The position numbers and the translations under genes were made by a program. This document shows, in pieces, positions 1 through 64,000 of a stretch of 64,000 nt of DNA. Positions within the stretch are counted from its first letter, which is position 1; every line of letters begins with the position of its first letter. Location: the NCBI GenBank assembly GCA_046045965.1, contig JBJOKS010000016.1, positions 1-64,000 of the forward strand, given 5' to 3'. This stretch comes from Cyanobacteriota bacterium. GTDB lineage: Bacteria > Cyanobacteriota > Cyanobacteriia > Cyanobacteriales > Nostocaceae. The notes below the pieces were generated by a model, which did not search any database, had not been told where the DNA came from, and saw only the letters and a list, made by a program, of their open reading frames with translations.

Positions 1-232
1 ATGCACAATTATATAATTTTGGCAAGAGGTTTGTAAAGCTTCTTGGGAGTAAGTGTGAATATGTCTAAAGGTACAAATCAACCTCACAAAATAGACATTT
101 ATATTTATCTGCAAACGGAATTATTTTCCTATTCTTTTGTCAGAAGCCTGTGGTTGGGCTAAATTAGGAGAAACTGTAAAGATATTTTTGTCAACTTTAT
201 CTTTAAACACTTCGCCGAAAGTTTAACAGCCG

Positions 233-2053
233 ATGTCGCCAAATCAAGAAACCCAACCAGTAGAAAAAATCTATTTACCCCGCACCAGCGAGTCAGAAAC
301 ATTAAAAAAAATTCGCCATACCGCTTCTCATGTCATGGCCATGGCCGTACAAAAGCTGTTTCCCAAGGCGCAAGTTACCATTGGTCCGTGGATTGAAAAT
401 GGGTTTTATTATGACTTCGATAACCCTGAACCCTTCAGCGATAAGGATTTAAAAGCCATCCAAAAAGAGATGGTGAAAATTATTAACCGCAAACTCCCTG
501 TTATTCGGGAAGAAGTCAGTCGTGAGGAAGCACAAAAACGAATTGAAGCAATCAAAGAACCGTATAAATTAGAAATTCTCGCAGATATTAAACAAGAACC
601 GATCACCATTTATCATTTAGGTGATCAATGGTGGGATTTGTGCGCTGGTCCCCACGTCGAAAATACCAAAGACATCAACCCCAAAGCCATAGAATTAGAA
701 AGTGTAGCCGGTGCTTATTGGCGTGGTGATGAAACCAAAGCCCAGTTACAACGCATTTACGCTACAGCTTGGGAAACTCCCGAACAACTAGCAGAGTACA
801 AACGTCGCAAAGAAGAAGCATTAAGGCGTGATCATCGTAAACTGGGTAAAGAACTGGGTTTGTTTATTTTCGCTGATCCTGTGGGTCCTGGTTTACCCCT
901 TTGGACTCCTAAAGGTACTTTGCTGAGAAGCATTTTAGAAGACTTCCTGAAAAAAGAACAGTTAAAGCGGGGTTATTTACCTGTTGTTACTCCCCATATT
1001 GCCAGAGTTGATTTATTTAAAACATCGGGACACTGGCAAAAATACAAGGAAGATATGTTTCCGATGATGGCTGAAGATGAGGAAGCAAAAGCTTTAGAAC
1101 AGGGTTTTGTCCTCAAGCCGATGAACTGCCCTTTCCATATCCAAATATACAAGAGTGAATTACGTTCTTATCGTGAATTACCGATGCGGTTAGCGGAATT
1201 TGGCACAGTTTACCGCTATGAACAATCAGGAGAATTAGGAGGTTTAACTAGAGTACGTGGTTTTACTGTTGATGATTCTCACCTGTTTGTCACTCCCGAA
1301 CAATTAGATAGTGAATTTTTGAATGTTGTAGATTTGATTTTGACGGTGTTTAGAAGTCTGCAACTGAAGAATTTTAAAGCCAGATTGAGTTTCCGTGATC
1401 CAGCCAGTGATAAATATATTGGTAGTGATGAAGCATGGAATAAAGCCGAAGGTGCGATTCGTCGCGCTGTGCAAGAATTAGGAATGGACTATTTTGAAGG
1501 TATTGGGGAAGCGGCTTTTTATGGTCCGAAACTTGATTTTATCTTCAGTGATGCTTTAGAAAGAGAATGGCAGTTGGGAACAGTACAGGTAGATTACAAT
1601 TTACCTGAACGCTTTGATTTAGAATACGTTGCTGAGGATGGTTCGCGTAAACGTCCTGTAATGATTCACCGCGCACCTTTTGGATCTTTAGAAAGATTGA
1701 TAGGGATTTTAATTGAAGAATATGCAGGTGATTTTCCTTTATGGTTAGCACCTGTGCAGATTCGGTTGTTACCTGTGGGTGATCTGCAATTAGACTTTAC
1801 CAAAGAAGTTGCTGCGAAAATGGTAGCTTTAGGAATTAGAGCAGAAGTTGATTTAAGTGGCGATCGCTTGGGTAAATTGATTCGCAATGCAGAAAAAGAT
1901 AAAATCCCAGTAATGGCGGTAGTAGGTGCAAAAGAAGTAGAAAGCAATTCTTTAAGTATTCGTACCCGTGCATCTGGGGAGTTGGGAGCAATATCTGTAG
2001 ATGAAGTTGTGAATAAAATGCAGGAAGCGATTTCTAATTTTAGCAACTTCTAA
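233..2053 (+). CDS. thrS: Threonine--tRNA ligase
   Basis: RHTASH and DLCAGPHV editing-domain motifs, KPMNCP, YRYEQSGELGGLTRVRGF, IHRAPFGS class II aaRS motifs. Confidence 0.98.
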   Translation: MSPNQETQPVEKIYLPRTSESETLKKIRHTASHVMAMAVQKLFPKAQVTIGPWIENGFYYDFDNPEPFSDKDLKAIQKEMVKIINRKLPVIREEVSREEAQKRIEAIKEPYKLEILADIKQEPITIYHLGDQWWDLCAGPHVENTKDINPKAIELESVAGAYWRGDETKAQLQRIYATAWETPEQLAEYKRRKEEALRRDHRKLGKELGLFIFADPVGPGLPLWTPKGTLLRSILEDFLKKEQLKRGYLPVVTPHIARVDLFKTSGHWQKYKEDMFPMMAEDEEAKALEQGFVLKPMNCPFHIQIYKSELRSYRELPMRLAEFGTVYRYEQSGELGGLTRVRGFTVDDSHLFVTPEQLDSEFLNVVDLILTVFRSLQLKNFKARLSFRDPASDKYIGSDEAWNKAEGAIRRAVQELGMDYFEGIGEAAFYGPKLDFIFSDALEREWQLGTVQVDYNLPERFDLEYVAEDGSRKRPVMIHRAPFGSLERLIGILIEEYAGDFPLWLAPVQIRLLPVGDLQLDFTKEVAAKMVALGIRAEVDLSGDRLGKLIRNAEKDKIPVMAVVGAKEVESNSLSIRTRASGELGAISVDEVVNKMQEAISNFSNF

Positions 2054-2059
2054 TAATTA

Positions 2060-2112
2060 GTAAGTTGGGTAAAGCGCAAGCGAAACCCAACATTACAAAA
2101 AACCCAACCTAC
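2060..2112. repeat. REP-like palindromic element (GTAGGTTGGGT...ACCCAACCTAC family)
   Basis: Same family recurs at 10596-10626, 29407-29481 and 55929-56011. Confidence 0.75.
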
Positions 2113-2153
2113 CAATTTTTGAATGAATGATTGCAACCTATCACACCAAGCAG

Positions 2154-2262
2154 ATACAGCACTTTCCGGTGTAATGAGGTACACTATTGGCGGGCAAGAT
2201 GCCCACCCCACAAGAGTTTCATTATTGTGATCTGTACCTCATAGCAATGAAATCTGCTGTAT
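2154..2262. mobile_element. MITE-like element with imperfect terminal inverted repeats
   Basis: ATACAGCA..ATGAGGTACA / TGTACCTCAT..TGCTGTAT ends; internal GGGCAAGATGCCCACCCCACAA motif also near 4220 and reversed near 38905. Confidence 0.7.
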
Positions 2263-2268
2263 ATACTC

Positions 2269-2360
2269 AGGACTTATGCACTATTTACAGAATAACGAAC
2301 CGCAGAGGACGCAGAGAACACAGAGAAAGAAGAGTTTGAAAGGTTTTTTGTGTATGTCCT
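2269..2360. mobile_element. MITE-like element (AGGACTTATGCA...TGTGTATGTCCT)
   Basis: Imperfect 12-bp TIRs enclosing AACCGCAGAGGACGCAGAGAACACAGAG small dispersed repeat. Confidence 0.65.
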
Positions 2361-2498
2361 AATACTCAATCCTCACCATAGGATTTTTCTAGGTATTTAT
2401 TCTCTCTATATCAATCAGGGATAAAAATTTATAAATAAATTGTTACAAAGTTTAGTAAAATGACATCATTACCCAAATGAGTATTATTTCCTATTGAC

Positions 2499-4187
2499 AT
2501 GATAGCGGAACAATTTCCCTGGCTGACCGCGATTATCCTCCTCCCTCTCCTTGCATCCTTTTTGATTCCCCTGCTGCCGGATAAAGACGGCAAGCTGATC
2601 CGTTGGTATGCGTTGGGTGTAGGTATCGCCGACTTTGCGTTAATGTGCTATGCTTTTTGGCTGCATTATGATGCTGGTGATGCGAGTTTTCAACTAATAG
2701 AAAATTATGCCTGGATGCCAGCATTAGGGCTAAACTGGTCTGTGGCAGTAGATGGTATTTCAGCGCCATTAGTTCTTTTAGCAGGTTTTGTCACCACCCT
2801 GGCGATTTTTTCAGCATGGCAAGTTGACCGCAGGCCGCGCTTATTTTACTTTTTGATGTTAGTGTTATATTCGGCACAGGTTGGGGTATTTGTCGCCAAA
2901 GACCTGCTGCTATTTTTCATTATGTGGGAAGTGGAACTGGTTCCCGTCTATCTATTAGTTTGTATTTGGGGTGGTCAAAAACGTCGCTACGCCGCTACGA
3001 AATTTATACTATATACCGCCGCAGCTTCTATATTTATCCTAGTAGCCGCCCTAGCAATGGGGTTATACGGTGATGGTAATATCAGTTTTGATATCACCAC
3101 CTTGGCAGGTCAAGATTATCCTCTAGGTTTACAATTGCTGCTCTATGCAGGTTTGTTTATTGCCTTTGGGGTGAAGCTGGCTATTTTCCCCTTACATACC
3201 TGGTTGCCTGATGCCCACGGTGAAGCATCTTCTCCTGTATCTATGATTTTGGCAGGTGTGTTACTGAAAATGGGCGGATATGGTTTAATTCGCATGAATA
3301 TGGAACTTCTCCCCGATGCCCATATTTATTTTGCACCAGTTCTAGCCATTCTCGGTGTTGTCAATATTATCTATGGTGCATTAAATTCCTTTGCCCAAAC
3401 GAATATGAAACGGCGTTTGGCTTATTCTTCCATTTCCCACATGGGGTTTGTACTGATAGGTTTGGCCTCTTTCACCGATTTGGGGATGAATGGGGCAATG
3501 TTACAAATGATATCACATGGTTTAATTGCCTCTGTGTTATTCTTCCTAGCTGGTGTCACCTACGACCGCACCCATACAATGGTAATGAAAGATATGGGGG
3601 GTATTGGTCAAGCCATGCCCATCGTGTTTGCGTTGTTTACGATAGGTGCAATGGCATCTCTGGCTTTACCGGGAATGAGTGGTTTTGTGGGTGAACTTTC
3701 GGTTTTTGTGGGTTTGACAACTAGCGATGTTTATAGTTCCACCTTCTGTACTGTGACAGTTTTCCTCGCTGCTGTCGGTGTTATCCTCACACCTATCTAT
3801 CTGCTTTCTATGCTGAGACAGGTATTTTATGGTAAGGATGCAGCATTGATTTGTGATATCAATAATGCAGGTTCGGAAAACCTAGAAGATGAAGGTACTG
3901 CTTGTTTTGGTACTGATTGTTTATTACCTGGCCAATCCGTTTACAGTGATGCTAGACCTCGTGAAGTATTTATTGCAGCCTGTTTTCTAGTGCTGATTAT
4001 CGGTATTGGTTTCTATCCCAAAGAAGCTATGCAGATGTACGATGCCAAGACTGTGGCTGTAAATGCCCATGTCCGCCAATCTTATACGATTATCTCGCAA
4101 ACCAACCCCGGTATTTATGCAAATGGGTTATTAACTCCGAAAATTGCTGAAGTTGAGGTAAATTCGGTTTTGGCAACTGTGAAGTAA
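2499..4187 (+). CDS. ndhD: NDH-1 subunit 4 (NdhD2-type), paralogue A, with Cys/acidic C-terminal insertion
   Basis: Multi-TM NuoM family; [27 protein letters not shown] motifs. Confidence 0.95.
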
Positions 4188-4281
4188 GCTAATGAACCTT
4201 TAATTTGCATAATTAGGGCGGGCAGGATGCCCACCCCACAATATTTTTCTAGGTAATATGCAAGTTAAATGCCCAACAGCT
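4187..4281. mobile_element. MITE-like element directly after ndhD stop
   Basis: AGCT..TTTAATTTGCATA / TATGCAAGTTAAA..AGCT imperfect TIRs around GGGCAGGATGCCCACCCCACAA. Confidence 0.55.
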
Positions 4282-4544
4282 AACACTTAGATTCGAGAAC
4301 AATATTAAGTTTTCTATTGTTTGCTCGACAAAATACCAAACTTTTGATATGTAATTTTTCCCGCAACCCCAGTAAAAATGGTAGCGGGTATTTTTTTACA
4401 TGAAATGGCTCAAAGTTCCAAAAAGCATTGATGTTTTCAAGAGAGCAAAAAATCTGATTAATCATGCAAAAATGTCCCCTTTACATGGGATGCTAGTAAA
4501 GAATCAATTGTTAATTTTTAATTTTTAATTTTTAATTGTCCCCA

Positions 4545-5456
4545 ATGTCTGTAATTTCTACTGTTACTGTTAAAGTTCCCGCCACGACGGCTAATTTAGG
4601 TCCTGGTTTTGACTGCATTGGTGCAGCCTTAAGGTTATACAACGAATTTAAGTTTACTCGCAATGATAGCGGGTTAATTATTCAGGTTTCTGGTACAGAA
4701 GCTGAAAAGGTGCAAACTGATGAAAGTAATTTGCTTTATCAAGCTTTTGTGAAGTTATATGAACATATCCAAGAAACTCCGCCATCTGTAAAAATAGAGA
4801 TTAAGTTGGGTGTACCACTGGCGAGGGGTTTGGGAAGTTCGGCGACTGCTATTGTGGGCGGGTTAGTTGCTGCTAATGAGTTGGCGGGTTCACCTTTGTC
4901 TGAGTTACAGGTGATGGAATTGGCGATCGCAATGGAAGGACATCCTGATAATGTAGTACCAGCTTTATTAGGTGGATGTCGTCTGGCTGCTACCAGTCGC
5001 ACCGGTTGGGAAATTTGTGATCTTACTTGGCATCGAGATATAGTACCAGTAGTAGCAATTCCTGATTTTGAATTATCTACTTCCGAAGCACGGCGAGTTT
5101 TACCAACAGAGGTAAGTCGTGCAGATGCAATTTTCAATGCTTCCCATTTAGCTTTATTGTTGCGGGGTTTGGCAACGAGTCGGGAAGAATGGTTAAGAGC
5201 AGCTTTACAAGATAAGTTACATCAACCCTATCGTCAAGCCTTAATTCCTGGTTACGATGATGTGAATGTTGCGGCTGTTGCGGCTGGTGCTTATGGGATG
5301 GTAATTAGTGGTGCGGGTCCAACACTGTTAGCTTTAACGGATGCAGCACAAGCGAAAAATGTTGTGACAGCAATGGCAGAGGCTTGGCAACAGGCAGGAA
5401 TTAGTTCTATTGTGCGATCGCTCCCTATTGATATGCAAGGGGCGGTTATTTTATAA
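4545..5456 (+). CDS. thrB: Homoserine kinase
   Basis: [27 protein letters not shown] motif, ISGAGPT; ATG 4545 preferred over TTG 4536. Confidence 0.97.
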
Positions 5457-5489
5457 TGGGTAATTTAATTTATTCATAACATAATGTAT

Positions 5490-5700
5490 CCACGATTTAC
5501 GGATGAAACGAACCACGAAGAAACGAAGGACACGAAGGTAAGAGGGTTTGAGAGATTTTTTTCGTCTGTATTCGTAATTCGTAATTCGTAATTTATCCAT
5601 AACAGAATTTACCAATTTACCCACGATTTACGGATGAAACGAACCGCAGAGGCGCAGAGAACGCAGAGGAATGAGGGTTTATGAGTTTTTTTCGTAATTG
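5490..5700 (+). repeat. Tandem pair of small dispersed repeats
   Basis: CCACGATTTACGGATGAAACGAACC identical at 5490 and 5621, each followed by a divergent repeat body. Confidence 0.8.
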
Positions 5701-5729
5701 ATAAATTTCATTTATATCAAATATCTAGA

Positions 5730-7211
5730 ATGCAAAATGGAAGGTTTACTTTTATTGATCTTTTTGCGGGAATTGGTGGGTTTAAATTTGGATTAAGTAA
5801 TAATGGTGGTGAGTGTTTAGGTTTTAGTGAAATAAATAAAGATGCAATCAATACATATTGTGAAAATTTCCAAGTTTCACCTAGTTTGAATTTGGGAGAT
5901 ATTACCAAAATCAAAGACTTAGCACCTCATGATTTTTTAACTGCTGGTGTTCCTTGTCAAAGTTGGTCTATTGCTGGTAAAAATTTAGGTTTTAATGATG
6001 ATCGCGGGCAGTTATGGAATGATACAATTTATTTACTCCAACAATCGAAACCAAAAGTATTTATTTTTGAAAATGTTAAAGGATTAGTCGATCCTCGAAA
6101 TCAAGATGCTTTATCATATATATTACAAAGAATTGAACAAGCTGGTTATCATGCCAACTATTTTGTAATTAACTCTTTTGATTATGGTGTTCCACAAAAT
6201 AGGATTCGAGTATATATAATTGGCTTTAAGGAAAAAGAATATTTCCAAAATTTTATATTACCAAAACCCCTGGAAAATAAGCTAAAACTAGGTGATATAT
6301 TAGGTATTACGTCACCTAAACAAGAAAATAAAATTATTCAAAGAGACTTATTTGGAAATGTTGTTGAATCTAAAAGGATGAGTCTTTCAACGACAAACGG
6401 ATTCAACGATTACTTTTTGTTTAATGATCTGAGAAATGGTCATACAACAATACATTCTTGGGATATTATTGAAACTACTCAAAGACAGAAAGATATTTGC
6501 TTATTATTACTGAAAAACAGACGCAAAAGTAATTATGGTGAATTAGATGGCAACCCATTATCATTAGCACATTTTCAAAGTCTAGATCCGTCAATTACAC
6601 AAGCAGAAATTGATGAATTGATTAAATTGGAAATATTCAAACCTGAAGAATATCGTTTTATTGTGAAGCAGTATAATATTAATGACTTGACCAAGGATGA
6701 AGAGCTTCTACTTTCATTTACAAATAATCAAGAAATAATTATTGATAGGTTAAAAAAGCAAAGAGAATTTAAAATAGAAAAAGTGTCAATTATCAAAACA
6801 ATTGAGTCTCTAAAAGAAAAAGATATTATTGAGTGTACAGAAATTCGTTATGATTTTAAGAATACTAAAATAAGTACAGGATTATTTGGTGTAAATCGGA
6901 TCTTTTTACCAAGTTCTGATATTTTTCCTACGTTAGTTGCCAGTGATACAAATGACTTTATCACTTTTAAAACAATCGCAGCCCAAAATCATCATGACTT
7001 TAAAAAGAAATTCATCCAGGAAGTTTATAGGACAAAAGAATTTAGAAGAATTACTAAAAGCGAAGCTTGTTTAATACAGGGTTTTCCCAAAGATTTTAAA
7101 TTACCAGAGTCAAGAGCAAGATGGATGAAACTAATAGGAAATAGTGTTTCAGTGCCAGTAATTGATAAACTGTGTAAAGCGATTATTGAAACTGGGGTAT
7201 TTGCAAATTAA
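5730..7211 (+). CDS. DNA (cytosine-5)-methyltransferase, no intact cognate endonuclease adjacent
   Basis: Motif I FAGIGG, IV PCQ, VI ENV, VIII QNRIR, IX/X IQGFP..IGNSV; long variable region. Confidence 0.93.
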   Translation: MQNGRFTFIDLFAGIGGFKFGLSNNGGECLGFSEINKDAINTYCENFQVSPSLNLGDITKIKDLAPHDFLTAGVPCQSWSIAGKNLGFNDDRGQLWNDTIYLLQQSKPKVFIFENVKGLVDPRNQDALSYILQRIEQAGYHANYFVINSFDYGVPQNRIRVYIIGFKEKEYFQNFILPKPLENKLKLGDILGITSPKQENKIIQRDLFGNVVESKRMSLSTTNGFNDYFLFNDLRNGHTTIHSWDIIETTQRQKDICLLLLKNRRKSNYGELDGNPLSLAHFQSLDPSITQAEIDELIKLEIFKPEEYRFIVKQYNINDLTKDEELLLSFTNNQEIIIDRLKKQREFKIEKVSIIKTIESLKEKDIIECTEIRYDFKNTKISTGLFGVNRIFLPSSDIFPTLVASDTNDFITFKTIAAQNHHDFKKKFIQEVYRTKEFRRITKSEACLIQGFPKDFKLPESRARWMKLIGNSVSVPVIDKLCKAIIETGVFAN

Positions 7212-7354
7212 TTGAGGCTTAATGAAATGCAAAGCATTTTCTATTTGACTTGTATAGGATCTTCGAGAAAGTGATGAGTTAACAGCAATTGGGCATTTAG
7301 GTATAAGATTGAGAAGTAGAGATAGAGTAATACAACTGTTGCCAAAATCAACCT

Positions 7355-7681
7355 ATGAGTATTCAAGTCGAATTTAAAGTTTCTGCTCCGCCATTTCGTT
7401 GGTATGAAGCAGGGGGTATTCGCATTGGTGAGAGTCGAGTTACTCTCGATAGTCTTTTAGCTGCATATCATAGCGGTTCTACACCCGAAGAAATTGCGGT
7501 TCAATATTCTGTTCTCCATTTAGAGGATATATACTCAGCGATCGCTTACTACCTTAGTCATCGTCAGGAAATTGATAGCTACTTAGAGCAACGTCAGCGA
7601 AAATCTCAGCAACAACGTAGTGAATTTTCCCAACAGTATAACTTGGCTAATCTTAGACAGCGATTACTTGATCGTTATTAG
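7355..7681 (+). CDS. DUF433-family antitoxin
   Basis: IRIGESRVTLDSLL..GSTPEEIAVQY..L.LEDIYSAIAYY pattern; followed by PIN-like remnant. Confidence 0.85.
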   Translation: MSIQVEFKVSAPPFRWYEAGGIRIGESRVTLDSLLAAYHSGSTPEEIAVQYSVLHLEDIYSAIAYYLSHRQEIDSYLEQRQRKSQQQRSEFSQQYNLANLRQRLLDRY

Positions 7682-7703
7682 ACTCAAGGAGAAATAATAA
7701 TCA

Positions 7704-7820
7704 GTGCGTTTACTAACAGATGAAAACTTCAATGGTTCAATATTGCGCTTATATTTATTTGTTTGTTGTAGTCAGCCAGATGAATATGAAGGTCAGATTC
7801 TTTTTATCCCCTTCTCCTAA
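7704..7820 (+). pseudogene. Internally deleted DUF5615-type PIN-like toxin (38 aa remnant)
   Basis: GTG start; MRLLTDENFNGSILR (typical N-terminus with DEN) fused in frame to LYLFVCCSQPDEYEGQILFIPFS* (typical C-terminus); not in ORF track. Confidence 0.75.
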
Positions 7821-7879
7821 TTTCCACTATTAACATGATTGCTGAAGTTACCATAGCTTGCTAGTATTCCTTCTATAAT

Positions 7880-8392
7880 ATGCAAAAAATTCAGGCAGAA
7901 ATCAAAGAACTCAACTCACAAATTCAAGCACTCCAACAAGAGAGGGCAGAACTAACTAAAAATAATATAGAATCTGGTGAAAATAATACAACCTTAGCAA
8001 TAGTAGAAGCATACCGTCGTCAAGCTAGGGAAAATCCCCAAATTGCCGCAGAATTAAAAGGAATTGATGATGCGATCGCCTTTTTAGAACAGCAAAAACA
8101 ACAAAAACAAACTCAGTTAAATAGTTCGCTAACCTTTACACAGCGTCTTTCTCAACAACAACAAGAATTAGAAGCAGCGAAAAAAGTCGCCGAAATTCAT
8201 GCCCAAAAAGTGAATGAACTGGCACAAGAACTAGCTGAAGAAATTAAACTGCTCAAAGCCTGTGCTGATGAACTTAGCCCTATGTATTGGCAAGTTTACT
8301 ACAAACCCTTCATTACCGGCTTCAAAACTATCTCCGTTCCCCATGTCCGTTCTGATGGGGAAGTGTGGACAATTGTCAACCGTATTGTTTAG
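7880..8392 (+). CDS. Conserved hypothetical coiled-coil protein
   Basis: 170-aa Q/E-rich heptad pattern, aromatic C-terminal tail, internal HIP1. Confidence 0.8.
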   Translation: MQKIQAEIKELNSQIQALQQERAELTKNNIESGENNTTLAIVEAYRRQARENPQIAAELKGIDDAIAFLEQQKQQKQTQLNSSLTFTQRLSQQQQELEAAKKVAEIHAQKVNELAQELAEEIKLLKACADELSPMYWQVYYKPFITGFKTISVPHVRSDGEVWTIVNRIV

Positions 8393-8496
8393 GTGGGTAG
8401 GTGACTGGTGACTGGTGACTGGTGACTGGGTTATTAATCTTCCCCTGTTCCCTGTTCCCACAATAAGACTTTTTCACAAAACCCTAATCATATCTG

Positions 8497-8527
8497 AAAA
8501 CAGCGGCCAAAATTGGCTGCTTTTTTG
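8497..8527 (+). terminator. Rho-independent terminator
   Basis: GCGGCCAA-aa-TTGGCTGC stem followed by T7. Confidence 0.75.
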
Positions 8528-8556
8528 TTGACGTTACAAAAATTTATGATTAGAAT
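8528..8556 (+). promoter_or_regulatory. Sigma70 promoter of second ndhD, overlapped by an HLR1-like repeat
   Basis: TTGACG-17 nt-TAGAAT; GTTACAAA-AA-TTTATGAT resembles RpaB HLR1. Confidence 0.6.
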
Positions 8557-8696
8557 AGCGGCTAGGCAGCTTGAGTAAGTATTTATTACTATTTATTGCC
8601 TAAACTCAAATTATGTTAAGAAATGTGTTTACAAAAGTAACGATTCCTTAATATAATGTAATTAAAAGAAAAAATCAAAATTGATTGTCAACAGTG

Positions 8697-10283
8697 ATGA
8701 ATCCGATACAGATCCCTTGGCTATCAGCCATAATTTTTTTGCCCTTGGTGGCATCCTTAGCAATTCCCTTCATTCCCGACAAAGACGGTAAAACCGTTCG
8801 CTGGTATGGTTTAGGAGTAGCTTTTGCAGATTTAGCATTAATGATTTATGCGGTTTGGCAAGGTTACAACTTCCAAAGTTCCGCTTTACAACTCACAGAA
8901 ACTTATAGTTGGATACCTCAAATTGGCTTAAATTGGGCAGTAGCAATTGATGGTTTATCAATGCCCTTGGTGCTACTTACAGGTTTAATTAACACATTGG
9001 CAATATTCGCGGCTTGGAAAGTAACCAATAAGCCGCGTTTATTTTATGCGTTGATGCTGGTGATGTATAGTGCCCAATTAGGTGTATTCCTCGCCCAAGA
9101 CTTGTTATTATTCTTCTTAATGTGGGAAATTGAGTTAGTACCTGTTTATTTATTGATTTCTATTTGGGGAGGCAAAAACCGCCGTTACGCAGCTACTAAA
9201 TTTATTCTCTACACAGCCGCAGCATCTATATTTATTCTCGTAGCTGGTTTAACAATGGCTTTCTATGGTGATAACTTCACCTTCAACATGACAGAGTTGG
9301 GACTTAAAGAATATCCCCAACTGTTAGAATTAGCTCTCTATGCAGGTTTCTTAATTGCTTACGGTGTAAAATTACCTATTTTCCCATTCCATACCTGGTT
9401 GCCTGATGCCCACGGTGAAGCGTCTGCACCCGGTTCTATGATTTTAGCTGGTGTGTTATTAAAAATGGGTGGTTATGCGCTAATTCGCTTTAACATGGAA
9501 ATGTTAGGTGATGCCCACGCTGTTTTTGCTCCAGTTTTAGCAATTTTAGGTGTAGTTAATATTGTTTACGGTGCTTGTTGTGCCTTCGCTCAAACCAACT
9601 TAAAGCGCCGTTTAGCTTATTCTTCTATTGCCCACATGGGTTTTGTGTTAATAGGCATTGCATCTTATACCGAAATTGGTATTAGCGGTGCGGTGTTACA
9701 GATGGTTTCTCATGGTTTAATTGCTGCTAGTTTATTCTTCTTATCTGGTGTCACCTACGAACGTACTCACACCTTGATGATGGATAAAATGGGTGGTATG
9801 GCTAAGGTAATGCCTAGAACTTTCGCTTTGTTTACTGTTGGTTCAATGGCTTCTCTGGCTTTACCCGGTATGAGTGGTTTCGTGGGTGAGTTGATGGTGT
9901 TCCTGGGTATTGGAACTAGCGATGTTTATAGTTCTAGTTTCAAAGTTGTAGTTATATTCCTATCAGCAGTTGGTGTAATTTTGACACCTATCTATTTACT
10001 CTCTATGTTGCGTCAGGTGTTCTACGGTAAGCAAAGTGAAGAGTTAATTTTAGATGCTGTAGTTGCTGATGTTAAACCCCGTGAGTTGTTCATCACTGCT
10101 TGTTTGTTACTTCCTATCATCGGTATTGGTTTCTATCCTAAGTTAGTTACAGAAACCTATGATGTGAAAACTGTGGAAGTTGCGGCTCATGCTCGTCAAG
10201 TGTTGCCTGTTGTTGCTCGTCAACAACCTACAAGTTTATATTCTCAAATCTTTTCTGCTCCCACTTTAGCTAGTGCTGAGTAG
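8697..10283 (+). CDS. ndhD: NDH-1 subunit 4 (NdhD2-type), paralogue B
   Basis: NuoM motifs [35 protein letters not shown] 8697. Confidence 0.95.
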
Positions 10284-10434
10284 TTGTTAAATTACAAGTT
10301 GTTTTGGGGGTGGTTGTGAAAGCTGCCCCTATGGTTTTTTATAGAGGATGGTTTCGCGCAGAGACGCAGAGGAGCAAAGGCGCAAAGAGAATCAAGGGTA
10401 TGTATTGAATGTTTTTAAATTGCTTATGCACACA

Positions 10435-10520
10435 AGATAGTTCTTCCTCATCAAAATCATCATAACAGGGTTTTCGGGTCGTGTCAAGGGGTTTTACTCT
10501 TTCTAATGCGAAAAAATAGC
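10435..10520 (-). repeat. 86-bp direct repeat, left copy, containing TTGACA-17-TATGAT on minus strand
   Basis: 73/86 identical to 14518-14603 by manual alignment (49/53 in core). Confidence 0.9.
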
Positions 10521-10789
10521 GTTTTTTAAAGTGATTTTTGGTTTGCTTGTGTCAATCCAATCTTGCTAATTACACCTAATGTTGTTTGTAATTGTTGTTG
10601 GGTTTCCTTGTGTCAACCCAACCTACTGCTAATATTTTTTTATAAGTTACGTAAATTCTCTGTTGCTTTTTATGTCGATATTTTGAGCAATTTATAAGAA
10701 ACATCGAGAAAATAAACAATTTTTGATGGTGGTGACATAAAAATTACAATCATTATTATAATGGTTACAGTTATTTAACACACATCACC

Positions 10790-11473
10790 ATGAGTTCAAA
10801 GACTAAGGATTTACAGGCAAGTTACGCTAAAACTCGCTTGCTGCTTGCTTTGTGGGATTTGGGAGGATGTGAGCAGAAGGTAGCTAAGGGTAAATTAAGC
10901 AAGCGGGTAGTGTCCAAAGGTCAGAAGATGGCGGACTATCAAGGTATTTTAGAGGATTTGGAAGCACAGGGAGCGATCGCTGTTGCTAAAAAAGGATCTG
11001 GAATGAGTTATTCTCTCACTTCTCCAATAGGTTTAGAGGTCTTGGGTGCGGGTTTGCGTAGTGGTGAGTTTAAGTTTAGTACAAATATTGGCGCTTGGGT
11101 AGGTAATTCTTTATTGCGGTTGTTGCGTCAGGATAATGTGGTTGTTGCTGCACCTGTGGTTGTTAATGATGGGGTTAAGGGTGGGGTTATTAATTCCTAT
11201 GAGGAGTTTAAAACTGTAGCGTTGGATGTTTATGATAAGTTGAATTATGAATATAATTTTAATAATTTAGTACCTATTTATCGTATTAGAAGAACTATAG
11301 GAGAGCGCGTTAGTAGAACTGAATTTAATGATTGGTTATTAGAAATGCAAGCTGATGATATTTTTCAACTACAAGGAGGGAGTGTAGAAGATAGCGCACC
11401 AGACAAAATTGAAGATTCTGTCAGTACAGAATTAGATGGTTTACGTTGTTATGCTCGACTGTTGAAAGATTAA
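10790..11473 (+). CDS. Hypothetical protein, probable winged-helix DNA-binding domains
   Basis: 227-aa ORF; N-terminal helix-turn-helix/wing pattern (YSLT..GLEVL) and C-terminal LVPIYRIRR..RVSRTEFNDWLLEMQ segment; first gene of cassette. Confidence 0.75.
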   Translation: MSSKTKDLQASYAKTRLLLALWDLGGCEQKVAKGKLSKRVVSKGQKMADYQGILEDLEAQGAIAVAKKGSGMSYSLTSPIGLEVLGAGLRSGEFKFSTNIGAWVGNSLLRLLRQDNVVVAAPVVVNDGVKGGVINSYEEFKTVALDVYDKLNYEYNFNNLVPIYRIRRTIGERVSRTEFNDWLLEMQADDIFQLQGGSVEDSAPDKIEDSVSTELDGLRCYARLLKD

Positions 11474-11521
11474 AAAAGTTTAGATTTTATTGAAACATTC
11501 ACACACCACACTGAAATTATT

Positions 11522-13423
11522 ATGACTACTGACACATCCAAAATTGATCAACTGATTAAAACTCATAACCCATTTGCAGGTCATATTGTAGTTAGACCTC
11601 AACAAATATGGGGTAAAAGTTATCCTGATGTTCCTTCAATAAATGCTCATGCTTCTAATGCTGTATTTGATGCAATTGACAAAATTAAAAAGGGTCAACA
11701 TCAGACTGTAGGTATTACAATTACCGCAGAAAAAGGATTAGGAAAAAGTCATATTATTAGTAGAATACGTCATCAATTACAAGGCAGTCAAGATGGCGTA
11801 TTTATTTACATGAGTAAGTATGATAATTTAAATAAAATTCAATGCCAGTTTTTAGAAAGTGTTACATCTAGTTTAAGAGCATTTATTAGACCTAATGTAA
11901 TGCCATTTCAAGAAATAGCCGCAGCATTAATTAATGAGGGTATGGGATGGAAATATACTACAGAAAACTATATTGATCATGTATTTCCGAAGTTACTAAA
12001 ACAGTCTTTAGAAAAATATAATTCAGTTACAACAGTAGTTGAAACATTAAGAAATCGAATTGAACAAAAAAAGTCTAATATTAGCAACCCTTATATAGTT
12101 CAAGCAATTCTATGGACACTTTCCACAAATCATATTAATGCTGCAAATTTCTGGTTATCAGGAAAAGAACTACCAGAAGCACACGCTAAGTTAATGGGAT
12201 TACCAAATATTACCGAAAGTGACAAAGAAACTCAAGCCTTAAATAATGCTAGGCAAATTTTAGATATTGTTAGTGATTATCGAGTTCCTGTAATTTGTTT
12301 TGATGAATTAGATATAGCTGACATTGCAGATAATGGATTTACAGCAGCGCAGGTAGTTGCTAATTTATCCAAAGATTTATATAACAACCTTAAAAAAGGA
12401 GTATTGCTATTAGCAATGTATCCTGAAACATGGAGAGATCAAATAAATTATTTACCACAAGCAGAAGCAGTAATTGATAGATTAATTAGTGAAAAAACTG
12501 ATCGAAAACCAATCATTTTAAACTATCTCAATTCCGATCATGTAGTTGCGCTAGTACAAACATGGTTACAAGAATTTTACCAAAAATATCAACAAATGCC
12601 ACCTCATCCTCTTTACCCATTTAATGAAAGTAAACTGAGAGAATTTGGTAAAGGTAAACCGACTATTAGAGCAGTTTTAAAATGGTGTGCAGAAAATTTT
12701 GTAATATCTAATAATGGTGATGATCCACCAGGAAAAGATAATGGAGACAAAATAGATCCTAATCCTGTTAAACCCTTCTTTTTAGCGGAATTAGTACATT
12801 TAAAAAATCCTAATGATTCATTATTAGACGATGAAGAAACTATTTCTAAATCTCTAAAATTCTGTTTTGAAAGATTGATAGGTGAAACTCTGAAAGGTGT
12901 AACAGTTGAAAAAGTTGAAGAGTTTACTAATGACAACCATCTTGATTTTAAAATTATTGGTAATCAGCAACAAGTGAAAATTGGAGTAGATGTTTTACAA
13001 CAGCCAGGAGGTGTAGGTGTTACAACAGCTTTAGGTAAACTAATTGCCTATGAAAAGTATGATTTAACTCGCGGTTGTTTAGTACGTTCCAAACAAATAG
13101 GTACTAATGCAGCAGCAGCTAGAGAAAATTTACGAAAACTCTTAAAAGAAAAAGGAGGAGAATGGGTAAGTTTACAATTTCAAGATATTAAACCACTCTT
13201 AGCAATATTTTATGTGTGGGAAAATCATAAGAGTTACGAATTAACAGAAGAGCAGATTTTTGAATTTATTAAACAGAAGAAAATTGTAATTACAAATCCT
13301 CTAATTAAAGAAATTTTAAGTGATCCTTCTGGTCAAGAACCTGATAATTTAACAGATGATGAATTACCAATGAGAATACCTCAAAGCGTTGATAATAGCA
13401 ATGACATTAAATTAAACATCTAA
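11522..13423 (+). CDS. P-loop (AAA-like) ATPase with uncharacterised C-terminal domain
   Basis: Walker A AEKGLGKS, Walker B VICFDELD; G/D/P linker, then alpha/beta domain (LDFKIIG..KIGVDV). Confidence 0.85.
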   Translation: MTTDTSKIDQLIKTHNPFAGHIVVRPQQIWGKSYPDVPSINAHASNAVFDAIDKIKKGQHQTVGITITAEKGLGKSHIISRIRHQLQGSQDGVFIYMSKYDNLNKIQCQFLESVTSSLRAFIRPNVMPFQEIAAALINEGMGWKYTTENYIDHVFPKLLKQSLEKYNSVTTVVETLRNRIEQKKSNISNPYIVQAILWTLSTNHINAANFWLSGKELPEAHAKLMGLPNITESDKETQALNNARQILDIVSDYRVPVICFDELDIADIADNGFTAAQVVANLSKDLYNNLKKGVLLLAMYPETWRDQINYLPQAEAVIDRLISEKTDRKPIILNYLNSDHVVALVQTWLQEFYQKYQQMPPHPLYPFNESKLREFGKGKPTIRAVLKWCAENFVISNNGDDPPGKDNGDKIDPNPVKPFFLAELVHLKNPNDSLLDDEETISKSLKFCFERLIGETLKGVTVEKVEEFTNDNHLDFKIIGNQQQVKIGVDVLQQPGGVGVTTALGKLIAYEKYDLTRGCLVRSKQIGTNAAAARENLRKLLKEKGGEWVSLQFQDIKPLLAIFYVWENHKSYELTEEQIFEFIKQKKIVITNPLIKEILSDPSGQEPDNLTDDELPMRIPQSVDNSNDIKLNI

Positions 13424-13430
13424 AGTAAAA

Positions 13431-14450
13431 ATGAATCAGTCCTTTTCACTTCCTACTGCATTATGTTTACCCGTCCCTGATATTGAAGCATTAATACAGG
13501 GACAAACAATAGCAGTTTTACCTGAAATGTTTCTTCGTCCTGGACAAAGATTTTATCTTTATCCTGTAGAAATATCTACAGTAGAAATTGATAAATATTA
13601 CCGTAAAAACTTTTTACCCATTGCTAAAACTGCATGGGGAAAATTTCATAAACCAGGAATTTTACTACAACCTCAACAACTGAATTTAATTGAAACTAAC
13701 CAACAACTACAATTACCCTTATCTCAAAATAATCTTTTAATTAAAGCATGGGCTAAATGTGAACTTTGTCGAACTTTAGATAAAACCGAATCACTAGATA
13801 TTTTATCTCAAATAACCATCTGGAAAACAGAAAGATTTGAGGAAATATTACAAAACCTTACTCATTTTTTCCTAGCTTATTTACGAGTTTATCACTTAGA
13901 TAAACCCTTAGAAATTCCAATTATTCCCAACATTCAAGAAAAACTAGGAAAATTTGCACCCTTTTGTATTAAAATTATTATGGCTGCTGGTGATTTAACA
14001 AAAGATGCTGAATTAACTGCAAAAGGAAATAAAATGAACGTTATTCGTCCAGAAACTTTACAAAGGTTAGTTGAATTAAAAGCAAAACATCCAGGTTCAA
14101 TAGATTTATTAAATTTGAAGCAATACTTAGAAAATGAACCATTTGGAGAAAAAGCTGATGATGAAATTCACGAATATATAAAAAAAGTAGAAAAAGAAAT
14201 AAAATTGAGATCGCACATTATCCAAGTATTAAAAAACTACTTACAACTTTCCCAAAATGAAAGTGCAAAAGTAGAATCACTTCATGCAATATATGTCACT
14301 TCTAACCCACCAAAAAACCTGGATGATCGGGAATTATATAATATTCTCATCGAACTATCATCACCATTAACAGGTTATTTAGGAAGAATTAAAGAAAATT
14401 ATTGGAAAAAAGATCGCTTTTACTACTTACGCGACTTATCAATAAATTAA
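13431..14450 (+). CDS. DUF1802-type protein, probably lacking its central nuclease segment
   Basis: N-terminal ALCLPVPDIEALIQG..F.LYP..AWAKCE..FLAYLRVY; C-terminal ILIELSSPLTGYLGR winged-helix-like tail; starts 7 nt after ATPase stop. Confidence 0.65.
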   Translation: MNQSFSLPTALCLPVPDIEALIQGQTIAVLPEMFLRPGQRFYLYPVEISTVEIDKYYRKNFLPIAKTAWGKFHKPGILLQPQQLNLIETNQQLQLPLSQNNLLIKAWAKCELCRTLDKTESLDILSQITIWKTERFEEILQNLTHFFLAYLRVYHLDKPLEIPIIPNIQEKLGKFAPFCIKIIMAAGDLTKDAELTAKGNKMNVIRPETLQRLVELKAKHPGSIDLLNLKQYLENEPFGEKADDEIHEYIKKVEKEIKLRSHIIQVLKNYLQLSQNESAKVESLHAIYVTSNPPKNLDDRELYNILIELSSPLTGYLGRIKENYWKKDRFYYLRDLSIN

Positions 14451-14517
14451 AAATAACTCTTTTCTCTGCGTGAAATAAAAAATAAACGCAATTTGAATTA
14501 ACGTGGTTATAAATTTC

Positions 14518-14603
14518 AGATAGTTCTTCCTCGTCCAAATCATCATAACAGGGTTTTCGGTCCGTGTCAATAGATTTGACTATCTCTATTGCGGAAAAAT
14601 ACC
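14518..14603 (-). repeat. 86-bp direct repeat, right copy, containing TTGACA-17-TATGAT on minus strand
   Basis: Matches 10435-10520. Confidence 0.9.
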
Positions 14604-14712
14604 AAAAAAAATGATGATTGCAAAACGACTGATTTTTTTGCTCTTGTAGAGACGTTCCAGACGCAGAGAGTGTAGAATAGAAAACGCTGCCTTTGAGTAC
14701 ATTAGGGATTTT

Positions 14713-15015
14713 ATGGCCAAAAAGAGTATGATTGAGCGCGAGAAGAAACGCGCCAAATTGGTGGAAAAGTATGCTGAAAAGCGGGAAGCCCTGCTAGATG
14801 AGTTCAAATCAGCAGAATCTCCCCTAGATAAGCTAGAAATTCACCGCAAAATTCAACAACTACCTCGCAACAGTGCGCCTACTCGTCGCCAAAACCGTTG
14901 CTGGTTAACTGGTCGTCCTAGAGGAGTTTACCGTGATTTTGGACTATCTCGGAACGTTCTCCGGGAATGGGCGCACCAAGGTTTATTACCTGGGGTTGTT
15001 AAGTCTAGCTGGTAG
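14713..15015 (+). CDS. rpsN: 30S ribosomal protein S14 (non-zinc-ribbon form)
   Basis: [42 protein letters not shown]. Confidence 0.99.
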
Positions 15016-15105
15016 TCAGTGGTCAACCGCTTCGCGGAAGTCAAAAGTCAAAAGTCAAAAGTCAAAAGTATAATGACCGATGACTAATGACTAATGACCA
15101 AATTG

Positions 15106-15435
15106 TTATTGACCACAACAACGATCAATTCCCAGGCTATCTAAGAGTAGATCGCTAACGGCGTTGGCGATCGCAAACTCTCCATAAAAGCTTTTAGAAA
15201 AATCAAATGCTTGCATCTCTGTGACAATAGCAATAACCAGAGATCCTAAATCATTTTCTCCTTCCATGCGTTGCCTGACAAAAATCTGCGCTGCACGGTG
15301 GGCAATTTTTTGATTAACTACTTCGGGAAGAAATTCTGTATCTAGCCATAACAACAGTCGCTTTTGCAACCATTCGCCTTCTTGTTGAGGATTTTCCGCT
15401 GGTGGTAGGGTAATGGGTGGAATTGGCTGAGTCAT
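15106..15435 (-). CDS. Conserved cyanobacterial hypothetical protein
   Basis: WLDTEFLPE..AAQIFVRQRMEGENDLG; likely start MTQPIPP at 15435. Confidence 0.8.
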   Translation of the reverse strand: MTQPIPPITLPPAENPQQEGEWLQKRLLLWLDTEFLPEVVNQKIAHRAAQIFVRQRMEGENDLGSLVIAIVTEMQAFDFSKSFYGEFAIANAVSDLLLDSLGIDRCCGQ

Positions 15436-15485
15436 GTTTGTATATCTTAAATAGATTTTGTGTACCAAGGTAATCTCAGAGGAAC

Positions 15486-15520
<35 letters not shown>

Positions 15521-15637
15521 AAAACCCTGTTTTAGTCTGAGTTTCATCATCACTTGATCTCCTTTTTAACCATCCTGAACATTGCTATAACAGCAAGTTG
15601 CGTTTCTCTGAGGCTTATTGTGATTGTTAGCCGAACT

Positions 15638-16213
15638 ATGGAATATGATGTTGCTGCTATTATTCGAGGTTATGCTCAAGGCTATTTTCTCATGGCTGAT
15701 GAGTATGATCACCTGGGATGGTATGGAAGTAAAGAACATACCTTGATTCCCTTAGATAACAGATTTCGCTACCCCAAGTCTTTACAACGGGTTCTCAACC
15801 AAGAAAGGTTTACAGTAGCGATTAACCGGGACTTCCTGGGTGTGGTTAATGGATGCGCTAACCGGGAAACTACTTGGATTTCTGAAGAATTAAAAAAAAT
15901 CTACTGGTTACTATACCAAACTGGTTATGCTTATAGTTTTGAAACGTGGCAAGGTGATAAACTGGCAGGGGGAATTTTAGGGATTGTGATTGGTGGTGCT
16001 TTTATTGGTGAATCGATGTTTTACAACATTCCCGAAGGTTCTAAGGTAGCAATGGTCAAGTTGGTAGAAAGATTGCGGGAAAGGAAATTTTTACTATTTG
16101 ATGCACAAATGATGAATCCTCATTTAGAGAGATTTGGTGCTTATCCCATCAATAATAAAGACTATGAGACTTTATTGAGACAAGCTTTACAAATACCTTG
16201 TTCATTAGAATGA
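15638..16213 (+). CDS. aat: Leucyl/phenylalanyl-tRNA--protein transferase
   Basis: [39 protein letters not shown] 15638. Confidence 0.95.
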
Positions 16214-16269
16214 TTGGTAATGGGTAATTGCTAAAGATATCTTCCCAGTCCCCAGTCCCCAGTCCCCAG

Positions 16270-17172
16270 TCACCTATTAGCAAAACGGTGGACAGCGAAT
16301 AAACTACCCATTAACCCGACAATTGCGCCAAAACCGAGGAGAATGAGAGGTAATAGCAAGGTTTGGGAAAAAGTCAGCTGTAAACCGTTGCTAATAAATT
16401 GGATAAATTCAGGTTGATTGGCTAGTAAGCGGTTGATAAATTGTTGAGTGACAGAAATAAAACTCCAAGCGATCGCTCCACCAACCAAACCAAAGGATAT
16501 TCCCTGTAAAATAAATGGTAAATAAATCCAAGCAGTAGTAGCACCTACCAATTGCATGATTTCAATTTCCCGACGACGCGCCATGACAATCAGACGTATA
16601 GTAGTTGTAGTGACAGCGATCGCAGTTAAAGTTAAAATAATGGTAATTGTCAAAGTCAGCCAATTTAAACCCCGATGTAATTGAGCGATACGTTTTACAG
16701 CTTCATCTACATACTGCACCACATCCACACCTTGTATTTTGGCTAACTCTGTTGCTAAATCAGGTACAACTTGGGGATTTGCAGCTTTTACCTTGATTTC
16801 ATCCACCAAAGGATTACCCCCTAGTTGTTGGTTAGCACCTTCAATATCAGTCAAACCCAGTTCTTTAACTAACTTTGTCCAAGCTTGATCCTTAGTAATT
16901 ACTTCTACTCCCGCCACATTAGGGATATTTGCTACCATTGGTTCAATATTGACAGCTTGAATACCCGATTCCAGATAAACTGATAATTCCAACTGACTAC
17001 CGAACTGATTGAGGAGTCGTTCAACTTGCCAGGAAGTTTGCAAACTTAACCCAAATAAAAATAGTAACACTGTCACAGTGCTAACCGCAGCCCAATTCAT
17101 CCAACCTCCCCGCAATAACCCCAGGAAAGTTTCTTTCAGCAGATAATCTAGTTTAGTGAGAAATTTCAACAT
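16270..17172 (-). CDS. ftsX: Cell division permease FtsX
   Basis: 4-TM layout, NPLVD, RRREIEIMQLVGAT..IYLPF. Confidence 0.93.
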   Translation of the reverse strand: MLKFLTKLDYLLKETFLGLLRGGWMNWAAVSTVTVLLFLFGLSLQTSWQVERLLNQFGSQLELSVYLESGIQAVNIEPMVANIPNVAGVEVITKDQAWTKLVKELGLTDIEGANQQLGGNPLVDEIKVKAANPQVVPDLATELAKIQGVDVVQYVDEAVKRIAQLHRGLNWLTLTITIILTLTAIAVTTTTIRLIVMARRREIEIMQLVGATTAWIYLPFILQGISFGLVGGAIAWSFISVTQQFINRLLANQPEFIQFISNGLQLTFSQTLLLPLILLGFGAIVGLMGSLFAVHRFANR

Positions 17173-17173
17173 A

Positions 17174-17278
17174 TTGGTAATTGGTAATTGGTAATTGGTA
17201 ATTGGTAATTGGTAATTGGTAATTGGTAATTGGTAATTGGTAATTGGTAATTGGTAATTGGTAATTGGTAATTGGTAA
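17174..17278. repeat. STRR array (TTGGTAA)x15, followed by (CTGTCAC)x5 at 17290-17324
   Basis: Direct reading; other heptamer arrays near 8402, 15039, 15487, 16245, 20109, 22672, 35248, 45843, 52978, 62070, 63154, 63198. Confidence 0.97.
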
Positions 17279-17403
17279 TTAATTATTTACTGTCACCTGT
17301 CACCTGTCACCTGTCACCTGTCACCAGTAAAGAGTCCCCAATCACCAACCAAATAACGATAGAATGAAATTAATCAGACATTCATCATTAAGCTAAGACA
17401 ATC

Positions 17404-17967
17404 ATGCCCTCTGATATTGCTGTAGAGAAGAAAAAGTTAAAAAATCCACCTTTGAAGCTTCATTATTTAGGCGATCGCGTCCTACGTCAACCTGCAAAGC
17501 GGGTGACAAAAATAGATGATGAACTTCGCCAACTGGTACGGGATATGCTGCAAACTATGTACAGCGAGGATGGTATTGGTTTAGCTGCTCCCCAGGTTGG
17601 AATTAATAAACAACTGATTGTCATCGACTGTGAACCAGACAAACCAGAAGTACCACCACTGGTTTTGATTAACCCTGTGATTAAACAGGTTAGCAATGAG
17701 CTTTGTATTGCTCAAGAGGGTTGTTTAAGTATCCCTAAAGTTTTTTTGGATGTCAAACGCCCGAAAGTTGTAGAAATTGCTTATAAAGATGAATATGGTC
17801 GTCCCAAAACCTTAAAAGCTGGTGACTTATTGGGAAGATGTATTTTACACGAGATGGATCACCTCAATGGTGTGGTATTTGTGGATCGTGTAGATAATTC
17901 CTTGACTTTAGCACAGGAGCTATCTAAAAATGGCTTCTCGTATCAAGCAGTAAAACCAGTAGCATAG
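17404..17967 (+). CDS. def: Peptide deformylase
   Basis: GIGLAAPQVG, EGCLS, HEMDH. Confidence 0.98.
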   Translation: MPSDIAVEKKKLKNPPLKLHYLGDRVLRQPAKRVTKIDDELRQLVRDMLQTMYSEDGIGLAAPQVGINKQLIVIDCEPDKPEVPPLVLINPVIKQVSNELCIAQEGCLSIPKVFLDVKRPKVVEIAYKDEYGRPKTLKAGDLLGRCILHEMDHLNGVVFVDRVDNSLTLAQELSKNGFSYQAVKPVA

Positions 17968-17978
17968 GTGGTCTAGTT

Positions 17979-18182
17979 GTGTATTTAACTCCAAAAAGCG
18001 GTTTATTTTTAGGTGGTTCTTGTTTTACAGCGATCGCTGCTGTTGGTTCTGTGTTTGAACTCAGTTATGGACAACCTGATTTCGGTGTCCAAACCACTGC
18101 CATTATTCTAGCTTTAAGCATTCCCCTGACTGTTTTATTTTTTATTGCGGCCGTCAAGGATGCACGGGCGAATATAAAATAA
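17979..18182 (+). CDS. Small two-TM hypothetical membrane protein
   Basis: 67 aa, GTG start 11 nt after def, contains HIP1, followed by terminator. Confidence 0.7.
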   Translation: MYLTPKSGLFLGGSCFTAIAAVGSVFELSYGQPDFGVQTTAIILALSIPLTVLFFIAAVKDARANIK

Positions 18183-18195
18183 GCATCAGGTATAC

Positions 18196-18238
18196 AAAAA
18201 GGTAAGAGTTTATACTATTCTTTTACCTTTTGTTTTTT
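18196..18238 (+). terminator. Rho-independent terminator
   Basis: CAAAAAGGTAAGAG...CTTTTACCTTTTG stem, T-rich tail. Confidence 0.65.
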
Positions 18239-18327
18239 GGTAATTGGTGATTGGTAATTGCTAATTGGTAATTAAAAGGTATTTAATTTAACAAAAAAAC
18301 ATAGAAAAAAATCCGTAGGAGAGAGGA

Positions 18328-18454
18328 TTGATTTTTTTCTAGGGGCGTGGTAGCATATATAGTATATTCAATATAATGAGATGTAAGCTTTTTAAAAAAT
18401 TTTGCCAACACTCCATTATACTAAAATAGTAACGCGCCCCAGGGAAAAAGTCAA
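18328..18454. promoter_or_regulatory. Imperfect inverted repeat whose arms are two convergent sigma70-like promoters
   Basis: Plus: TTGATT-17-TAGCAT (18328-18356); minus: TTGACT-17-TACTAT (18454-18426); spacers mutually similar (TTTTTCTAGGGGCGTGG vs TTTTCCCTGGGGCGCGT). Confidence 0.6.
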
Positions 18455-18552
18455 CGACCCAAAGATAAAAACTTGCGCGACTTTAATCAAAAATTAAAAA
18501 TAAAAATTGATAGATTGATAATCAGTAATTGATCAAAACAGAAAATATAAAA

Positions 18553-19377
18553 ATGCTATTAACATCAACTAATACTGAATTATTTAGACTTTCCCAAGGA
18601 CATCTGAACTTACTAGCAACCTGTCCGCGTAAATTCCAGCATAATTATTTAGAAAAACTGGCCACACCCACAGATCCCAAACAAGAAGAACATCAGATTT
18701 CAGGTAGTCGTTTTCACCTATTAATGCAGCAGAGAGAAATAGGTTTACCAATTAATAGTTTTCTCGAAGCAGATGATAAATTGAAAACTTGGATGACAGA
18801 TTTTAACGAAACTGCACCAGAAATATTAACACCTGATATTAATAATCAAACCTTCCGAGAAAGTGAACATTATCGAACTTTGCAAATAGAAAATTACCTA
18901 CTGACAGTAGTTTATGATTTATTAATTGCAGATAACGAAAAAGCAGATATTTTTGATTGGAAAACATATCAAAAACCACAAAAAAGAAATGATTTAGCTA
19001 AGAATTGGCAAACCAAACTTTATATGTATGTTTTAGCAGAAACTAGCACCTATTTGCTGGAAAATATATCTATGACTTACTGGTTTGTTCAGGCTAAAGA
19101 GCAACCTAAAAATATTCCTTTTCACTATGAAACCAAAAAACACAGACAGACAGAAAAACAACTCAATCAATTGTTAAATAAATTAACAAATTGGTTAGAT
19201 GATTATGAAAATGGTAAACCATTTCCGCAGGTAGAAGAATCTAAAACCTGTGATTTTTGTCAGTTTGCTAAACAGTGCGATCGCTCTGCTAATCGGAGGT
19301 ATGACTCAAAAACTTTAGCAGCAACCGCAATTAATAATCTACCTAATCTTGATATTATTGAAGAAGTAGCACTATAG
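18553..19377 (+). CDS. PD-(D/E)XK nuclease, RecB/Cas4-like with four Cys
   Basis: CPRKF, GSRFH, YDLL..DWKT, Q..LY, CDFCQFAKQC. Confidence 0.88.
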   Translation: MLLTSTNTELFRLSQGHLNLLATCPRKFQHNYLEKLATPTDPKQEEHQISGSRFHLLMQQREIGLPINSFLEADDKLKTWMTDFNETAPEILTPDINNQTFRESEHYRTLQIENYLLTVVYDLLIADNEKADIFDWKTYQKPQKRNDLAKNWQTKLYMYVLAETSTYLLENISMTYWFVQAKEQPKNIPFHYETKKHRQTEKQLNQLLNKLTNWLDDYENGKPFPQVEESKTCDFCQFAKQCDRSANRRYDSKTLAATAINNLPNLDIIEEVAL

Positions 19378-19458
19378 CAGGTAACTTTTAACAGGGAAAA
19401 AGAAATATAGCAAAAATTAACCAAATAAATCAAATAAATCAAAAAGTTAATAAAAATT

Positions 19459-20100
19459 ATGAAAACCTTTGATGAAAGTGACACAATTTATGTTCGGGAA
19501 TTAGGAATTGATGATATAGCACCTGTTTACCACTTAGGTGAAGAACTATTTACCAGTGATTTATATCCTTATTTGTATCGTACCTGGGATGAATGGGAAG
19601 TCATAGGACTTTATAATACAGATCCAGAATATTGCCTAGTTGCGGAAACAGAAAGTGAACTGGCAGGATTTATTTTAGGCACAATAATTAGTAAAGCATC
19701 GTGGACTTATGGTTACATTTTGTGGTTAGGAGTAAATCCCAAATTTCAACGTCAGGGAGTTGCAGATAAATTAGTTGATAAAGTTGTAGCGCGAATGATT
19801 GAAGATGGGGCGCGGTTTATGTTAGTAGATACAGATCCGACAAATGTTCCAGCAGTGAAGTTTTTTAATAGAAAAGGTTTTGGTAATATCCGGCAGCATA
19901 TTTTCTTATCAATGAATTTGAGTAAACATCCATATTATGGTAGATTAATAGATTATGAACATCAAAAAGCTGAAAGGGCGGGTTATAGGCGTACTCGTTC
20001 TACTATTCGTTCCCGCAAATCTGAAGGAATTCCTGGTGAAGTAGTGATCAATCCTTTGGGTAGTGAATTACCAACAGATTTAATTATTAATGAGGAATGA
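19459..20100 (+). CDS. GNAT family N-acetyltransferase
   Basis: LGVNPKFQRQGVA acetyl-CoA motif, N.PAVKFFNRKGF. Confidence 0.9.
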   Translation: MKTFDESDTIYVRELGIDDIAPVYHLGEELFTSDLYPYLYRTWDEWEVIGLYNTDPEYCLVAETESELAGFILGTIISKASWTYGYILWLGVNPKFQRQGVADKLVDKVVARMIEDGARFMLVDTDPTNVPAVKFFNRKGFGNIRQHIFLSMNLSKHPYYGRLIDYEHQKAERAGYRRTRSTIRSRKSEGIPGEVVINPLGSELPTDLIINEE

Positions 20101-20176
20101 TTATAGGAGGCAAAAGGCAAAAGGCAAAAGGCAGATTTTTTAATTTATAATTTTTAATTTTTAATTAATTAATTCA

Positions 20177-22501
20177 ATGCAGTGGAATTTAGTAGAAACA
20201 GAATCACTTCCTGAATGGTTTATCCAAGCTGTTAAACAGTACATACCCTCATCAAATGGAATTTTTGCCGCACAATTATTATGGCAAAGAGGAATAAAAA
20301 CAGAATTAGAATTAGCCAGTTTTGTTAATTTCCAAATTTATCAACCTGCAAGTCCGTTTGAATTTGGACAAGAGATGAATTTGGCAGTTAACCGATTAAA
20401 CAAAGCGGCGATATCTGGTGAAAAGATAGCGATTTGGGGAGACTTTGACGCTGATGGGATTACCTCAACTGCGGTTTTATGGGATGGTTTAGGACAATTT
20501 TTTATTCAACATGAACAATTAACTTATTATATTCCTAATCGGTTAACAGAATCTCATGGTTTAAATTTAGCAGGAATTGATAATTTAGCTGCACAAGGTT
20601 GTAAATTAATCGTTACTTGTGACACGGGAAGTACAAATATTGATGAAATTATTTATGCTCAAAAATTAGGAATTGATGTTCTTGTCACAGATCATCATAC
20701 CTTACCTGCTGAACGTCCTCCAGTAGTTGCAATTATCAATCCTCGTTCTTTACCTAAAGAACATCCGTTATTTCATCTTTCTGGAGTTGCAGTTGCTTAT
20801 AAATTAGTGGAAGCATTATATGAAACTTTGCCAGATGTACCCCAACATCCCCTAGAAGATTTATTAGATTTAGTAGCGGTAGGATTAATTGCTGATTTGG
20901 TGCAATTAAGTGGAGATTGCCGTTTTTTAGCACAAGTAGGAATTCAAAAATTACACACTGAGTTTAAAAGACCTGTAGATGAAAGAAGAAGACCAGGGGT
21001 AGGAAAGTTATTAGAATTATGCCAGAAAAGTGGCGATCGCCCCACAGATATTTCCTTTGGTTTAGGTCCTAGAATTAACGCAGTTAGTAGAATTCATGGT
21101 GATGCTAGTTTCTGTGTAGAACTATTAACAAGTCGAGATATTCAACGTTGTCAGCAACTTGCAGAAGAAACAGAATTAGCAAATACCCGACGGAAATCTT
21201 TACAAAAAGATGTCCAAAATCAAGTATTTAAAAAACTCTCCCAAATAGATTTATCAACTACTAGTGTTATCGTTTTAGAAGACGCTCAATGGCCTAGTGG
21301 TGTTTTAGGTTTAGTCGCAGGTCAAGTGGCACAAGAAACAGGTCGTCCAACAATTTTGTTAAGTACAGAAAGCGGAGAATCTGAACCAAATAAACCAAAA
21401 TTTGCGCGTGGTTCTGCACGTTCCATTAATTCCGTCGATTTATATCAATTAGTTCAAGAACAAGCACATTTATTACATCGTTTTGGTGGACATCCCTTTG
21501 CAGCAGGTTTAAGTTTATTAGTTGAGAATATTCCCTTATTTACAGATGCAATTAATCAAAAATTACGGCAATCTTTAGGGGGAATAAATCTCACACCTAC
21601 AGTACAAGCTGATTTAGTGGTGACAGTTGCAGATTTAGGAAAAGAATTATTTTTAGAACTGAAACTTTTAGAACCTTGTGGAATGGGAAACCCTATTCCT
21701 AAACTATTAATTAAAAATTGCTGGTTTGAAAAAGCTTGGCATCGAAATCAAGAAGATTTAAAAGGCAAGAAAATACAATATATTAAAACCGAGTTTTTGA
21801 TTCGTGATGATTCCACAAACCATACTTTTCCTGGTATTTGGTGGGGACATTATCAAGAAGAATTGCCTAATGGTAGATGTGATTGTATCGCAGAAATAGA
21901 CTTTAATAGTTTTCAAGATAAAAATCGTTATGAAATTAGATTAATTGCTGTGCGTCCTTGTGCTGATTTAGAAGTAAAAAGTGAGAAATCAGCGATGATT
22001 TTAGATTGGAGAAATCAGGATGATTTAGAATTTAAAGAAAATAACTCAATATTGATTATTAAAGATTGTCCAACAAATTGGGATGATTTACGTGCTTGGT
22101 TAAGAAGGTCAATTTATAATCAACAACAAATAGCTATAGCTTGGTCAAAACCAGAAAACCAAACACCCAAAGAAATTTGGTTTACCTTAGTAGGAATTGC
22201 TAAATATCTAAATCGGACGAATCAAAAAGTTACTCGTTTACAACTTGTAGAAAAACTGAGTATCTGTGATAAAAGCTTACATTTAGGATTTAAAGCTTTA
22301 AAATATTTAGGATTTACTGTTGAACATCAAGACCGTTATTTCCAAATTACTTGGGATGAATTTATTAGCGATGAAAACAAGGCTAATATTGCTATTAACC
22401 AATTTTTAGCCGCAGTCAAGGAAGAACAATTTCAAAAGGAATATTTTGCCACAGTTCCTATATCTATGATTCAAGCGATCGCTTTTAATGATTTACTTTG
22501 A
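20177..22501 (+). CDS. recJ: Single-stranded-DNA-specific exonuclease RecJ
   Basis: GDFDADG, TDHH, PRINA, GGHPFAAG (DHH/DHHA1). Confidence 0.95.
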   Translation: MQWNLVETESLPEWFIQAVKQYIPSSNGIFAAQLLWQRGIKTELELASFVNFQIYQPASPFEFGQEMNLAVNRLNKAAISGEKIAIWGDFDADGITSTAVLWDGLGQFFIQHEQLTYYIPNRLTESHGLNLAGIDNLAAQGCKLIVTCDTGSTNIDEIIYAQKLGIDVLVTDHHTLPAERPPVVAIINPRSLPKEHPLFHLSGVAVAYKLVEALYETLPDVPQHPLEDLLDLVAVGLIADLVQLSGDCRFLAQVGIQKLHTEFKRPVDERRRPGVGKLLELCQKSGDRPTDISFGLGPRINAVSRIHGDASFCVELLTSRDIQRCQQLAEETELANTRRKSLQKDVQNQVFKKLSQIDLSTTSVIVLEDAQWPSGVLGLVAGQVAQETGRPTILLSTESGESEPNKPKFARGSARSINSVDLYQLVQEQAHLLHRFGGHPFAAGLSLLVENIPLFTDAINQKLRQSLGGINLTPTVQADLVVTVADLGKELFLELKLLEPCGMGNPIPKLLIKNCWFEKAWHRNQEDLKGKKIQYIKTEFLIRDDSTNHTFPGIWWGHYQEELPNGRCDCIAEIDFNSFQDKNRYEIRLIAVRPCADLEVKSEKSAMILDWRNQDDLEFKENNSILIIKDCPTNWDDLRAWLRRSIYNQQQIAIAWSKPENQTPKEIWFTLVGIAKYLNRTNQKVTRLQLVEKLSICDKSLHLGFKALKYLGFTVEHQDRYFQITWDEFISDENKANIAINQFLAAVKEEQFQKEYFATVPISMIQAIAFNDLL

Positions 22502-22723
22502 TAACAGTAAGATATAATAAATTTACCTACCCATAATATTATTTGCGGTTATGGTTAATACTTCTGTCAAAACTGCAAGTAATTATCCTGGTTATATTCC
22601 GCCTTTATAAAGTAAAGTGGCATTTAAAAATAAATTATATCGGTGTTGGGAATAGGGAAATGAATAACCCCATTACCAATTACCAATTACCAATTACCAA
22701 TTACCAATTACCAATTACCCATC

Positions 22724-23737
22724 TTATTCTCCCTCTTCAGTAGTTACTACCTTACCTCGAAAAACAAAGTAATTGTAGATATTATAAAACAACATAATCG
22801 GAATCAAAAACCCAATGAACGTAATCATGAACACCATTGAAGTAGCAGAAGAAGCTGCTTGATAAATGGTAATAGTGGGGGGGATAATGTAGGGGAAAGC
22901 AATAAATCCTAAGCCGATAAACGTCAGAAAAAAGATTAAAGCTGTGTAGACAAAAGAAGCTACTTCTTGTTTACTATTTAGGCTTTGTAGCAGCAACCAA
23001 ATCAGCAATATACCCAACAAAGGAATCAGGGCGAAAATATAAACTTCTGGTTGATGAAATAGCCTCGCTCTAGCATTTTCATAGACAATTGGTGTCGTTA
23101 TGGTAATTAAACTTGCCCCGATGAAAGTTGTCCAAGCTGCTAATTTGGCAGTGCTAAAATGAGTTTCTTGTAATTTACCTTCGGTTTTCAGAATTAAGTA
23201 AGTTGAACCAATCAAGACATAACCTTGTACAAGTGTCAATGCTGTTAATAATGATTGCCAACTTAACCAATCCCATATACCCCCAGTAAAATGTCCGGCT
23301 GCATCAACTTTGATTCCTGCTAATACACCACCCAAAGCAAATCCTTGAAATAAAGCAGCAATAAAACTGCCAATACCAAAGGCAAAATTCCAGAAACTTT
23401 TATTATCAGAATGTTCCCGAAATTCAAAAGCAACAGCCCGTAAAATTAACCCTACAACCATCACCATTAAAGGCAAATACAGGGCATTTAAAATTGTTCC
23501 ATAAGCTAAAGGAAAAGCTCCAAATAATGCACCTGCCATCAAAACTAACCAGGTTTCGTTAGCATCCCACACATTACCCAAACTGGTCATTAATAAACTA
23601 CGGCGTTTTTCATCAGAAGAAGTCAAAGAGAGGATACCAACGCCTAAATCAAAACCATCTAAAAGCACATAAAGAAACAGAAATAACCCCAGAATTACAA
23701 ACCAAACTTGTGGTAAAAAGTGCAGTAAAGCTTCCAT
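22724..23737 (-). CDS. cydB: Cytochrome bd ubiquinol oxidase subunit II
   Basis: LDGFDLGVG, WDANETWL, LRAVAFEFR. Confidence 0.96.
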   Translation of the reverse strand: MEALLHFLPQVWFVILGLFLFLYVLLDGFDLGVGILSLTSSDEKRRSLLMTSLGNVWDANETWLVLMAGALFGAFPLAYGTILNALYLPLMVMVVGLILRAVAFEFREHSDNKSFWNFAFGIGSFIAALFQGFALGGVLAGIKVDAAGHFTGGIWDWLSWQSLLTALTLVQGYVLIGSTYLILKTEGKLQETHFSTAKLAAWTTFIGASLITITTPIVYENARARLFHQPEVYIFALIPLLGILLIWLLLQSLNSKQEVASFVYTALIFFLTFIGLGFIAFPYIIPPTITIYQAASSATSMVFMITFIGFLIPIMLFYNIYNYFVFRGKVVTTEEGE

Positions 23738-23747
23738 GTAATTGTTC

Positions 23748-25190
23748 CTATTGCGGTGTTTCCAAAGGACGACTATCGGGAATATGACTCACAGATTCAG
23801 TAGCAATTACTGTTTTGATCTCACTTCCTGGTATGGGTAAATTCAAATCTGGTCCTTTGCGAATAATGCGGCTACCAAAAAACATAGCTGAAACGAACAA
23901 CACACTGTAAAGAAGAGTAATAACTGTGAGTGAAAATAACACTTCACCTGGTTCTAAATGAGAAGCTGCATCAGTAGTACGAATTTGCCCATATACCGTC
24001 CAAGGTTGTCTTCCCACACAGCGAACAATCCAGCCTGATTCAATTGCCAAATAGCCCAAAGGTGCAGCTAAAATCCAAGCTCGTAACAACCATTTTTGCT
24101 GACTTATGTTGTTATTACTCAGTTGACCTCGTAACCATTGAATAATACTCCATAGCATTAATCCGACTAAGAAAAAGCCGATTCCTACCATTAAGCGGAA
24201 AGAATAATAAATGAGGGGAATCATTGGTGGACGGTTTTCTGGTTTCCATTCTTTGAGTCCCAAAACAGGCTGAGAAAGTTTAGGTTTTAGTTCTAAAATG
24301 TAACTTAAACCATTGGGAATAGAAATTTCCCAATCATTTTTTTCCGCTTTGCCATTAGGAGATGCCAATAAACTCCAATTCGCAGATTCTCCAGCGGGAA
24401 TTGTTTCCCACTGTGCTTCCATTGCTGCTAGTTTGGTGGGTTGATAATGATAAACTTGATCGCCACTAGCATGACCAATTAACACTTGTAAAGGAGCGAC
24501 AAAAATTGCGATCGCTAAAACTATTTTCAAAGATTTGCTAAAAAATTCTGACTGGCGATTATTAAGAATATACCAAGCACTAATGCCGCCAATTACAAAT
24601 AAAGAAGTCTCCAAAGTTGCCAAAAACATATGGAGAACACTATTCACCATGAAGGGATTTAAAATGGCTTGGAAATAGTCATTGACAATAAACTTCCCAT
24701 TCACCATTTCTCCACCAGCAGGAGTTTGAAACCATGAATTAGCAACTAAAATCCAGAATGTGGAAAGATTCGCACCAAAAGCAACCAGAATAGTCGCTAA
24801 ATAGTGAATTACCGGAGGAACTCGATCCCAACCAAACATCATAATTCCCAGAAAAGAAGCCTCTAACATAAATGCCATTGAGCCTTCAAATCCCAGAATA
24901 CTACCTAAAAAATCTCCCACCGCTTCTGATAATGGGGCCCAGTTAGTCCCAAACTGAAAACCCATTGGTAAACCTGATGCAACTCCGATACCAAAGTTGA
25001 GTAAATACAGTTTTGACCAAAAACGAGCATGATGATAATAAGTAGGATTTTTGGTTTTTAACCATAGTCCTTCCACGACAATTAAGTAGATAGACATACC
25101 TGTAGTTAGCACAGGCCAAATCATGTGGAAAATCGCTGTGAATGCAAATTGCATCCGTGATAACGCTACGGTATTAGATAAAAATTCCAT
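23748..25190 (-). CDS. cydA: Cytochrome bd ubiquinol oxidase subunit I
   Basis: SRMQFA..FH, FQFGTNW, QPTKLAAME, GRQPW. Confidence 0.97.
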   Translation of the reverse strand: MEFLSNTVALSRMQFAFTAIFHMIWPVLTTGMSIYLIVVEGLWLKTKNPTYYHHARFWSKLYLLNFGIGVASGLPMGFQFGTNWAPLSEAVGDFLGSILGFEGSMAFMLEASFLGIMMFGWDRVPPVIHYLATILVAFGANLSTFWILVANSWFQTPAGGEMVNGKFIVNDYFQAILNPFMVNSVLHMFLATLETSLFVIGGISAWYILNNRQSEFFSKSLKIVLAIAIFVAPLQVLIGHASGDQVYHYQPTKLAAMEAQWETIPAGESANWSLLASPNGKAEKNDWEISIPNGLSYILELKPKLSQPVLGLKEWKPENRPPMIPLIYYSFRLMVGIGFFLVGLMLWSIIQWLRGQLSNNNISQQKWLLRAWILAAPLGYLAIESGWIVRCVGRQPWTVYGQIRTTDAASHLEPGEVLFSLTVITLLYSVLFVSAMFFGSRIIRKGPDLNLPIPGSEIKTVIATESVSHIPDSRPLETPQ

Positions 25191-25533
25191 ACTCTTTGAG
25201 GGAGTTACGCAAAAACGCTAAATATGTATTTAGGATATACAGTAATTTTGTGTTTATCTGGTATTACTTCCAAAAGTTTTAACCTTTGAAATATTTGACA
25301 AATCGTCATTTTATTTCTTTTACCTTTTTGTAATCTGTCATCTATCCCAAGAAATTAACTGTCAAGATATAAGTATGTTGGCGTTGAAAATTGTCGTTGG
25401 GGTATTGTGAGCATTTAGCCGTCAGCTATCAGCCCTAATTAGACCCCACCCCTAACCCCTCCTCGCTTGCGACGAGGGGAATAAGAAATTTTTTCATCTC
25501 TCCTAGTGTACGCAGTTCATGATGGCTACTTAA

Positions 25534-25782
25534 TTAAGAACCAAAGGAATTTAATACCCGCGTTATTGCATCAATAAATTTTTCTCCCCAAATACTTGAT
25601 AGCAAACCAGATAATAGAATCAGGAATAATGCAATAACTAGATGAAATAAATTCAAATCATCTATAGACGATAATGAAATAGGAATAGTTACCACCAAGA
25701 CACCAAATGCAGTACCTCCAAGAAATCTGTAAATAACTTTAGCAGTGGAACGTTGCTTAATATCAGTATTTTCTGAAGTCAT
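25534..25782 (-). CDS. Small two-TM hypothetical membrane protein
   Basis: Two hydrophobic segments; same strand as TonB receptor and cydAB. Confidence 0.65.
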   Translation of the reverse strand: MTSENTDIKQRSTAKVIYRFLGGTAFGVLVVTIPISLSSIDDLNLFHLVIALFLILLSGLLSSIWGEKFIDAITRVLNSFGS

Positions 25783-25994
25783 CAAAGTTTCCTGAGAAAT
25801 CGTAAACAACAGAATATTTAGCTACCATTAATAATTATACAACCTAAATGATTGCGGTGCGATCGCTGCGGGATTTTGAACAGCAATTTTCGGCATTGCA
25901 TAATGATGGTATAAGTTTTGTTTCGATGTGAGCAATAGCGTAGCGCACCAAATTCTTGATCATAGTGCGTTACGGATTTCATACTATCTATAAA

Positions 25995-28535
25995 TCAAAA
26001 ACTCGCCTTGATTTGCACCCCGTACATCGCCGGATCACCAAATCCCGCAGTTACATTAGGCGGCGGGAAAAAGAAACCAGAATTAATATAACGAGTGTCA
26101 AACAAATTGTTAGCAAATAAATAAATACCGTACTTTTTCCACTCATAACCAATTCTGGCATTTACTAATACAAAAGGATCTTGTTTAATCTCATTAGCAT
26201 CATCAAAATAATTTGTGCCGTAACCGCGCAATTCTCCACGGGCAAAAATACCCCCTGAACTGCGATATTGAATCGCTAAATTGTAAGTTAATTCTGGTGC
26301 AAGAGGAACACGATTATTACTATAATTTATGCCTGTAAATGGATTGGTGTAGTTTTGAAATTTGCTATCTACATAACCCACACCAGCAATTAAATCTAGC
26401 CCCTTTACAGGTTGGGCTTTTAGTTCAAATTCTAATCCAGTAATATCCACATCAGCGTTGGCAATATCGCGGAAAAATCCATCATTGTCAGTTAACAACA
26501 CTTGATAGTCATTGACATTAGTTCTAAACACCGATAAATTAGCTATCAAACGATTATCCAACCAAGAAGACTTTAAACCCGCTTCATAAGTCCAAGATGT
26601 TTCTTCTCGATATTGACGGGTTGCATCATCGTCAGCGCGGTAATTGAGTCCACTGGGGCGATATCCTTGGGCAATTGTGCCGTAAGCCATTAAATTTGGC
26701 GTAATTTGATACTGCAACCCAAAACGAGGAATTAAGGCGCTACTACTGATTTCTGCACCTTTTAATTCAGCACTCAATGGGATAACTCCACCACCTGGCG
26801 TTTCCAACACACGACGACGACTCAGGGTGCTATCCGCGGTTTCATAACGCAAACCGGCAAATAAAGTTAAGGGTTCAATGAGTTTGTAGTCTAATTGACC
26901 AAATACTGCATAAGTATTACGAGATTGTTCGGCAGAAACACGGTTGCGTCCTTCTGGTACACCGAATATGGCGGTGGCTGTTGCTGTTCGTTCTATAGTA
27001 TCGTTAACAACATTAAAATCACGTCCTTCATAATATCCACCGAGTAACCAGCGAAAACGGTCTGCGCTTTCAGGAGACTGGAAACGTAACTCCTGTGACC
27101 AAACGGTAGAATTAATATCTATAATTTGCCTGAGTACATCAAGTTCAGGAAAGTTATCTCCCAGGAAATTAGATTGATTGGTAAAACGCCTTGCTGTAAT
27201 GGACGTAGCCCGAAATTTAGCACCATCATAGCCGATTTTCAAGGCTTGGGTATTACTGCTTAACCGCGCAAAACCATCTACACTTTGATCTATCTGAAAT
27301 GGGTCAGGGGCATTACGGAGATTAAAGCTAGGATTTCCACCATCACTATCACTAGCATAGGTATTGAAAGACACGCTCCATTCTGGTGTAGGTGTCCAAA
27401 GAATTTGCCCTCGTCCCGCTACTTTTGATACTTCGCCAACAGTGCGATTCAATGTCGTATTATCAATAAATCCATCCCGTGCGTTGTATACACCAGCTAG
27501 TCGAAAGGATAGCTGATCAGGAATTACCGCATCGCTAAGGGAAAGTTGCAATTCACGGCTGTTGTAGCTGCCATAACTGGCTGAAACTCCAAATTCCGGC
27601 GTTTGAGTCGGTTGACGGGAAATCACATTCACAACCCCGGCCGGACTGCTTCTCCCGTAAAGGGTACTTTGGGGACCGCGTAGGACTTCGACTCGTTCTA
27701 AATCAATCAAGCTCAGGTCTAAAAAGCCACCATAATCGAAGGGGACATCATCAATGTAAAAAGCTACAGTATCTTGGTTAGCAAAAGGGTTGAAATTACT
27801 TAAACCACGCATACTGTAATAGTTATATTCAGTACCGCCAGATGAAGTTGGAGAAAAGGTAAAGTTGGGTGTGTTGTTGGCGATACCAGAGAAAGAACTC
27901 ACTTGACCGTCTTCGAGTTGCTGACGGGGAATTACCGTTAGACTAAGTGGTACATCCTGAGAGTCTTCTGTCCGCTTTTGGGCTGTGACGGTTATTTCTA
28001 TGTCTGGTTCTGATGTAGCGGCATATATATTTAAAGTTAAACTGCCATTATTTGCACTTATCTGTAGTGTTGGTGCATCTTCAATTCCAGTTACTACAAC
28101 TCGGACTTGGTTATTTTCTTGTTGTGTAACCGTAATTGCCGTAATTCCCACTGCTGGATTTTTGGTTGTAAACTCTTTTTGATCTGGTAAAGCTAGGACT
28201 GCATTGGGTATATCTGCAATTAAAATATTACCATCAATTAAAGTTTTTGGTGCGGATAATTCTCCAGTGGTCGTTTCTAAAACAACTTCCAAACCAGTTT
28301 CTGTTTCTTGCAGTCGTACACCAGTAATTTGCAAAACTTGAGAAGTTGGAGATTCCTGTGCTAACCAATCTTTAATACTCGTTTTTGGACTTTCTATATC
28401 ATTTAGTCGGGGAATATCTGTAATAACTCCACTGGGAACAGTTTCTGCATTTGCTGTTTGATTTATTAACAAACAAATCGTACTTGCCACACTTATAGAC
28501 ACACACTGTTGTAACTTCAAAGCTGCCCCCCACAT
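25995..28535 (-). CDS. TonB-dependent outer membrane receptor with N-terminal AMIN-like domain
   Basis: ITVTAQKR TonB box, ERVEVLRGPQSTLYG plug motif, NLFD, terminal F; true start may be TTG 28520. Confidence 0.95.
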   Translation of the reverse strand: MWGAALKLQQCVSISVASTICLLINQTANAETVPSGVITDIPRLNDIESPKTSIKDWLAQESPTSQVLQITGVRLQETETGLEVVLETTTGELSAPKTLIDGNILIADIPNAVLALPDQKEFTTKNPAVGITAITVTQQENNQVRVVVTGIEDAPTLQISANNGSLTLNIYAATSEPDIEITVTAQKRTEDSQDVPLSLTVIPRQQLEDGQVSSFSGIANNTPNFTFSPTSSGGTEYNYYSMRGLSNFNPFANQDTVAFYIDDVPFDYGGFLDLSLIDLERVEVLRGPQSTLYGRSSPAGVVNVISRQPTQTPEFGVSASYGSYNSRELQLSLSDAVIPDQLSFRLAGVYNARDGFIDNTTLNRTVGEVSKVAGRGQILWTPTPEWSVSFNTYASDSDGGNPSFNLRNAPDPFQIDQSVDGFARLSSNTQALKIGYDGAKFRATSITARRFTNQSNFLGDNFPELDVLRQIIDINSTVWSQELRFQSPESADRFRWLLGGYYEGRDFNVVNDTIERTATATAIFGVPEGRNRVSAEQSRNTYAVFGQLDYKLIEPLTLFAGLRYETADSTLSRRRVLETPGGGVIPLSAELKGAEISSSALIPRFGLQYQITPNLMAYGTIAQGYRPSGLNYRADDDATRQYREETSWTYEAGLKSSWLDNRLIANLSVFRTNVNDYQVLLTDNDGFFRDIANADVDITGLEFELKAQPVKGLDLIAGVGYVDSKFQNYTNPFTGINYSNNRVPLAPELTYNLAIQYRSSGGIFARGELRGYGTNYFDDANEIKQDPFVLVNARIGYEWKKYGIYLFANNLFDTRYINSGFFFPPPNVTAGFGDPAMYGVQIKASF

Positions 28536-28608
28536 TCCACGAAAAAATAACTAGAGATATTACGTCCCAAGTCTCCAGGTAGGATTATTTACTTCTTAGA
28601 CTCAGGTT

Positions 28609-28629
28609 GTCAAAAGACAAGGTGTCAAA
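28609..28629 (-). promoter_or_regulatory. Operator-like box TTTGACACCTTGTCTTTTGAC upstream of TonB receptor
   Basis: 19/21 identical to box at 29618-29638 upstream of mbnP. Confidence 0.65.
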
Positions 28630-28731
28630 TCGAGTATTTATTTAGTATTTATTTACGCATATACGTTATACCCAACAAACTTTGTACGGCTTGCCGTATT
28701 TTTTTATCATGTCAAGCCCTTGCAAAAAATA

Positions 28732-28759
28732 TTTACAAAATGTTATATTCATTTACATA
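28732..28759 (+). promoter_or_regulatory. HLR1 (RpaB) direct repeats overlapping hli promoter
   Basis: TTTACAAA-AT-GTTATATT-CA-TTTACATA; TTGCAA (28720)-18-TATATT. Confidence 0.7.
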
Positions 28760-28776
28760 AGGAAACAAAAAAAAAC

Positions 28777-28989
28777 ATGACAGCTAAAGGCTTTACCACC
28801 AACGAACTCGGTCAACTCAACAGCTTTGCAATTGAACCCAAAGTATATGTAGACGAAACTCCAAGAGTAGGTTTCACAGAATACGCAGAAAAGCTAAATG
28901 GACGTTTAGCCATGATAGGCTTTGTTTCACTCATAGCGGTAGAAGCGATTACCGGAAATGGCTTGATTGCATGGTTATCAAACCTGTAA
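28777..28989 (+). CDS. hli: High-light-inducible protein (Hli/Scp)
   Basis: [21 protein letters not shown] chlorophyll-binding helix; ATG 28777. Confidence 0.95.
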
Positions 28990-29032
28990 ATTATTTTTTA
29001 GTCCACCAATACAACATTAAAAGAGGAAAACT

Positions 29033-29272
29033 ATGAAAACTGATTTTGATTTCCCTAAAAAAGACTTAATTGGGCCAGTTGTCTTTCGTCCCGAATTTAA
29101 TAACTTTGAAACAATTAATGTCAACCAAGCCTGGTCATTATTTTTCAGTGCAGGACAAGACGACAAAGGACTAGGAGAAGAAACTGAATTAGGTAGATTT
29201 TTTACCAATGTTTTAATTGCAGTAGGAGTAACAGGAACTCTTTGGTCAACTTTCTTTAATAACTTGGGATAA
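29033..29272 (+). CDS. Small single-TM protein, LilA (Slr1544)-like partner of hli
   Basis: GAGG RBS, 79 aa, C-terminal TM, directly downstream of hli; family identity from recall. Confidence 0.65.
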   Translation: MKTDFDFPKKDLIGPVVFRPEFNNFETINVNQAWSLFFSAGQDDKGLGEETELGRFFTNVLIAVGVTGTLWSTFFNNLG

Positions 29273-29355
29273 GAAGTTGACGGTGAGTTATAAACTGAAT
29301 AATTATCTAAGGAGTCTTTGTTATTAGAACACAGACTTCTTTTAATTTTAATATT

Positions 29356-29603
29356 TAGCAATTCCCATTCCAATACTTTTCGGTTAAGCCCAAAAAATAT
29401 AATGATGTAGGTTGGGTTGACGATAGGAAACCCAACATTTACAAGGGTTTGTTGGGTTTCACTTTGTTCAACCCAACCTACGAAAACTCTTAACCGAACA
29501 GTATTGATTCCCATTCAAGTAAGGTACAAGCATTCATAAGTAAACGCAGATAAACGCAGATAAACGCAGATAATTTTGTACTTCCTTAGACTAGTAAATG
29601 CTA
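29356..29603. mobile_element. Nested MITEs: inner element 29371-29506 inserted in an outer element
   Basis: Inner TIRs CAATACTTTTCGGTTAAG/CTTAACCGAACAGTATTG (17/18), exact 10-bp flanking duplication ATTCCCATTC; outer ends TAGCA..GGTACAA / TTGTAC..TGCTA. Confidence 0.85.
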
Positions 29604-29617
29604 TATCAAAACTCAAG

Positions 29618-29638
29618 TTTGACAAGTTGTCTTTTGAC
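29618..29638 (+). promoter_or_regulatory. Operator-like box TTTGACAAGTTGTCTTTTGAC upstream of mbnP
   Basis: GACA-N3-TGTC dyad; near-identical to 28609-28629. Confidence 0.65.
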
Positions 29639-29738
29639 TAAGTGGTTTATTTAACTGAAAATAGCTGTTCATAATATTAACGTTAATAGCCCCTCACACT
29701 GAAAAAGTAACTAAATTCCTTTATTCATAGAACCAAGC

Positions 29739-30638
29739 ATGAAACCGCAATTATTATTGACATCTACCACAATAGCAGGAATTATCCTGGCTGGGAATTT
29801 CTGGGGCCTTAACAAAACTGTAGCTCAAACTCCCAACACCCAAGAAGTAACAATTAATTTTCAAGGAAGAGTGGGTAAACAACCTTTTGAATGCGGTAAA
29901 ACCTATACTTTAGGTAAACCAGCCACAAAAGTTACTGCTGCCGATTTTCGTTTTTATGTATCTGATATCGCCTTAATTGATAATAATGGTAAATCTATAC
30001 CTGTGAATTTAACACAGGATGGAAAATGGCAATATCAAAATGTTGCTCTCTTAGACTTTGAAAATAAATCCGGTGGTTGTGCTAACGGTACTGTCGAAAC
30101 ACGCAATCAAATTATTGGGACAATACCCAAAGGTAATTATCAAGGCTTACAATTTACTTTAGGTGTTCCCTTTAACCTCAATCATGCTGATTCTGTAATT
30201 GCACCATCACCATTAAATCTGACTTCTTTATGGTGGAATTGGCTTTTTGGTTATAAATTTGCGCGTTTAGATTGGGAAAATCAAAATCATAATTCCCCAA
30301 TAAAACATACTGAAAAAGGTGAAAAGGCTCAAGGTTTTCCTATCCATTTAGGTAGCACAGGTTGTCAAGCCGCTGATGGAAGTCAAAAACCATCAACTTG
30401 CAGTAATTTGAATACCTCCAAAGTCATTTTTACGAAGTTTAATGTTAATAAAAATGTCGTAATTGCTGATATTGCAGCTTTAATAGGAAACACAAATTTA
30501 ACAGTTAACAAAAAAAATACACCTCCTGGCTGTATGTCATCTCCTGATGATAGTGACTGCAATGTGATTATGACTAATTTCGGTTTACCTTTCAACGGTA
30601 AACCTGCTGCTAAACAGAGATTTTTTAGAGTTGAATGA
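29739..30638 (+). CDS. mbnP: MbnP-family secreted copper-binding protein
   Basis: Signal peptide, DFRFYVS, LLDFE, FTLGVPF.LNH, WxW motif (WWNWLFGYKF), HLGSTGC, GCMS; overlaps mbnH start by 4 nt. Confidence 0.85.
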   Translation: MKPQLLLTSTTIAGIILAGNFWGLNKTVAQTPNTQEVTINFQGRVGKQPFECGKTYTLGKPATKVTAADFRFYVSDIALIDNNGKSIPVNLTQDGKWQYQNVALLDFENKSGGCANGTVETRNQIIGTIPKGNYQGLQFTLGVPFNLNHADSVIAPSPLNLTSLWWNWLFGYKFARLDWENQNHNSPIKHTEKGEKAQGFPIHLGSTGCQAADGSQKPSTCSNLNTSKVIFTKFNVNKNVVIADIAALIGNTNLTVNKKNTPPGCMSSPDDSDCNVIMTNFGLPFNGKPAAKQRFFRVE

Positions 30639-31801
30639 AATTATCTCGCTGCTTCACTTTGGCTATAATTTTTCTGTTCTCAGTCTGTTTATCAATTGGA
30701 TTGAGTACAGAAATTTCTGCATCTTCAACTTCAGTATATAACTGGAATATTCCTGTCTGGATGCCTAAACCAATTGTACCAGCAGACAACCCAATGAATT
30801 ACCAAAAAGTAGAATTGGGAAGGCATCTTTTTTATGAGAAACGTTTATCAATTACAGGTGAATTTTCCTGTGCTTCTTGTCATCTGCAAAAATTGGCTTT
30901 TACTGATGGGAAAACAGTAGCAGTGGGAGCAACAGGAGAAAAACATCCTCGTAATTCCATGAGTCTTGCGAATATTGCCTATAACCCTGTATTAACTTGG
31001 GCTAATCCTTTAATGATAAAGTTGGAAAATCAAGCGTTAGTGCCAATATTTGGGGAACATCCAGTGGAAATGGGGATGGTAGGAAGGGAGAAACAAATAT
31101 TAGCAATTTTGCAAGATGATGCGAAATATCGGCGGATGTTTACAGATGCTTTTAACAATGAGAAAAATCCTCTTAATCTCAGCAATTTAACTAAAGCGTT
31201 AGCGGCTTTTGAACGCACTTTAATTTCCGTTAATTCTCCCTATGATAAATATCGCTTTGGTGGTGATGCTAATGCAATTTCACCAGCAGCCAAACGGGGT
31301 GAAAAATTATTTAATAGCGAAGATTTAGAATGTTTTCACTGTCATGGGGGGATTAATTTTACAGATTCAGTGATGCACGAAAAATTAGCCTTTCAAGAAA
31401 TCGCTTTTCACAATACTGGACTTTATAATATTGATGGCAAAGGTTCTTATCCACCAGATAATACTGGTGTTTATGAGATAACTTCTAAACCAACAGATAT
31501 GGGACGTTTCAAAGCTCCTACTTTGAGAAATATTGCTCTCACTGCTCCCTATATGCACGATGGTAGTATAGCGACTTTAGCAGAAGTTATTGATCATTAT
31601 CAAGCAGGTGGTAGAACTATTCATACAGGAGAATTTGCTGGAGTTGGTAGTAAAAATCCTTTTAAAAGTAATTTTATTAGTGGGTTTAAATTAACTGAAA
31701 GTGAAAAACAGGATTTACTGGCATTTTTGCAAAGTTTAACTGATGAAAAGTTTATTAAAAATCCTGCTTTTAGTGATCCATATTCACAGACTATAAAATA
31801 A
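30635..31801 (+). CDS. mbnH: MbnH-family di-heme enzyme (bCcP/MauG superfamily)
   Basis: Two CxxCH (CASCH, CFHCH), LGRHLFY, FKAPTLRNIALTAPYMHDGS; coupled to mbnP. Confidence 0.88.
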   Translation: MKLSRCFTLAIIFLFSVCLSIGLSTEISASSTSVYNWNIPVWMPKPIVPADNPMNYQKVELGRHLFYEKRLSITGEFSCASCHLQKLAFTDGKTVAVGATGEKHPRNSMSLANIAYNPVLTWANPLMIKLENQALVPIFGEHPVEMGMVGREKQILAILQDDAKYRRMFTDAFNNEKNPLNLSNLTKALAAFERTLISVNSPYDKYRFGGDANAISPAAKRGEKLFNSEDLECFHCHGGINFTDSVMHEKLAFQEIAFHNTGLYNIDGKGSYPPDNTGVYEITSKPTDMGRFKAPTLRNIALTAPYMHDGSIATLAEVIDHYQAGGRTIHTGEFAGVGSKNPFKSNFISGFKLTESEKQDLLAFLQSLTDEKFIKNPAFSDPYSQTIK

Positions 31802-31911
31802 TAAATGGGAGATTTTTATACTCCCCTTAAACAAATTATGGCTCTTGCGTAGATTTTATGAGGAGAAAGTAAATCAACAGAAATTAATAGAAGTCAATTA
31901 CAAAAATATAA

Positions 31912-32060
31912 TATATGACTCCTATTTGATTTTTGATAGCGTAGCTTGGCGTCAGCCATACGGAAATCCGTACATACTGAAAGCCTTATTTCCTGTTCCC
32001 TGATCCTTCCTATTCCCTGCATCCACGAAAAATTTATGAATCAAATCGGATGACTATATA
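31912..32060. mobile_element. MITE-like element between convergent mbnH and cbiO
   Basis: TATATGACTCCTATTTGATT / AATCAAATCGGATGACTATA imperfect TIRs. Confidence 0.6.
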
Positions 32061-32096
32061 CATAACATTATTATACCATAAATCTATTTCCTAATC

Positions 32097-32924
32097 TCAC
32101 TGTTTATCATCATTTAATATTCTATCTCTAACTCTCTCCATAATTATTCTCTCTTCAACAGATAACCCTGCAAATAAAATTTCATATATCAATGGTACAC
32201 CTAATTCTAACTCCTCTAAAAGATGATGCTGACTAAATACATCCTCTGGTGTTCCTTCTAATATCAATCTTCCTTTATCCATGACAAAAACCCAATCTGC
32301 CCAACGATAAACTAAATCTAAATCATGGGTGGCTATTAATAAAGTTGTGCCATTACCATGAATTTTTTTGAGCGTATTCATCAAGTTGCGAGTGTGTTTT
32401 ATATCTAAATATGCTGTAGGTTCATCTAATATTAAAAGTTGTGGTTCTAATACCATAACATCAGCTATAGAAACTCGTTTTTTCTGTCCTAAACTCAGAT
32501 GATGTACAGGCTTTTCGGCTAAACTATTTAGACCAAATTCAAACAATATTTTCTCGACTCTGATTTGAATTTCCGATGGGGATAAGCCCAAATTACACAA
32601 CCCATAGGATATATCTTCTTCAACGGTAGATGCGACTAATTGCTGTTCTGGATCTTGAAATACTAAACCAATTTTTTGCCTTAATTGGCTGAGATATTTT
32701 CTATGATAACTCAAGGGTTCATTCAACCATTTGATAATTCCCCGATCAGGTTTATATAAACCATTAGCTAATAAAAATAGTGTGGTTTTACCACAACCAT
32801 TTTGACCAATTAAGGCACAATTTTTACCGGATGGAATTTTTATATTTAAACCATTTAAAACTGATTGTTGTGTACCTGGATAGGTGTAATATACTTGTTC
32901 AAATTCGAGTAAATATTCCTGCAT
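32097..32924 (-). CDS. cbiO: Cobalt ECF transporter ATPase
   Basis: GQNGCGKT, FQDPEQQL, LSLGQKKR, ILDEPT. Confidence 0.92.
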   Translation of the reverse strand: MQEYLLEFEQVYYTYPGTQQSVLNGLNIKIPSGKNCALIGQNGCGKTTLFLLANGLYKPDRGIIKWLNEPLSYHRKYLSQLRQKIGLVFQDPEQQLVASTVEEDISYGLCNLGLSPSEIQIRVEKILFEFGLNSLAEKPVHHLSLGQKKRVSIADVMVLEPQLLILDEPTAYLDIKHTRNLMNTLKKIHGNGTTLLIATHDLDLVYRWADWVFVMDKGRLILEGTPEDVFSQHHLLEELELGVPLIYEILFAGLSVEERIIMERVRDRILNDDKQ

Positions 32925-33711
32925 TCCACCCTAATTCTATGACTATTAAGACCAAACAACCACAAATTGCTTCAATAATATATCGTTTGGATAACTTATA
33001 GCGTTGGGGATGCCACACTCGAAATTCTTCTGTCATTCCCCTTGCTGCTAATCCCAAAGAAAAACGATGATATTGTTGTAAAGTACGCTGTAACAATTGT
33101 CCTATTAATATTGCTAAACTTCTCATGCCTATTTTCCAGGTGCGGTAGCCACAACGAGAATTTTGTGCTGTCCATAGTTCATTGGCTGTTTTGAGAAGTA
33201 TGAAAATAAACCGATACATTAATAATAATAAATCGGTTAAAATTGCTGGAAATTTTAAGTATCGTAGTGTTTGTAATAGTTCTGTAAATGGCACAGTTAA
33301 CATGAGGAAATATAAACAAGAAATGGCAGCAAAAGCACGACAAAAAATTGCTAAAGCTTGTACACTGCCACTGTGACTAATGTAAATATAAACAGTACCA
33401 AATTTTAACCCATATATTAAATCTTTTTGTATTTGGGAAAAGTTAGCGAAGTTGACCATATTAATTATTAATGCTGGTAAACTTGTCAACCAGAAAAAAC
33501 TCGCAAATATTAACAACCGCAAATAGATTTTTAAAGGAATTTTAGCATAAACTACTGTCCAAATACCCATCCATAATGATAGTAAAATTTGTACTAATGG
33601 ATGGGTAAAAAGTGCGAGTAACAGCGTAGTAAAGGCAAAGATGATTTTATGTGTTGGGGGAATTTGTCGCAGTTGATTAGTGTAAGCTAAAGTATCTAAT
33701 TTTAAGCTCAT
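32899..33711 (-). CDS. cbiQ: Cobalt ECF transporter T component
   Basis: Multi-TM, YRFIFIL, AQNSR, LAARG motifs; operon context. Confidence 0.92.
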   Translation of the reverse strand: MSLKLDTLAYTNQLRQIPPTHKIIFAFTTLLLALFTHPLVQILLSLWMGIWTVVYAKIPLKIYLRLLIFASFFWLTSLPALIINMVNFANFSQIQKDLIYGLKFGTVYIYISHSGSVQALAIFCRAFAAISCLYFLMLTVPFTELLQTLRYLKFPAILTDLLLLMYRFIFILLKTANELWTAQNSRCGYRTWKIGMRSLAILIGQLLQRTLQQYHRFSLGLAARGMTEEFRVWHPQRYKLSKRYIIEAICGCLVLIVIELGWNAGIFTRI

Positions 33712-33737
33712 TTTGTAAAATCATCAAAACAATCAGG

Positions 33738-33883
33738 GTAAGCATTCAGCTATCAGTAATCAGCTTATAACGGCAAAAACAAAGATTTAGCAGCATTAAC
33801 TGAGGAATTTTACACTTTGTGCATTTGTGAGTATTGTTTGTATTTTAGCCTTGATAGCTGATAGCTGACGGCTGAATACTTAC
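33738..33883. mobile_element. MITE between cbiN and cbiQ
   Basis: TIRs GTAAGCATTCAGCTATCAG vs GTAAGTATTCAGCCGTCAG (16/19); flanks CAATCAGG/CAATCATG (7/8 putative TSD). Confidence 0.75.
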
Positions 33884-33965
33884 CAATCATGTCTAAAACT
33901 TCGCATTTGAAAACGTTTTGGAATCGGGGTTTAAATTCCCTTTTTAAAACTACCTTCTACCTTCA

Positions 33966-34268
33966 TTATTTTTCATGTTTTTGTTGTTGAGAACGTCCTT
34001 TATACAAACCAATGGCATAACCAATTACTCCCGCACCTATAGCAGCTTGAGCAGAAAAGAATAAACTGGCTACTTCCCCACTAGGAGGTTCAAATATTGA
34101 TTGAAACCAGGGTTGATATTCGGGTTGAATTTCGTTAATGGCGGACTTGGCTTGGTCATCTGCACCACCAAATTCAGCATTTTTGACTAATATTAGGGGG
34201 GCAAATGCTAAAGCAAATACGGTTAACACTAATAACCAATTATTTAACCCTTGTTTAGACTGATTCAT
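33966..34268 (-). CDS. cbiN: Cobalt transport protein CbiN
   Basis: [32 protein letters not shown]. Confidence 0.95.
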
Positions 34269-35034
34269 TACTTTGAGTTCCCAGTTTGATTAACTTTAGC
34301 AATTCTAATTCTTGAGGATTATAGGATTGTAACCAATTCCATACCAACACAGTGAGCAGTCCTTCACTAATAGCTAAAGGAATTTGAGTAATAGCAAAGA
34401 TACCAGCGAACTTGGTAAATGAAGCGATAAAACCACCAACGGGTGCAGGAAAAGCTAAAGCAAGTTGAATGGAAGTAATAATGTAGGTGAGTAAATTTGC
34501 GATTGCAGCTGATAAAAAGATGGCAATTCTTTGTTTACCACCAAACCGAATGATCAGATGATATATCCAGTAGGCGGCAAATGGTCCGGCGATCGCCATC
34601 GAAAAAGCATTTGCTCCCAGAGTTGTTAAACCACCATGTGCCAATAACAAAGCTTGAAACAATAATACCAAGCTACCTAAAACCGTCATTGTCAAAGGTC
34701 CAAACAGCACCGCACCTAACCCTGTACCTGTGGGGTGAGAACAACTACCTGTCACAGAAGGAATTTTTAAAGCTGACAAGACAAAAGTAAAAGCACCAGC
34801 TAACGCTAACAATAGTTTTAATTCTGGGTTAGCTTGAGTAATCCGAGTCAAACTCCGCAAACCGAAAATAAAAAATGGTAATGCTACAACCCACCAAAAA
34901 ACCGCCCATTGCACTGGCAAAAAACCTTCCATAATGTGCATTGCATAGGCAGGTTTAGGAAAACCAACTACTAAATAAAAACTAATAACTGCCATTAGGG
35001 TTAGACTCATCAAACCCCGTTTTTTTATGGACAT
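34255..35034 (-). CDS. cbiM: Cobalt ECF S component CbiM
   Basis: Signal peptide then [26 protein letters not shown]; start 35034 with GAGGT RBS. Confidence 0.95.
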
Positions 35035-35069
35035 AATCTGTACCTCGCAGATTGATGTAAAAGTATTTT

Positions 35070-35187
35070 CATCGGCGGGCATCCTGACTCACCATTCATT
35101 AGTTTGGCTTACAGTTGCGGGACAGCGCCGGATTTGCACCGGACTTTCCCCCTTGCGTCCAATGACTGCTGCTCATCAGAACCGATG
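35070..35187 (-). ncRNA. Cobalamin riboswitch
   Basis: Minus strand GGGGAAAGTCCGGTGCAAATCCGGCGCTGTCCCGCAACTGTAA and B12-box GAGTCAGGATGCCCGCC; CATCGG/CCGATG closing stem; upstream of cbiM. Confidence 0.95.
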
Positions 35188-35297
35188 GGAGTAACAATAT
35201 CATGACTAAGGCTAGTTGCTAGTAAAGTTTTGCAAATATAGCAGGTAGTCAGGAGTTAGAAGTCAGGAGTCAGGAGTCAGAAGTTAGAAGTTAGAAG

Positions 35298-36011
35298 TCA
35301 GGAATATTTACCCAATTTTCCCTGATTTTCACATTTAAAGCCACGTTTTTGCCAAGCTTGCATATCCACATCTATCAGTTTTGTTACTTGTGAGCATTGG
35401 GGCTGAATAAATTGACTGGGTATTGTCCACAACAAACTCCGTGTTACATCTAATGCAGTTTTTAACCAATATTCCCGATTACCAGGAACACCTATTTCCT
35501 TTGGTACTTCTGGTTCTATCCAAATTCCATGAGATCCTAAAATAATTTGTGCCATCAACTTGGATCGCAAGACATGAGAGCCTGAAGTAATTAATTTGAC
35601 CTTGTGTACTTTCCAACGCTGCAAAATTGGTAGACTATAATAAAAATTTTCAAAGGTAGAATTAGCACAATTTTCTAACCAGACCTTTTGTAAATCTTGT
35701 AAATCTGCTGCTTCCCTTTGAAAAATAATCTTAATACATGGTTCTGGAGAACCTTGAGAAATGAGAATGGGAGTTTGCGGAAATTGTTTCGCTAGTTGAG
35801 CGACATAAATTTCCCGACGAATACTACCACCAAGGACAAACAAGGCATCTACAGGCTGTGAAGAAGCAGAAACTAAGGTTATAGTAGTAGAAATTAACCA
35901 AACCAACAGGATTAAACCCAAACCAAACTTAATCTTTTGTAACAATCGCCACAGTTTTCTGAATCTAATCAGCCGAGAAACTGATGATTTGATGGTAGAT
36001 TTGTGCTTCAT
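35298..36011 (-). CDS. YdcF/DUF218 family protein
   Basis: N-terminal TM, VLGG, ISQG, ANSTFENF, LITS..H..R. Confidence 0.85.
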   Translation of the reverse strand: MKHKSTIKSSVSRLIRFRKLWRLLQKIKFGLGLILLVWLISTTITLVSASSQPVDALFVLGGSIRREIYVAQLAKQFPQTPILISQGSPEPCIKIIFQREAADLQDLQKVWLENCANSTFENFYYSLPILQRWKVHKVKLITSGSHVLRSKLMAQIILGSHGIWIEPEVPKEIGVPGNREYWLKTALDVTRSLLWTIPSQFIQPQCSQVTKLIDVDMQAWQKRGFKCENQGKLGKYS

Positions 36012-36333
36012 AACATAGAAAATTCAAGCTTTATTGTTTAATATTGAAAAAACCTGCCATCAAGTCAACAAAGTGCTATCTTAGGAAAAGGATTTGATCT
36101 GGAAAGACAAAGGAGTGATGAGAGTCACACTACTGATCTGGTTGATTTTCCAGTAAACCAACCAAATCCTAATGATAAATATTAATAAAAAGGCAGTAAT
36201 TTCCACATCATTTACAAAGGAAAAAAATGATGGATTAAGCATAGCTCATAAGTAGAGTATAAAAACTTAACAAGTTCAGGAAAGCCTGATTGCTAAACAC
36301 TCAACAATACAATTATTTATTCCATCTGTATAC

Positions 36334-37683
36334 ATGAATCAATCTGCGAAACGTCACTCACCGCTCCAAGCAGCCTTGATTGGTGGAGCGATCGCTACAA
36401 CTGCCACTATATCTGTATTTGGTCAAGCCTGGACAAAATGTGTTCATGCTGCTCTACAAGATAGTCCAAAAGCTTTAGTTGACCAAGTATGGCAACTGGT
36501 GAATCGTGAATATGTTGATGGCAAATTTAATCAACAAGATTGGCAAGCAATTAGGCAAAGCCTATTAAGCAAAGACTACACTTCCAATGAACAAGCTTAT
36601 GTAGCGATTCGCCAAGCATTGCAAAGATTAGGTGATCCTTACACGCGGTTCATGGACCCCAAACAATTTGAAACCCTCACCAGTCAAACATCTGGGGAAG
36701 TTTCAGGAATTGGTATTCGCATGGAAATCAACGAAAAAACCAAGCGATTGACAGTTGTTGAACCTATAGAAAATTCTCCAGCCCAAAAAGCAGGTATCCA
36801 AGCCGGAGATGAAATTTTAGCAATTAACGGTAAACCCACTCTCAAGATGAAAGTGGATGACGCATCTAATTTAATTCGCGGCAAAGCGGGTACTGCTATC
36901 ACCTTACGACTGGTAAGACCAGGGAAAAATGAGTTTGATGTCAAGCTGACAAGGGCAAATATCGAAGTTCCTACAGTGCGTTATACCCTCAAGCAAGACG
37001 GTGGCCGTCGCATTGGCTATATTCGGTTAAGGGAGTTTAGCGGCCACGCCGCTGATCAGATGCGTAGAGCGATTCGTGACTTGAACAATCAAAAAGTCGA
37101 TTCCTATGTATTAGATTTACGAGGAAACCCTGGCGGTTTGTTGCAAGCAAGCATTGAAATAGCACGGATGTGGCTAGATAATGGCGGCATTGTCAAGACG
37201 GTAGATCGTGTGGGAGGTAGTGAAGAAACTAAAGCCAATCGCACAGCCTTGACAAATCGACCCTTAGCGGTGCTTGTAGATGGTAATTCTGCCAGTGCTA
37301 GTGAAATTCTCACCGGCGCACTCAAAGATAATAACCGGGCGGTAGTTGTAGGTAGTCCAACCTTTGGTAAAGCCTTAGTGCAGTCAGTCCATGAACTCGC
37401 GGATGGTTCTGGGTTAGCGGTAACTATTGCCCACTACTACACCCCCAAAGGCACAGATATCAACAAAAAGGGCATTATACCTGATATTCAGCTAGATTTG
37501 ACGGAAGCACAAGAGCTTCAGTTGGCTGCTAATCCCAATTTAATCGGGACTTTGAGTGATCCACAATATGCTCGTGCTATTGTTGCGCTCTCTAATACAA
37601 AATTTGCTCAACCTTCCATACCTTCTCAAACTTCTCAAACTTCCCAACCTCTGAGCGTTCGCGCTGAAGATTTGAAATTTTAA
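36334..37683 (+). CDS. ctpB: Carboxyl-terminal processing protease (S41, CtpB-like)
   Basis: GIGI PDZ, LDLRGNPGG, SASASE, TFGK. Confidence 0.88.
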   Translation: MNQSAKRHSPLQAALIGGAIATTATISVFGQAWTKCVHAALQDSPKALVDQVWQLVNREYVDGKFNQQDWQAIRQSLLSKDYTSNEQAYVAIRQALQRLGDPYTRFMDPKQFETLTSQTSGEVSGIGIRMEINEKTKRLTVVEPIENSPAQKAGIQAGDEILAINGKPTLKMKVDDASNLIRGKAGTAITLRLVRPGKNEFDVKLTRANIEVPTVRYTLKQDGGRRIGYIRLREFSGHAADQMRRAIRDLNNQKVDSYVLDLRGNPGGLLQASIEIARMWLDNGGIVKTVDRVGGSEETKANRTALTNRPLAVLVDGNSASASEILTGALKDNNRAVVVGSPTFGKALVQSVHELADGSGLAVTIAHYYTPKGTDINKKGIIPDIQLDLTEAQELQLAANPNLIGTLSDPQYARAIVALSNTKFAQPSIPSQTSQTSQPLSVRAEDLKF

Positions 37684-37852
37684 TTTAAGGAGTCAGGAGT
37701 TAGGAGTCAGTGAGTAGGGGTTTAGCGATGCTCAACCCGTACAGGAGTCAGAAGTAAAGATTGGAAAAATAAGATCCCCGATTTCTCTATGAAGTTGGGG
37801 ATTTGATATTATATAGTATAAATATTTATAAGTAAATAAAAAGATCAGATGT

Positions 37853-38821
37853 ATGAATTATCAGACTGAAGAAACAAGAAAAACCGAAGATTTTTTACCC
37901 AAAGTTTCGGTAGTTATTCCTATTTATAATGGTGAGTCAGATTTACCAGACTTGCTGAGTTGCCTATTTTCGCAAACTTATCCGCAAGAACAGGTAGAAT
38001 ATTTATTAGTAGATAATAATAGCAGCGATCGCACCCTCTCCATTCTGCAAACAACCGCTGAAAATTCCCCTATTACTATTCGTCCTTTAAGTGAAAATAA
38101 TATTCAAAGTTCCTATGCAGCTCGCAACACAGGTATTAAAGCCGCTAATGGTGAAATTATTGCCTTTACCGATGCAGATTGTCGTCCCCAACCCCAATGG
38201 TTACACACATTAATTCAGCCTTTTATAAATTCAGAAATTGTAATTGTCGCTGGGGAAATTGTCGCACTTCCAGGAAAAAGTTTATTAGAAAAATTTGCAG
38301 ACAAACAAGAAACTTTATCTCAAAAACATACCCTTTCCCATAAATTTTGTTCTTATGGACAAACTGCAAATTTAGCCATTCGTCGTCATATTTTCCACAC
38401 TTCAGGTTTATTTCGTCCCTATTTAAGCACAGGAGGAGATGCAGATATTTGTTGGCGAATTCTCAAAGCTAATCTTGGTAAATTAGAATTTGCTCCCAAC
38501 GCTATTGTTCAACACCGTCACCGATTAACAATGAAAGAATTAGCCAGTCAATGGCGACGTTATGGGCGTTCTAATCGCTATTTACATGAATTGCATAATA
38601 TAGAATTAACGCGAGAAATGAAAACAAAAGAATATGGTTATATTCTCCTGCGTTGGTTATTAAAAGAAGTCCCCAGGGAAAGCATTAAAAATATTATGGG
38701 TAAATCTAATTTTGTAGATTTGTTAAATACTCCTTTGGGTTTATTTACAGGTAGAGAAAGAAGTATTGGACAAAGAGAAGCGAAATTACCAGAAAATGCC
38801 AAGATAATTGAATGGTTGTAA
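37853..38821 (+). CDS. Glycosyltransferase family 2
   Basis: VSVVIPIYN, VDNNSSD, ARNTG, FTDADC, QWRRY. Confidence 0.92.
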   Translation: MNYQTEETRKTEDFLPKVSVVIPIYNGESDLPDLLSCLFSQTYPQEQVEYLLVDNNSSDRTLSILQTTAENSPITIRPLSENNIQSSYAARNTGIKAANGEIIAFTDADCRPQPQWLHTLIQPFINSEIVIVAGEIVALPGKSLLEKFADKQETLSQKHTLSHKFCSYGQTANLAIRRHIFHTSGLFRPYLSTGGDADICWRILKANLGKLEFAPNAIVQHRHRLTMKELASQWRRYGRSNRYLHELHNIELTREMKTKEYGYILLRWLLKEVPRESIKNIMGKSNFVDLLNTPLGLFTGRERSIGQREAKLPENAKIIEWL

Positions 38822-39076
38822 GTTTGTAAATTTAGAAATTGATGGATAATTATAATTAAACGTGCGGTGATGACAAAAACAATCTTAAATAAAACTCTTG
38901 TGGTACGGGCATCTTGCCCGTCCAAGTTGTGCAAATAGCCTTGTTAACACAAAATAGCGCCTACTCAAGCACTTCTGTGTCATACTTCAAATCTCCCTCA
39001 TCCCTATTACCCAATCCTGACCAAATTTCGCTAAATTAGAAAAAGGATATCAACAGTAAATCTAAGGGAATTTTCA

Positions 39077-39772
39077 ATGTCAGCACAATTGTTACTGGTA
39101 GATGACGAACCTGGGTTACGGGAAGCCGTGAAAGAATATTTACAAGAAAGCGGCTTCAGCGTTCAAACTGCCAGTAACGCTCGTGAAGGTTGGGACTTGA
39201 TGCAGCAAAATACACCTGATTTAGTAATTTCTGATATTATGATGCCCCAGGTGGATGGTTATCAGTTCCTCAAGCAGCTGCGAGATGACCCCCGCTTTCA
39301 GGCATTACCAGTGGTATTTTTAACCGCTAAAGGCATGACAGGCGATCGCATCCAAGGATATCAAGCAGGAGTTGACGCTTATCTACCCAAACCATTTGAT
39401 CCTGACGAATTAATAGCCATTGTGGAAAACCTGCTACTCCGTCGCACAGCTCAAGCACCAGCTATCGGTGAAGATAGTGAAAACATGGACATTGCTAAAT
39501 TAGCCCATGAAATTTCCAAAATTAAAGATTTGTTAAGTCCCAGAACAGGTATTTCTCAAACTCCACCTCCATTTAAAATTGATTTGACCCCCAGAGAGCA
39601 AAGTGTATTAAACCTTGTGGCACAAGGATTGATGAACAAAGAAATCGCTCGGCGCTTGGAAACCAGCGTCCGCAACGTCGAAAAATACGTTAGCCGTTTA
39701 TTTAGTAAAACAGGTACTAATAGCCGTACAGAACTAGTGCGTTTTGCTTTAGAACATGGACTAGCTCAGTAG
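39077..39772 (+). CDS. ycf29: NarL/LuxR-family response regulator (Ycf29/Rre1 type)
   Basis: LLVDDE, DIMMP, YLPKPF receiver; LTPRE..GLMNKEIA LuxR HTH. Confidence 0.85.
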   Translation: MSAQLLLVDDEPGLREAVKEYLQESGFSVQTASNAREGWDLMQQNTPDLVISDIMMPQVDGYQFLKQLRDDPRFQALPVVFLTAKGMTGDRIQGYQAGVDAYLPKPFDPDELIAIVENLLLRRTAQAPAIGEDSENMDIAKLAHEISKIKDLLSPRTGISQTPPPFKIDLTPREQSVLNLVAQGLMNKEIARRLETSVRNVEKYVSRLFSKTGTNSRTELVRFALEHGLAQ

Positions 39773-40108
39773 CAGCAAACGACAACATAATGTCACCATT
39801 TTCAGGAGGAGTTCCGATGACGACTTGCGTATTCAAATTGAATTAAAACGATTGGTAAAATGCACCTGGTTGAGTTTGCTACCAAACTCTGCTAAATGGG
39901 TTGTTGTGATTGAAACGGAACCCTAGTTTTCGTGAAATTCCCCTGAGTATAAATTTTAAACAACCCTAACCCAAAATTTAAGCAAGCGATGACCGCAGGA
40001 ACAGACATCCAGATTTTCTGGTAGTACAACTGCTAGGGGTTAATGTAGATGCTGAGTTGAACTTCTAAGTTATCTTCTTGCTTGTAGTTATAGAGTTAAA
40101 TTATCTCT

Positions 40109-40390
40109 CTATTGGCTGTTATCAACAAAGTTTCTTAAGCGCATCAGTTGTCTTCTCATCTGAGGTGAGGCTTTGAACTCAGAAACCTCCTGCGCTTTCA
40201 CAGACGCTTGTAGTGTTTCCAAAAAGTCATCAGATCCCTCAGTGAGTGCGTCCAGTAGCACCTGCAAAAGTTGTTCGCGATCGCCCAACAGACTCTTTTC
40301 CTCAATCAAGCGGAACTTTAGATGTATTTCGCACTCATAAACACCTACTTCGAGATTATTGATTTGACGCGGTAATGCTTTAGAGTTCAT
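40109..40390 (-). CDS. Asr1734/Npun_R1517-family heterocyst differentiation regulator
   Basis: MNSKALPRQINNLEVGVYECEIHLKFRLIEE; synteny ycf29-ndhM-prpJ as recalled for Anabaena PCC 7120. Confidence 0.8.
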   Translation of the reverse strand: MNSKALPRQINNLEVGVYECEIHLKFRLIEEKSLLGDREQLLQVLLDALTEGSDDFLETLQASVKAQEVSEFKASPQMRRQLMRLRNFVDNSQ

Positions 40391-41416
40391 AGTTTTGAGG
40401 ATTCCTTTACTTGGTGTTTATACAGGTGAGGAGCTAAAATATCCAGAAAAAAAATTCTTTATATTTCTTTTAAATACAAAGAAGTTTTGAATGTAAGAGT
40501 TTTTCCTCATCCATCAAATTTGCATTCCATTTCTCACTCCCCCCTATTTTTATTCCAAACCGATTTTTACTTTCTGGGTTTTGATCTTCCTGCGGTAGTT
40601 TTGGCATATCTAAGTCATACACTATTATTCAGTTTTTAAGATTCTATACAATAAAGTTTCTGTAAGAACTTGTCCAACCTTTTTAAAAGTTTTTACACCA
40701 ACTTTATCTAAACGTCAATAGCTGTTCAATTATTACAGACTCAGCGGTAATTTTACTTAAATAAAATTGCTGTAATTTTTCCTTTTATCAAAGCTAGATA
40801 ACATTTTAGGCAATTTAGGTGAAATTAATAAAGTAATCCTTTTTATCAGTAAATTTTGGAGGGTGTAAATCAGTAAATTTATGAACTCTAAAAATTTGGT
40901 TGTGGATAATCACATACACAGGGAACTAGCTTATTTTAGCCCGTAATTTTACAAAATAGTATTGCTAGTTTTAAATATTACTAGCTTTACTGAATTATCT
41001 CATCAACTTCAACAAAGTATCTGTTTGAGTTTTGGACTCTTGCTCACCTTGCTCACAATATTGCTTGACCAATTCTTTTTCCGCTTCAGTGGTTCAATAA
41101 GTAATTATTTTTTCAGGTATGACCACAATCAGATACCGCTATGATCTATGGGTTATGAGATACAAACACTGGACTGGGGACTGGGGAGATAAATCGAGTC
41201 AAAAGTCAAAAGTCAAAATTAAAGAACTTCTGCCTCCTGCCTATTGCCTTTTCCCACTGACAGATGACTAATGTAAAGAAATATGAAAAAGCTAAAACCC
41301 TCTAGGCTGGCTGGGAAAATAAAACTGCGCTCCAAGCTTGTAAGTTGAGACAATTAAGCTCAAGCAGAGCCGTTAAAATAATGGCAGTGTAATTAACCGA
41401 AATCTTACACCTTTTT

Positions 41417-41773
41417 ATGGATAACCCGATGCTGCTCAAGTCCACAACCCGTCATATTCGCATTTTTGCGGCAGAGATGGACAAGGATGAACTAGTTCCA
41501 AGCAATCATGTCTTAACGTTAGATGTTGATCCAGACAACGAATTTAACTGGAATGAAGACACGCTACAAAAAGTTTATCGCAAGTTTGATGAACTAGTAG
41601 AAGCTTCCAGTGGTGTAGACCTAACAGATTATAACTTGCGTCGGATTGGGTCAGACCTAGAGCATTTTCTGCGATCGCTCTTACAGAAAGGTGAAATTAG
41701 CTACAATCTCTCTAGCCGTGTTACTAACTACAGCATGGGACTACCCCAAGTTGCAGCCAACGCAAATCAATAA
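41417..41773 (+). CDS. ndhM: NDH-1 subunit M
   Basis: [40 protein letters not shown]. Confidence 0.96.
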
Positions 41774-42089
41774 GGTTGAGAGTTATGGTGGATGAGTTAG
41801 AGATTTATAACTCCAGTTATAGATTTATAACTCATAACTCACAAACAAATTAGGGACATGGCAAACCAGCCCCTCAAAGGTAGCTATGCTGGAAGGCATG
41901 GGAGAAAAAGCCAGGGTGCAGGGGAGCAGGGTGCTCGGGAGCAGGGTGCTGGGAGAAAAGTTCCCAATTCTCAATTCCTGGTCCCTGGTCCCTAATCCCC
42001 TATGATGTTAAGTACAAAAACACCAGCGGACTAAATTACCGCTGCTATGCTGTTGAATAAATTGCCAATCGCTGATCGGTGCGACAAAT

Positions 42090-44033
42090 ATGGAAAATGA
42101 CGCGGCAACATTTTACTGCCCAAATGAATATTGTCAAGCTGCCAACCCCTTAACCCACAAGTTTTGCCAGCGATGCTCCACACCCTTACCCAAGCGTTAC
42201 CTGTGGGCAGTGGGAGATAGTTTGAGCCTGGGCAGTCCTGGAGAAATTTTAGCCGATCGCTATTTAGTCATTGGTCAATCAATCATTCTTGATCTCAAAC
42301 CTGGTTTATTACCCCAAATACCTGAATTAGATAATTTAGATCAAATAAAAGCTTATCTAAAACTAATTCCCTACCGCTTACATATACCACAAGTATATGG
42401 GATACTATCTCTGAATCAGGGACAATCTCAACCACAAATATTACTCCTAGAAAAACCGCCCCTATTAGTTGATAGTACAGATACACAAGTTCATCTGTGC
42501 AGCCAGCTGACAGCAGCTTGGGGTGATGCTTCATCAATGCGACAAATGAATTGGCTGTGGCAGATAGCACATTTATGGCAGCCGCTTGCTACCGAAGGAG
42601 TAGCCTCTAGCTTATTAGACCCCTATTTAATCAGAGTAGAAGGGGGTTTAGTGCGGTTACTAGAATTGCGATTTGATTCCCAAACAGCAACAACATTGTC
42701 ACAATTAGGGGCATTTTGGCAACAACTCCTCAAAAATGCCAAGCCAGCCATAGCTGAATTCCTCAAGCAAATTATTGATGCTCTAATTGAGGGTGAAATC
42801 AACTCATCTGAGCAATTAATTACAGTTTTAGATCAAGGACTGGCAGGATTGGGGACAGCCTCATCTGGACGAAATTCACCCACCCAAAGTACCAGCATTA
42901 AAATTCTCACCCAAACAGATACAGGACCTTCTCGTCAACGTAACGAAGATGCTTGTTACCCACCTAGCGGCACTCTTGTGAGTAAACCGCCCCAACAAAC
43001 TGCCTTAGCCATAGTTTGTGATGGTATTGGTGGACACGAGGGAGGCAACATAGCATCAAATTTAGCGATTGAAACCATTCAGCAACAAGTCATCCAACTT
43101 ACGTCAGTTCCTTATGACAATATAGACCCCCTCATACTTCAGAGTGATTTAGAACAGGCAGTAGCACTTGTCAACGATAAAATTAGTCAGCGCAACGACA
43201 CTGAACATCGCCAAGGGCGGCAACGGATGGGAACCACTCTCGTCATGGCCTTGCCCATTGCCCACGAGATGTATATTACCCATATTGGTGATAGTCGTGC
43301 CTATTGGATTACGCGCCACGGTTGTTATCAAGTTACCCTAGATGATGATGTGGCTTCCCGTGAAGTGCGATTGGGCTATGCTATTTATCGGGAAGCATTA
43401 CAACATAGTGGTTCTGGCTCTTTAGTTCAAGCTTTAGGCATGAGCAAGAGCGCCTCATTGCATCCTACTTGCCAACGATTTATCATTGACGAAGATGCTG
43501 TTTTCTTGCTCACTTCCGATGGATTGAGTGATTTTGACCGAATAGAAGAGTGTTGGGAAACAGAGATATTACCAGTTCTGACTGGGGAGACAAATATAGA
43601 AACGGCTGTCTCCCGACTCATAGAAATCGCTAATACAAAAAATGGACATGATAATGTCACCATCGCTTTAGTACATGATCAAGTCAAATACTGTGAACCA
43701 GATATCATTCTCAAAGCAGAAATTCCTGCTATTTCCGCCAGTAAAACGGTAAATTTGACACCAGAAAGAACAAATGGAACAGCTTTAGGCACCTCCCACC
43801 AGCAAACTCAAGTAATTCCAGAAAACAAATCTGCTCGTACTTCCAGACTACCGCTACAGTTATTAATTCTTTTAGGTTTGCTTTTAGGAGCAGGTTCTCT
43901 GGGATTGTGGATCAAAAACCAGCGAGAACCACAATCTACAATTGCCGATCCGCCAATTCCATCTGTAGTAAGCCCACAACCTACGACAACCGCAACACCT
44001 ATACCAACAAACGAGGAGAAACCACAAAACTAA
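42090..44033 (+). CDS. prpJ: PP2C Ser/Thr phosphatase with N-terminal Cys ribbon, kinase-like remnant and C-terminal TM (PrpJ-like)
   Basis: CPNEYC..CQRC; RQRNED, CDGIGGH, MGTT, HIGDSR, SDGL, GHDN; TM near C-terminus; synteny after ndhM. Confidence 0.75.
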   Translation: MENDAATFYCPNEYCQAANPLTHKFCQRCSTPLPKRYLWAVGDSLSLGSPGEILADRYLVIGQSIILDLKPGLLPQIPELDNLDQIKAYLKLIPYRLHIPQVYGILSLNQGQSQPQILLLEKPPLLVDSTDTQVHLCSQLTAAWGDASSMRQMNWLWQIAHLWQPLATEGVASSLLDPYLIRVEGGLVRLLELRFDSQTATTLSQLGAFWQQLLKNAKPAIAEFLKQIIDALIEGEINSSEQLITVLDQGLAGLGTASSGRNSPTQSTSIKILTQTDTGPSRQRNEDACYPPSGTLVSKPPQQTALAIVCDGIGGHEGGNIASNLAIETIQQQVIQLTSVPYDNIDPLILQSDLEQAVALVNDKISQRNDTEHRQGRQRMGTTLVMALPIAHEMYITHIGDSRAYWITRHGCYQVTLDDDVASREVRLGYAIYREALQHSGSGSLVQALGMSKSASLHPTCQRFIIDEDAVFLLTSDGLSDFDRIEECWETEILPVLTGETNIETAVSRLIEIANTKNGHDNVTIALVHDQVKYCEPDIILKAEIPAISASKTVNLTPERTNGTALGTSHQQTQVIPENKSARTSRLPLQLLILLGLLLGAGSLGLWIKNQREPQSTIADPPIPSVVSPQPTTTATPIPTNEEKPQN

Positions 44034-44182
44034 TTGTCATTACCAGTGACGAAGAGCCAAGCGCCTGAGTGATTCTCATCACCATCATGGGATATGATAA
44101 TTCAGGTGAAGAACAAAATTAAGAATTAACTTCCTAGACAAAGTTTATTTGTTGGTTTTTAGAGTTTAGTTTCCACAAATCC

Positions 44183-45775
44183 ATGTCCTGCCTGAATGTG
44201 GCGATCGCTCGTCTAGTCAATACTGGCACTGATAACTTCGCCATTTGGGTGGTTAAAGCTCCCTATCCCAGTGGTTATGTTTTGCGTGACTGTGTTTTTT
44301 CTGCTGAACTTAGTCAAATTTGGCAAGAATGGCAGCAAATGTTTGCTGGTCATAGTCCCCTGGATATTGCTTCAATATCAACATTATCAGAGGCCAATAC
44401 ATTACCAATTGAGTTGATTTTATCCCAGGTAGGACAAACCACAAGTCCTTACAGTAGTCGGTTGATGCAATATCTGGGTATAAGTTTATGGCGTTGGGTA
44501 TTCGATGGGCAAATTCTGGGGAGTCTAGAACGTAGTCGCGGTATGGCTATGGGTCAGAATAAACGGTTGCGCTTTCGATTGGAAATTCGTGACCCTGATC
44601 TGATCGCTCTACCTTGGGAAATTATGCAGCGTGAACCCGGCCAATCAGCAATATCTCTTTCCCAAGATATTTTATTTAGTCGGACTATCAGTGAAGTTGA
44701 ACCCCTGCCAAATTTGCGAACAGACCCAGCTTTAAATGTCTTGTTGGTTTTGGGACATGATGAAAATCTAGAATTGGAAAAAGAAGCTGCTATTCTGGAA
44801 AAAATCTTGTCAGAATTTAACCCATCTGGGAAAAATTCTGTATCAGCCTGTATGGTGAAGACACTCTTGCAACCTACTCCACAACAGTTAATTCAAGAGT
44901 TAGAAACCAAAACCTACAACGTCTTTTTTTACGCTGGTCATGGCCTGCCAGATCCTGATGGTGGTTTATTATTTTTGAAACCTAATTTGACCCTCAATGG
45001 CATAGAATTAGCCCAAGTATTAACCCGCACAGGTGTAAAATTAGGGGTGTTTAATGCCTGTTGGGGAGCGCAACCAGCAGCCATTAATCAACAGGCTATA
45101 CCCGCTAGTAGTTTAGCAGAAGTCCTCATCCGTCATGGTGTACCTGCGGTATTAGCAATGCGGGATGAAATTGCAGACCAGGAAAGTCACAGTTTTATTC
45201 AAGCTTTTGCCGAAGCATTGCGATCGCGTAAACCAATTGATGAAGCAGTGGCAGCCGCTAGGCAAGAACTGTTAACAATATATAAGTTCAATCAACCAGC
45301 TTGGACATTACCAGTTCTCTATCTGCATCCTGATTTTAATGGGGACTTGATTAAAAGTGTTGATGAAGGAATTACTGAACTACCAGATACTGCCATTTCT
45401 GGGATAACTGTCCCAATATCCACAGCTTTTTTGCGATCGCTTTCACTAGGAGGTAAAACTTGGTTATTGCGTTCTGGTGTCACCCGTATTGGTCGCACGA
45501 AAGATAATGATATTGTTATCCCCGAACTCTATGTTTCTAAACGCCATGCTGAAATCCTCTGCCGAAGTATTTTCAACGGTTCTAAATCAGTTGTTACTTA
45601 TTACCTGCAAGATTTCTCCACCTACGGTACAACTTGGTGTCTAGGTCCAAATGGTTGGCAACAAATTCTCCGCGAGGAAGTAGCTCTATCATCAGGAATG
45701 AAATTAAAGTTTGGCAGTGCTAAAGGTGAAACATGGGAGTTCGTGATTGAAGATATCGTCACAGGTGAGAGATGA
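44183..45775 (+). CDS. CHAT (caspase-like) peptidase fused to C-terminal FHA domain
   Basis: LPWE, FYAGHG (His), FNACW (Cys); IGR, VSKRHA, DFSTYGT FHA motifs. Confidence 0.88.
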   Translation: MSCLNVAIARLVNTGTDNFAIWVVKAPYPSGYVLRDCVFSAELSQIWQEWQQMFAGHSPLDIASISTLSEANTLPIELILSQVGQTTSPYSSRLMQYLGISLWRWVFDGQILGSLERSRGMAMGQNKRLRFRLEIRDPDLIALPWEIMQREPGQSAISLSQDILFSRTISEVEPLPNLRTDPALNVLLVLGHDENLELEKEAAILEKILSEFNPSGKNSVSACMVKTLLQPTPQQLIQELETKTYNVFFYAGHGLPDPDGGLLFLKPNLTLNGIELAQVLTRTGVKLGVFNACWGAQPAAINQQAIPASSLAEVLIRHGVPAVLAMRDEIADQESHSFIQAFAEALRSRKPIDEAVAAARQELLTIYKFNQPAWTLPVLYLHPDFNGDLIKSVDEGITELPDTAISGITVPISTAFLRSLSLGGKTWLLRSGVTRIGRTKDNDIVIPELYVSKRHAEILCRSIFNGSKSVVTYYLQDFSTYGTTWCLGPNGWQQILREEVALSSGMKLKFGSAKGETWEFVIEDIVTGER

Positions 45776-46000
45776 CTGAGGACTGGGGACTCTTTACTGG
45801 GGACTCTTAAGAAAGCAGGGGAAGCAGGGGGAGAATATTAACTTTTGCCTTTTGCCTTTTGCCTTTTGCTTTTTGCCTATTACCAATTACCAGTTACCTG
45901 ACAACTGACTAATGAATTATTTTTTGCGGAAATTTAAATCTTCCAGCTGTAGCTGTCAACAAGGTTAATTAATTAATGCTAATTAATTGTGAGGTGAAAC

Positions 46001-46642
46001 ATGATTAATAAAACCAATGGTTTAGATACTTGCCACTTCTTACCATCGAACGTCGATTTAGACTTATTAGAAGCACTACTAAAACCTGAAGATGGGACTT
46101 ATCCGTGGAATATGGCTGATGAGGAATCAGAAGCTTATTTTAATCAATTAGAGCAGCAGTTTGAATGTGAGGATTTATTAGCAGAAGACCTGACTAGGCG
46201 ATCGCAAGATTTCTATAGTCATCTTGATGGCATTTGGTCTCAGGTTTACCATTCTAAGACTGATCGCGATGAACAGCCACCTAAAAGTATATACGCTGCT
46301 GTACACAGTGCTTTTGCTGCTTCTGTTCCCTCAAATTGGTTAAATACTATAGCTCAAAAAGTATCAGAAAGTATCAATAATTTAGAACAATCTACAAGTG
46401 AGAAACTCGTAGAATGTGTTCAAGCTTTGCTGCCAAATTGGCAAACAGAAGACTTGCTCGTTTTAGCTCGTCCTTTTACCTACTCCATGAGAAGTAACGA
46501 ACAACAAAGCTTGGCAGTTATCATCAGCAATATTGAAAATCGAGAGTGGACAAGTTTATCAGAAATAGAACAAGCAAAAATCAGTTTAGCGATCGCTCAT
46601 TATGCCTTCAAAGAATTCTCTAGCGTAAAAGAAGAATCTTAG
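46001..46642 (+). CDS. Conserved hypothetical helical protein
   Basis: GAGGT RBS; YPWN, DLLVLARPF, W..LSEIEQAK; third gene of prpJ cluster. Confidence 0.8.
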   Translation: MINKTNGLDTCHFLPSNVDLDLLEALLKPEDGTYPWNMADEESEAYFNQLEQQFECEDLLAEDLTRRSQDFYSHLDGIWSQVYHSKTDRDEQPPKSIYAAVHSAFAASVPSNWLNTIAQKVSESINNLEQSTSEKLVECVQALLPNWQTEDLLVLARPFTYSMRSNEQQSLAVIISNIENREWTSLSEIEQAKISLAIAHYAFKEFSSVKEES

Positions 46643-46911
46643 ATTTTTCCCCTCATGAATGGGAGGGTATTAAATGGAAGCAGTAATTATTGTCGATGGC
46701 GGCGCAGTTATTCTGTGTCTCAAAATGTTTCGCTGAATTTTCATTTTTTACTAATATTTGTTTCAGCATAAATTACATATAGACTGATGACAATAATTGC
46801 GCCATCTATCCGTAGACATAGAAAAGTGATGAAGGAGGCAAGAGGCAAAAGACAAGAGACAAAATAATAAATTTCTTCCCAGTCGCCAGTCGCCAGTTGC
46901 CAATAACTGTT

Positions 46912-48279
46912 TTATTTGGGTTCGAGAAAGCGAGTAGCGAAATTTTGCGATCGCGTTGGTGATAATACCCGTGCTTTGAGAATTGCGGCCATCAAAAAAG
47001 CGTAAGATAAAACACCCACAACCACTAACAGGAGGGCATTAATAGAACCCGTAGCATTCCATAGAGCATGAAGAGCGGAGGCGCTCAAATAACCAACGGA
47101 GAGAATTTGCCAACCCATCAAAGGCTTGAGGACAGCCAACCCGATAAAATAGCCCAAATAGCCGCTATAAGCCATGTGTCCAGCGACAGAACCTAAAATG
47201 CGGGGAATGAGTAGCTGTAAACCCACCAGTTGACCAGCGCCCACCCCTGATTGTTGGGTGACATTTTGTGTAATTACAGGCACATATTGACCAAGAGTTT
47301 CCAACAAAGTGAAACCCACAGCAGAAGCAGTTCCCAGGAGAATACCATCTAGTGGTTCCCAAACTCCTATCCGTTCCCGCCAAGGAGTTGGTAATGATTT
47401 GCCGATAAAATAAGCAGCTAATACTGGTAATGCCTTGAGTAACTCTTCCATCAACCCAGCGCCAAAAAACATTCGCACCAGTAATTCGGTAAAGGTAATC
47501 GAATCTTGAGATGAGGGTAGACTACCAGGTAAAATTTCTCGAAATACAAAGATAAAAAAATTTAATAAAGGACTGAGCAAAATTAGCATTGTACTCAATG
47601 CCATAGCGATGAGTACCCACCAAGGCTTCTGTTTACCACAAAGTTGGTAAACAAAGTAGTAAGCAGCGGCGGCGATATAAGACCCGACAATGACTTGATT
47701 TGCTTGGGGATAGCCTACAGTACCGAACATTAAAACTACGAAGATAACTGTTAAGATACCCGGTACAAGGTAAGCTTTGCGAGTTAAATCTTTACCAGTG
47801 GAAATAATGGGAAATAGCTGTGTGAAACTAACCGAGTCATGCTGTGATTGCTTTTGCCCGTTTTTGGCAGAGGCTATGACTGTGCCTTGGTTAGCGGTCA
47901 TTGTGGGTTGAGGTATGAATTCGTACTCAAAAATGAATTGGGGTCCATCAGCACCCAAGGAAATGCGATCGCCCTGGTGCAATTCCTGAGCACCTCGCAA
48001 AAGTTGACCATTTAAAAAAGTGCCATTGGCACTGTTTAAATCGCTAATCACCCAGCTGAACCTGCTGTCTGGTGATACCGAAAGGGGACGAACGACTGCA
48101 TGACGACGAGACACCATCCTGTACATCATGGCATCCAAGACAACTTGGCAGCTGGGGTCGCGTCCAATGACCATCTCTTGATTGGGAAGCAGCGAGTAGC
48201 GAGATTCTGACCCAGAAGCTTCAACTTTACTAGACACTAGCCGCACAAATGCTTTATGTCTTGCGTTTTTGCCTGTCAT
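46912..48279 (-). CDS. FHA domain fused to PrsW-family intramembrane glutamic protease
   Basis: IGRDP, VSRRHA, SANGTFLN; EELLK, GFTLLE, HMAY, HALWN. Confidence 0.9.
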   Translation of the reverse strand: MTGKNARHKAFVRLVSSKVEASGSESRYSLLPNQEMVIGRDPSCQVVLDAMMYRMVSRRHAVVRPLSVSPDSRFSWVISDLNSANGTFLNGQLLRGAQELHQGDRISLGADGPQFIFEYEFIPQPTMTANQGTVIASAKNGQKQSQHDSVSFTQLFPIISTGKDLTRKAYLVPGILTVIFVVLMFGTVGYPQANQVIVGSYIAAAAYYFVYQLCGKQKPWWVLIAMALSTMLILLSPLLNFFIFVFREILPGSLPSSQDSITFTELLVRMFFGAGLMEELLKALPVLAAYFIGKSLPTPWRERIGVWEPLDGILLGTASAVGFTLLETLGQYVPVITQNVTQQSGVGAGQLVGLQLLIPRILGSVAGHMAYSGYLGYFIGLAVLKPLMGWQILSVGYLSASALHALWNATGSINALLLVVVGVLSYAFLMAAILKARVLSPTRSQNFATRFLEPK

Positions 48280-48506
48280 CGAGTTAGTGAGTATGTCTGA
48301 ACAAATTCTATGGCTTACGCCAAACTAAACTATCAAATATTTGGGTAGTAGACTGAACCTTGGCCTCATAAACAGCCGCACCATTGATAAATACACTATA
48401 GCTTCACTAACCGTCGTTTTGCTCCACTCCAAAATACAAAATGCCCAATTCACCACCAATCTCGTCAGAAATATCAACTCATGGTAGTTTTACCACTAGC
48501 CACTAA

Positions 48507-48962
48507 CTAAATCAGATTAAATTCTGTCATGGCGGTGGCAAAATTTTTGTTTTCATGTCCGGGACGACTAAGTTTCAGCAGAGCAAAACGTTGTAATGGA
48601 GTTAACCTTACCCACTGTTGTAACGTGATAGTGACACCTATTTCTTGTGCTTTTTCCTGAAGGCTGGGTGGTACAGTTGTAGAATCCATCCAAGAGGGAT
48701 GAGCTTCAATGAGTAATTTAGTAGCTGGTTTTCCTGTGCGTTCTAAAATTAATTTTTCTAGGTACTCTTGGTAAGATTGAATTTCTGTTTCTTTTGAACA
48801 AGGTAATTCCACTAAATTAGCACGTTCCAATTTAGTCATCTGATGCCAATCAGACAATTTTAATTTAATACCACAAGTGTCTAACTTATAACGGACTTGC
48901 ATTGGTATACAACGGAGAGAATCAACAAAATCTGCTTCAAATTCAAAAAATTCGGCTGTCAT
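48507..48962 (-). CDS. narM: Nitrate reductase associated protein
   Basis: FEFEADFVDSLRCIPM.VRYKLD.CG.KLKL, LQRFALLKL.RPGHEN. Confidence 0.9.
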   Translation of the reverse strand: MTAEFFEFEADFVDSLRCIPMQVRYKLDTCGIKLKLSDWHQMTKLERANLVELPCSKETEIQSYQEYLEKLILERTGKPATKLLIEAHPSWMDSTTVPPSLQEKAQEIGVTITLQQWVRLTPLQRFALLKLSRPGHENKNFATAMTEFNLI

Positions 48963-49069
48963 GCGATTTTAGATTTTAGATTTTGGATTGGGGATGAATT
49001 GACACCACTGATAAATCTGGTTGCTATTTCAGCTTTGAAAGCTGATAGCTGAAGGCTAAATGCTAACAG

Positions 49070-49528
49070 CTAATGTTTATCATTAGACCGACTAGAACGA
49101 ATTATTAAATAACTAATTGAAAGAGCAAGTATAGCAATTCCTAAACCAATAACATCAATTCCTGTGACTTTTTCTAAATCTAGAATAATAATTTTTCGAG
49201 CGACGGCGATTAAAGAGGTAACAATTACTAATTCTACTTGAAAAACGTGTTTTTGTAGATAAGCCGTGATATTTTCTAAAATTTCTAAAGCAATGAGAAC
49301 ATTTAAAAATAAACCAAATACTTTAAATAAAATGGTATTGAATTTACCATAAGGTGCATCGAATAATTCTTTAAATAGAAAAATACTCAAATCTGCGATC
49401 GCCACAAAAATTACCAGCACCATCAAAATAGAGAGAATCTTAGAAACCACCACTACAATATTTTCAATGAAGTGCATGAAACTATCATCGCTGGTCAAAG
49501 CTTTTATTTGCTTAAAAAATCTCTTCAT
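49070..49528 (-). CDS. PsiE-family membrane protein
   Basis: LIALEILENI, LIAVARKIIILD. Confidence 0.85.
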   Translation of the reverse strand: MKRFFKQIKALTSDDSFMHFIENIVVVVSKILSILMVLVIFVAIADLSIFLFKELFDAPYGKFNTILFKVFGLFLNVLIALEILENITAYLQKHVFQVELVIVTSLIAVARKIIILDLEKVTGIDVIGLGIAILALSISYLIIRSSRSNDKH

Positions 49529-49748
49529 TGTAGTAGTGTCCTATGCTGCAATAAATCTTCAAAAATAAACCCTCATTGAGACAATTGCTATTCGGATCAT
49601 CAGACTTCATCTGTATTACTTAACATAAGTCACGTAACAACAGACACTAAAGCACTTGTTTCTCCAAGTTAAGAATCAAAAAAAATAATCGTAACTATAG
49701 ATTATTGACTCTATTAGCAATTCACTCTTGAGGAATTTACTTAGAAGC

Positions 49749-51938
49749 TTACCATTGTGAAGACTGAAGTTGATAATTTTTAGTTGTAATTTCTACAGAA
49801 ATTGGAACTAGCTGCACAGCACAAGCTTTTAATTCAGGTTGTAAAGAATCAGGACATGATTTTGAATGAGTTAGCGCGTTAGCTTCAGCATCATTAGCCC
49901 ATAGTTTACCCCAGTGCATGGGGACAAAGACAGTACCGGGGGATATAGCTTTGGTGATTTTAGCAGGAAACCTGGATGCACCACGACGCGATCGCACTTC
50001 TACCACCTGACCATCAACAATACCTAACTTTTCTGCATCACGGGGATGAATTTCTATAAACGGTTCAGGGTGCATTTGTTTAATTTTATCAATTCTTCCT
50101 GTACGGGTTTGTGTATGCCAATGTCCATATAATCTACCAGTAGTTAATACAAAAGGATATTCAGGATCAGGTGGTTCAGCTAAACCTTTAGAATAATATG
50201 CACCAAACTTAGCGCGACCATCTGAAGTATTAAACTGTAAATTTGTATATAAACGTTTATTTTCTGGTTTATTTTCTGAATTACTACCAATAGGAAAAGG
50301 CCAATGAGTGGGACCATTTATTGATAGAAACTCATGACTTAAACCCGACATATCACAAGGACGATTATAAGTTAATTGTACAAATTCCTGATAAACTTCG
50401 GCGGAATTATTAAAAGCAAACTTATCATTAAATCCTAATCTTTTTCCTACTTCTGCGAAAATTTCCCAGTCTGGTTTTGCTTCCTTTGGTGGTGCTTGAA
50501 AAGCTGAACATAGCGTTACCCTTCTTTCAGAATTAGTCATAATACCAGTTTTTTCACCCCATTGGGCAGCAGGTAATAAAAGGTGAGCATAAGCAGAAGT
50601 TTCTGTAGGATAATAAGCATCTTGATAAATAGTAAAAGGCGATTTTAATAAAGCTTTTTTAGTCCTTTCTAAATCTGGCATACTCACAGCCGGATTAGTT
50701 GCTGCTATCCATAATAAATTAACATTACCAAATTCTAAACCAGTAATCATATCCCAAGCGGTTAAACCAGGAATGGGGGAAATTTTACCCCTTTCTAAAC
50801 CCCAAAAATCCTCAACTTCTGCACGATGTTCTGCATTTTTAATTAACCGATATCCTGGTAATAAATGGGCTAAACCTCCTGCTTCTCTACCTCCCATCGC
50901 ATTAGGTTGACCTGTTAAAGAAAAAGGACCAGCACCGGGTTTACCTACTTGTCCCGTCATTAAATGTAAATTAATAATAGTTCTGACTTTCGCTGTACCT
51001 TCTGTTGATTGATTTACTCCCATTGACCATAAAGAAAGTACGGATTTTGCCTGACTCCAATATTTAGCGGCGGTTTCTAAATCTTCAATAGAAATACCAC
51101 ATTGACTGGCTACAATATCAGGTGAATAATGGCGAATTACTTCTATATAATCTGAAAAATTGCTAGTATATTGATCAATAAAAGCTGTGTCTAAATAGTT
51201 CCATTTCATGAATAAATGGGCAATTCCATTTAATAAATCAATGTCTGTTCCAGGACGAATTGCTAAATGTAAATCTGCTGCTTCGGCGGTGGGAGTGCGA
51301 CGCGGATCAACAACTACCATTTTTACATGATGGTTTTTTTTGTGATATTTGGCTAGTCTGTTAAATATTATGGGGTGACATTCTGCGGTATTTGTTCCTA
51401 TTAAAAACGCACAGTCTGTTAGTTCTAAATCATCATAACAACAAGGAGGACCATCAGAGCCAAAACTTTGTATATACCCAGATACCGCACTAGACATACA
51501 AAGACGGGAATTAGCATCAAAGTTATTAGTTCCTAAACAACCTTTAAGTAATTTTTGGGCGATATAATAATCTTCTGTTTGAAATTGTCCAGAACCATAC
51601 ATACATATTGATTCTGCACTGTGATTATTAATTGTTTGTTGTATTTTTTGGGTGATTATGTTAAAGGCTTCGTCCCAGGTGATGGGTTGAAAATCTTGGT
51701 TTAATGATTTTCTAAACATGGGATAATGTAGTCTGTTTTTGTGTAGTGCTTCGGTGACTGTTGCACCTTTTACACATACCATTCCTTGGCTTGATGGATG
51801 GTTTTTATCTCCTCTAACTTTCCAGGTTGGTGTTTCTTGGGTGTTTGGATCTGTGTTTTTTTTATGTTGTGCTGGTGGGATGATTTCTAAACCACAACCT
51901 ACTCCGCAATAGGGGCAAAGTGTTTTTATTGATTCCAT
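49749..51938 (-). CDS. narB: Ferredoxin-nitrate reductase
   Basis: [27 protein letters not shown], molybdopterin-binding C-terminus. Confidence 0.97.
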
Positions 51939-52101
51939 TGTATTTTAGGTTTTATATTTTTGGTTTTGTATAGATGATTTTTTTATGAGTAACGAACCAC
52001 AGAGGCACGGAGGACACGAAGGTAAGAGGGGTTTTGGGTTTTTATTTTTATTTATTCTTTTATTTTTTGTGTCTTTGTGCCTTTGTTTGAGTTATTTAAT
52101 T

Positions 52102-52947
52102 TTATTCTTCAATGTGAGCGCAACGACGATAAAGGAAGTCGAGGGCGTAGTTTCTGAGGTGATAATATTCTGGGTTTTCCATGATGCGGCGACGGTTACG
52201 AGGACGGGAGAAGGGTATTTCTAATATTTCGCCAATGTTTGCTGCTGGTCCGTTGGTCATCATGACTAATTTATCTGCTAGAAAAAGTGCTTCGTCTATG
52301 TCATGGGTGATCATTAAAACTGTGACTTGATGATCTGACCAAATTTGTAGGAGTTCTTCTTGTAGTTCTTCTTTGGTGATGGCATCTAATGCACCGAATG
52401 GTTCATCTAATATTAGGACTTGGGGACGGATGGCTAAAGCACGGGCGATCGCTACTCTTTGTTTCATTCCTCCTGATATTTGATTTGGTGTTTTTTCGGC
52501 TGCTTCTGTTAGTCCTACCATTGCTAAATGTTCTCTGACTATTGCCCTTTTTTCGGCTTGGTTTTTGTTAGGAAATACTGCATCAACTGCTAGGTAAACA
52601 TTATCAAATACGTTTAACCAAGGTAGTAAGCAATAGTTTTGAAATACCATCATCCGATCTGGTCCTGGTTCGGTGATGGGTTGACCTTGTAACCATACAA
52701 TGCCGTTTGTAGGTGTGTTAAATCCAGAAACCATGTTTAAAAGTGTGGATTTTCCACAACCGGAATGTCCTATTAAACAAATAAATTCACCTTCACTAAT
52801 TTTCAGGTTAATGTTATCGAGTACGGTATATGGTCCTTCGGCTGTGGGATATATTTTGTTGAGGTTATCAATTACTAGAAAGTCTGCTTGTTTATGGTTT
52901 GATAATTGTTGAGATTTTGTCTTTCTGTTGAAGTTTAATGTTGTCAT
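52102..52947 (-). CDS. nrtD: Nitrate ABC transporter ATPase NrtD
   Basis: GHSGCGKS, ISGGMKQR, LDEPFGALD; likely start 52947. Confidence 0.93.
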   Translation of the reverse strand: MTTLNFNRKTKSQQLSNHKQADFLVIDNLNKIYPTAEGPYTVLDNINLKISEGEFICLIGHSGCGKSTLLNMVSGFNTPTNGIVWLQGQPITEPGPDRMMVFQNYCLLPWLNVFDNVYLAVDAVFPNKNQAEKRAIVREHLAMVGLTEAAEKTPNQISGGMKQRVAIARALAIRPQVLILDEPFGALDAITKEELQEELLQIWSDHQVTVLMITHDIDEALFLADKLVMMTNGPAANIGEILEIPFSRPRNRRRIMENPEYYHLRNYALDFLYRRCAHIEE

Positions 52948-53055
52948 GATTTTAAAAATTGGTAATGGGTAGTTCAATTTTGGATTTTGGATTTTGGATT
53001 TTGGAGTTCTTTTAACATCAATCTAAAATTATTTTGACTCCTGACTCCTGACTCC

Positions 53056-55026
53056 TTATATAAACACTTCTTCAACTCTAAGCTGGCGTTTAATTTCCAA
53101 ACTTTTGAGATATTCTATTGGTTCGGAAGGGTTAAATATTTTGCCATCAAATAGTTGAATGGTTTCTTCTCTACCAATATCTAAAATTCCCATTTCTCTG
53201 GCTGCTTCACCGAATATATCTGGGCGGCAAACTTTGTCAATTATTTCTATCCAGTTTTTGGGAAAAGCTACTAAACCCCATCGGGCTAATTGGGTTAGTA
53301 TCCATAGCATTTCGTTACGGTCGGGATAGTTGGCTTTGTTGAAATAAAATTGATGGGAAGTTTGAGTTTTTTGGTGATTATTTTCTGAAGAATTTTCTAT
53401 TAAATTTGTATGCAATTTGGTATGTAAATAGGGAGAAGTTAATGCGAGAACTGCTTTCTGGTTGCGAATATCATCACAGTATTCACAAGCTGCTAATAGG
53501 GCTTTTACTAATGCTAAATGTGTTTGTGGATTTTCTCGCGCCCAGTCTTCTCTTACTCCTAATACTTTATCAGGGTGTCCATGCCAAATTGCTGATGTAA
53601 TCTCAATAATAGAACCTAAATTTTGCTCAACTGCTTGTGTGTTCCAAGGTTCTCCTACACAATAACCATCAATTTTTTGATCTTGAAGGGCTGTGATCAT
53701 TTCTTCTGGTGCAATTGTGATTAAACTGACATCTATATCAGGTTCAATTCCATTTGCTGCTAACCAATAACGCAATAATAAGTTCTGCATTGATGCAGGA
53801 TGAACTATGCCTAATGTGTGGGTTTTGTCTAGGTCTGCGTTAATGGTTTTGTGAAATTCTGTGAGGTTTTTAACTCCATGATCAAATAGTTCTTTGCTGA
53901 ATGTAATGGCACTACCATTACGCGAAAGTGTCATTGCTGTAACTATGGAAATGGGTGTTTTACTACCTGCACCTAATGTCATTGCTAGGGGCATTCCTGC
54001 CACCATTTGGGCAGCATCAAATTTATTTGTGGCTATACCTTTGGCGATGTTATTCCAGTTATTTTCCGGGTGAAGATTGACTGTTAAACCGTATTCGGCA
54101 AAAAACCCTTTTTCTTGGGCAATTATTAAAGGTGCTGCTTGAGTGACGGGAAGATAACCAATTTCTAATTGAGTTTTTTCTAATGTTATTTCTAAGTTAT
54201 TCTGAGAAATGATTGCAGGTTTTGTGGGTTGTTTTTGGCGTTTTTTCGCTTCTTTTTGTTGGTTGAGGAAGTAGATCATTTCGTTCCGCAAGTTGTAATA
54301 ACTTGGATGGTTAACTACTTCTAACCGTTGACGGGGACGGGGAATAGGAACTTCTAAAATTTGTCCAATGTGTGCTTCTGGTCCATTGGTTAACATGACA
54401 ATGCGATCGCTTAATAATAAAGCCTCATCTACATCATGTGTCACCATTACACAAGTTATTTGATGTTCATTACAAATTTGCATTAATTGTTCTTGTAAAT
54501 TACCTCTGGTTAACGCATCTAACGCACCAAAAGGTTCATCTAACAATAACAATTTCGGACGAGTAGCTAAAGCACGGGCGATCGCCACTCTTTGTTTCAT
54601 TCCTCCAGATAATTCACTAGGACGTTTATTAGTTGCACGTCGTAAACCCACCAGATCAATATGTTCTTCTATTATTCCTCGACGTTCTCCTTGAGGTAAA
54701 TTTTGATGTACTTCATCAACAGCTAAAGCAATATTTTCTCTTACTGTTAACCAAGGAAGTAAAGAATAATTTTGAAAAACCACCATCCGATCTGGTCCAG
54801 GTTCTCTAACTTCTCTACCTTCCAAAGTCACCCCACCAATACTAGCGCGATCTAAACCGGCGATAATATTAAGTAAAGTGGACTTTCCACAACCAGAATG
54901 ACCAATTAAAGAAATAAATTCACCCTGGCGAATTTTCAACTCAATATTTTTTAAAGCGATATATTTACCACCATTAGGGAGGTTAAATATTTTGTCCAAG
55001 TGGTCAATTTCTACAAAAGTCTTCAT
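53056..55026 (-). CDS. nrtC: Nitrate ABC transporter ATPase NrtC with NrtA-like regulatory domain
   Basis: ABC domain plus C-terminal YWLAA.GI.P, GEPWN domain. Confidence 0.95.
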   Translation of the reverse strand: MKTFVEIDHLDKIFNLPNGGKYIALKNIELKIRQGEFISLIGHSGCGKSTLLNIIAGLDRASIGGVTLEGREVREPGPDRMVVFQNYSLLPWLTVRENIALAVDEVHQNLPQGERRGIIEEHIDLVGLRRATNKRPSELSGGMKQRVAIARALATRPKLLLLDEPFGALDALTRGNLQEQLMQICNEHQITCVMVTHDVDEALLLSDRIVMLTNGPEAHIGQILEVPIPRPRQRLEVVNHPSYYNLRNEMIYFLNQQKEAKKRQKQPTKPAIISQNNLEITLEKTQLEIGYLPVTQAAPLIIAQEKGFFAEYGLTVNLHPENNWNNIAKGIATNKFDAAQMVAGMPLAMTLGAGSKTPISIVTAMTLSRNGSAITFSKELFDHGVKNLTEFHKTINADLDKTHTLGIVHPASMQNLLLRYWLAANGIEPDIDVSLITIAPEEMITALQDQKIDGYCVGEPWNTQAVEQNLGSIIEITSAIWHGHPDKVLGVREDWARENPQTHLALVKALLAACEYCDDIRNQKAVLALTSPYLHTKLHTNLIENSSENNHQKTQTSHQFYFNKANYPDRNEMLWILTQLARWGLVAFPKNWIEIIDKVCRPDIFGEAAREMGILDIGREETIQLFDGKIFNPSEPIEYLKSLEIKRQLRVEEVFI

Positions 55027-55056
55027 AGGGAATAGGGAATAATTACGAATTACAAA

Positions 55057-55899
55057 TTATTTATGTTCTGTTTTGACAACTTTGTCAGCAGCAAAAGCCA
55101 CCATTCTATCTAACATCAGACCTACCAAACCAACATAAACTAACGCAATAATAATCTCACTCAAATTAGTTTCTGTGGTCGTATTGTAAGCATCCCAAAT
55201 AAACGAACCAATACCCACACCACCAACTAACATTTCTGCGGCGACAATTGCTAACCAAGATAAACCGATACCAATTCTTAAACCTGTGAAAATATAAGGA
55301 ACAGTTGCCGGAAAAACAATTTTCAAGAAATATTTACCCTTACGTAAACGCAAAACACGGGCAACATTTACATAATCTTGGGGAATATTTTGTACACCCA
55401 CAGTTGTATTAATTAAAATCGGCCAAATTGAAGTAATGAAAATTACGAAAATTGCTGAAGGGTTGGCTTGTTGAAAAGCAGCGAGAGAAATAGGCAACCA
55501 AGCAAGGGGGGGAATAGTTCTTAATACTTGAAAAATGGGATCTACAGCATTATATAAAAACTTATTCACCCCAATAAATATTCCTAAAACTACCCCAACA
55601 ACTGCTGCTAAAGAAAAACCTAAAGCCACCCTACCTAAACTGGTTAAAATTTGCCAACCCAAACCTTTATCACTTTCACCATTATCAAAAAACGGATGAA
55701 TAATGAACGGGTCCCAAGTTTCAGAAAATGTTTCAATTGGTCCGGGTAATTGAAAACTAGGAATTAAACAAAGTAATTCCCACAACACCAAAAAAATAAA
55801 TAAACCAAATAGTGGCGGTACTATTTTATTTACTAAAAACTTATTAATTGCCTTCTGCTGTTTACTACTAACTCTACGACTGCCAACACTAATAGCCAT
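55057..55899 (-). CDS. nrtB: Nitrate ABC transporter permease
   Basis: PPLAWLP, WLAIVAAEM. Confidence 0.95.
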   Translation of the reverse strand: MAISVGSRRVSSKQQKAINKFLVNKIVPPLFGLFIFLVLWELLCLIPSFQLPGPIETFSETWDPFIIHPFFDNGESDKGLGWQILTSLGRVALGFSLAAVVGVVLGIFIGVNKFLYNAVDPIFQVLRTIPPLAWLPISLAAFQQANPSAIFVIFITSIWPILINTTVGVQNIPQDYVNVARVLRLRKGKYFLKIVFPATVPYIFTGLRIGIGLSWLAIVAAEMLVGGVGIGSFIWDAYNTTTETNLSEIIIALVYVGLVGLMLDRMVAFAADKVVKTEHK

Positions 55900-55928
55900 T
55901 TTTTACTCCTACATTCATAAAATATTCA

Positions 55929-56011
55929 GTAGGTTGGGTTAAGCGATAGCGCAACCCAACAAATTCTGCAACAAATTCTTCAAAATGTTGGGTTTGATCA
56001 ACCCAACCTAC
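55929..56011. repeat. REP-like doublet between nrtA and nrtB
   Basis: GTAGGTTGGGTT..AACCCAAC ... GTTGGGTT..AACCCAACCTAC. Confidence 0.8.
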
Positions 56012-56013
56012 TA

Positions 56014-57336
56014 TTAAACTTTTTTAATTTGCAAACTCTTTAAATATTCCTCTGGTTTTTCTGGATCAAATTTCACACCATCAAAAAATGTTTCCACACC
56101 ACGAGAAGAACTACTAGGAATTTCCGCAGCAGCTACACCTAAAGCCTTAGCTGCTTGTTTCCATAAATCTTCTCTATTTACCTGATCAACAACTTCTTTA
56201 ATTTTCGTATCTTTAGGTAAATAACCCCAGCGAATTTCTTCAGTTAAGAACCAAGTATCATGACTCTTATAGGGATAAGAAGCATTATCAGCCCAATACT
56301 TCATCCGATAGGCAAAGTTTTCTTCTTTGCGTCCATCACCATAATCAATATTACCTTTAGAACGTTCTAAAATGTCAGCAACAGCCACATTAAAGTATTT
56401 TCTATCAGCACAAATTTTACACATTTCCTCTTTATTTTCTGGCTGATCACACCATTGTTGTGCTTCCATAATTGCCATTAATAATGCTTGTGTAGAATTG
56501 GGATTTTTATCAACCCAATCTTTCCGCATCGCAAAGGCTTTTTCTGGATGATTATTCCATAATTCACCTGTTGTTAAAGCAGTATAACCTAATTTTTGGG
56601 TAACTAATTGAGCGTTCCAAGGTTCACCAACACAGAAAGCATCTACAGTTCCTACTTTCATATTAGCTACCATTTGTGGTGGTGGAACTGCCTCCAAAAT
56701 TACATCTTGATCTGGATTAATACCACCAGCAGCTAACCAATAACGCATCCATAAATCATGAGTACCACCGGGAAAAGTCATTGCAACTTTGATGGATTTT
56801 TTATCAGCTTTGGCTTTATTTGCTGCGTCTTTTAAAGATTTACTTTGTACGCCGATTTTTAAATCTTTGAATTTTTCTGCCACAGAAATAGCTTGACCAT
56901 TGGTATTTAATCTGGCTAATAAATACATTGGTACTTTATCATTGATGGTCAATAAATAAGGCATGGGGCTAAGAATATGTGCGCCATCAATACCACCACC
57001 AGATGAGCCAATTTTCAGGTTATCACGGGTAACAGCCCAGGATTTTTGTTTGCTGACTTCTACATCAGTCATGCCATATTTAGCAAAGAAACCTTTTTCT
57101 TTGGCAATAATTAAAGGTGCAGCATCAGTTAAGGCAATAAATCCTAATTTGGCTTTTGTTATTTCTACTTTTGGGGCATTACTAACTGTGGAATTGTTAG
57201 CAAGTTGGGCAGTTGAAGCAGCAGTATTTGTTGTTGCTGACTGAGAGTTATTAGATGAACAACCGTGCGCTATGATGGAAGTTGCTGCTGCTAAACTGGA
57301 GGTAATAATAAATTTTCTGCGGGAAATATTGCTCAT
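56014..57336 (-). CDS. nrtA: Nitrate/nitrite-binding lipoprotein
   Basis: SRRKFI signal and lipobox HGC; LGFIALTD, TFPGGTHD, GEPWN, HPEK. Confidence 0.95.
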   Translation of the reverse strand: MSNISRRKFIITSSLAAATSIIAHGCSSNNSQSATTNTAASTAQLANNSTVSNAPKVEITKAKLGFIALTDAAPLIIAKEKGFFAKYGMTDVEVSKQKSWAVTRDNLKIGSSGGGIDGAHILSPMPYLLTINDKVPMYLLARLNTNGQAISVAEKFKDLKIGVQSKSLKDAANKAKADKKSIKVAMTFPGGTHDLWMRYWLAAGGINPDQDVILEAVPPPQMVANMKVGTVDAFCVGEPWNAQLVTQKLGYTALTTGELWNNHPEKAFAMRKDWVDKNPNSTQALLMAIMEAQQWCDQPENKEEMCKICADRKYFNVAVADILERSKGNIDYGDGRKEENFAYRMKYWADNASYPYKSHDTWFLTEEIRWGYLPKDTKIKEVVDQVNREDLWKQAAKALGVAAAEIPSSSSRGVETFFDGVKFDPEKPEEYLKSLQIKKV

Positions 57337-57481
57337 TTTCAACTCTTAGTCAGTGTTAATTTGGGTTTGCAGTTATGTTTGAATACTTTTAAGTAACGAA
57401 CCACAGAGGCACAGAGGACACGGAGAATGGAATTTTTACTTAACAGTATTGATTGAGTTTTTTTGATTTTTGGCTGTTTAA

Positions 57482-59032
57482 TTAATGGGAAATTAAGGCT
57501 TCTTCCCGAACTTTTGCACCGAAGTTTTGAATGAGTATTTCTTTTAATATGGGTTGTAAATCTTCACAAGGAACGCTTTTTTGTACACAAGTTCCTAGTT
57601 TAGCATCTTTACCAACTTTCCCCCCCATATAAATATCAACTCCTTCTACTGTTTGTCCGTTTTTTCTAACTTTTGTTCCCATTAAACCAATGTCTGCTAC
57701 TTGGGGTTGTCCGCAGGAATTTGGGCATCCTGTCCAGTGAATACGCACTGGTTTTGATAATATTAATTCCTGTTCTAATGCTTTGGTCATTTGCACTGCG
57801 CGGTTTTTGGTTTCTATTAAAGCAAAGTTACAAAATTGTGCGCCTGTACAAGATACTAATGCTCGCATTAATAAGCCAGGATTTACACCAAATTTATTTA
57901 ACAATGCTTCTGTTAAGAAGGTGTTTAATGCTGAATCGGAAATGTTAGGAATTATGGCGTTTTGTTCTACTGTAAATCTGATTTCTCCACTGCCATAAAC
58001 TTCTGCTAATCTTCCTAATTCAAACATATCATCAGCAGATAATCTACCAACGGGAATGTTTAAACCGACATAATTTAATCCTGGTTGTTTTTGGGGATAA
58101 ATTCCAATATGATCCCGTTTTTCCCAGTCTATTTCGTCTTTTGGTGCGGCAGTTTTAAAGGTTTTTCCCCAGTGTTTTTCTACTTCATTGCGGAATTTTT
58201 CTAAACCCCATTCATCAATTAACCACATTAACCGGGCTTTTTGGCGATTAAGACGTAAACCATGATCTCTGAAAATCTCGACAATGGCTTTACATAAACT
58301 GACAACTTCTTCAGGTTTTACCCATACATTTAAAGGTATTGCTGCTTCACAACGTTTACCGGAGAAAAAACCACCGACTAAAACGTTAAATCCAAATCCT
58401 TCTTTAAATGCTGGGACAAATGCTAAATCATTAATTTCTGCATGAACTGAATTATCTCTACCTCCAGTTACAGCAATGTTAAATTTACGCGGAAGATTGG
58501 TAAATTCTGGGTTTCCTTCTCCGTTGTTAGTCAGCATATCTTGTATTTGCTGTACTAATTCTCTGGTATCATATAACTCATTGGCATCTAACCCGGCTAC
58601 AGGATCACCTGTGATGTTACGGATATTATCCATGCCGGATTGAATGGTAGTTAAACCAACAGTGTTAAATTTATTAAAGATGTCAGGAATATCTGAAAAA
58701 TTGATCCCGCGCAGTTGTATATTTTGTCTAGTGGTGATATCTGCGCTGCCGTCGTCACCGTAACGCTGTATCACTTCTGCTAAAACATACATTTGACTGC
58801 TGGTGAGAATGCCGTTAGGTATCCGCATCCGCATCATGAATTTTCCGGGTGTTACTGGGCGAAAAAACACTCCTAACCATTTTAGGCGATGGTTGAGGTC
58901 GTTTTCGTCCATTGCTTCCCAACCAATTTTGACAAATTCGCTGATTTCGTCTTTTACTGCAAGTCCGTCTTTTTCAGCTTTGAATTTCTCAAATTTATTC
59001 AGTTTTTCGGTGGTAGTTGCTGTTTCTGTCAT
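57482..59032 (-). CDS. nirA: Ferredoxin-nitrite reductase
   Basis: TTRQNIQ, NLPRKFN, SCTGAQFC, TGCPNSCG siroheme/4Fe-4S motifs. Confidence 0.98.
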   Translation of the reverse strand: MTETATTTEKLNKFEKFKAEKDGLAVKDEISEFVKIGWEAMDENDLNHRLKWLGVFFRPVTPGKFMMRMRIPNGILTSSQMYVLAEVIQRYGDDGSADITTRQNIQLRGINFSDIPDIFNKFNTVGLTTIQSGMDNIRNITGDPVAGLDANELYDTRELVQQIQDMLTNNGEGNPEFTNLPRKFNIAVTGGRDNSVHAEINDLAFVPAFKEGFGFNVLVGGFFSGKRCEAAIPLNVWVKPEEVVSLCKAIVEIFRDHGLRLNRQKARLMWLIDEWGLEKFRNEVEKHWGKTFKTAAPKDEIDWEKRDHIGIYPQKQPGLNYVGLNIPVGRLSADDMFELGRLAEVYGSGEIRFTVEQNAIIPNISDSALNTFLTEALLNKFGVNPGLLMRALVSCTGAQFCNFALIETKNRAVQMTKALEQELILSKPVRIHWTGCPNSCGQPQVADIGLMGTKVRKNGQTVEGVDIYMGGKVGKDAKLGTCVQKSVPCEDLQPILKEILIQNFGAKVREEALISH

Positions 59033-59162
59033 GGTTGTTTTTTTGGGAACAGGACTGAGTTAATTGTTTATCCGTGTTCTTGTTGGTGCTGTTATTTCCA
59101 CCTTTGGAAATACAACTGATGGTAGTTTCCTTGTTGGTGGTTGTAACAATTTCGATATTGCT

Positions 59163-59204
59163 AAGTTAAGGTGAATTTTTATAACAATTCGTATAGCTTG
59201 TTAC
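59163..59204 (-). promoter_or_regulatory. Class II NtcA-activated nirA promoter
   Basis: GTAACAAGCTATAC (GTA-N8-TAC, 59204-59191), 22 nt, TAACTT -10 box. Confidence 0.9.
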
Positions 59205-59219
59205 GAAATTTTTGTAATT

Positions 59220-59256
59220 ATGCAGAAAACGGATATTGTGGTTGCGGTTTTTGCAT
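59220..59256. promoter_or_regulatory. Probable NtcB (LysR) binding sites
   Basis: ATGCAGAAAACGGAT (AT-N11-AT) plus inverted ATGCAAAAACCGCAA just upstream of the NtcA box. Confidence 0.7.
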
Positions 59257-59424
59257 ATCTTATTAGTATTCCTGAGTTTTGGAAAGGGTAAATATTGGAT
59301 TCTCACTAATAATTCAACGCAGATGAACGCAGATAAACGCAGATATTTTTTTATTTTTTTGAAATTTGATAAAATAGGAATAAGTGATGATTTCAAGGGA
59401 AATAATTTTAGGTGAGGCTAAACA

Positions 59425-59844
59425 ATGAAAGCTTTTGAAGTAACGGGTAAAATTGATGAAAAAGGTCAATTATTTTTAGATGAACCTTTACACATAGATA
59501 CACCTAGTCAAGTTAAAGTAATTATTCTTGTTGCCGATGAAAATCAAGAACAAAATGAGCATCAGGAAAAAGCAGTTATGAAAAATAGAATTGAGAAAGT
59601 TGTGAATATTTTAATGGAAGAACGTCCTTTATTTAAGGAAGAACTGAATGTAGAGGAACTGGTTCATAATTTATGCACTATTGTTCAGCGCAATTTAACT
59701 AATGAACAGTTTAATAAACTATCCGATGAAAAATTAAAAGAACATTGTAGCTTTGTCATGTCAACACAAATGTTATCAGGTTTATTAGATGATTTGACAC
59801 CTGAGCAAATCGCTATTTTTGATGAAGCTGTGAAAAGGAAATAA
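59425..59844 (+). CDS. Putative antitoxin (two-domain)
   Basis: GAGG RBS; stop 4 nt before vapC-like gene; beta-rich N-terminus plus acidic helical C-terminus. Confidence 0.7.
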   Translation: MKAFEVTGKIDEKGQLFLDEPLHIDTPSQVKVIILVADENQEQNEHQEKAVMKNRIEKVVNILMEERPLFKEELNVEELVHNLCTIVQRNLTNEQFNKLSDEKLKEHCSFVMSTQMLSGLLDDLTPEQIAIFDEAVKRK

Positions 59845-59848
59845 GGAA

Positions 59849-60262
59849 ATGAATTATTTATTAGATACAAACATTGTTTCTTTTGCAATGAAGAAAAATT
59901 TACAAATTATTCAAAAGTTAGGATCAATGAAATTTCAGGATGCGTCAATTTATATTAGTTGTATTACATATTTTGAAATCAAGAGAGGTTTATTTGCTAT
60001 TAAGTCTCCTAAACAAACAGAAGAATTTAATAAAATCTGTCAAGATTATCAAATCATTTTTTTAGATGATTTAGCAATTGTAGAAAAAGCAGCAGAAATT
60101 CACGCAAATCTCAGGTTACGAGGTTTACCTATTCAAACGGAAGATATTTTAATTGCTGCAACTGCTATTGTTAAGGGTTTTACTGTGGTTTCTAATGATA
60201 GTGATTTGTTGCGGGTTGAAGGTTTAAAGGTTGAGAATTGGTTAGATGATGAAAGTTGTTAA
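59849..60262 (+). CDS. vapC: VapC-family PIN toxin
   Basis: YLLDTNI, FEIKRG, DILIAATA, SNDSD. Confidence 0.9.
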   Translation: MNYLLDTNIVSFAMKKNLQIIQKLGSMKFQDASIYISCITYFEIKRGLFAIKSPKQTEEFNKICQDYQIIFLDDLAIVEKAAEIHANLRLRGLPIQTEDILIAATAIVKGFTVVSNDSDLLRVEGLKVENWLDDESC

Positions 60263-60722
60263 AAACTATCAATTGATATAATTGCATTGTAATCTTCTAA
60301 TAACAAGTTACATAAAAGCAGACAGGCTCACGTCTCCAAAATAAATAAAGGATTTAATTTCATATTCACACTAACAAAATCCAAGTGAACCCAATCTATC
60401 AAGCTAGACAAATACGCGGAAAAATTTGATACTCTGATTAGGTTTATCGCTGCAAACATCGGATGAGAATACTTGACCGCCTATTGCAAAAACCTATGTA
60501 TAGCTGTACACAAGGCGGTATAGAACTTTTTTGACTATTTTTATGTAGATTTATTGTTACTTTAGAGTAAATTTACAGGAAATTTACAGGGAATTTACAT
60601 AGCTAATTTCTGGCAACTCTCCGTATAAACCTAGATTCATGAAAAAGATGCGCGATCACGCTCATATCTTGCACCTACCTAATAAACTCAGAAATAGCAG
60701 ACATAAATCACAAAATAATCAC

Positions 60723-60881
60723 GGGAGCATCCCAAATGTGTAAATTTATTTTTATCTAGGTAAAAATACTTCAAGGCTTGATATGATTTAACCGCAAAGG
60801 TGGCAAAGGACACAAAGATAAGAGATTTTGAGAGGTTTTTTAGTGTTGCTGCGTTCATTTTTTCAAAAATGGGATGCTCCC
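60723..60881. mobile_element. MITE-like element
   Basis: Perfect 12-bp TIRs GGGAGCATCCCA/TGGGATGCTCCC; no TSD visible. Confidence 0.75.
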
Positions 60882-60927
60882 CTAAATTAAGCTAAAATCA
60901 AATAAATAGTAAAATTCTCACAAGTAT

Positions 60928-61389
60928 ATGGTTACATCAACACAACCCAAAACTCAAACCCTATACGATCAAGATTATTACCTGTGGATAAAAACAACCA
61001 TTAACCAACTTCGCACAGGACAATTTTCTGATGTTGATTTAGAGAACTTATTAGAAGAATTAGAAACTATGGGTAGAAGTCAGAAGCGAACAATTAAAAG
61101 TTTATTAATTAAGCTTCTTGTACATCTACTAAAACTCAAATATTGGGATAATGAAAGAGAAAGAAATCAAGGACATTGGAAAGGTGAAATTAGAACATTT
61201 AGAATCGAAATAAAAGATGAACTCAAAGATAGTCCTAGTTTAAAACCTTACATTTTAGAAATATTTGATGAATGTTATCAAGATGCTAGAAAAGAAGCAT
61301 CAGATCGTTCTCAACTTCCCCTTGATACATTCCCTATTATCCCCATCGGTTCTTTAGAACAAATCCTAGATGAAAACTGGTTTCAGTGA
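60928..61389 (+). CDS. DUF29 family protein
   Basis: LYDQDYYLW, DLENLLEELETMGRS, LLVHLLKLKYW, SPSLK. Confidence 0.92.
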   Translation: MVTSTQPKTQTLYDQDYYLWIKTTINQLRTGQFSDVDLENLLEELETMGRSQKRTIKSLLIKLLVHLLKLKYWDNERERNQGHWKGEIRTFRIEIKDELKDSPSLKPYILEIFDECYQDARKEASDRSQLPLDTFPIIPIGSLEQILDENWFQ

Positions 61390-61587
61390 AGATGGTTAAA
61401 ATGAATGAGTTTTCAAAGATTCTCGAATTTTCTCCCCTGGTAATTACAAATTACTGGGGATTATTTTAAATTTATCCTTAATTATATCACTACAAATTAA
61501 ATTTTTTAATACTCGATAATGACAATATTCAAATTAATGAGTAATAATAAGCAATAGTCAAAAATCAAACCAGAAATTACAGCATCT

Positions 61588-62028
61588 ATGAAACGTCGTG
61601 AATTTTTGAATTGGGTGGGTTTAGGTTTATTAGCAAGTTCTTTACCTATAGCGATCGCAGCTTGTACCACAGACACAACCACAACAGCATCTTCACCTTC
61701 TCAGGGTGCTGCTAAAGACTGGCAAAAAATCGGTACTGTAGCAGAATTAGACAAAACAGGGCAATTATTAGTACAAGATTCTCCAGTGGGTGCAGTATTG
61801 GTAGTTGGTACATCTCGATCTGCAAACAATTTAATTGCTGTTAACCCTACGTGTACTCACAAAGGTTGTACCGTTGCATGGAAAACAGATAAAAATCAAT
61901 TTGTCTGTCCTTGTCATGATGCCAAATTTGCCCGTGATGGTAAAGTCCAGAAAAGTCCAGCCGAAAAACCGCTAAAAACCTACCTGACGAAGATTGAAAG
62001 TGGTTCTGTTTTTGTTAAAACTGCTTAA
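61588..62028 (+). CDS. Small Tat-exported Rieske 2Fe-2S lipoprotein
   Basis: KRREFL, IAAC, CTHKGC, CPCH. Confidence 0.92.
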   Translation: MKRREFLNWVGLGLLASSLPIAIAACTTDTTTTASSPSQGAAKDWQKIGTVAELDKTGQLLVQDSPVGAVLVVGTSRSANNLIAVNPTCTHKGCTVAWKTDKNQFVCPCHDAKFARDGKVQKSPAEKPLKTYLTKIESGSVFVKTA

Positions 62029-62133
62029 TACATTCGATGCTTGGTAAAGAAAGTATCAAGATGGCTTTGCTCCTGACTCCTGACTCCTGACTCTTAAATT
62101 CTGCGCTTCTACTGCCAATAAATTCAAAGATTC

Positions 62134-62147
62134 GTATCCAAATGTAC
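62134..62147 (+). promoter_or_regulatory. Candidate NtcA site upstream of ntcB
   Basis: GTATCCAAATGTAC (GTA-N8-TAC); no TAN3T at canonical 22-nt spacing. Confidence 0.45.
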
Positions 62148-62210
62148 TAAACTGAGGAGATAAATTCATTTAGGGAATGAAAGCCTTAAATTTAATTCAG
62201 GCTACTTAAA

Positions 62211-63152
62211 ATGCGTCTAGAGCAGTTGCAAGCTTTTTTAGCGATCGCCCAAACTGGCAGTTTTCAACAAGCAGCAAAAAAATGTGGTGTCACCCAATCT
62301 ACAATTAGTAGGCAAATTCAAGCAATAGAAGCAGATTTAGGTATAGAACTGTTTCACAGAACCACCCACGCTAAACTCACATTGGGGGGTGAACGTTTGC
62401 TTCCCCGTGTGCGGAAAATTTGCCAAGAATGGGAATTTGCTACACAAGAATTAGCAGATTTAGTAGCAGGAAAACAACCAGAATTATGTATTGCGGCAAT
62501 TCATTCTATTTGTGCTTCTTACCTACCACAAATTTTACAAAAGTTTTGTCATGATTATCCAGAAGTACAATTAAGAGTAACATCATTAGGAAGCGATCGC
62601 TCTCTCAAAGTCCTAAAAGATGGACTTGTAGATTTAGCAATAGTCATGCACAATCGCTTTTTGATCACTGGTAAAGAAATGGTCGTACAAACATTATATG
62701 ATGAACCTATAGAAGTATTAACAGCAGTAAATCATCCCCTAGCCAAATTTGAATCTATACCCTGGAACGAATTAATCAAATATCCCCAAGTAGTATTTAA
62801 AGATGGCTATGGAATGCAGCGTTTAATTCAAGATAGATTTGATAAACTAGGAGCAAAACTGCAAGCAGCTTTAGAAGTAAACACCTTAGATGCTTTTCGC
62901 GGAGTAGTCAGACAAGGAGAACTAATTGCTTTATTACCTCATTCAGCATTAATAGAAGCCAAATTTGATCCTAGTCTTGCAATTCGTCCTCTAGACAGTA
63001 ATAGTAATTTACCTGATAATTCGAGTTTAACTCGTCGCGTAGTCATGGTAACAACTCAAGACCGTCTCCAAATTCCTCCTATTCAACACTTTTGGCAGCT
63101 AGTAAGTGACAATATTCCTCCACAACTAGACCAAAAACTTTCAGCATCTTAA
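62211..63152 (+). CDS. ntcB: LysR-family nitrate assimilation activator
   Basis: MRLEQLQAFLAIA.TGSFQQAA..CGVTQSTISRQI; adjacent to nir cluster. Confidence 0.92.
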   Translation: MRLEQLQAFLAIAQTGSFQQAAKKCGVTQSTISRQIQAIEADLGIELFHRTTHAKLTLGGERLLPRVRKICQEWEFATQELADLVAGKQPELCIAAIHSICASYLPQILQKFCHDYPEVQLRVTSLGSDRSLKVLKDGLVDLAIVMHNRFLITGKEMVVQTLYDEPIEVLTAVNHPLAKFESIPWNELIKYPQVVFKDGYGMQRLIQDRFDKLGAKLQAALEVNTLDAFRGVVRQGELIALLPHSALIEAKFDPSLAIRPLDSNSNLPDNSSLTRRVVMVTTQDRLQIPPIQHFWQLVSDNIPPQLDQKLSAS

Positions 63153-63247
63153 ATAGGGGACTGGGGACTGGGGACTGGTTAATAGTTAGTTTTTCCCAAT
63201 GACTAATGACTAATGACTAATAACTAATAACTAATAACTAATAACTA

Positions 63248-64000
63248 ATGACTAATATATTTAGAGAATTTATCCAAAAAGTCGGTAGTGGTAGCCATAC
63301 TTCCGAAAATTTAACCCGTGCGGAAGCTGCTACTGCTATGAAAATGATGTTATTAGCAGAAGCTACACCTGCACAAATAGGCGCTTTTTTAATTTCCCAT
63401 CGGATCAAACGTCCCACAGGTGAAGAATTAGCAGGAATGTTAGATGCTTATTATGAAATTGGACCAAAATTACAACCAATTAATAATAATAACAACAATA
63501 ATAAAATTCCTATTGTTCTAGGAATACCCTATGATGGTAGAACTCGCACCGCACCAATTAATATTATTACAGCTTTATTATTAGCAACTGCGGGACAACC
63601 TGTAATTATGCACGGAGGAATTCGCTATCCCACTAAATATGGTTTACCGCTAATAGAAATTTGGCAAAATTTAGGAGTAAATTGGACTAATTTACCTCTA
63701 GAAAAAACCCAGGAAATATTTAATAAAACTCATCTCGGTTTTATTTACACACCGCATCATTTTCCCCTCACTAACATTCTTTGGGAATATCGAGAACAAT
63801 TAGGAAAACGCCCACCATTAGCGACAATGGAATTAATTTGGTGTCCCTACGCTGGTGATGCTCATATTATCGCTGGTTTTGTCCATCCACCAACTGAAGC
63901 CATGTTTCAAACAGCTTTAGAAATGCAAGGAGTGAAAAAATACACCTTTATTAAAGGTTTAGAAGGTAGTTGTGATTTACCACGCGATCGCACAGCGATT
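63248..64000 (+). CDS. cnaT: Anthranilate phosphoribosyltransferase-like protein CnaT (runs off window end)
   Basis: Manual translation MTNIFREFIQKVGSGSHTSENLTR..ATPAQIGAFLISHRIKRPT..PYDGRTRT; follows ntcB; absent from ORF track because it has no stop in the window. Confidence 0.85.
   Translation, partial: MTNIFREFIQKVGSGSHTSENLTRAEAATAMKMMLLAEATPAQIGAFLISHRIKRPTGEELAGMLDAYYEIGPKLQPINNNNNNNKIPIVLGIPYDGRTRTAPINIITALLLATAGQPVIMHGGIRYPTKYGLPLIEIWQNLGVNWTNLPLEKTQEIFNKTHLGFIYTPHHFPLTNILWEYREQLGKRPPLATMELIWCPYAGDAHIIAGFVHPPTEAMFQTALEMQGVKKYTFIKGLEGSCDLPRDRTAI

Follow-up and report, generated by a model that had tools for sequence, protein, structure and literature searches.

A second, nuclease-deleted copy of an ORC/Cdc6-type ATPase and ASCH-nuclease operon, a candidate methyltransferase-free defence, in a Nostocaceae genome

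The stretch of 64,000 nucleotides analysed here (the window) carries the second copy, with its nuclease deleted, of a conserved cyanobacterial three-gene operon, common among filamentous forms, whose intact form is rather likely to be a methyltransferase-free, restriction-type defence. The features of the cassette are collected in Table 1. As first noticed, the three open reading frames are co-oriented, separated by gaps of 48 and 7 nt according to their coordinates, and lie between genes that we take from their translations to be an ndhD-type gene (8685-10283) and rpsN (14713-15015). The 86-bp direct repeat said to enclose them is present in two copies, identical at 73 of 86 positions. The observation is confirmed, and its interpretation as a whole is partly supported.

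Table 1. Coordinates of the cassette and its surroundings in the window.
Feature	Position	Strand	Description
Left promoter-like repeat copy	10435-10520	-	TTGACA-17-TATGAT with TG at 10487-10459; next comes a conserved leader rich in purines
Upstream region	10639-10789	+	Likely the operon's own promoter/leader; common to other cassettes
Gene 1	10790-11473	+	227 aa, probably two winged-helix domains; weak profile matches
Gene 2	11522-13423	+	633 aa, ORC/Cdc6-TnsC-type AAA+ ATPase by structure comparison
Gene 3	13431-14450	+	339 aa; DUF1802/ASCH runs directly into the remaining end of the nuclease domain, with a winged helix at the C-terminus
Deletion junction in gene 3	13963-13964	+	525 nt lost in frame
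Right promoter-like repeat copy	14518-14603	-	Promoter-like site at 14570-14542; runs antisense into gene 3 from its 3' side

The region upstream of gene 1 is 80-90% identical to that of at least eight other loci, including the intact second cassette of the same genome on contig C28. Contigs from RNA libraries cover the cassette at low depth, which is not evidence of transcription. Genes 2 and 3 are AT-rich (31% and 30% GC, genome 38%) and contain no perfect HIP1 site, as had been stated; the absence has a chance probability of 0.22 at the genome's rate and is therefore no sign beyond chance, so that it was discarded as a mark of foreign origin in the window alone. A C5 methyltransferase gene upstream (5730-7211) was likewise set aside as a partner, since it is syntenic in the sister genome G001, which has no cassette at this site.

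Gene 1 gives weak winged-helix matches (Rio2 winged helix, E=0.015; DUF6293_C winged helix, E=1.7e-5 in 5 of 60 members), and these together with its length make two winged-helix domains likely. No family name was returned for it by the ESM Atlas, and profile comparison found no sequence likeness of gene 1 or the ATPase to gene 3. The AAA+ core of gene 2 spans residues 1 to about 398. Its Walker A (AEKGLGKS, 11726-11749) and Walker B (ICFDELD) motifs are intact, as originally described; with 62 and 81 copies, respectively, no other version of either motif is as frequent in the family. The structural ranking is headed by Cdc6 (Z 14.8, rmsd 3.5, 238 aligned), archaeal ORC (Z 14.1), TnsC (Z 13.8) and MuB; PDB sequence searches with the ATPase and gene 3 returned nothing significant. 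Residues from about 415 to 600 have Mrr_cat and NA-iREase1 as structural neighbours at TM 0.48-0.55, and (D/E)xK is not conserved in the strand that matches, which lends moderate support to a likely inactive restriction-nuclease fold. Behind this fold, where the operons predicted in PMC10853773 carry a C-terminal wHTH, the model closes with three short helices and then a disordered tail.

Gene 3 matches DUF1802 with E=1.7e-21, and in its full-length homologues, the C28 paralogue included, ASCH is fused to a restriction endonuclease (REase). A homologue of 514 aa, 92% identical over the best local match, was modelled; its nuclease resembles FokI (Z 14.5, rmsd 3.2, 150 aligned) and BspD6I (Z 14.2), its winged helix is of ORC type (Z 10.4) and its remaining domain resembles ASCH/EOLA1 (Z 9.7), with TRIP4 and ZmASCH among the ASCH matches. 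The domain guesses of the original prediction, namely an ASCH fold, a PD-(D/E)xK nuclease and an AAA+ ATPase, are upheld in full-length homologues, where the fused DUF1802 is devoid of the LKEW and RKGG motifs of stand-alone DUF1802. The reader-nuclease proposed for the window itself is not there. Its gene 3 has lost 175 residues comprising the linker and the FE, GGAGG.D and ECK catalytic motifs (columns E253, D282, E294 and K296 are absent in the alignment to homologues), while GGAGG.D and ECK are kept in 104 of the 108 full-length copies. Judged from the sequence, the window copy is a degenerate member with no active REase and, with the catalytic core lost, would be unable to cut on its own.

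That the deletion stems from misassembly of an intact copy is very improbable. The single public run that bridges the junction among the pieces listed (X1) may be the source sample, but its contig (13741-14360), at a depth of 73, agrees with the window throughout, neither a joint nor a loose end is listed at the junction in four runs, and the 339-aa protein is on record on two contigs. The truncated form might instead be functional, an accessory or decoy unit in which a gene 1 and ATPase of another type and a reader-only gene 3 extend or shield the C28 system. The deletion is in frame, the window proteins show no excess of changes at conserved columns (3, 5 and 2 against medians of 2, 3 and 3), and the two cassettes of this genome have different ATPase types that are 40% identical; broken, duplicated and nuclease-dead copies recur across the family, with nuclease-dead second copies of gene 3 in two loci and tandem cassettes in two more. 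However, the closest homologues among the matches listed (92-94% over the best match) retain the full length, which makes the deletion recent, and an undecayed remainder is expected anyway. Moreover, the cut passes through the middle of the nuclease fold, none of the ten aligned of 121 homologues listed shares the length and junction of the window gene, and a strong promoter-like site is directed antisense at gene 3. We therefore regard a working accessory unit as quite unlikely.

The proposal that the three genes form one unit is borne out by the family, in which 83 of 118 ATPase loci have exactly the order gene 1, ATPase, gene 3; three hold the ATPase alone, and 32 are variants, broken or cut by a contig end. 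Across the phylum the cassette occurs patchily (39 of 201 genomes), as anticipated. A defence-island setting was not found: 52 of 108 loci lie by fpg/ndhO, a single housekeeping site, and 45 by pgi. PADLOC had no match in the 19 commonest neighbour clusters, and no methyltransferase was found in the 148 of 308 neighbour clusters scanned. Carriage of gene 3 by phages or plasmids was rejected, as 0 of 14 gene 3 pattern matches in viral contigs were confirmed and 72,556 plasmids gave no gene 3 match.

A setting in which about half of the loci occupy one fixed chromosomal site also suits a housekeeping or regulatory DNA machine of multicellular cyanobacteria that would act in RcaD/RcaG-like transcription control, in repair or in handling of the chromosome, with the nuclease secondary. 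The cassette is present in 22 of 26 sampled Nostocaceae, an all4300-like protein was recovered by pull-down with promoter DNA, and RcaD/RcaG, a distant sister pair, are described as transcription regulators (PMC2799420). In the same study (PMC2799420), however, no shift was seen with the GST-fused all4300-like protein, and binding by the RcaD-like protein was non-specific. The RcaD/RcaG-like loci here carry an exonuclease-nuclease-FtsK gene. At strong-match level the cassette was not found in 15 of 37 Nostocaceae genomes, the catalytic nuclease is retained nearly throughout, and deep alleles are balanced and shuffled between close kin. Taken together, a housekeeping role appears unlikely. The operon has also to be weighed as a selfish or transposon-derived target-selection module (TnsC/TniQ-like) with the repeats as attachment sites, given that the TnsC and MuB folds rank alongside Cdc6, that the cassette is bracketed here and that G001 has a single chimeric repeat copy. 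This is highly improbable, since the cassette has no transposase or integrase, the plasmid set and viral contigs gave no match, and a profile search found the repeat in only 2 of 119 other loci, never abutting the operon.

The repeat, first noticed as bracketing the cassette, occurs in 12 dispersed copies in the genome and resembles a sigma-70 promoter; the left copy is directed away from the cassette and the right copy runs antisense toward gene 3. With 12 genomic copies, and none abutting any other cassette searched, it was rejected as a dedicated attachment site. It was also rejected as a known RNA, because its matches among RNA families were three chance snoRNA hits far below the cut-off; the plasmid set had no match to it. 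Along the G001 copy, 8 informative sites agree with the left copy, then 9 with the right one, and 6 sites in the A/T-rich tail with the left one again. The repeat is probably a recombination scar of cassette arrival, outside the system: the window copy likely arrived by recombination within this dispersed element and then lost its catalytic core.

The nuclease occurs as two deep allele types (65% identity within, 41% between), which are distributed over the gene 1-ATPase tree with 24 changes against 22.6 for shuffled labels; the two types of terminal winged helix need 20 against 20.6. Neither follows the operon tree, over which both are scattered at random; the ASCH control does follow it (3 changes against 11.9 shuffled). 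This pattern of evolution looks conflict-like. The ATPase gene has 1 HIP1 site in 150 kb where 117 are expected, and gene 3 is HIP1-rich. HIP1 is not a requirement for swaps: the ATPase C-terminal domain is exchanged in its absence, and breakpoints in gene 1 show no enrichment (7 of 108 against 17% expected). As a tentative and rather doubtful possibility, this may be a combinatorial defence locus in which HIP1-promoted uptake or recombination swaps effector alleles between lineages and spares the motor, the octamers being kept in conserved blocks flanking the nuclease and winged-helix modules and excluded from the ATPase gene. To our knowledge, HIP1 function is a long-open question. Both the allele shuffling and the near-absence of HIP1 from the ATPase gene can be measured and could tie HIP1 to natural module exchange; HIP1-steered shuffling, if true, would provide a natural test case.

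For the intact operon as a defence, we infer complex formation and modified-base reading as follows. The winged-helix protein would act as the loader that brings the ORC/Cdc6-type ATPase onto DNA, where, by analogy with ORC/Cdc6 and TnsC, the ATPase would oligomerise in an ATP-driven manner and recruit the ASCH-nuclease, and foreign, possibly base-modified, DNA would be cut; the dead nuclease fold of the ATPase may serve as a decoy. Reading of modified DNA by ASCH is itself unproven (PMC11037411). A target-setting ASCH would be expected to vary most, yet it is the least variable module of gene 3. The literature searched holds no experiment on any family member. The cassette is found in most Nostocaceae and its class is predicted in the literature; if the reading is true, it would be the first demonstrated restriction system with an ASCH reader, and in bloom-forming and model filamentous cyanobacteria it may be a barrier to infection by phages and to the delivery of DNA. 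With its nuclease deleted, the window copy makes a poor specimen, and the C28 paralogue is better suited to test; all4300-all4298 of Nostoc PCC 7120 is a further intact cassette.

The system is not undescribed, as had been thought: one sentence in section 22 of PMC10853773 predicts operons of Orc/CDC6, ASCH-REase and a DndG-like wHTH as counter-invaders. The three components are the same, including an ORC/Cdc6-clade AAA+ core followed by a likely inactive REase fold and, in the family and on C28, a REase fused to ASCH. Gene 1, at 227 aa, seems too short for a triple wHTH of DndG size, the window copy is without the catalytic part of the REase, and the main text of that source gives 0 matches for cyanobacteria. 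What is new here is the allele scatter and the HIP1-poor ATPase gene. No named system was matched, as claimed, in PADLOC and NCBIfam scans; the one PADLOC hit was DpdH (E=0.042, 56 residues), and NCBIfam DpdH scored 17.8 bits against a cut-off of 450. Orc/CDC6-iREase capture systems with HerA/FtsK, including RcaD/RcaG-like loci, have the same order, a paralogous wHTH (22% to gene 1) and an ATPase about 20-25% identical to that of the cassette, but their third gene is an exonuclease-PD-(D/E)xK-FtsK fusion, whereas the cassette has ASCH-REase-winged helix and no HerA/FtsK gene. The suggested likeness to McrBC holds by analogy only: the AAA+ partner is comparable to McrB, but the motor is of ORC/Cdc6-TnsC type, a wHTH subunit is added, and McrB/McrC models found no match in Pfam, PADLOC or NCBIfam. 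FokI and BspD6I supply the best structural matches for the catalytic domain; the cassette nuclease, whose activity is predicted, differs in having no methyltransferase partner and a C-terminal winged helix. The type IV PUA-superfamily REases (MspJI, VcaM4I) combine, as does the full-length cassette, a PUA/ASCH-type domain with a PD-(D/E)xK nuclease and no cognate methyltransferase; the putative modified-base reader of the cassette is DUF1802/ASCH.

The three ORFs of the cassette, their gaps, the Walker motifs, the DUF1802 match and the 86-bp repeat were borne out at their predicted positions. In Pfam, gene 1 has no match, the ATPase matches AAA below threshold and gene 3 matches DUF1802, while PADLOC, the search proposed in the original prediction, and NCBIfam matched no system to the three proteins. 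Named near homologues belong to Nostocales, and the ATPase is strongly matched, with E below 1e-50, in 36 of 61 related genomes and in 22 of 37 within the window's family. The 118 loci examined comprise the window, 37 loci taken from these strong matches and the top 80 of 497 genome hits, so that kin of the window ATPase are over-represented; four loci fetched twice were removed from later counts. The three genes co-occur as predicted, the complete order being found in 83 of the 118 loci and a solo ATPase in 3; variants with an extra ATPase, tandem cassettes, frameshifts or contig ends account for 32. Distribution is patchy, as was also anticipated: of 201 genomes sampled throughout the phylum, 39 have gene 3, full-length or partial, ranging from 22/26 in the window's family and 8/10 in another to 0/82 in the largest family sampled. 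No copy was found in the viral contigs and plasmids searched.

In the model of a 514-aa gene 3 homologue (pLDDT 87), an ASCH domain is followed by a helical linker, a nuclease resembling FokI and BspD6I (Z 14.5; 150 residues aligned at rmsd 3.2) and, at the C-terminus, a winged helix with a Z of about 10. Mrr_cat is also matched by 31 of 81 gene 3 members, and of the 108 full-length copies 104 keep the GGAGG.D and ECK motifs. Modelled at pLDDT 88, the ATPase matches Cdc6, ORC, TnsC and MuB; its C-terminal domain resembles Mrr-type folds (TM about 0.5) with no conserved catalytic lysine motif. Gene 1 has only weak winged-helix matches at the sequence level.

The window copy is broken. Its gene 3 is 175 residues shorter than the closest homologues, from the ASCH end to past the ExK motif; the reader-nuclease originally assigned to the window is not supported, its catalytic core being deleted. 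The deletion junction, placed by DNA comparison, is spanned without difference by one contig of the public sequencing run X1, which may be the source sample, and the remaining sequence of the three proteins has no excess decay. An intact paralogous cassette, with an ATPase 40% identical to that of the window, lies on another contig of the same genome (C28), in the position that the cassette occupies in two genomes of the same genus. Elsewhere, an independent internal deletion has cost gene 3 its nuclease and the greater part of its winged helix (L172), and two loci carry a tandem second gene 3 copy with replaced catalytic motifs, possibly a decoy or a reader-only subunit.

Coordinates of the cassette and associated features (in the window unless a locus is named)
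Feature	Position	Strand	Also in
Gene 1	10790-11473
ATPase gene	11522-13423
Gene 3	13431-14450
Gene 3 deletion junction	13963/13964
Promoter-plus-leader element	10438-10487 and 14521-14570	minus	G001, G002, G003, G018, G044
C5 cytosine methyltransferase	5730-7211
ndhD-type paralogues	2499-4187 and 8685-10283
Independent gene 3 deletion	L172:7862-8696
Second gene 3 copies	L164:9448-10897, L173:7263-8721
Solo ATPase	L056:9066-10973
Small two-gene pair	L143:9775-10089, L192:9385-9744	opposite to cassette
ndhD-rpsN site of G001	L073:5451-10126

Gene 1, ATPase and ASCH co-vary in pairwise identity across 80 complete loci (Spearman 0.56-0.88), whereas nuclease identity is decoupled from the other modules (0.05-0.14). 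The nuclease has two alleles (in 53 and 27 loci) and the terminal winged helix two types (in 50 and 24 loci, 6 singletons omitted); both sets are placed randomly on the gene 1-ATPase tree (FastTree, long branches flagged), on which the placement of ASCH clusters is not random. The ATPase C-terminal domain is likewise swapped among close kin. Balanced selection in conflict would give such allele shuffling, which does not indicate the target.

The cyanobacterial octamer HIP1 occurs once in 150 kb of ATPase gene over 80 loci, where the loci's own flanks lead to an expectation of 117, and 216 times in 114 kb of gene 3 and 136 times in 53 kb of gene 1. GC3 is similar in the ATPase (0.24) and gene 3 (0.26), and GC3-matched flank genes carry 0.56 HIP1 per kb; depletion is weaker in sister ATPases (0.32 per kb vs 0.69). 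The gene 3 sites fall in five columns close to domain borders. Of 343 identity switches in gene 3, 82 lie within 6 codons of these sites (13% expected; pairs non-independent), as do 9 of 32 among 19 disjoint pairs (p=0.018). Those in gene 1 are not enriched near HIP1, and ATPase swaps occur without it. Because the loci are kin, the significance of these counts is overstated. HIP1 within homology arms is reported to increase integration (10.1101/2024.09.10.611283) and has been proposed to be an uptake signal (PMC13756078), and evidence for it in recombination is described as limited (PMC4390886); we take its connection with module exchange only as a lead. A single partnerless solo ATPase, unlike operon-bound copies, carries 5 HIP1 sites.

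The distribution of the repeat does not support it as part of the system. This genome contains 12 copies, three genomes of the same genus have 10-15 each and another two have 8-10 (0-1 in a reversed control), with no downstream gene in common; its profile was found in 2 of 119 other loci searched (39 + 80), never adjoining the operon, and the C28 locus lacks it. Read on the minus strand, each window copy agrees with the sigma-70 consensus at 11 of 12 positions, has an extended -10 and precedes a conserved leader, and the two are the best sigma-70-type sites in the region. The sister genome G001 has a single copy at the ndhD-rpsN site, amid accessory genes. Because 8 informative sites of this copy are left-like and the next 9 right-like (A/T tail mixed), arrival of the cassette through a crossover within the repeat would fit, as judged from this one genome.

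The repeat, a dispersed promoter-plus-leader element, is present at 8-15 copies per genome in a small number of lineages. Many copies directly follow kinase or Rpn-like genes, and paired copies bracket an Rpn-like gene with a frameshift (L220) as well as an accessory block (L218). In G001 nth is followed by one copy and rpsN preceded by one; since these genes are neighbours in other Nostocales, a rearrangement at the repeat is suggested. The accessory genes of G001 encode a rolling-circle Rep_1, a Ser/Thr kinase and a pentapeptide protein, and the site is an insertion hotspot, perhaps with an integrated plasmid remnant in G001.

A defence-island setting is not borne out, as neighbours of the cassette are mostly housekeeping genes, among them fpg and ndhO (52 of 108 loci) and pgi (45 loci), and the 19 commonest neighbour clusters have no PADLOC match. 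Among the 148 of 308 neighbour clusters scanned, without background control, 21 match PADLOC, mostly through generic domains and none as a methyltransferase. A small two-gene pair without Pfam match, tandem in some loci, lies directly behind the cassette (37 and 32 of 108 loci). Upstream in the window are a C5 cytosine methyltransferase whose variable insert is long, syntenic in G001 and with no nuclease gene seen adjoining, and two ndhD-type paralogues within 6 kb.

No experimental study was found in the literature searched on DUF1802, all429x tags and cyanobacterial defence. A promoter DNA pull-down captured all4300-like and RcaD-like proteins; the former, as a GST fusion, is reported to give no shift and the latter to bind non-specifically (PMC2799420). 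A sister operon (RcaD-like, RcaG-like, exonuclease-nuclease-FtsK; L058, L059, L198-L217) is present in many of the same genomes, and RcaD/RcaG, described as pigment regulators, may be part of a predicted defence class. We favour, with moderate confidence, the reading that the window holds a nuclease-deleted copy of an operon whose intact form is a predicted restriction-type defence. Dependence on modified bases specifically is more doubtful; ASCH as a modified-DNA reader is treated as predicted, not proven, in the sources consulted (PMC11037411, PMC7641849, PMC12707154, PMC12839542). The interest lies in the predicted class and in the allele and HIP1 patterns. Contrary to the original suggestion, the system is not undescribed, since operons of Orc/Cdc6, ASCH-fused REase and DndG-like wHTH have already been predicted as likely counter-invader systems (PMC10853773); the window cassette is a real member of this predicted class, here without its nuclease core.
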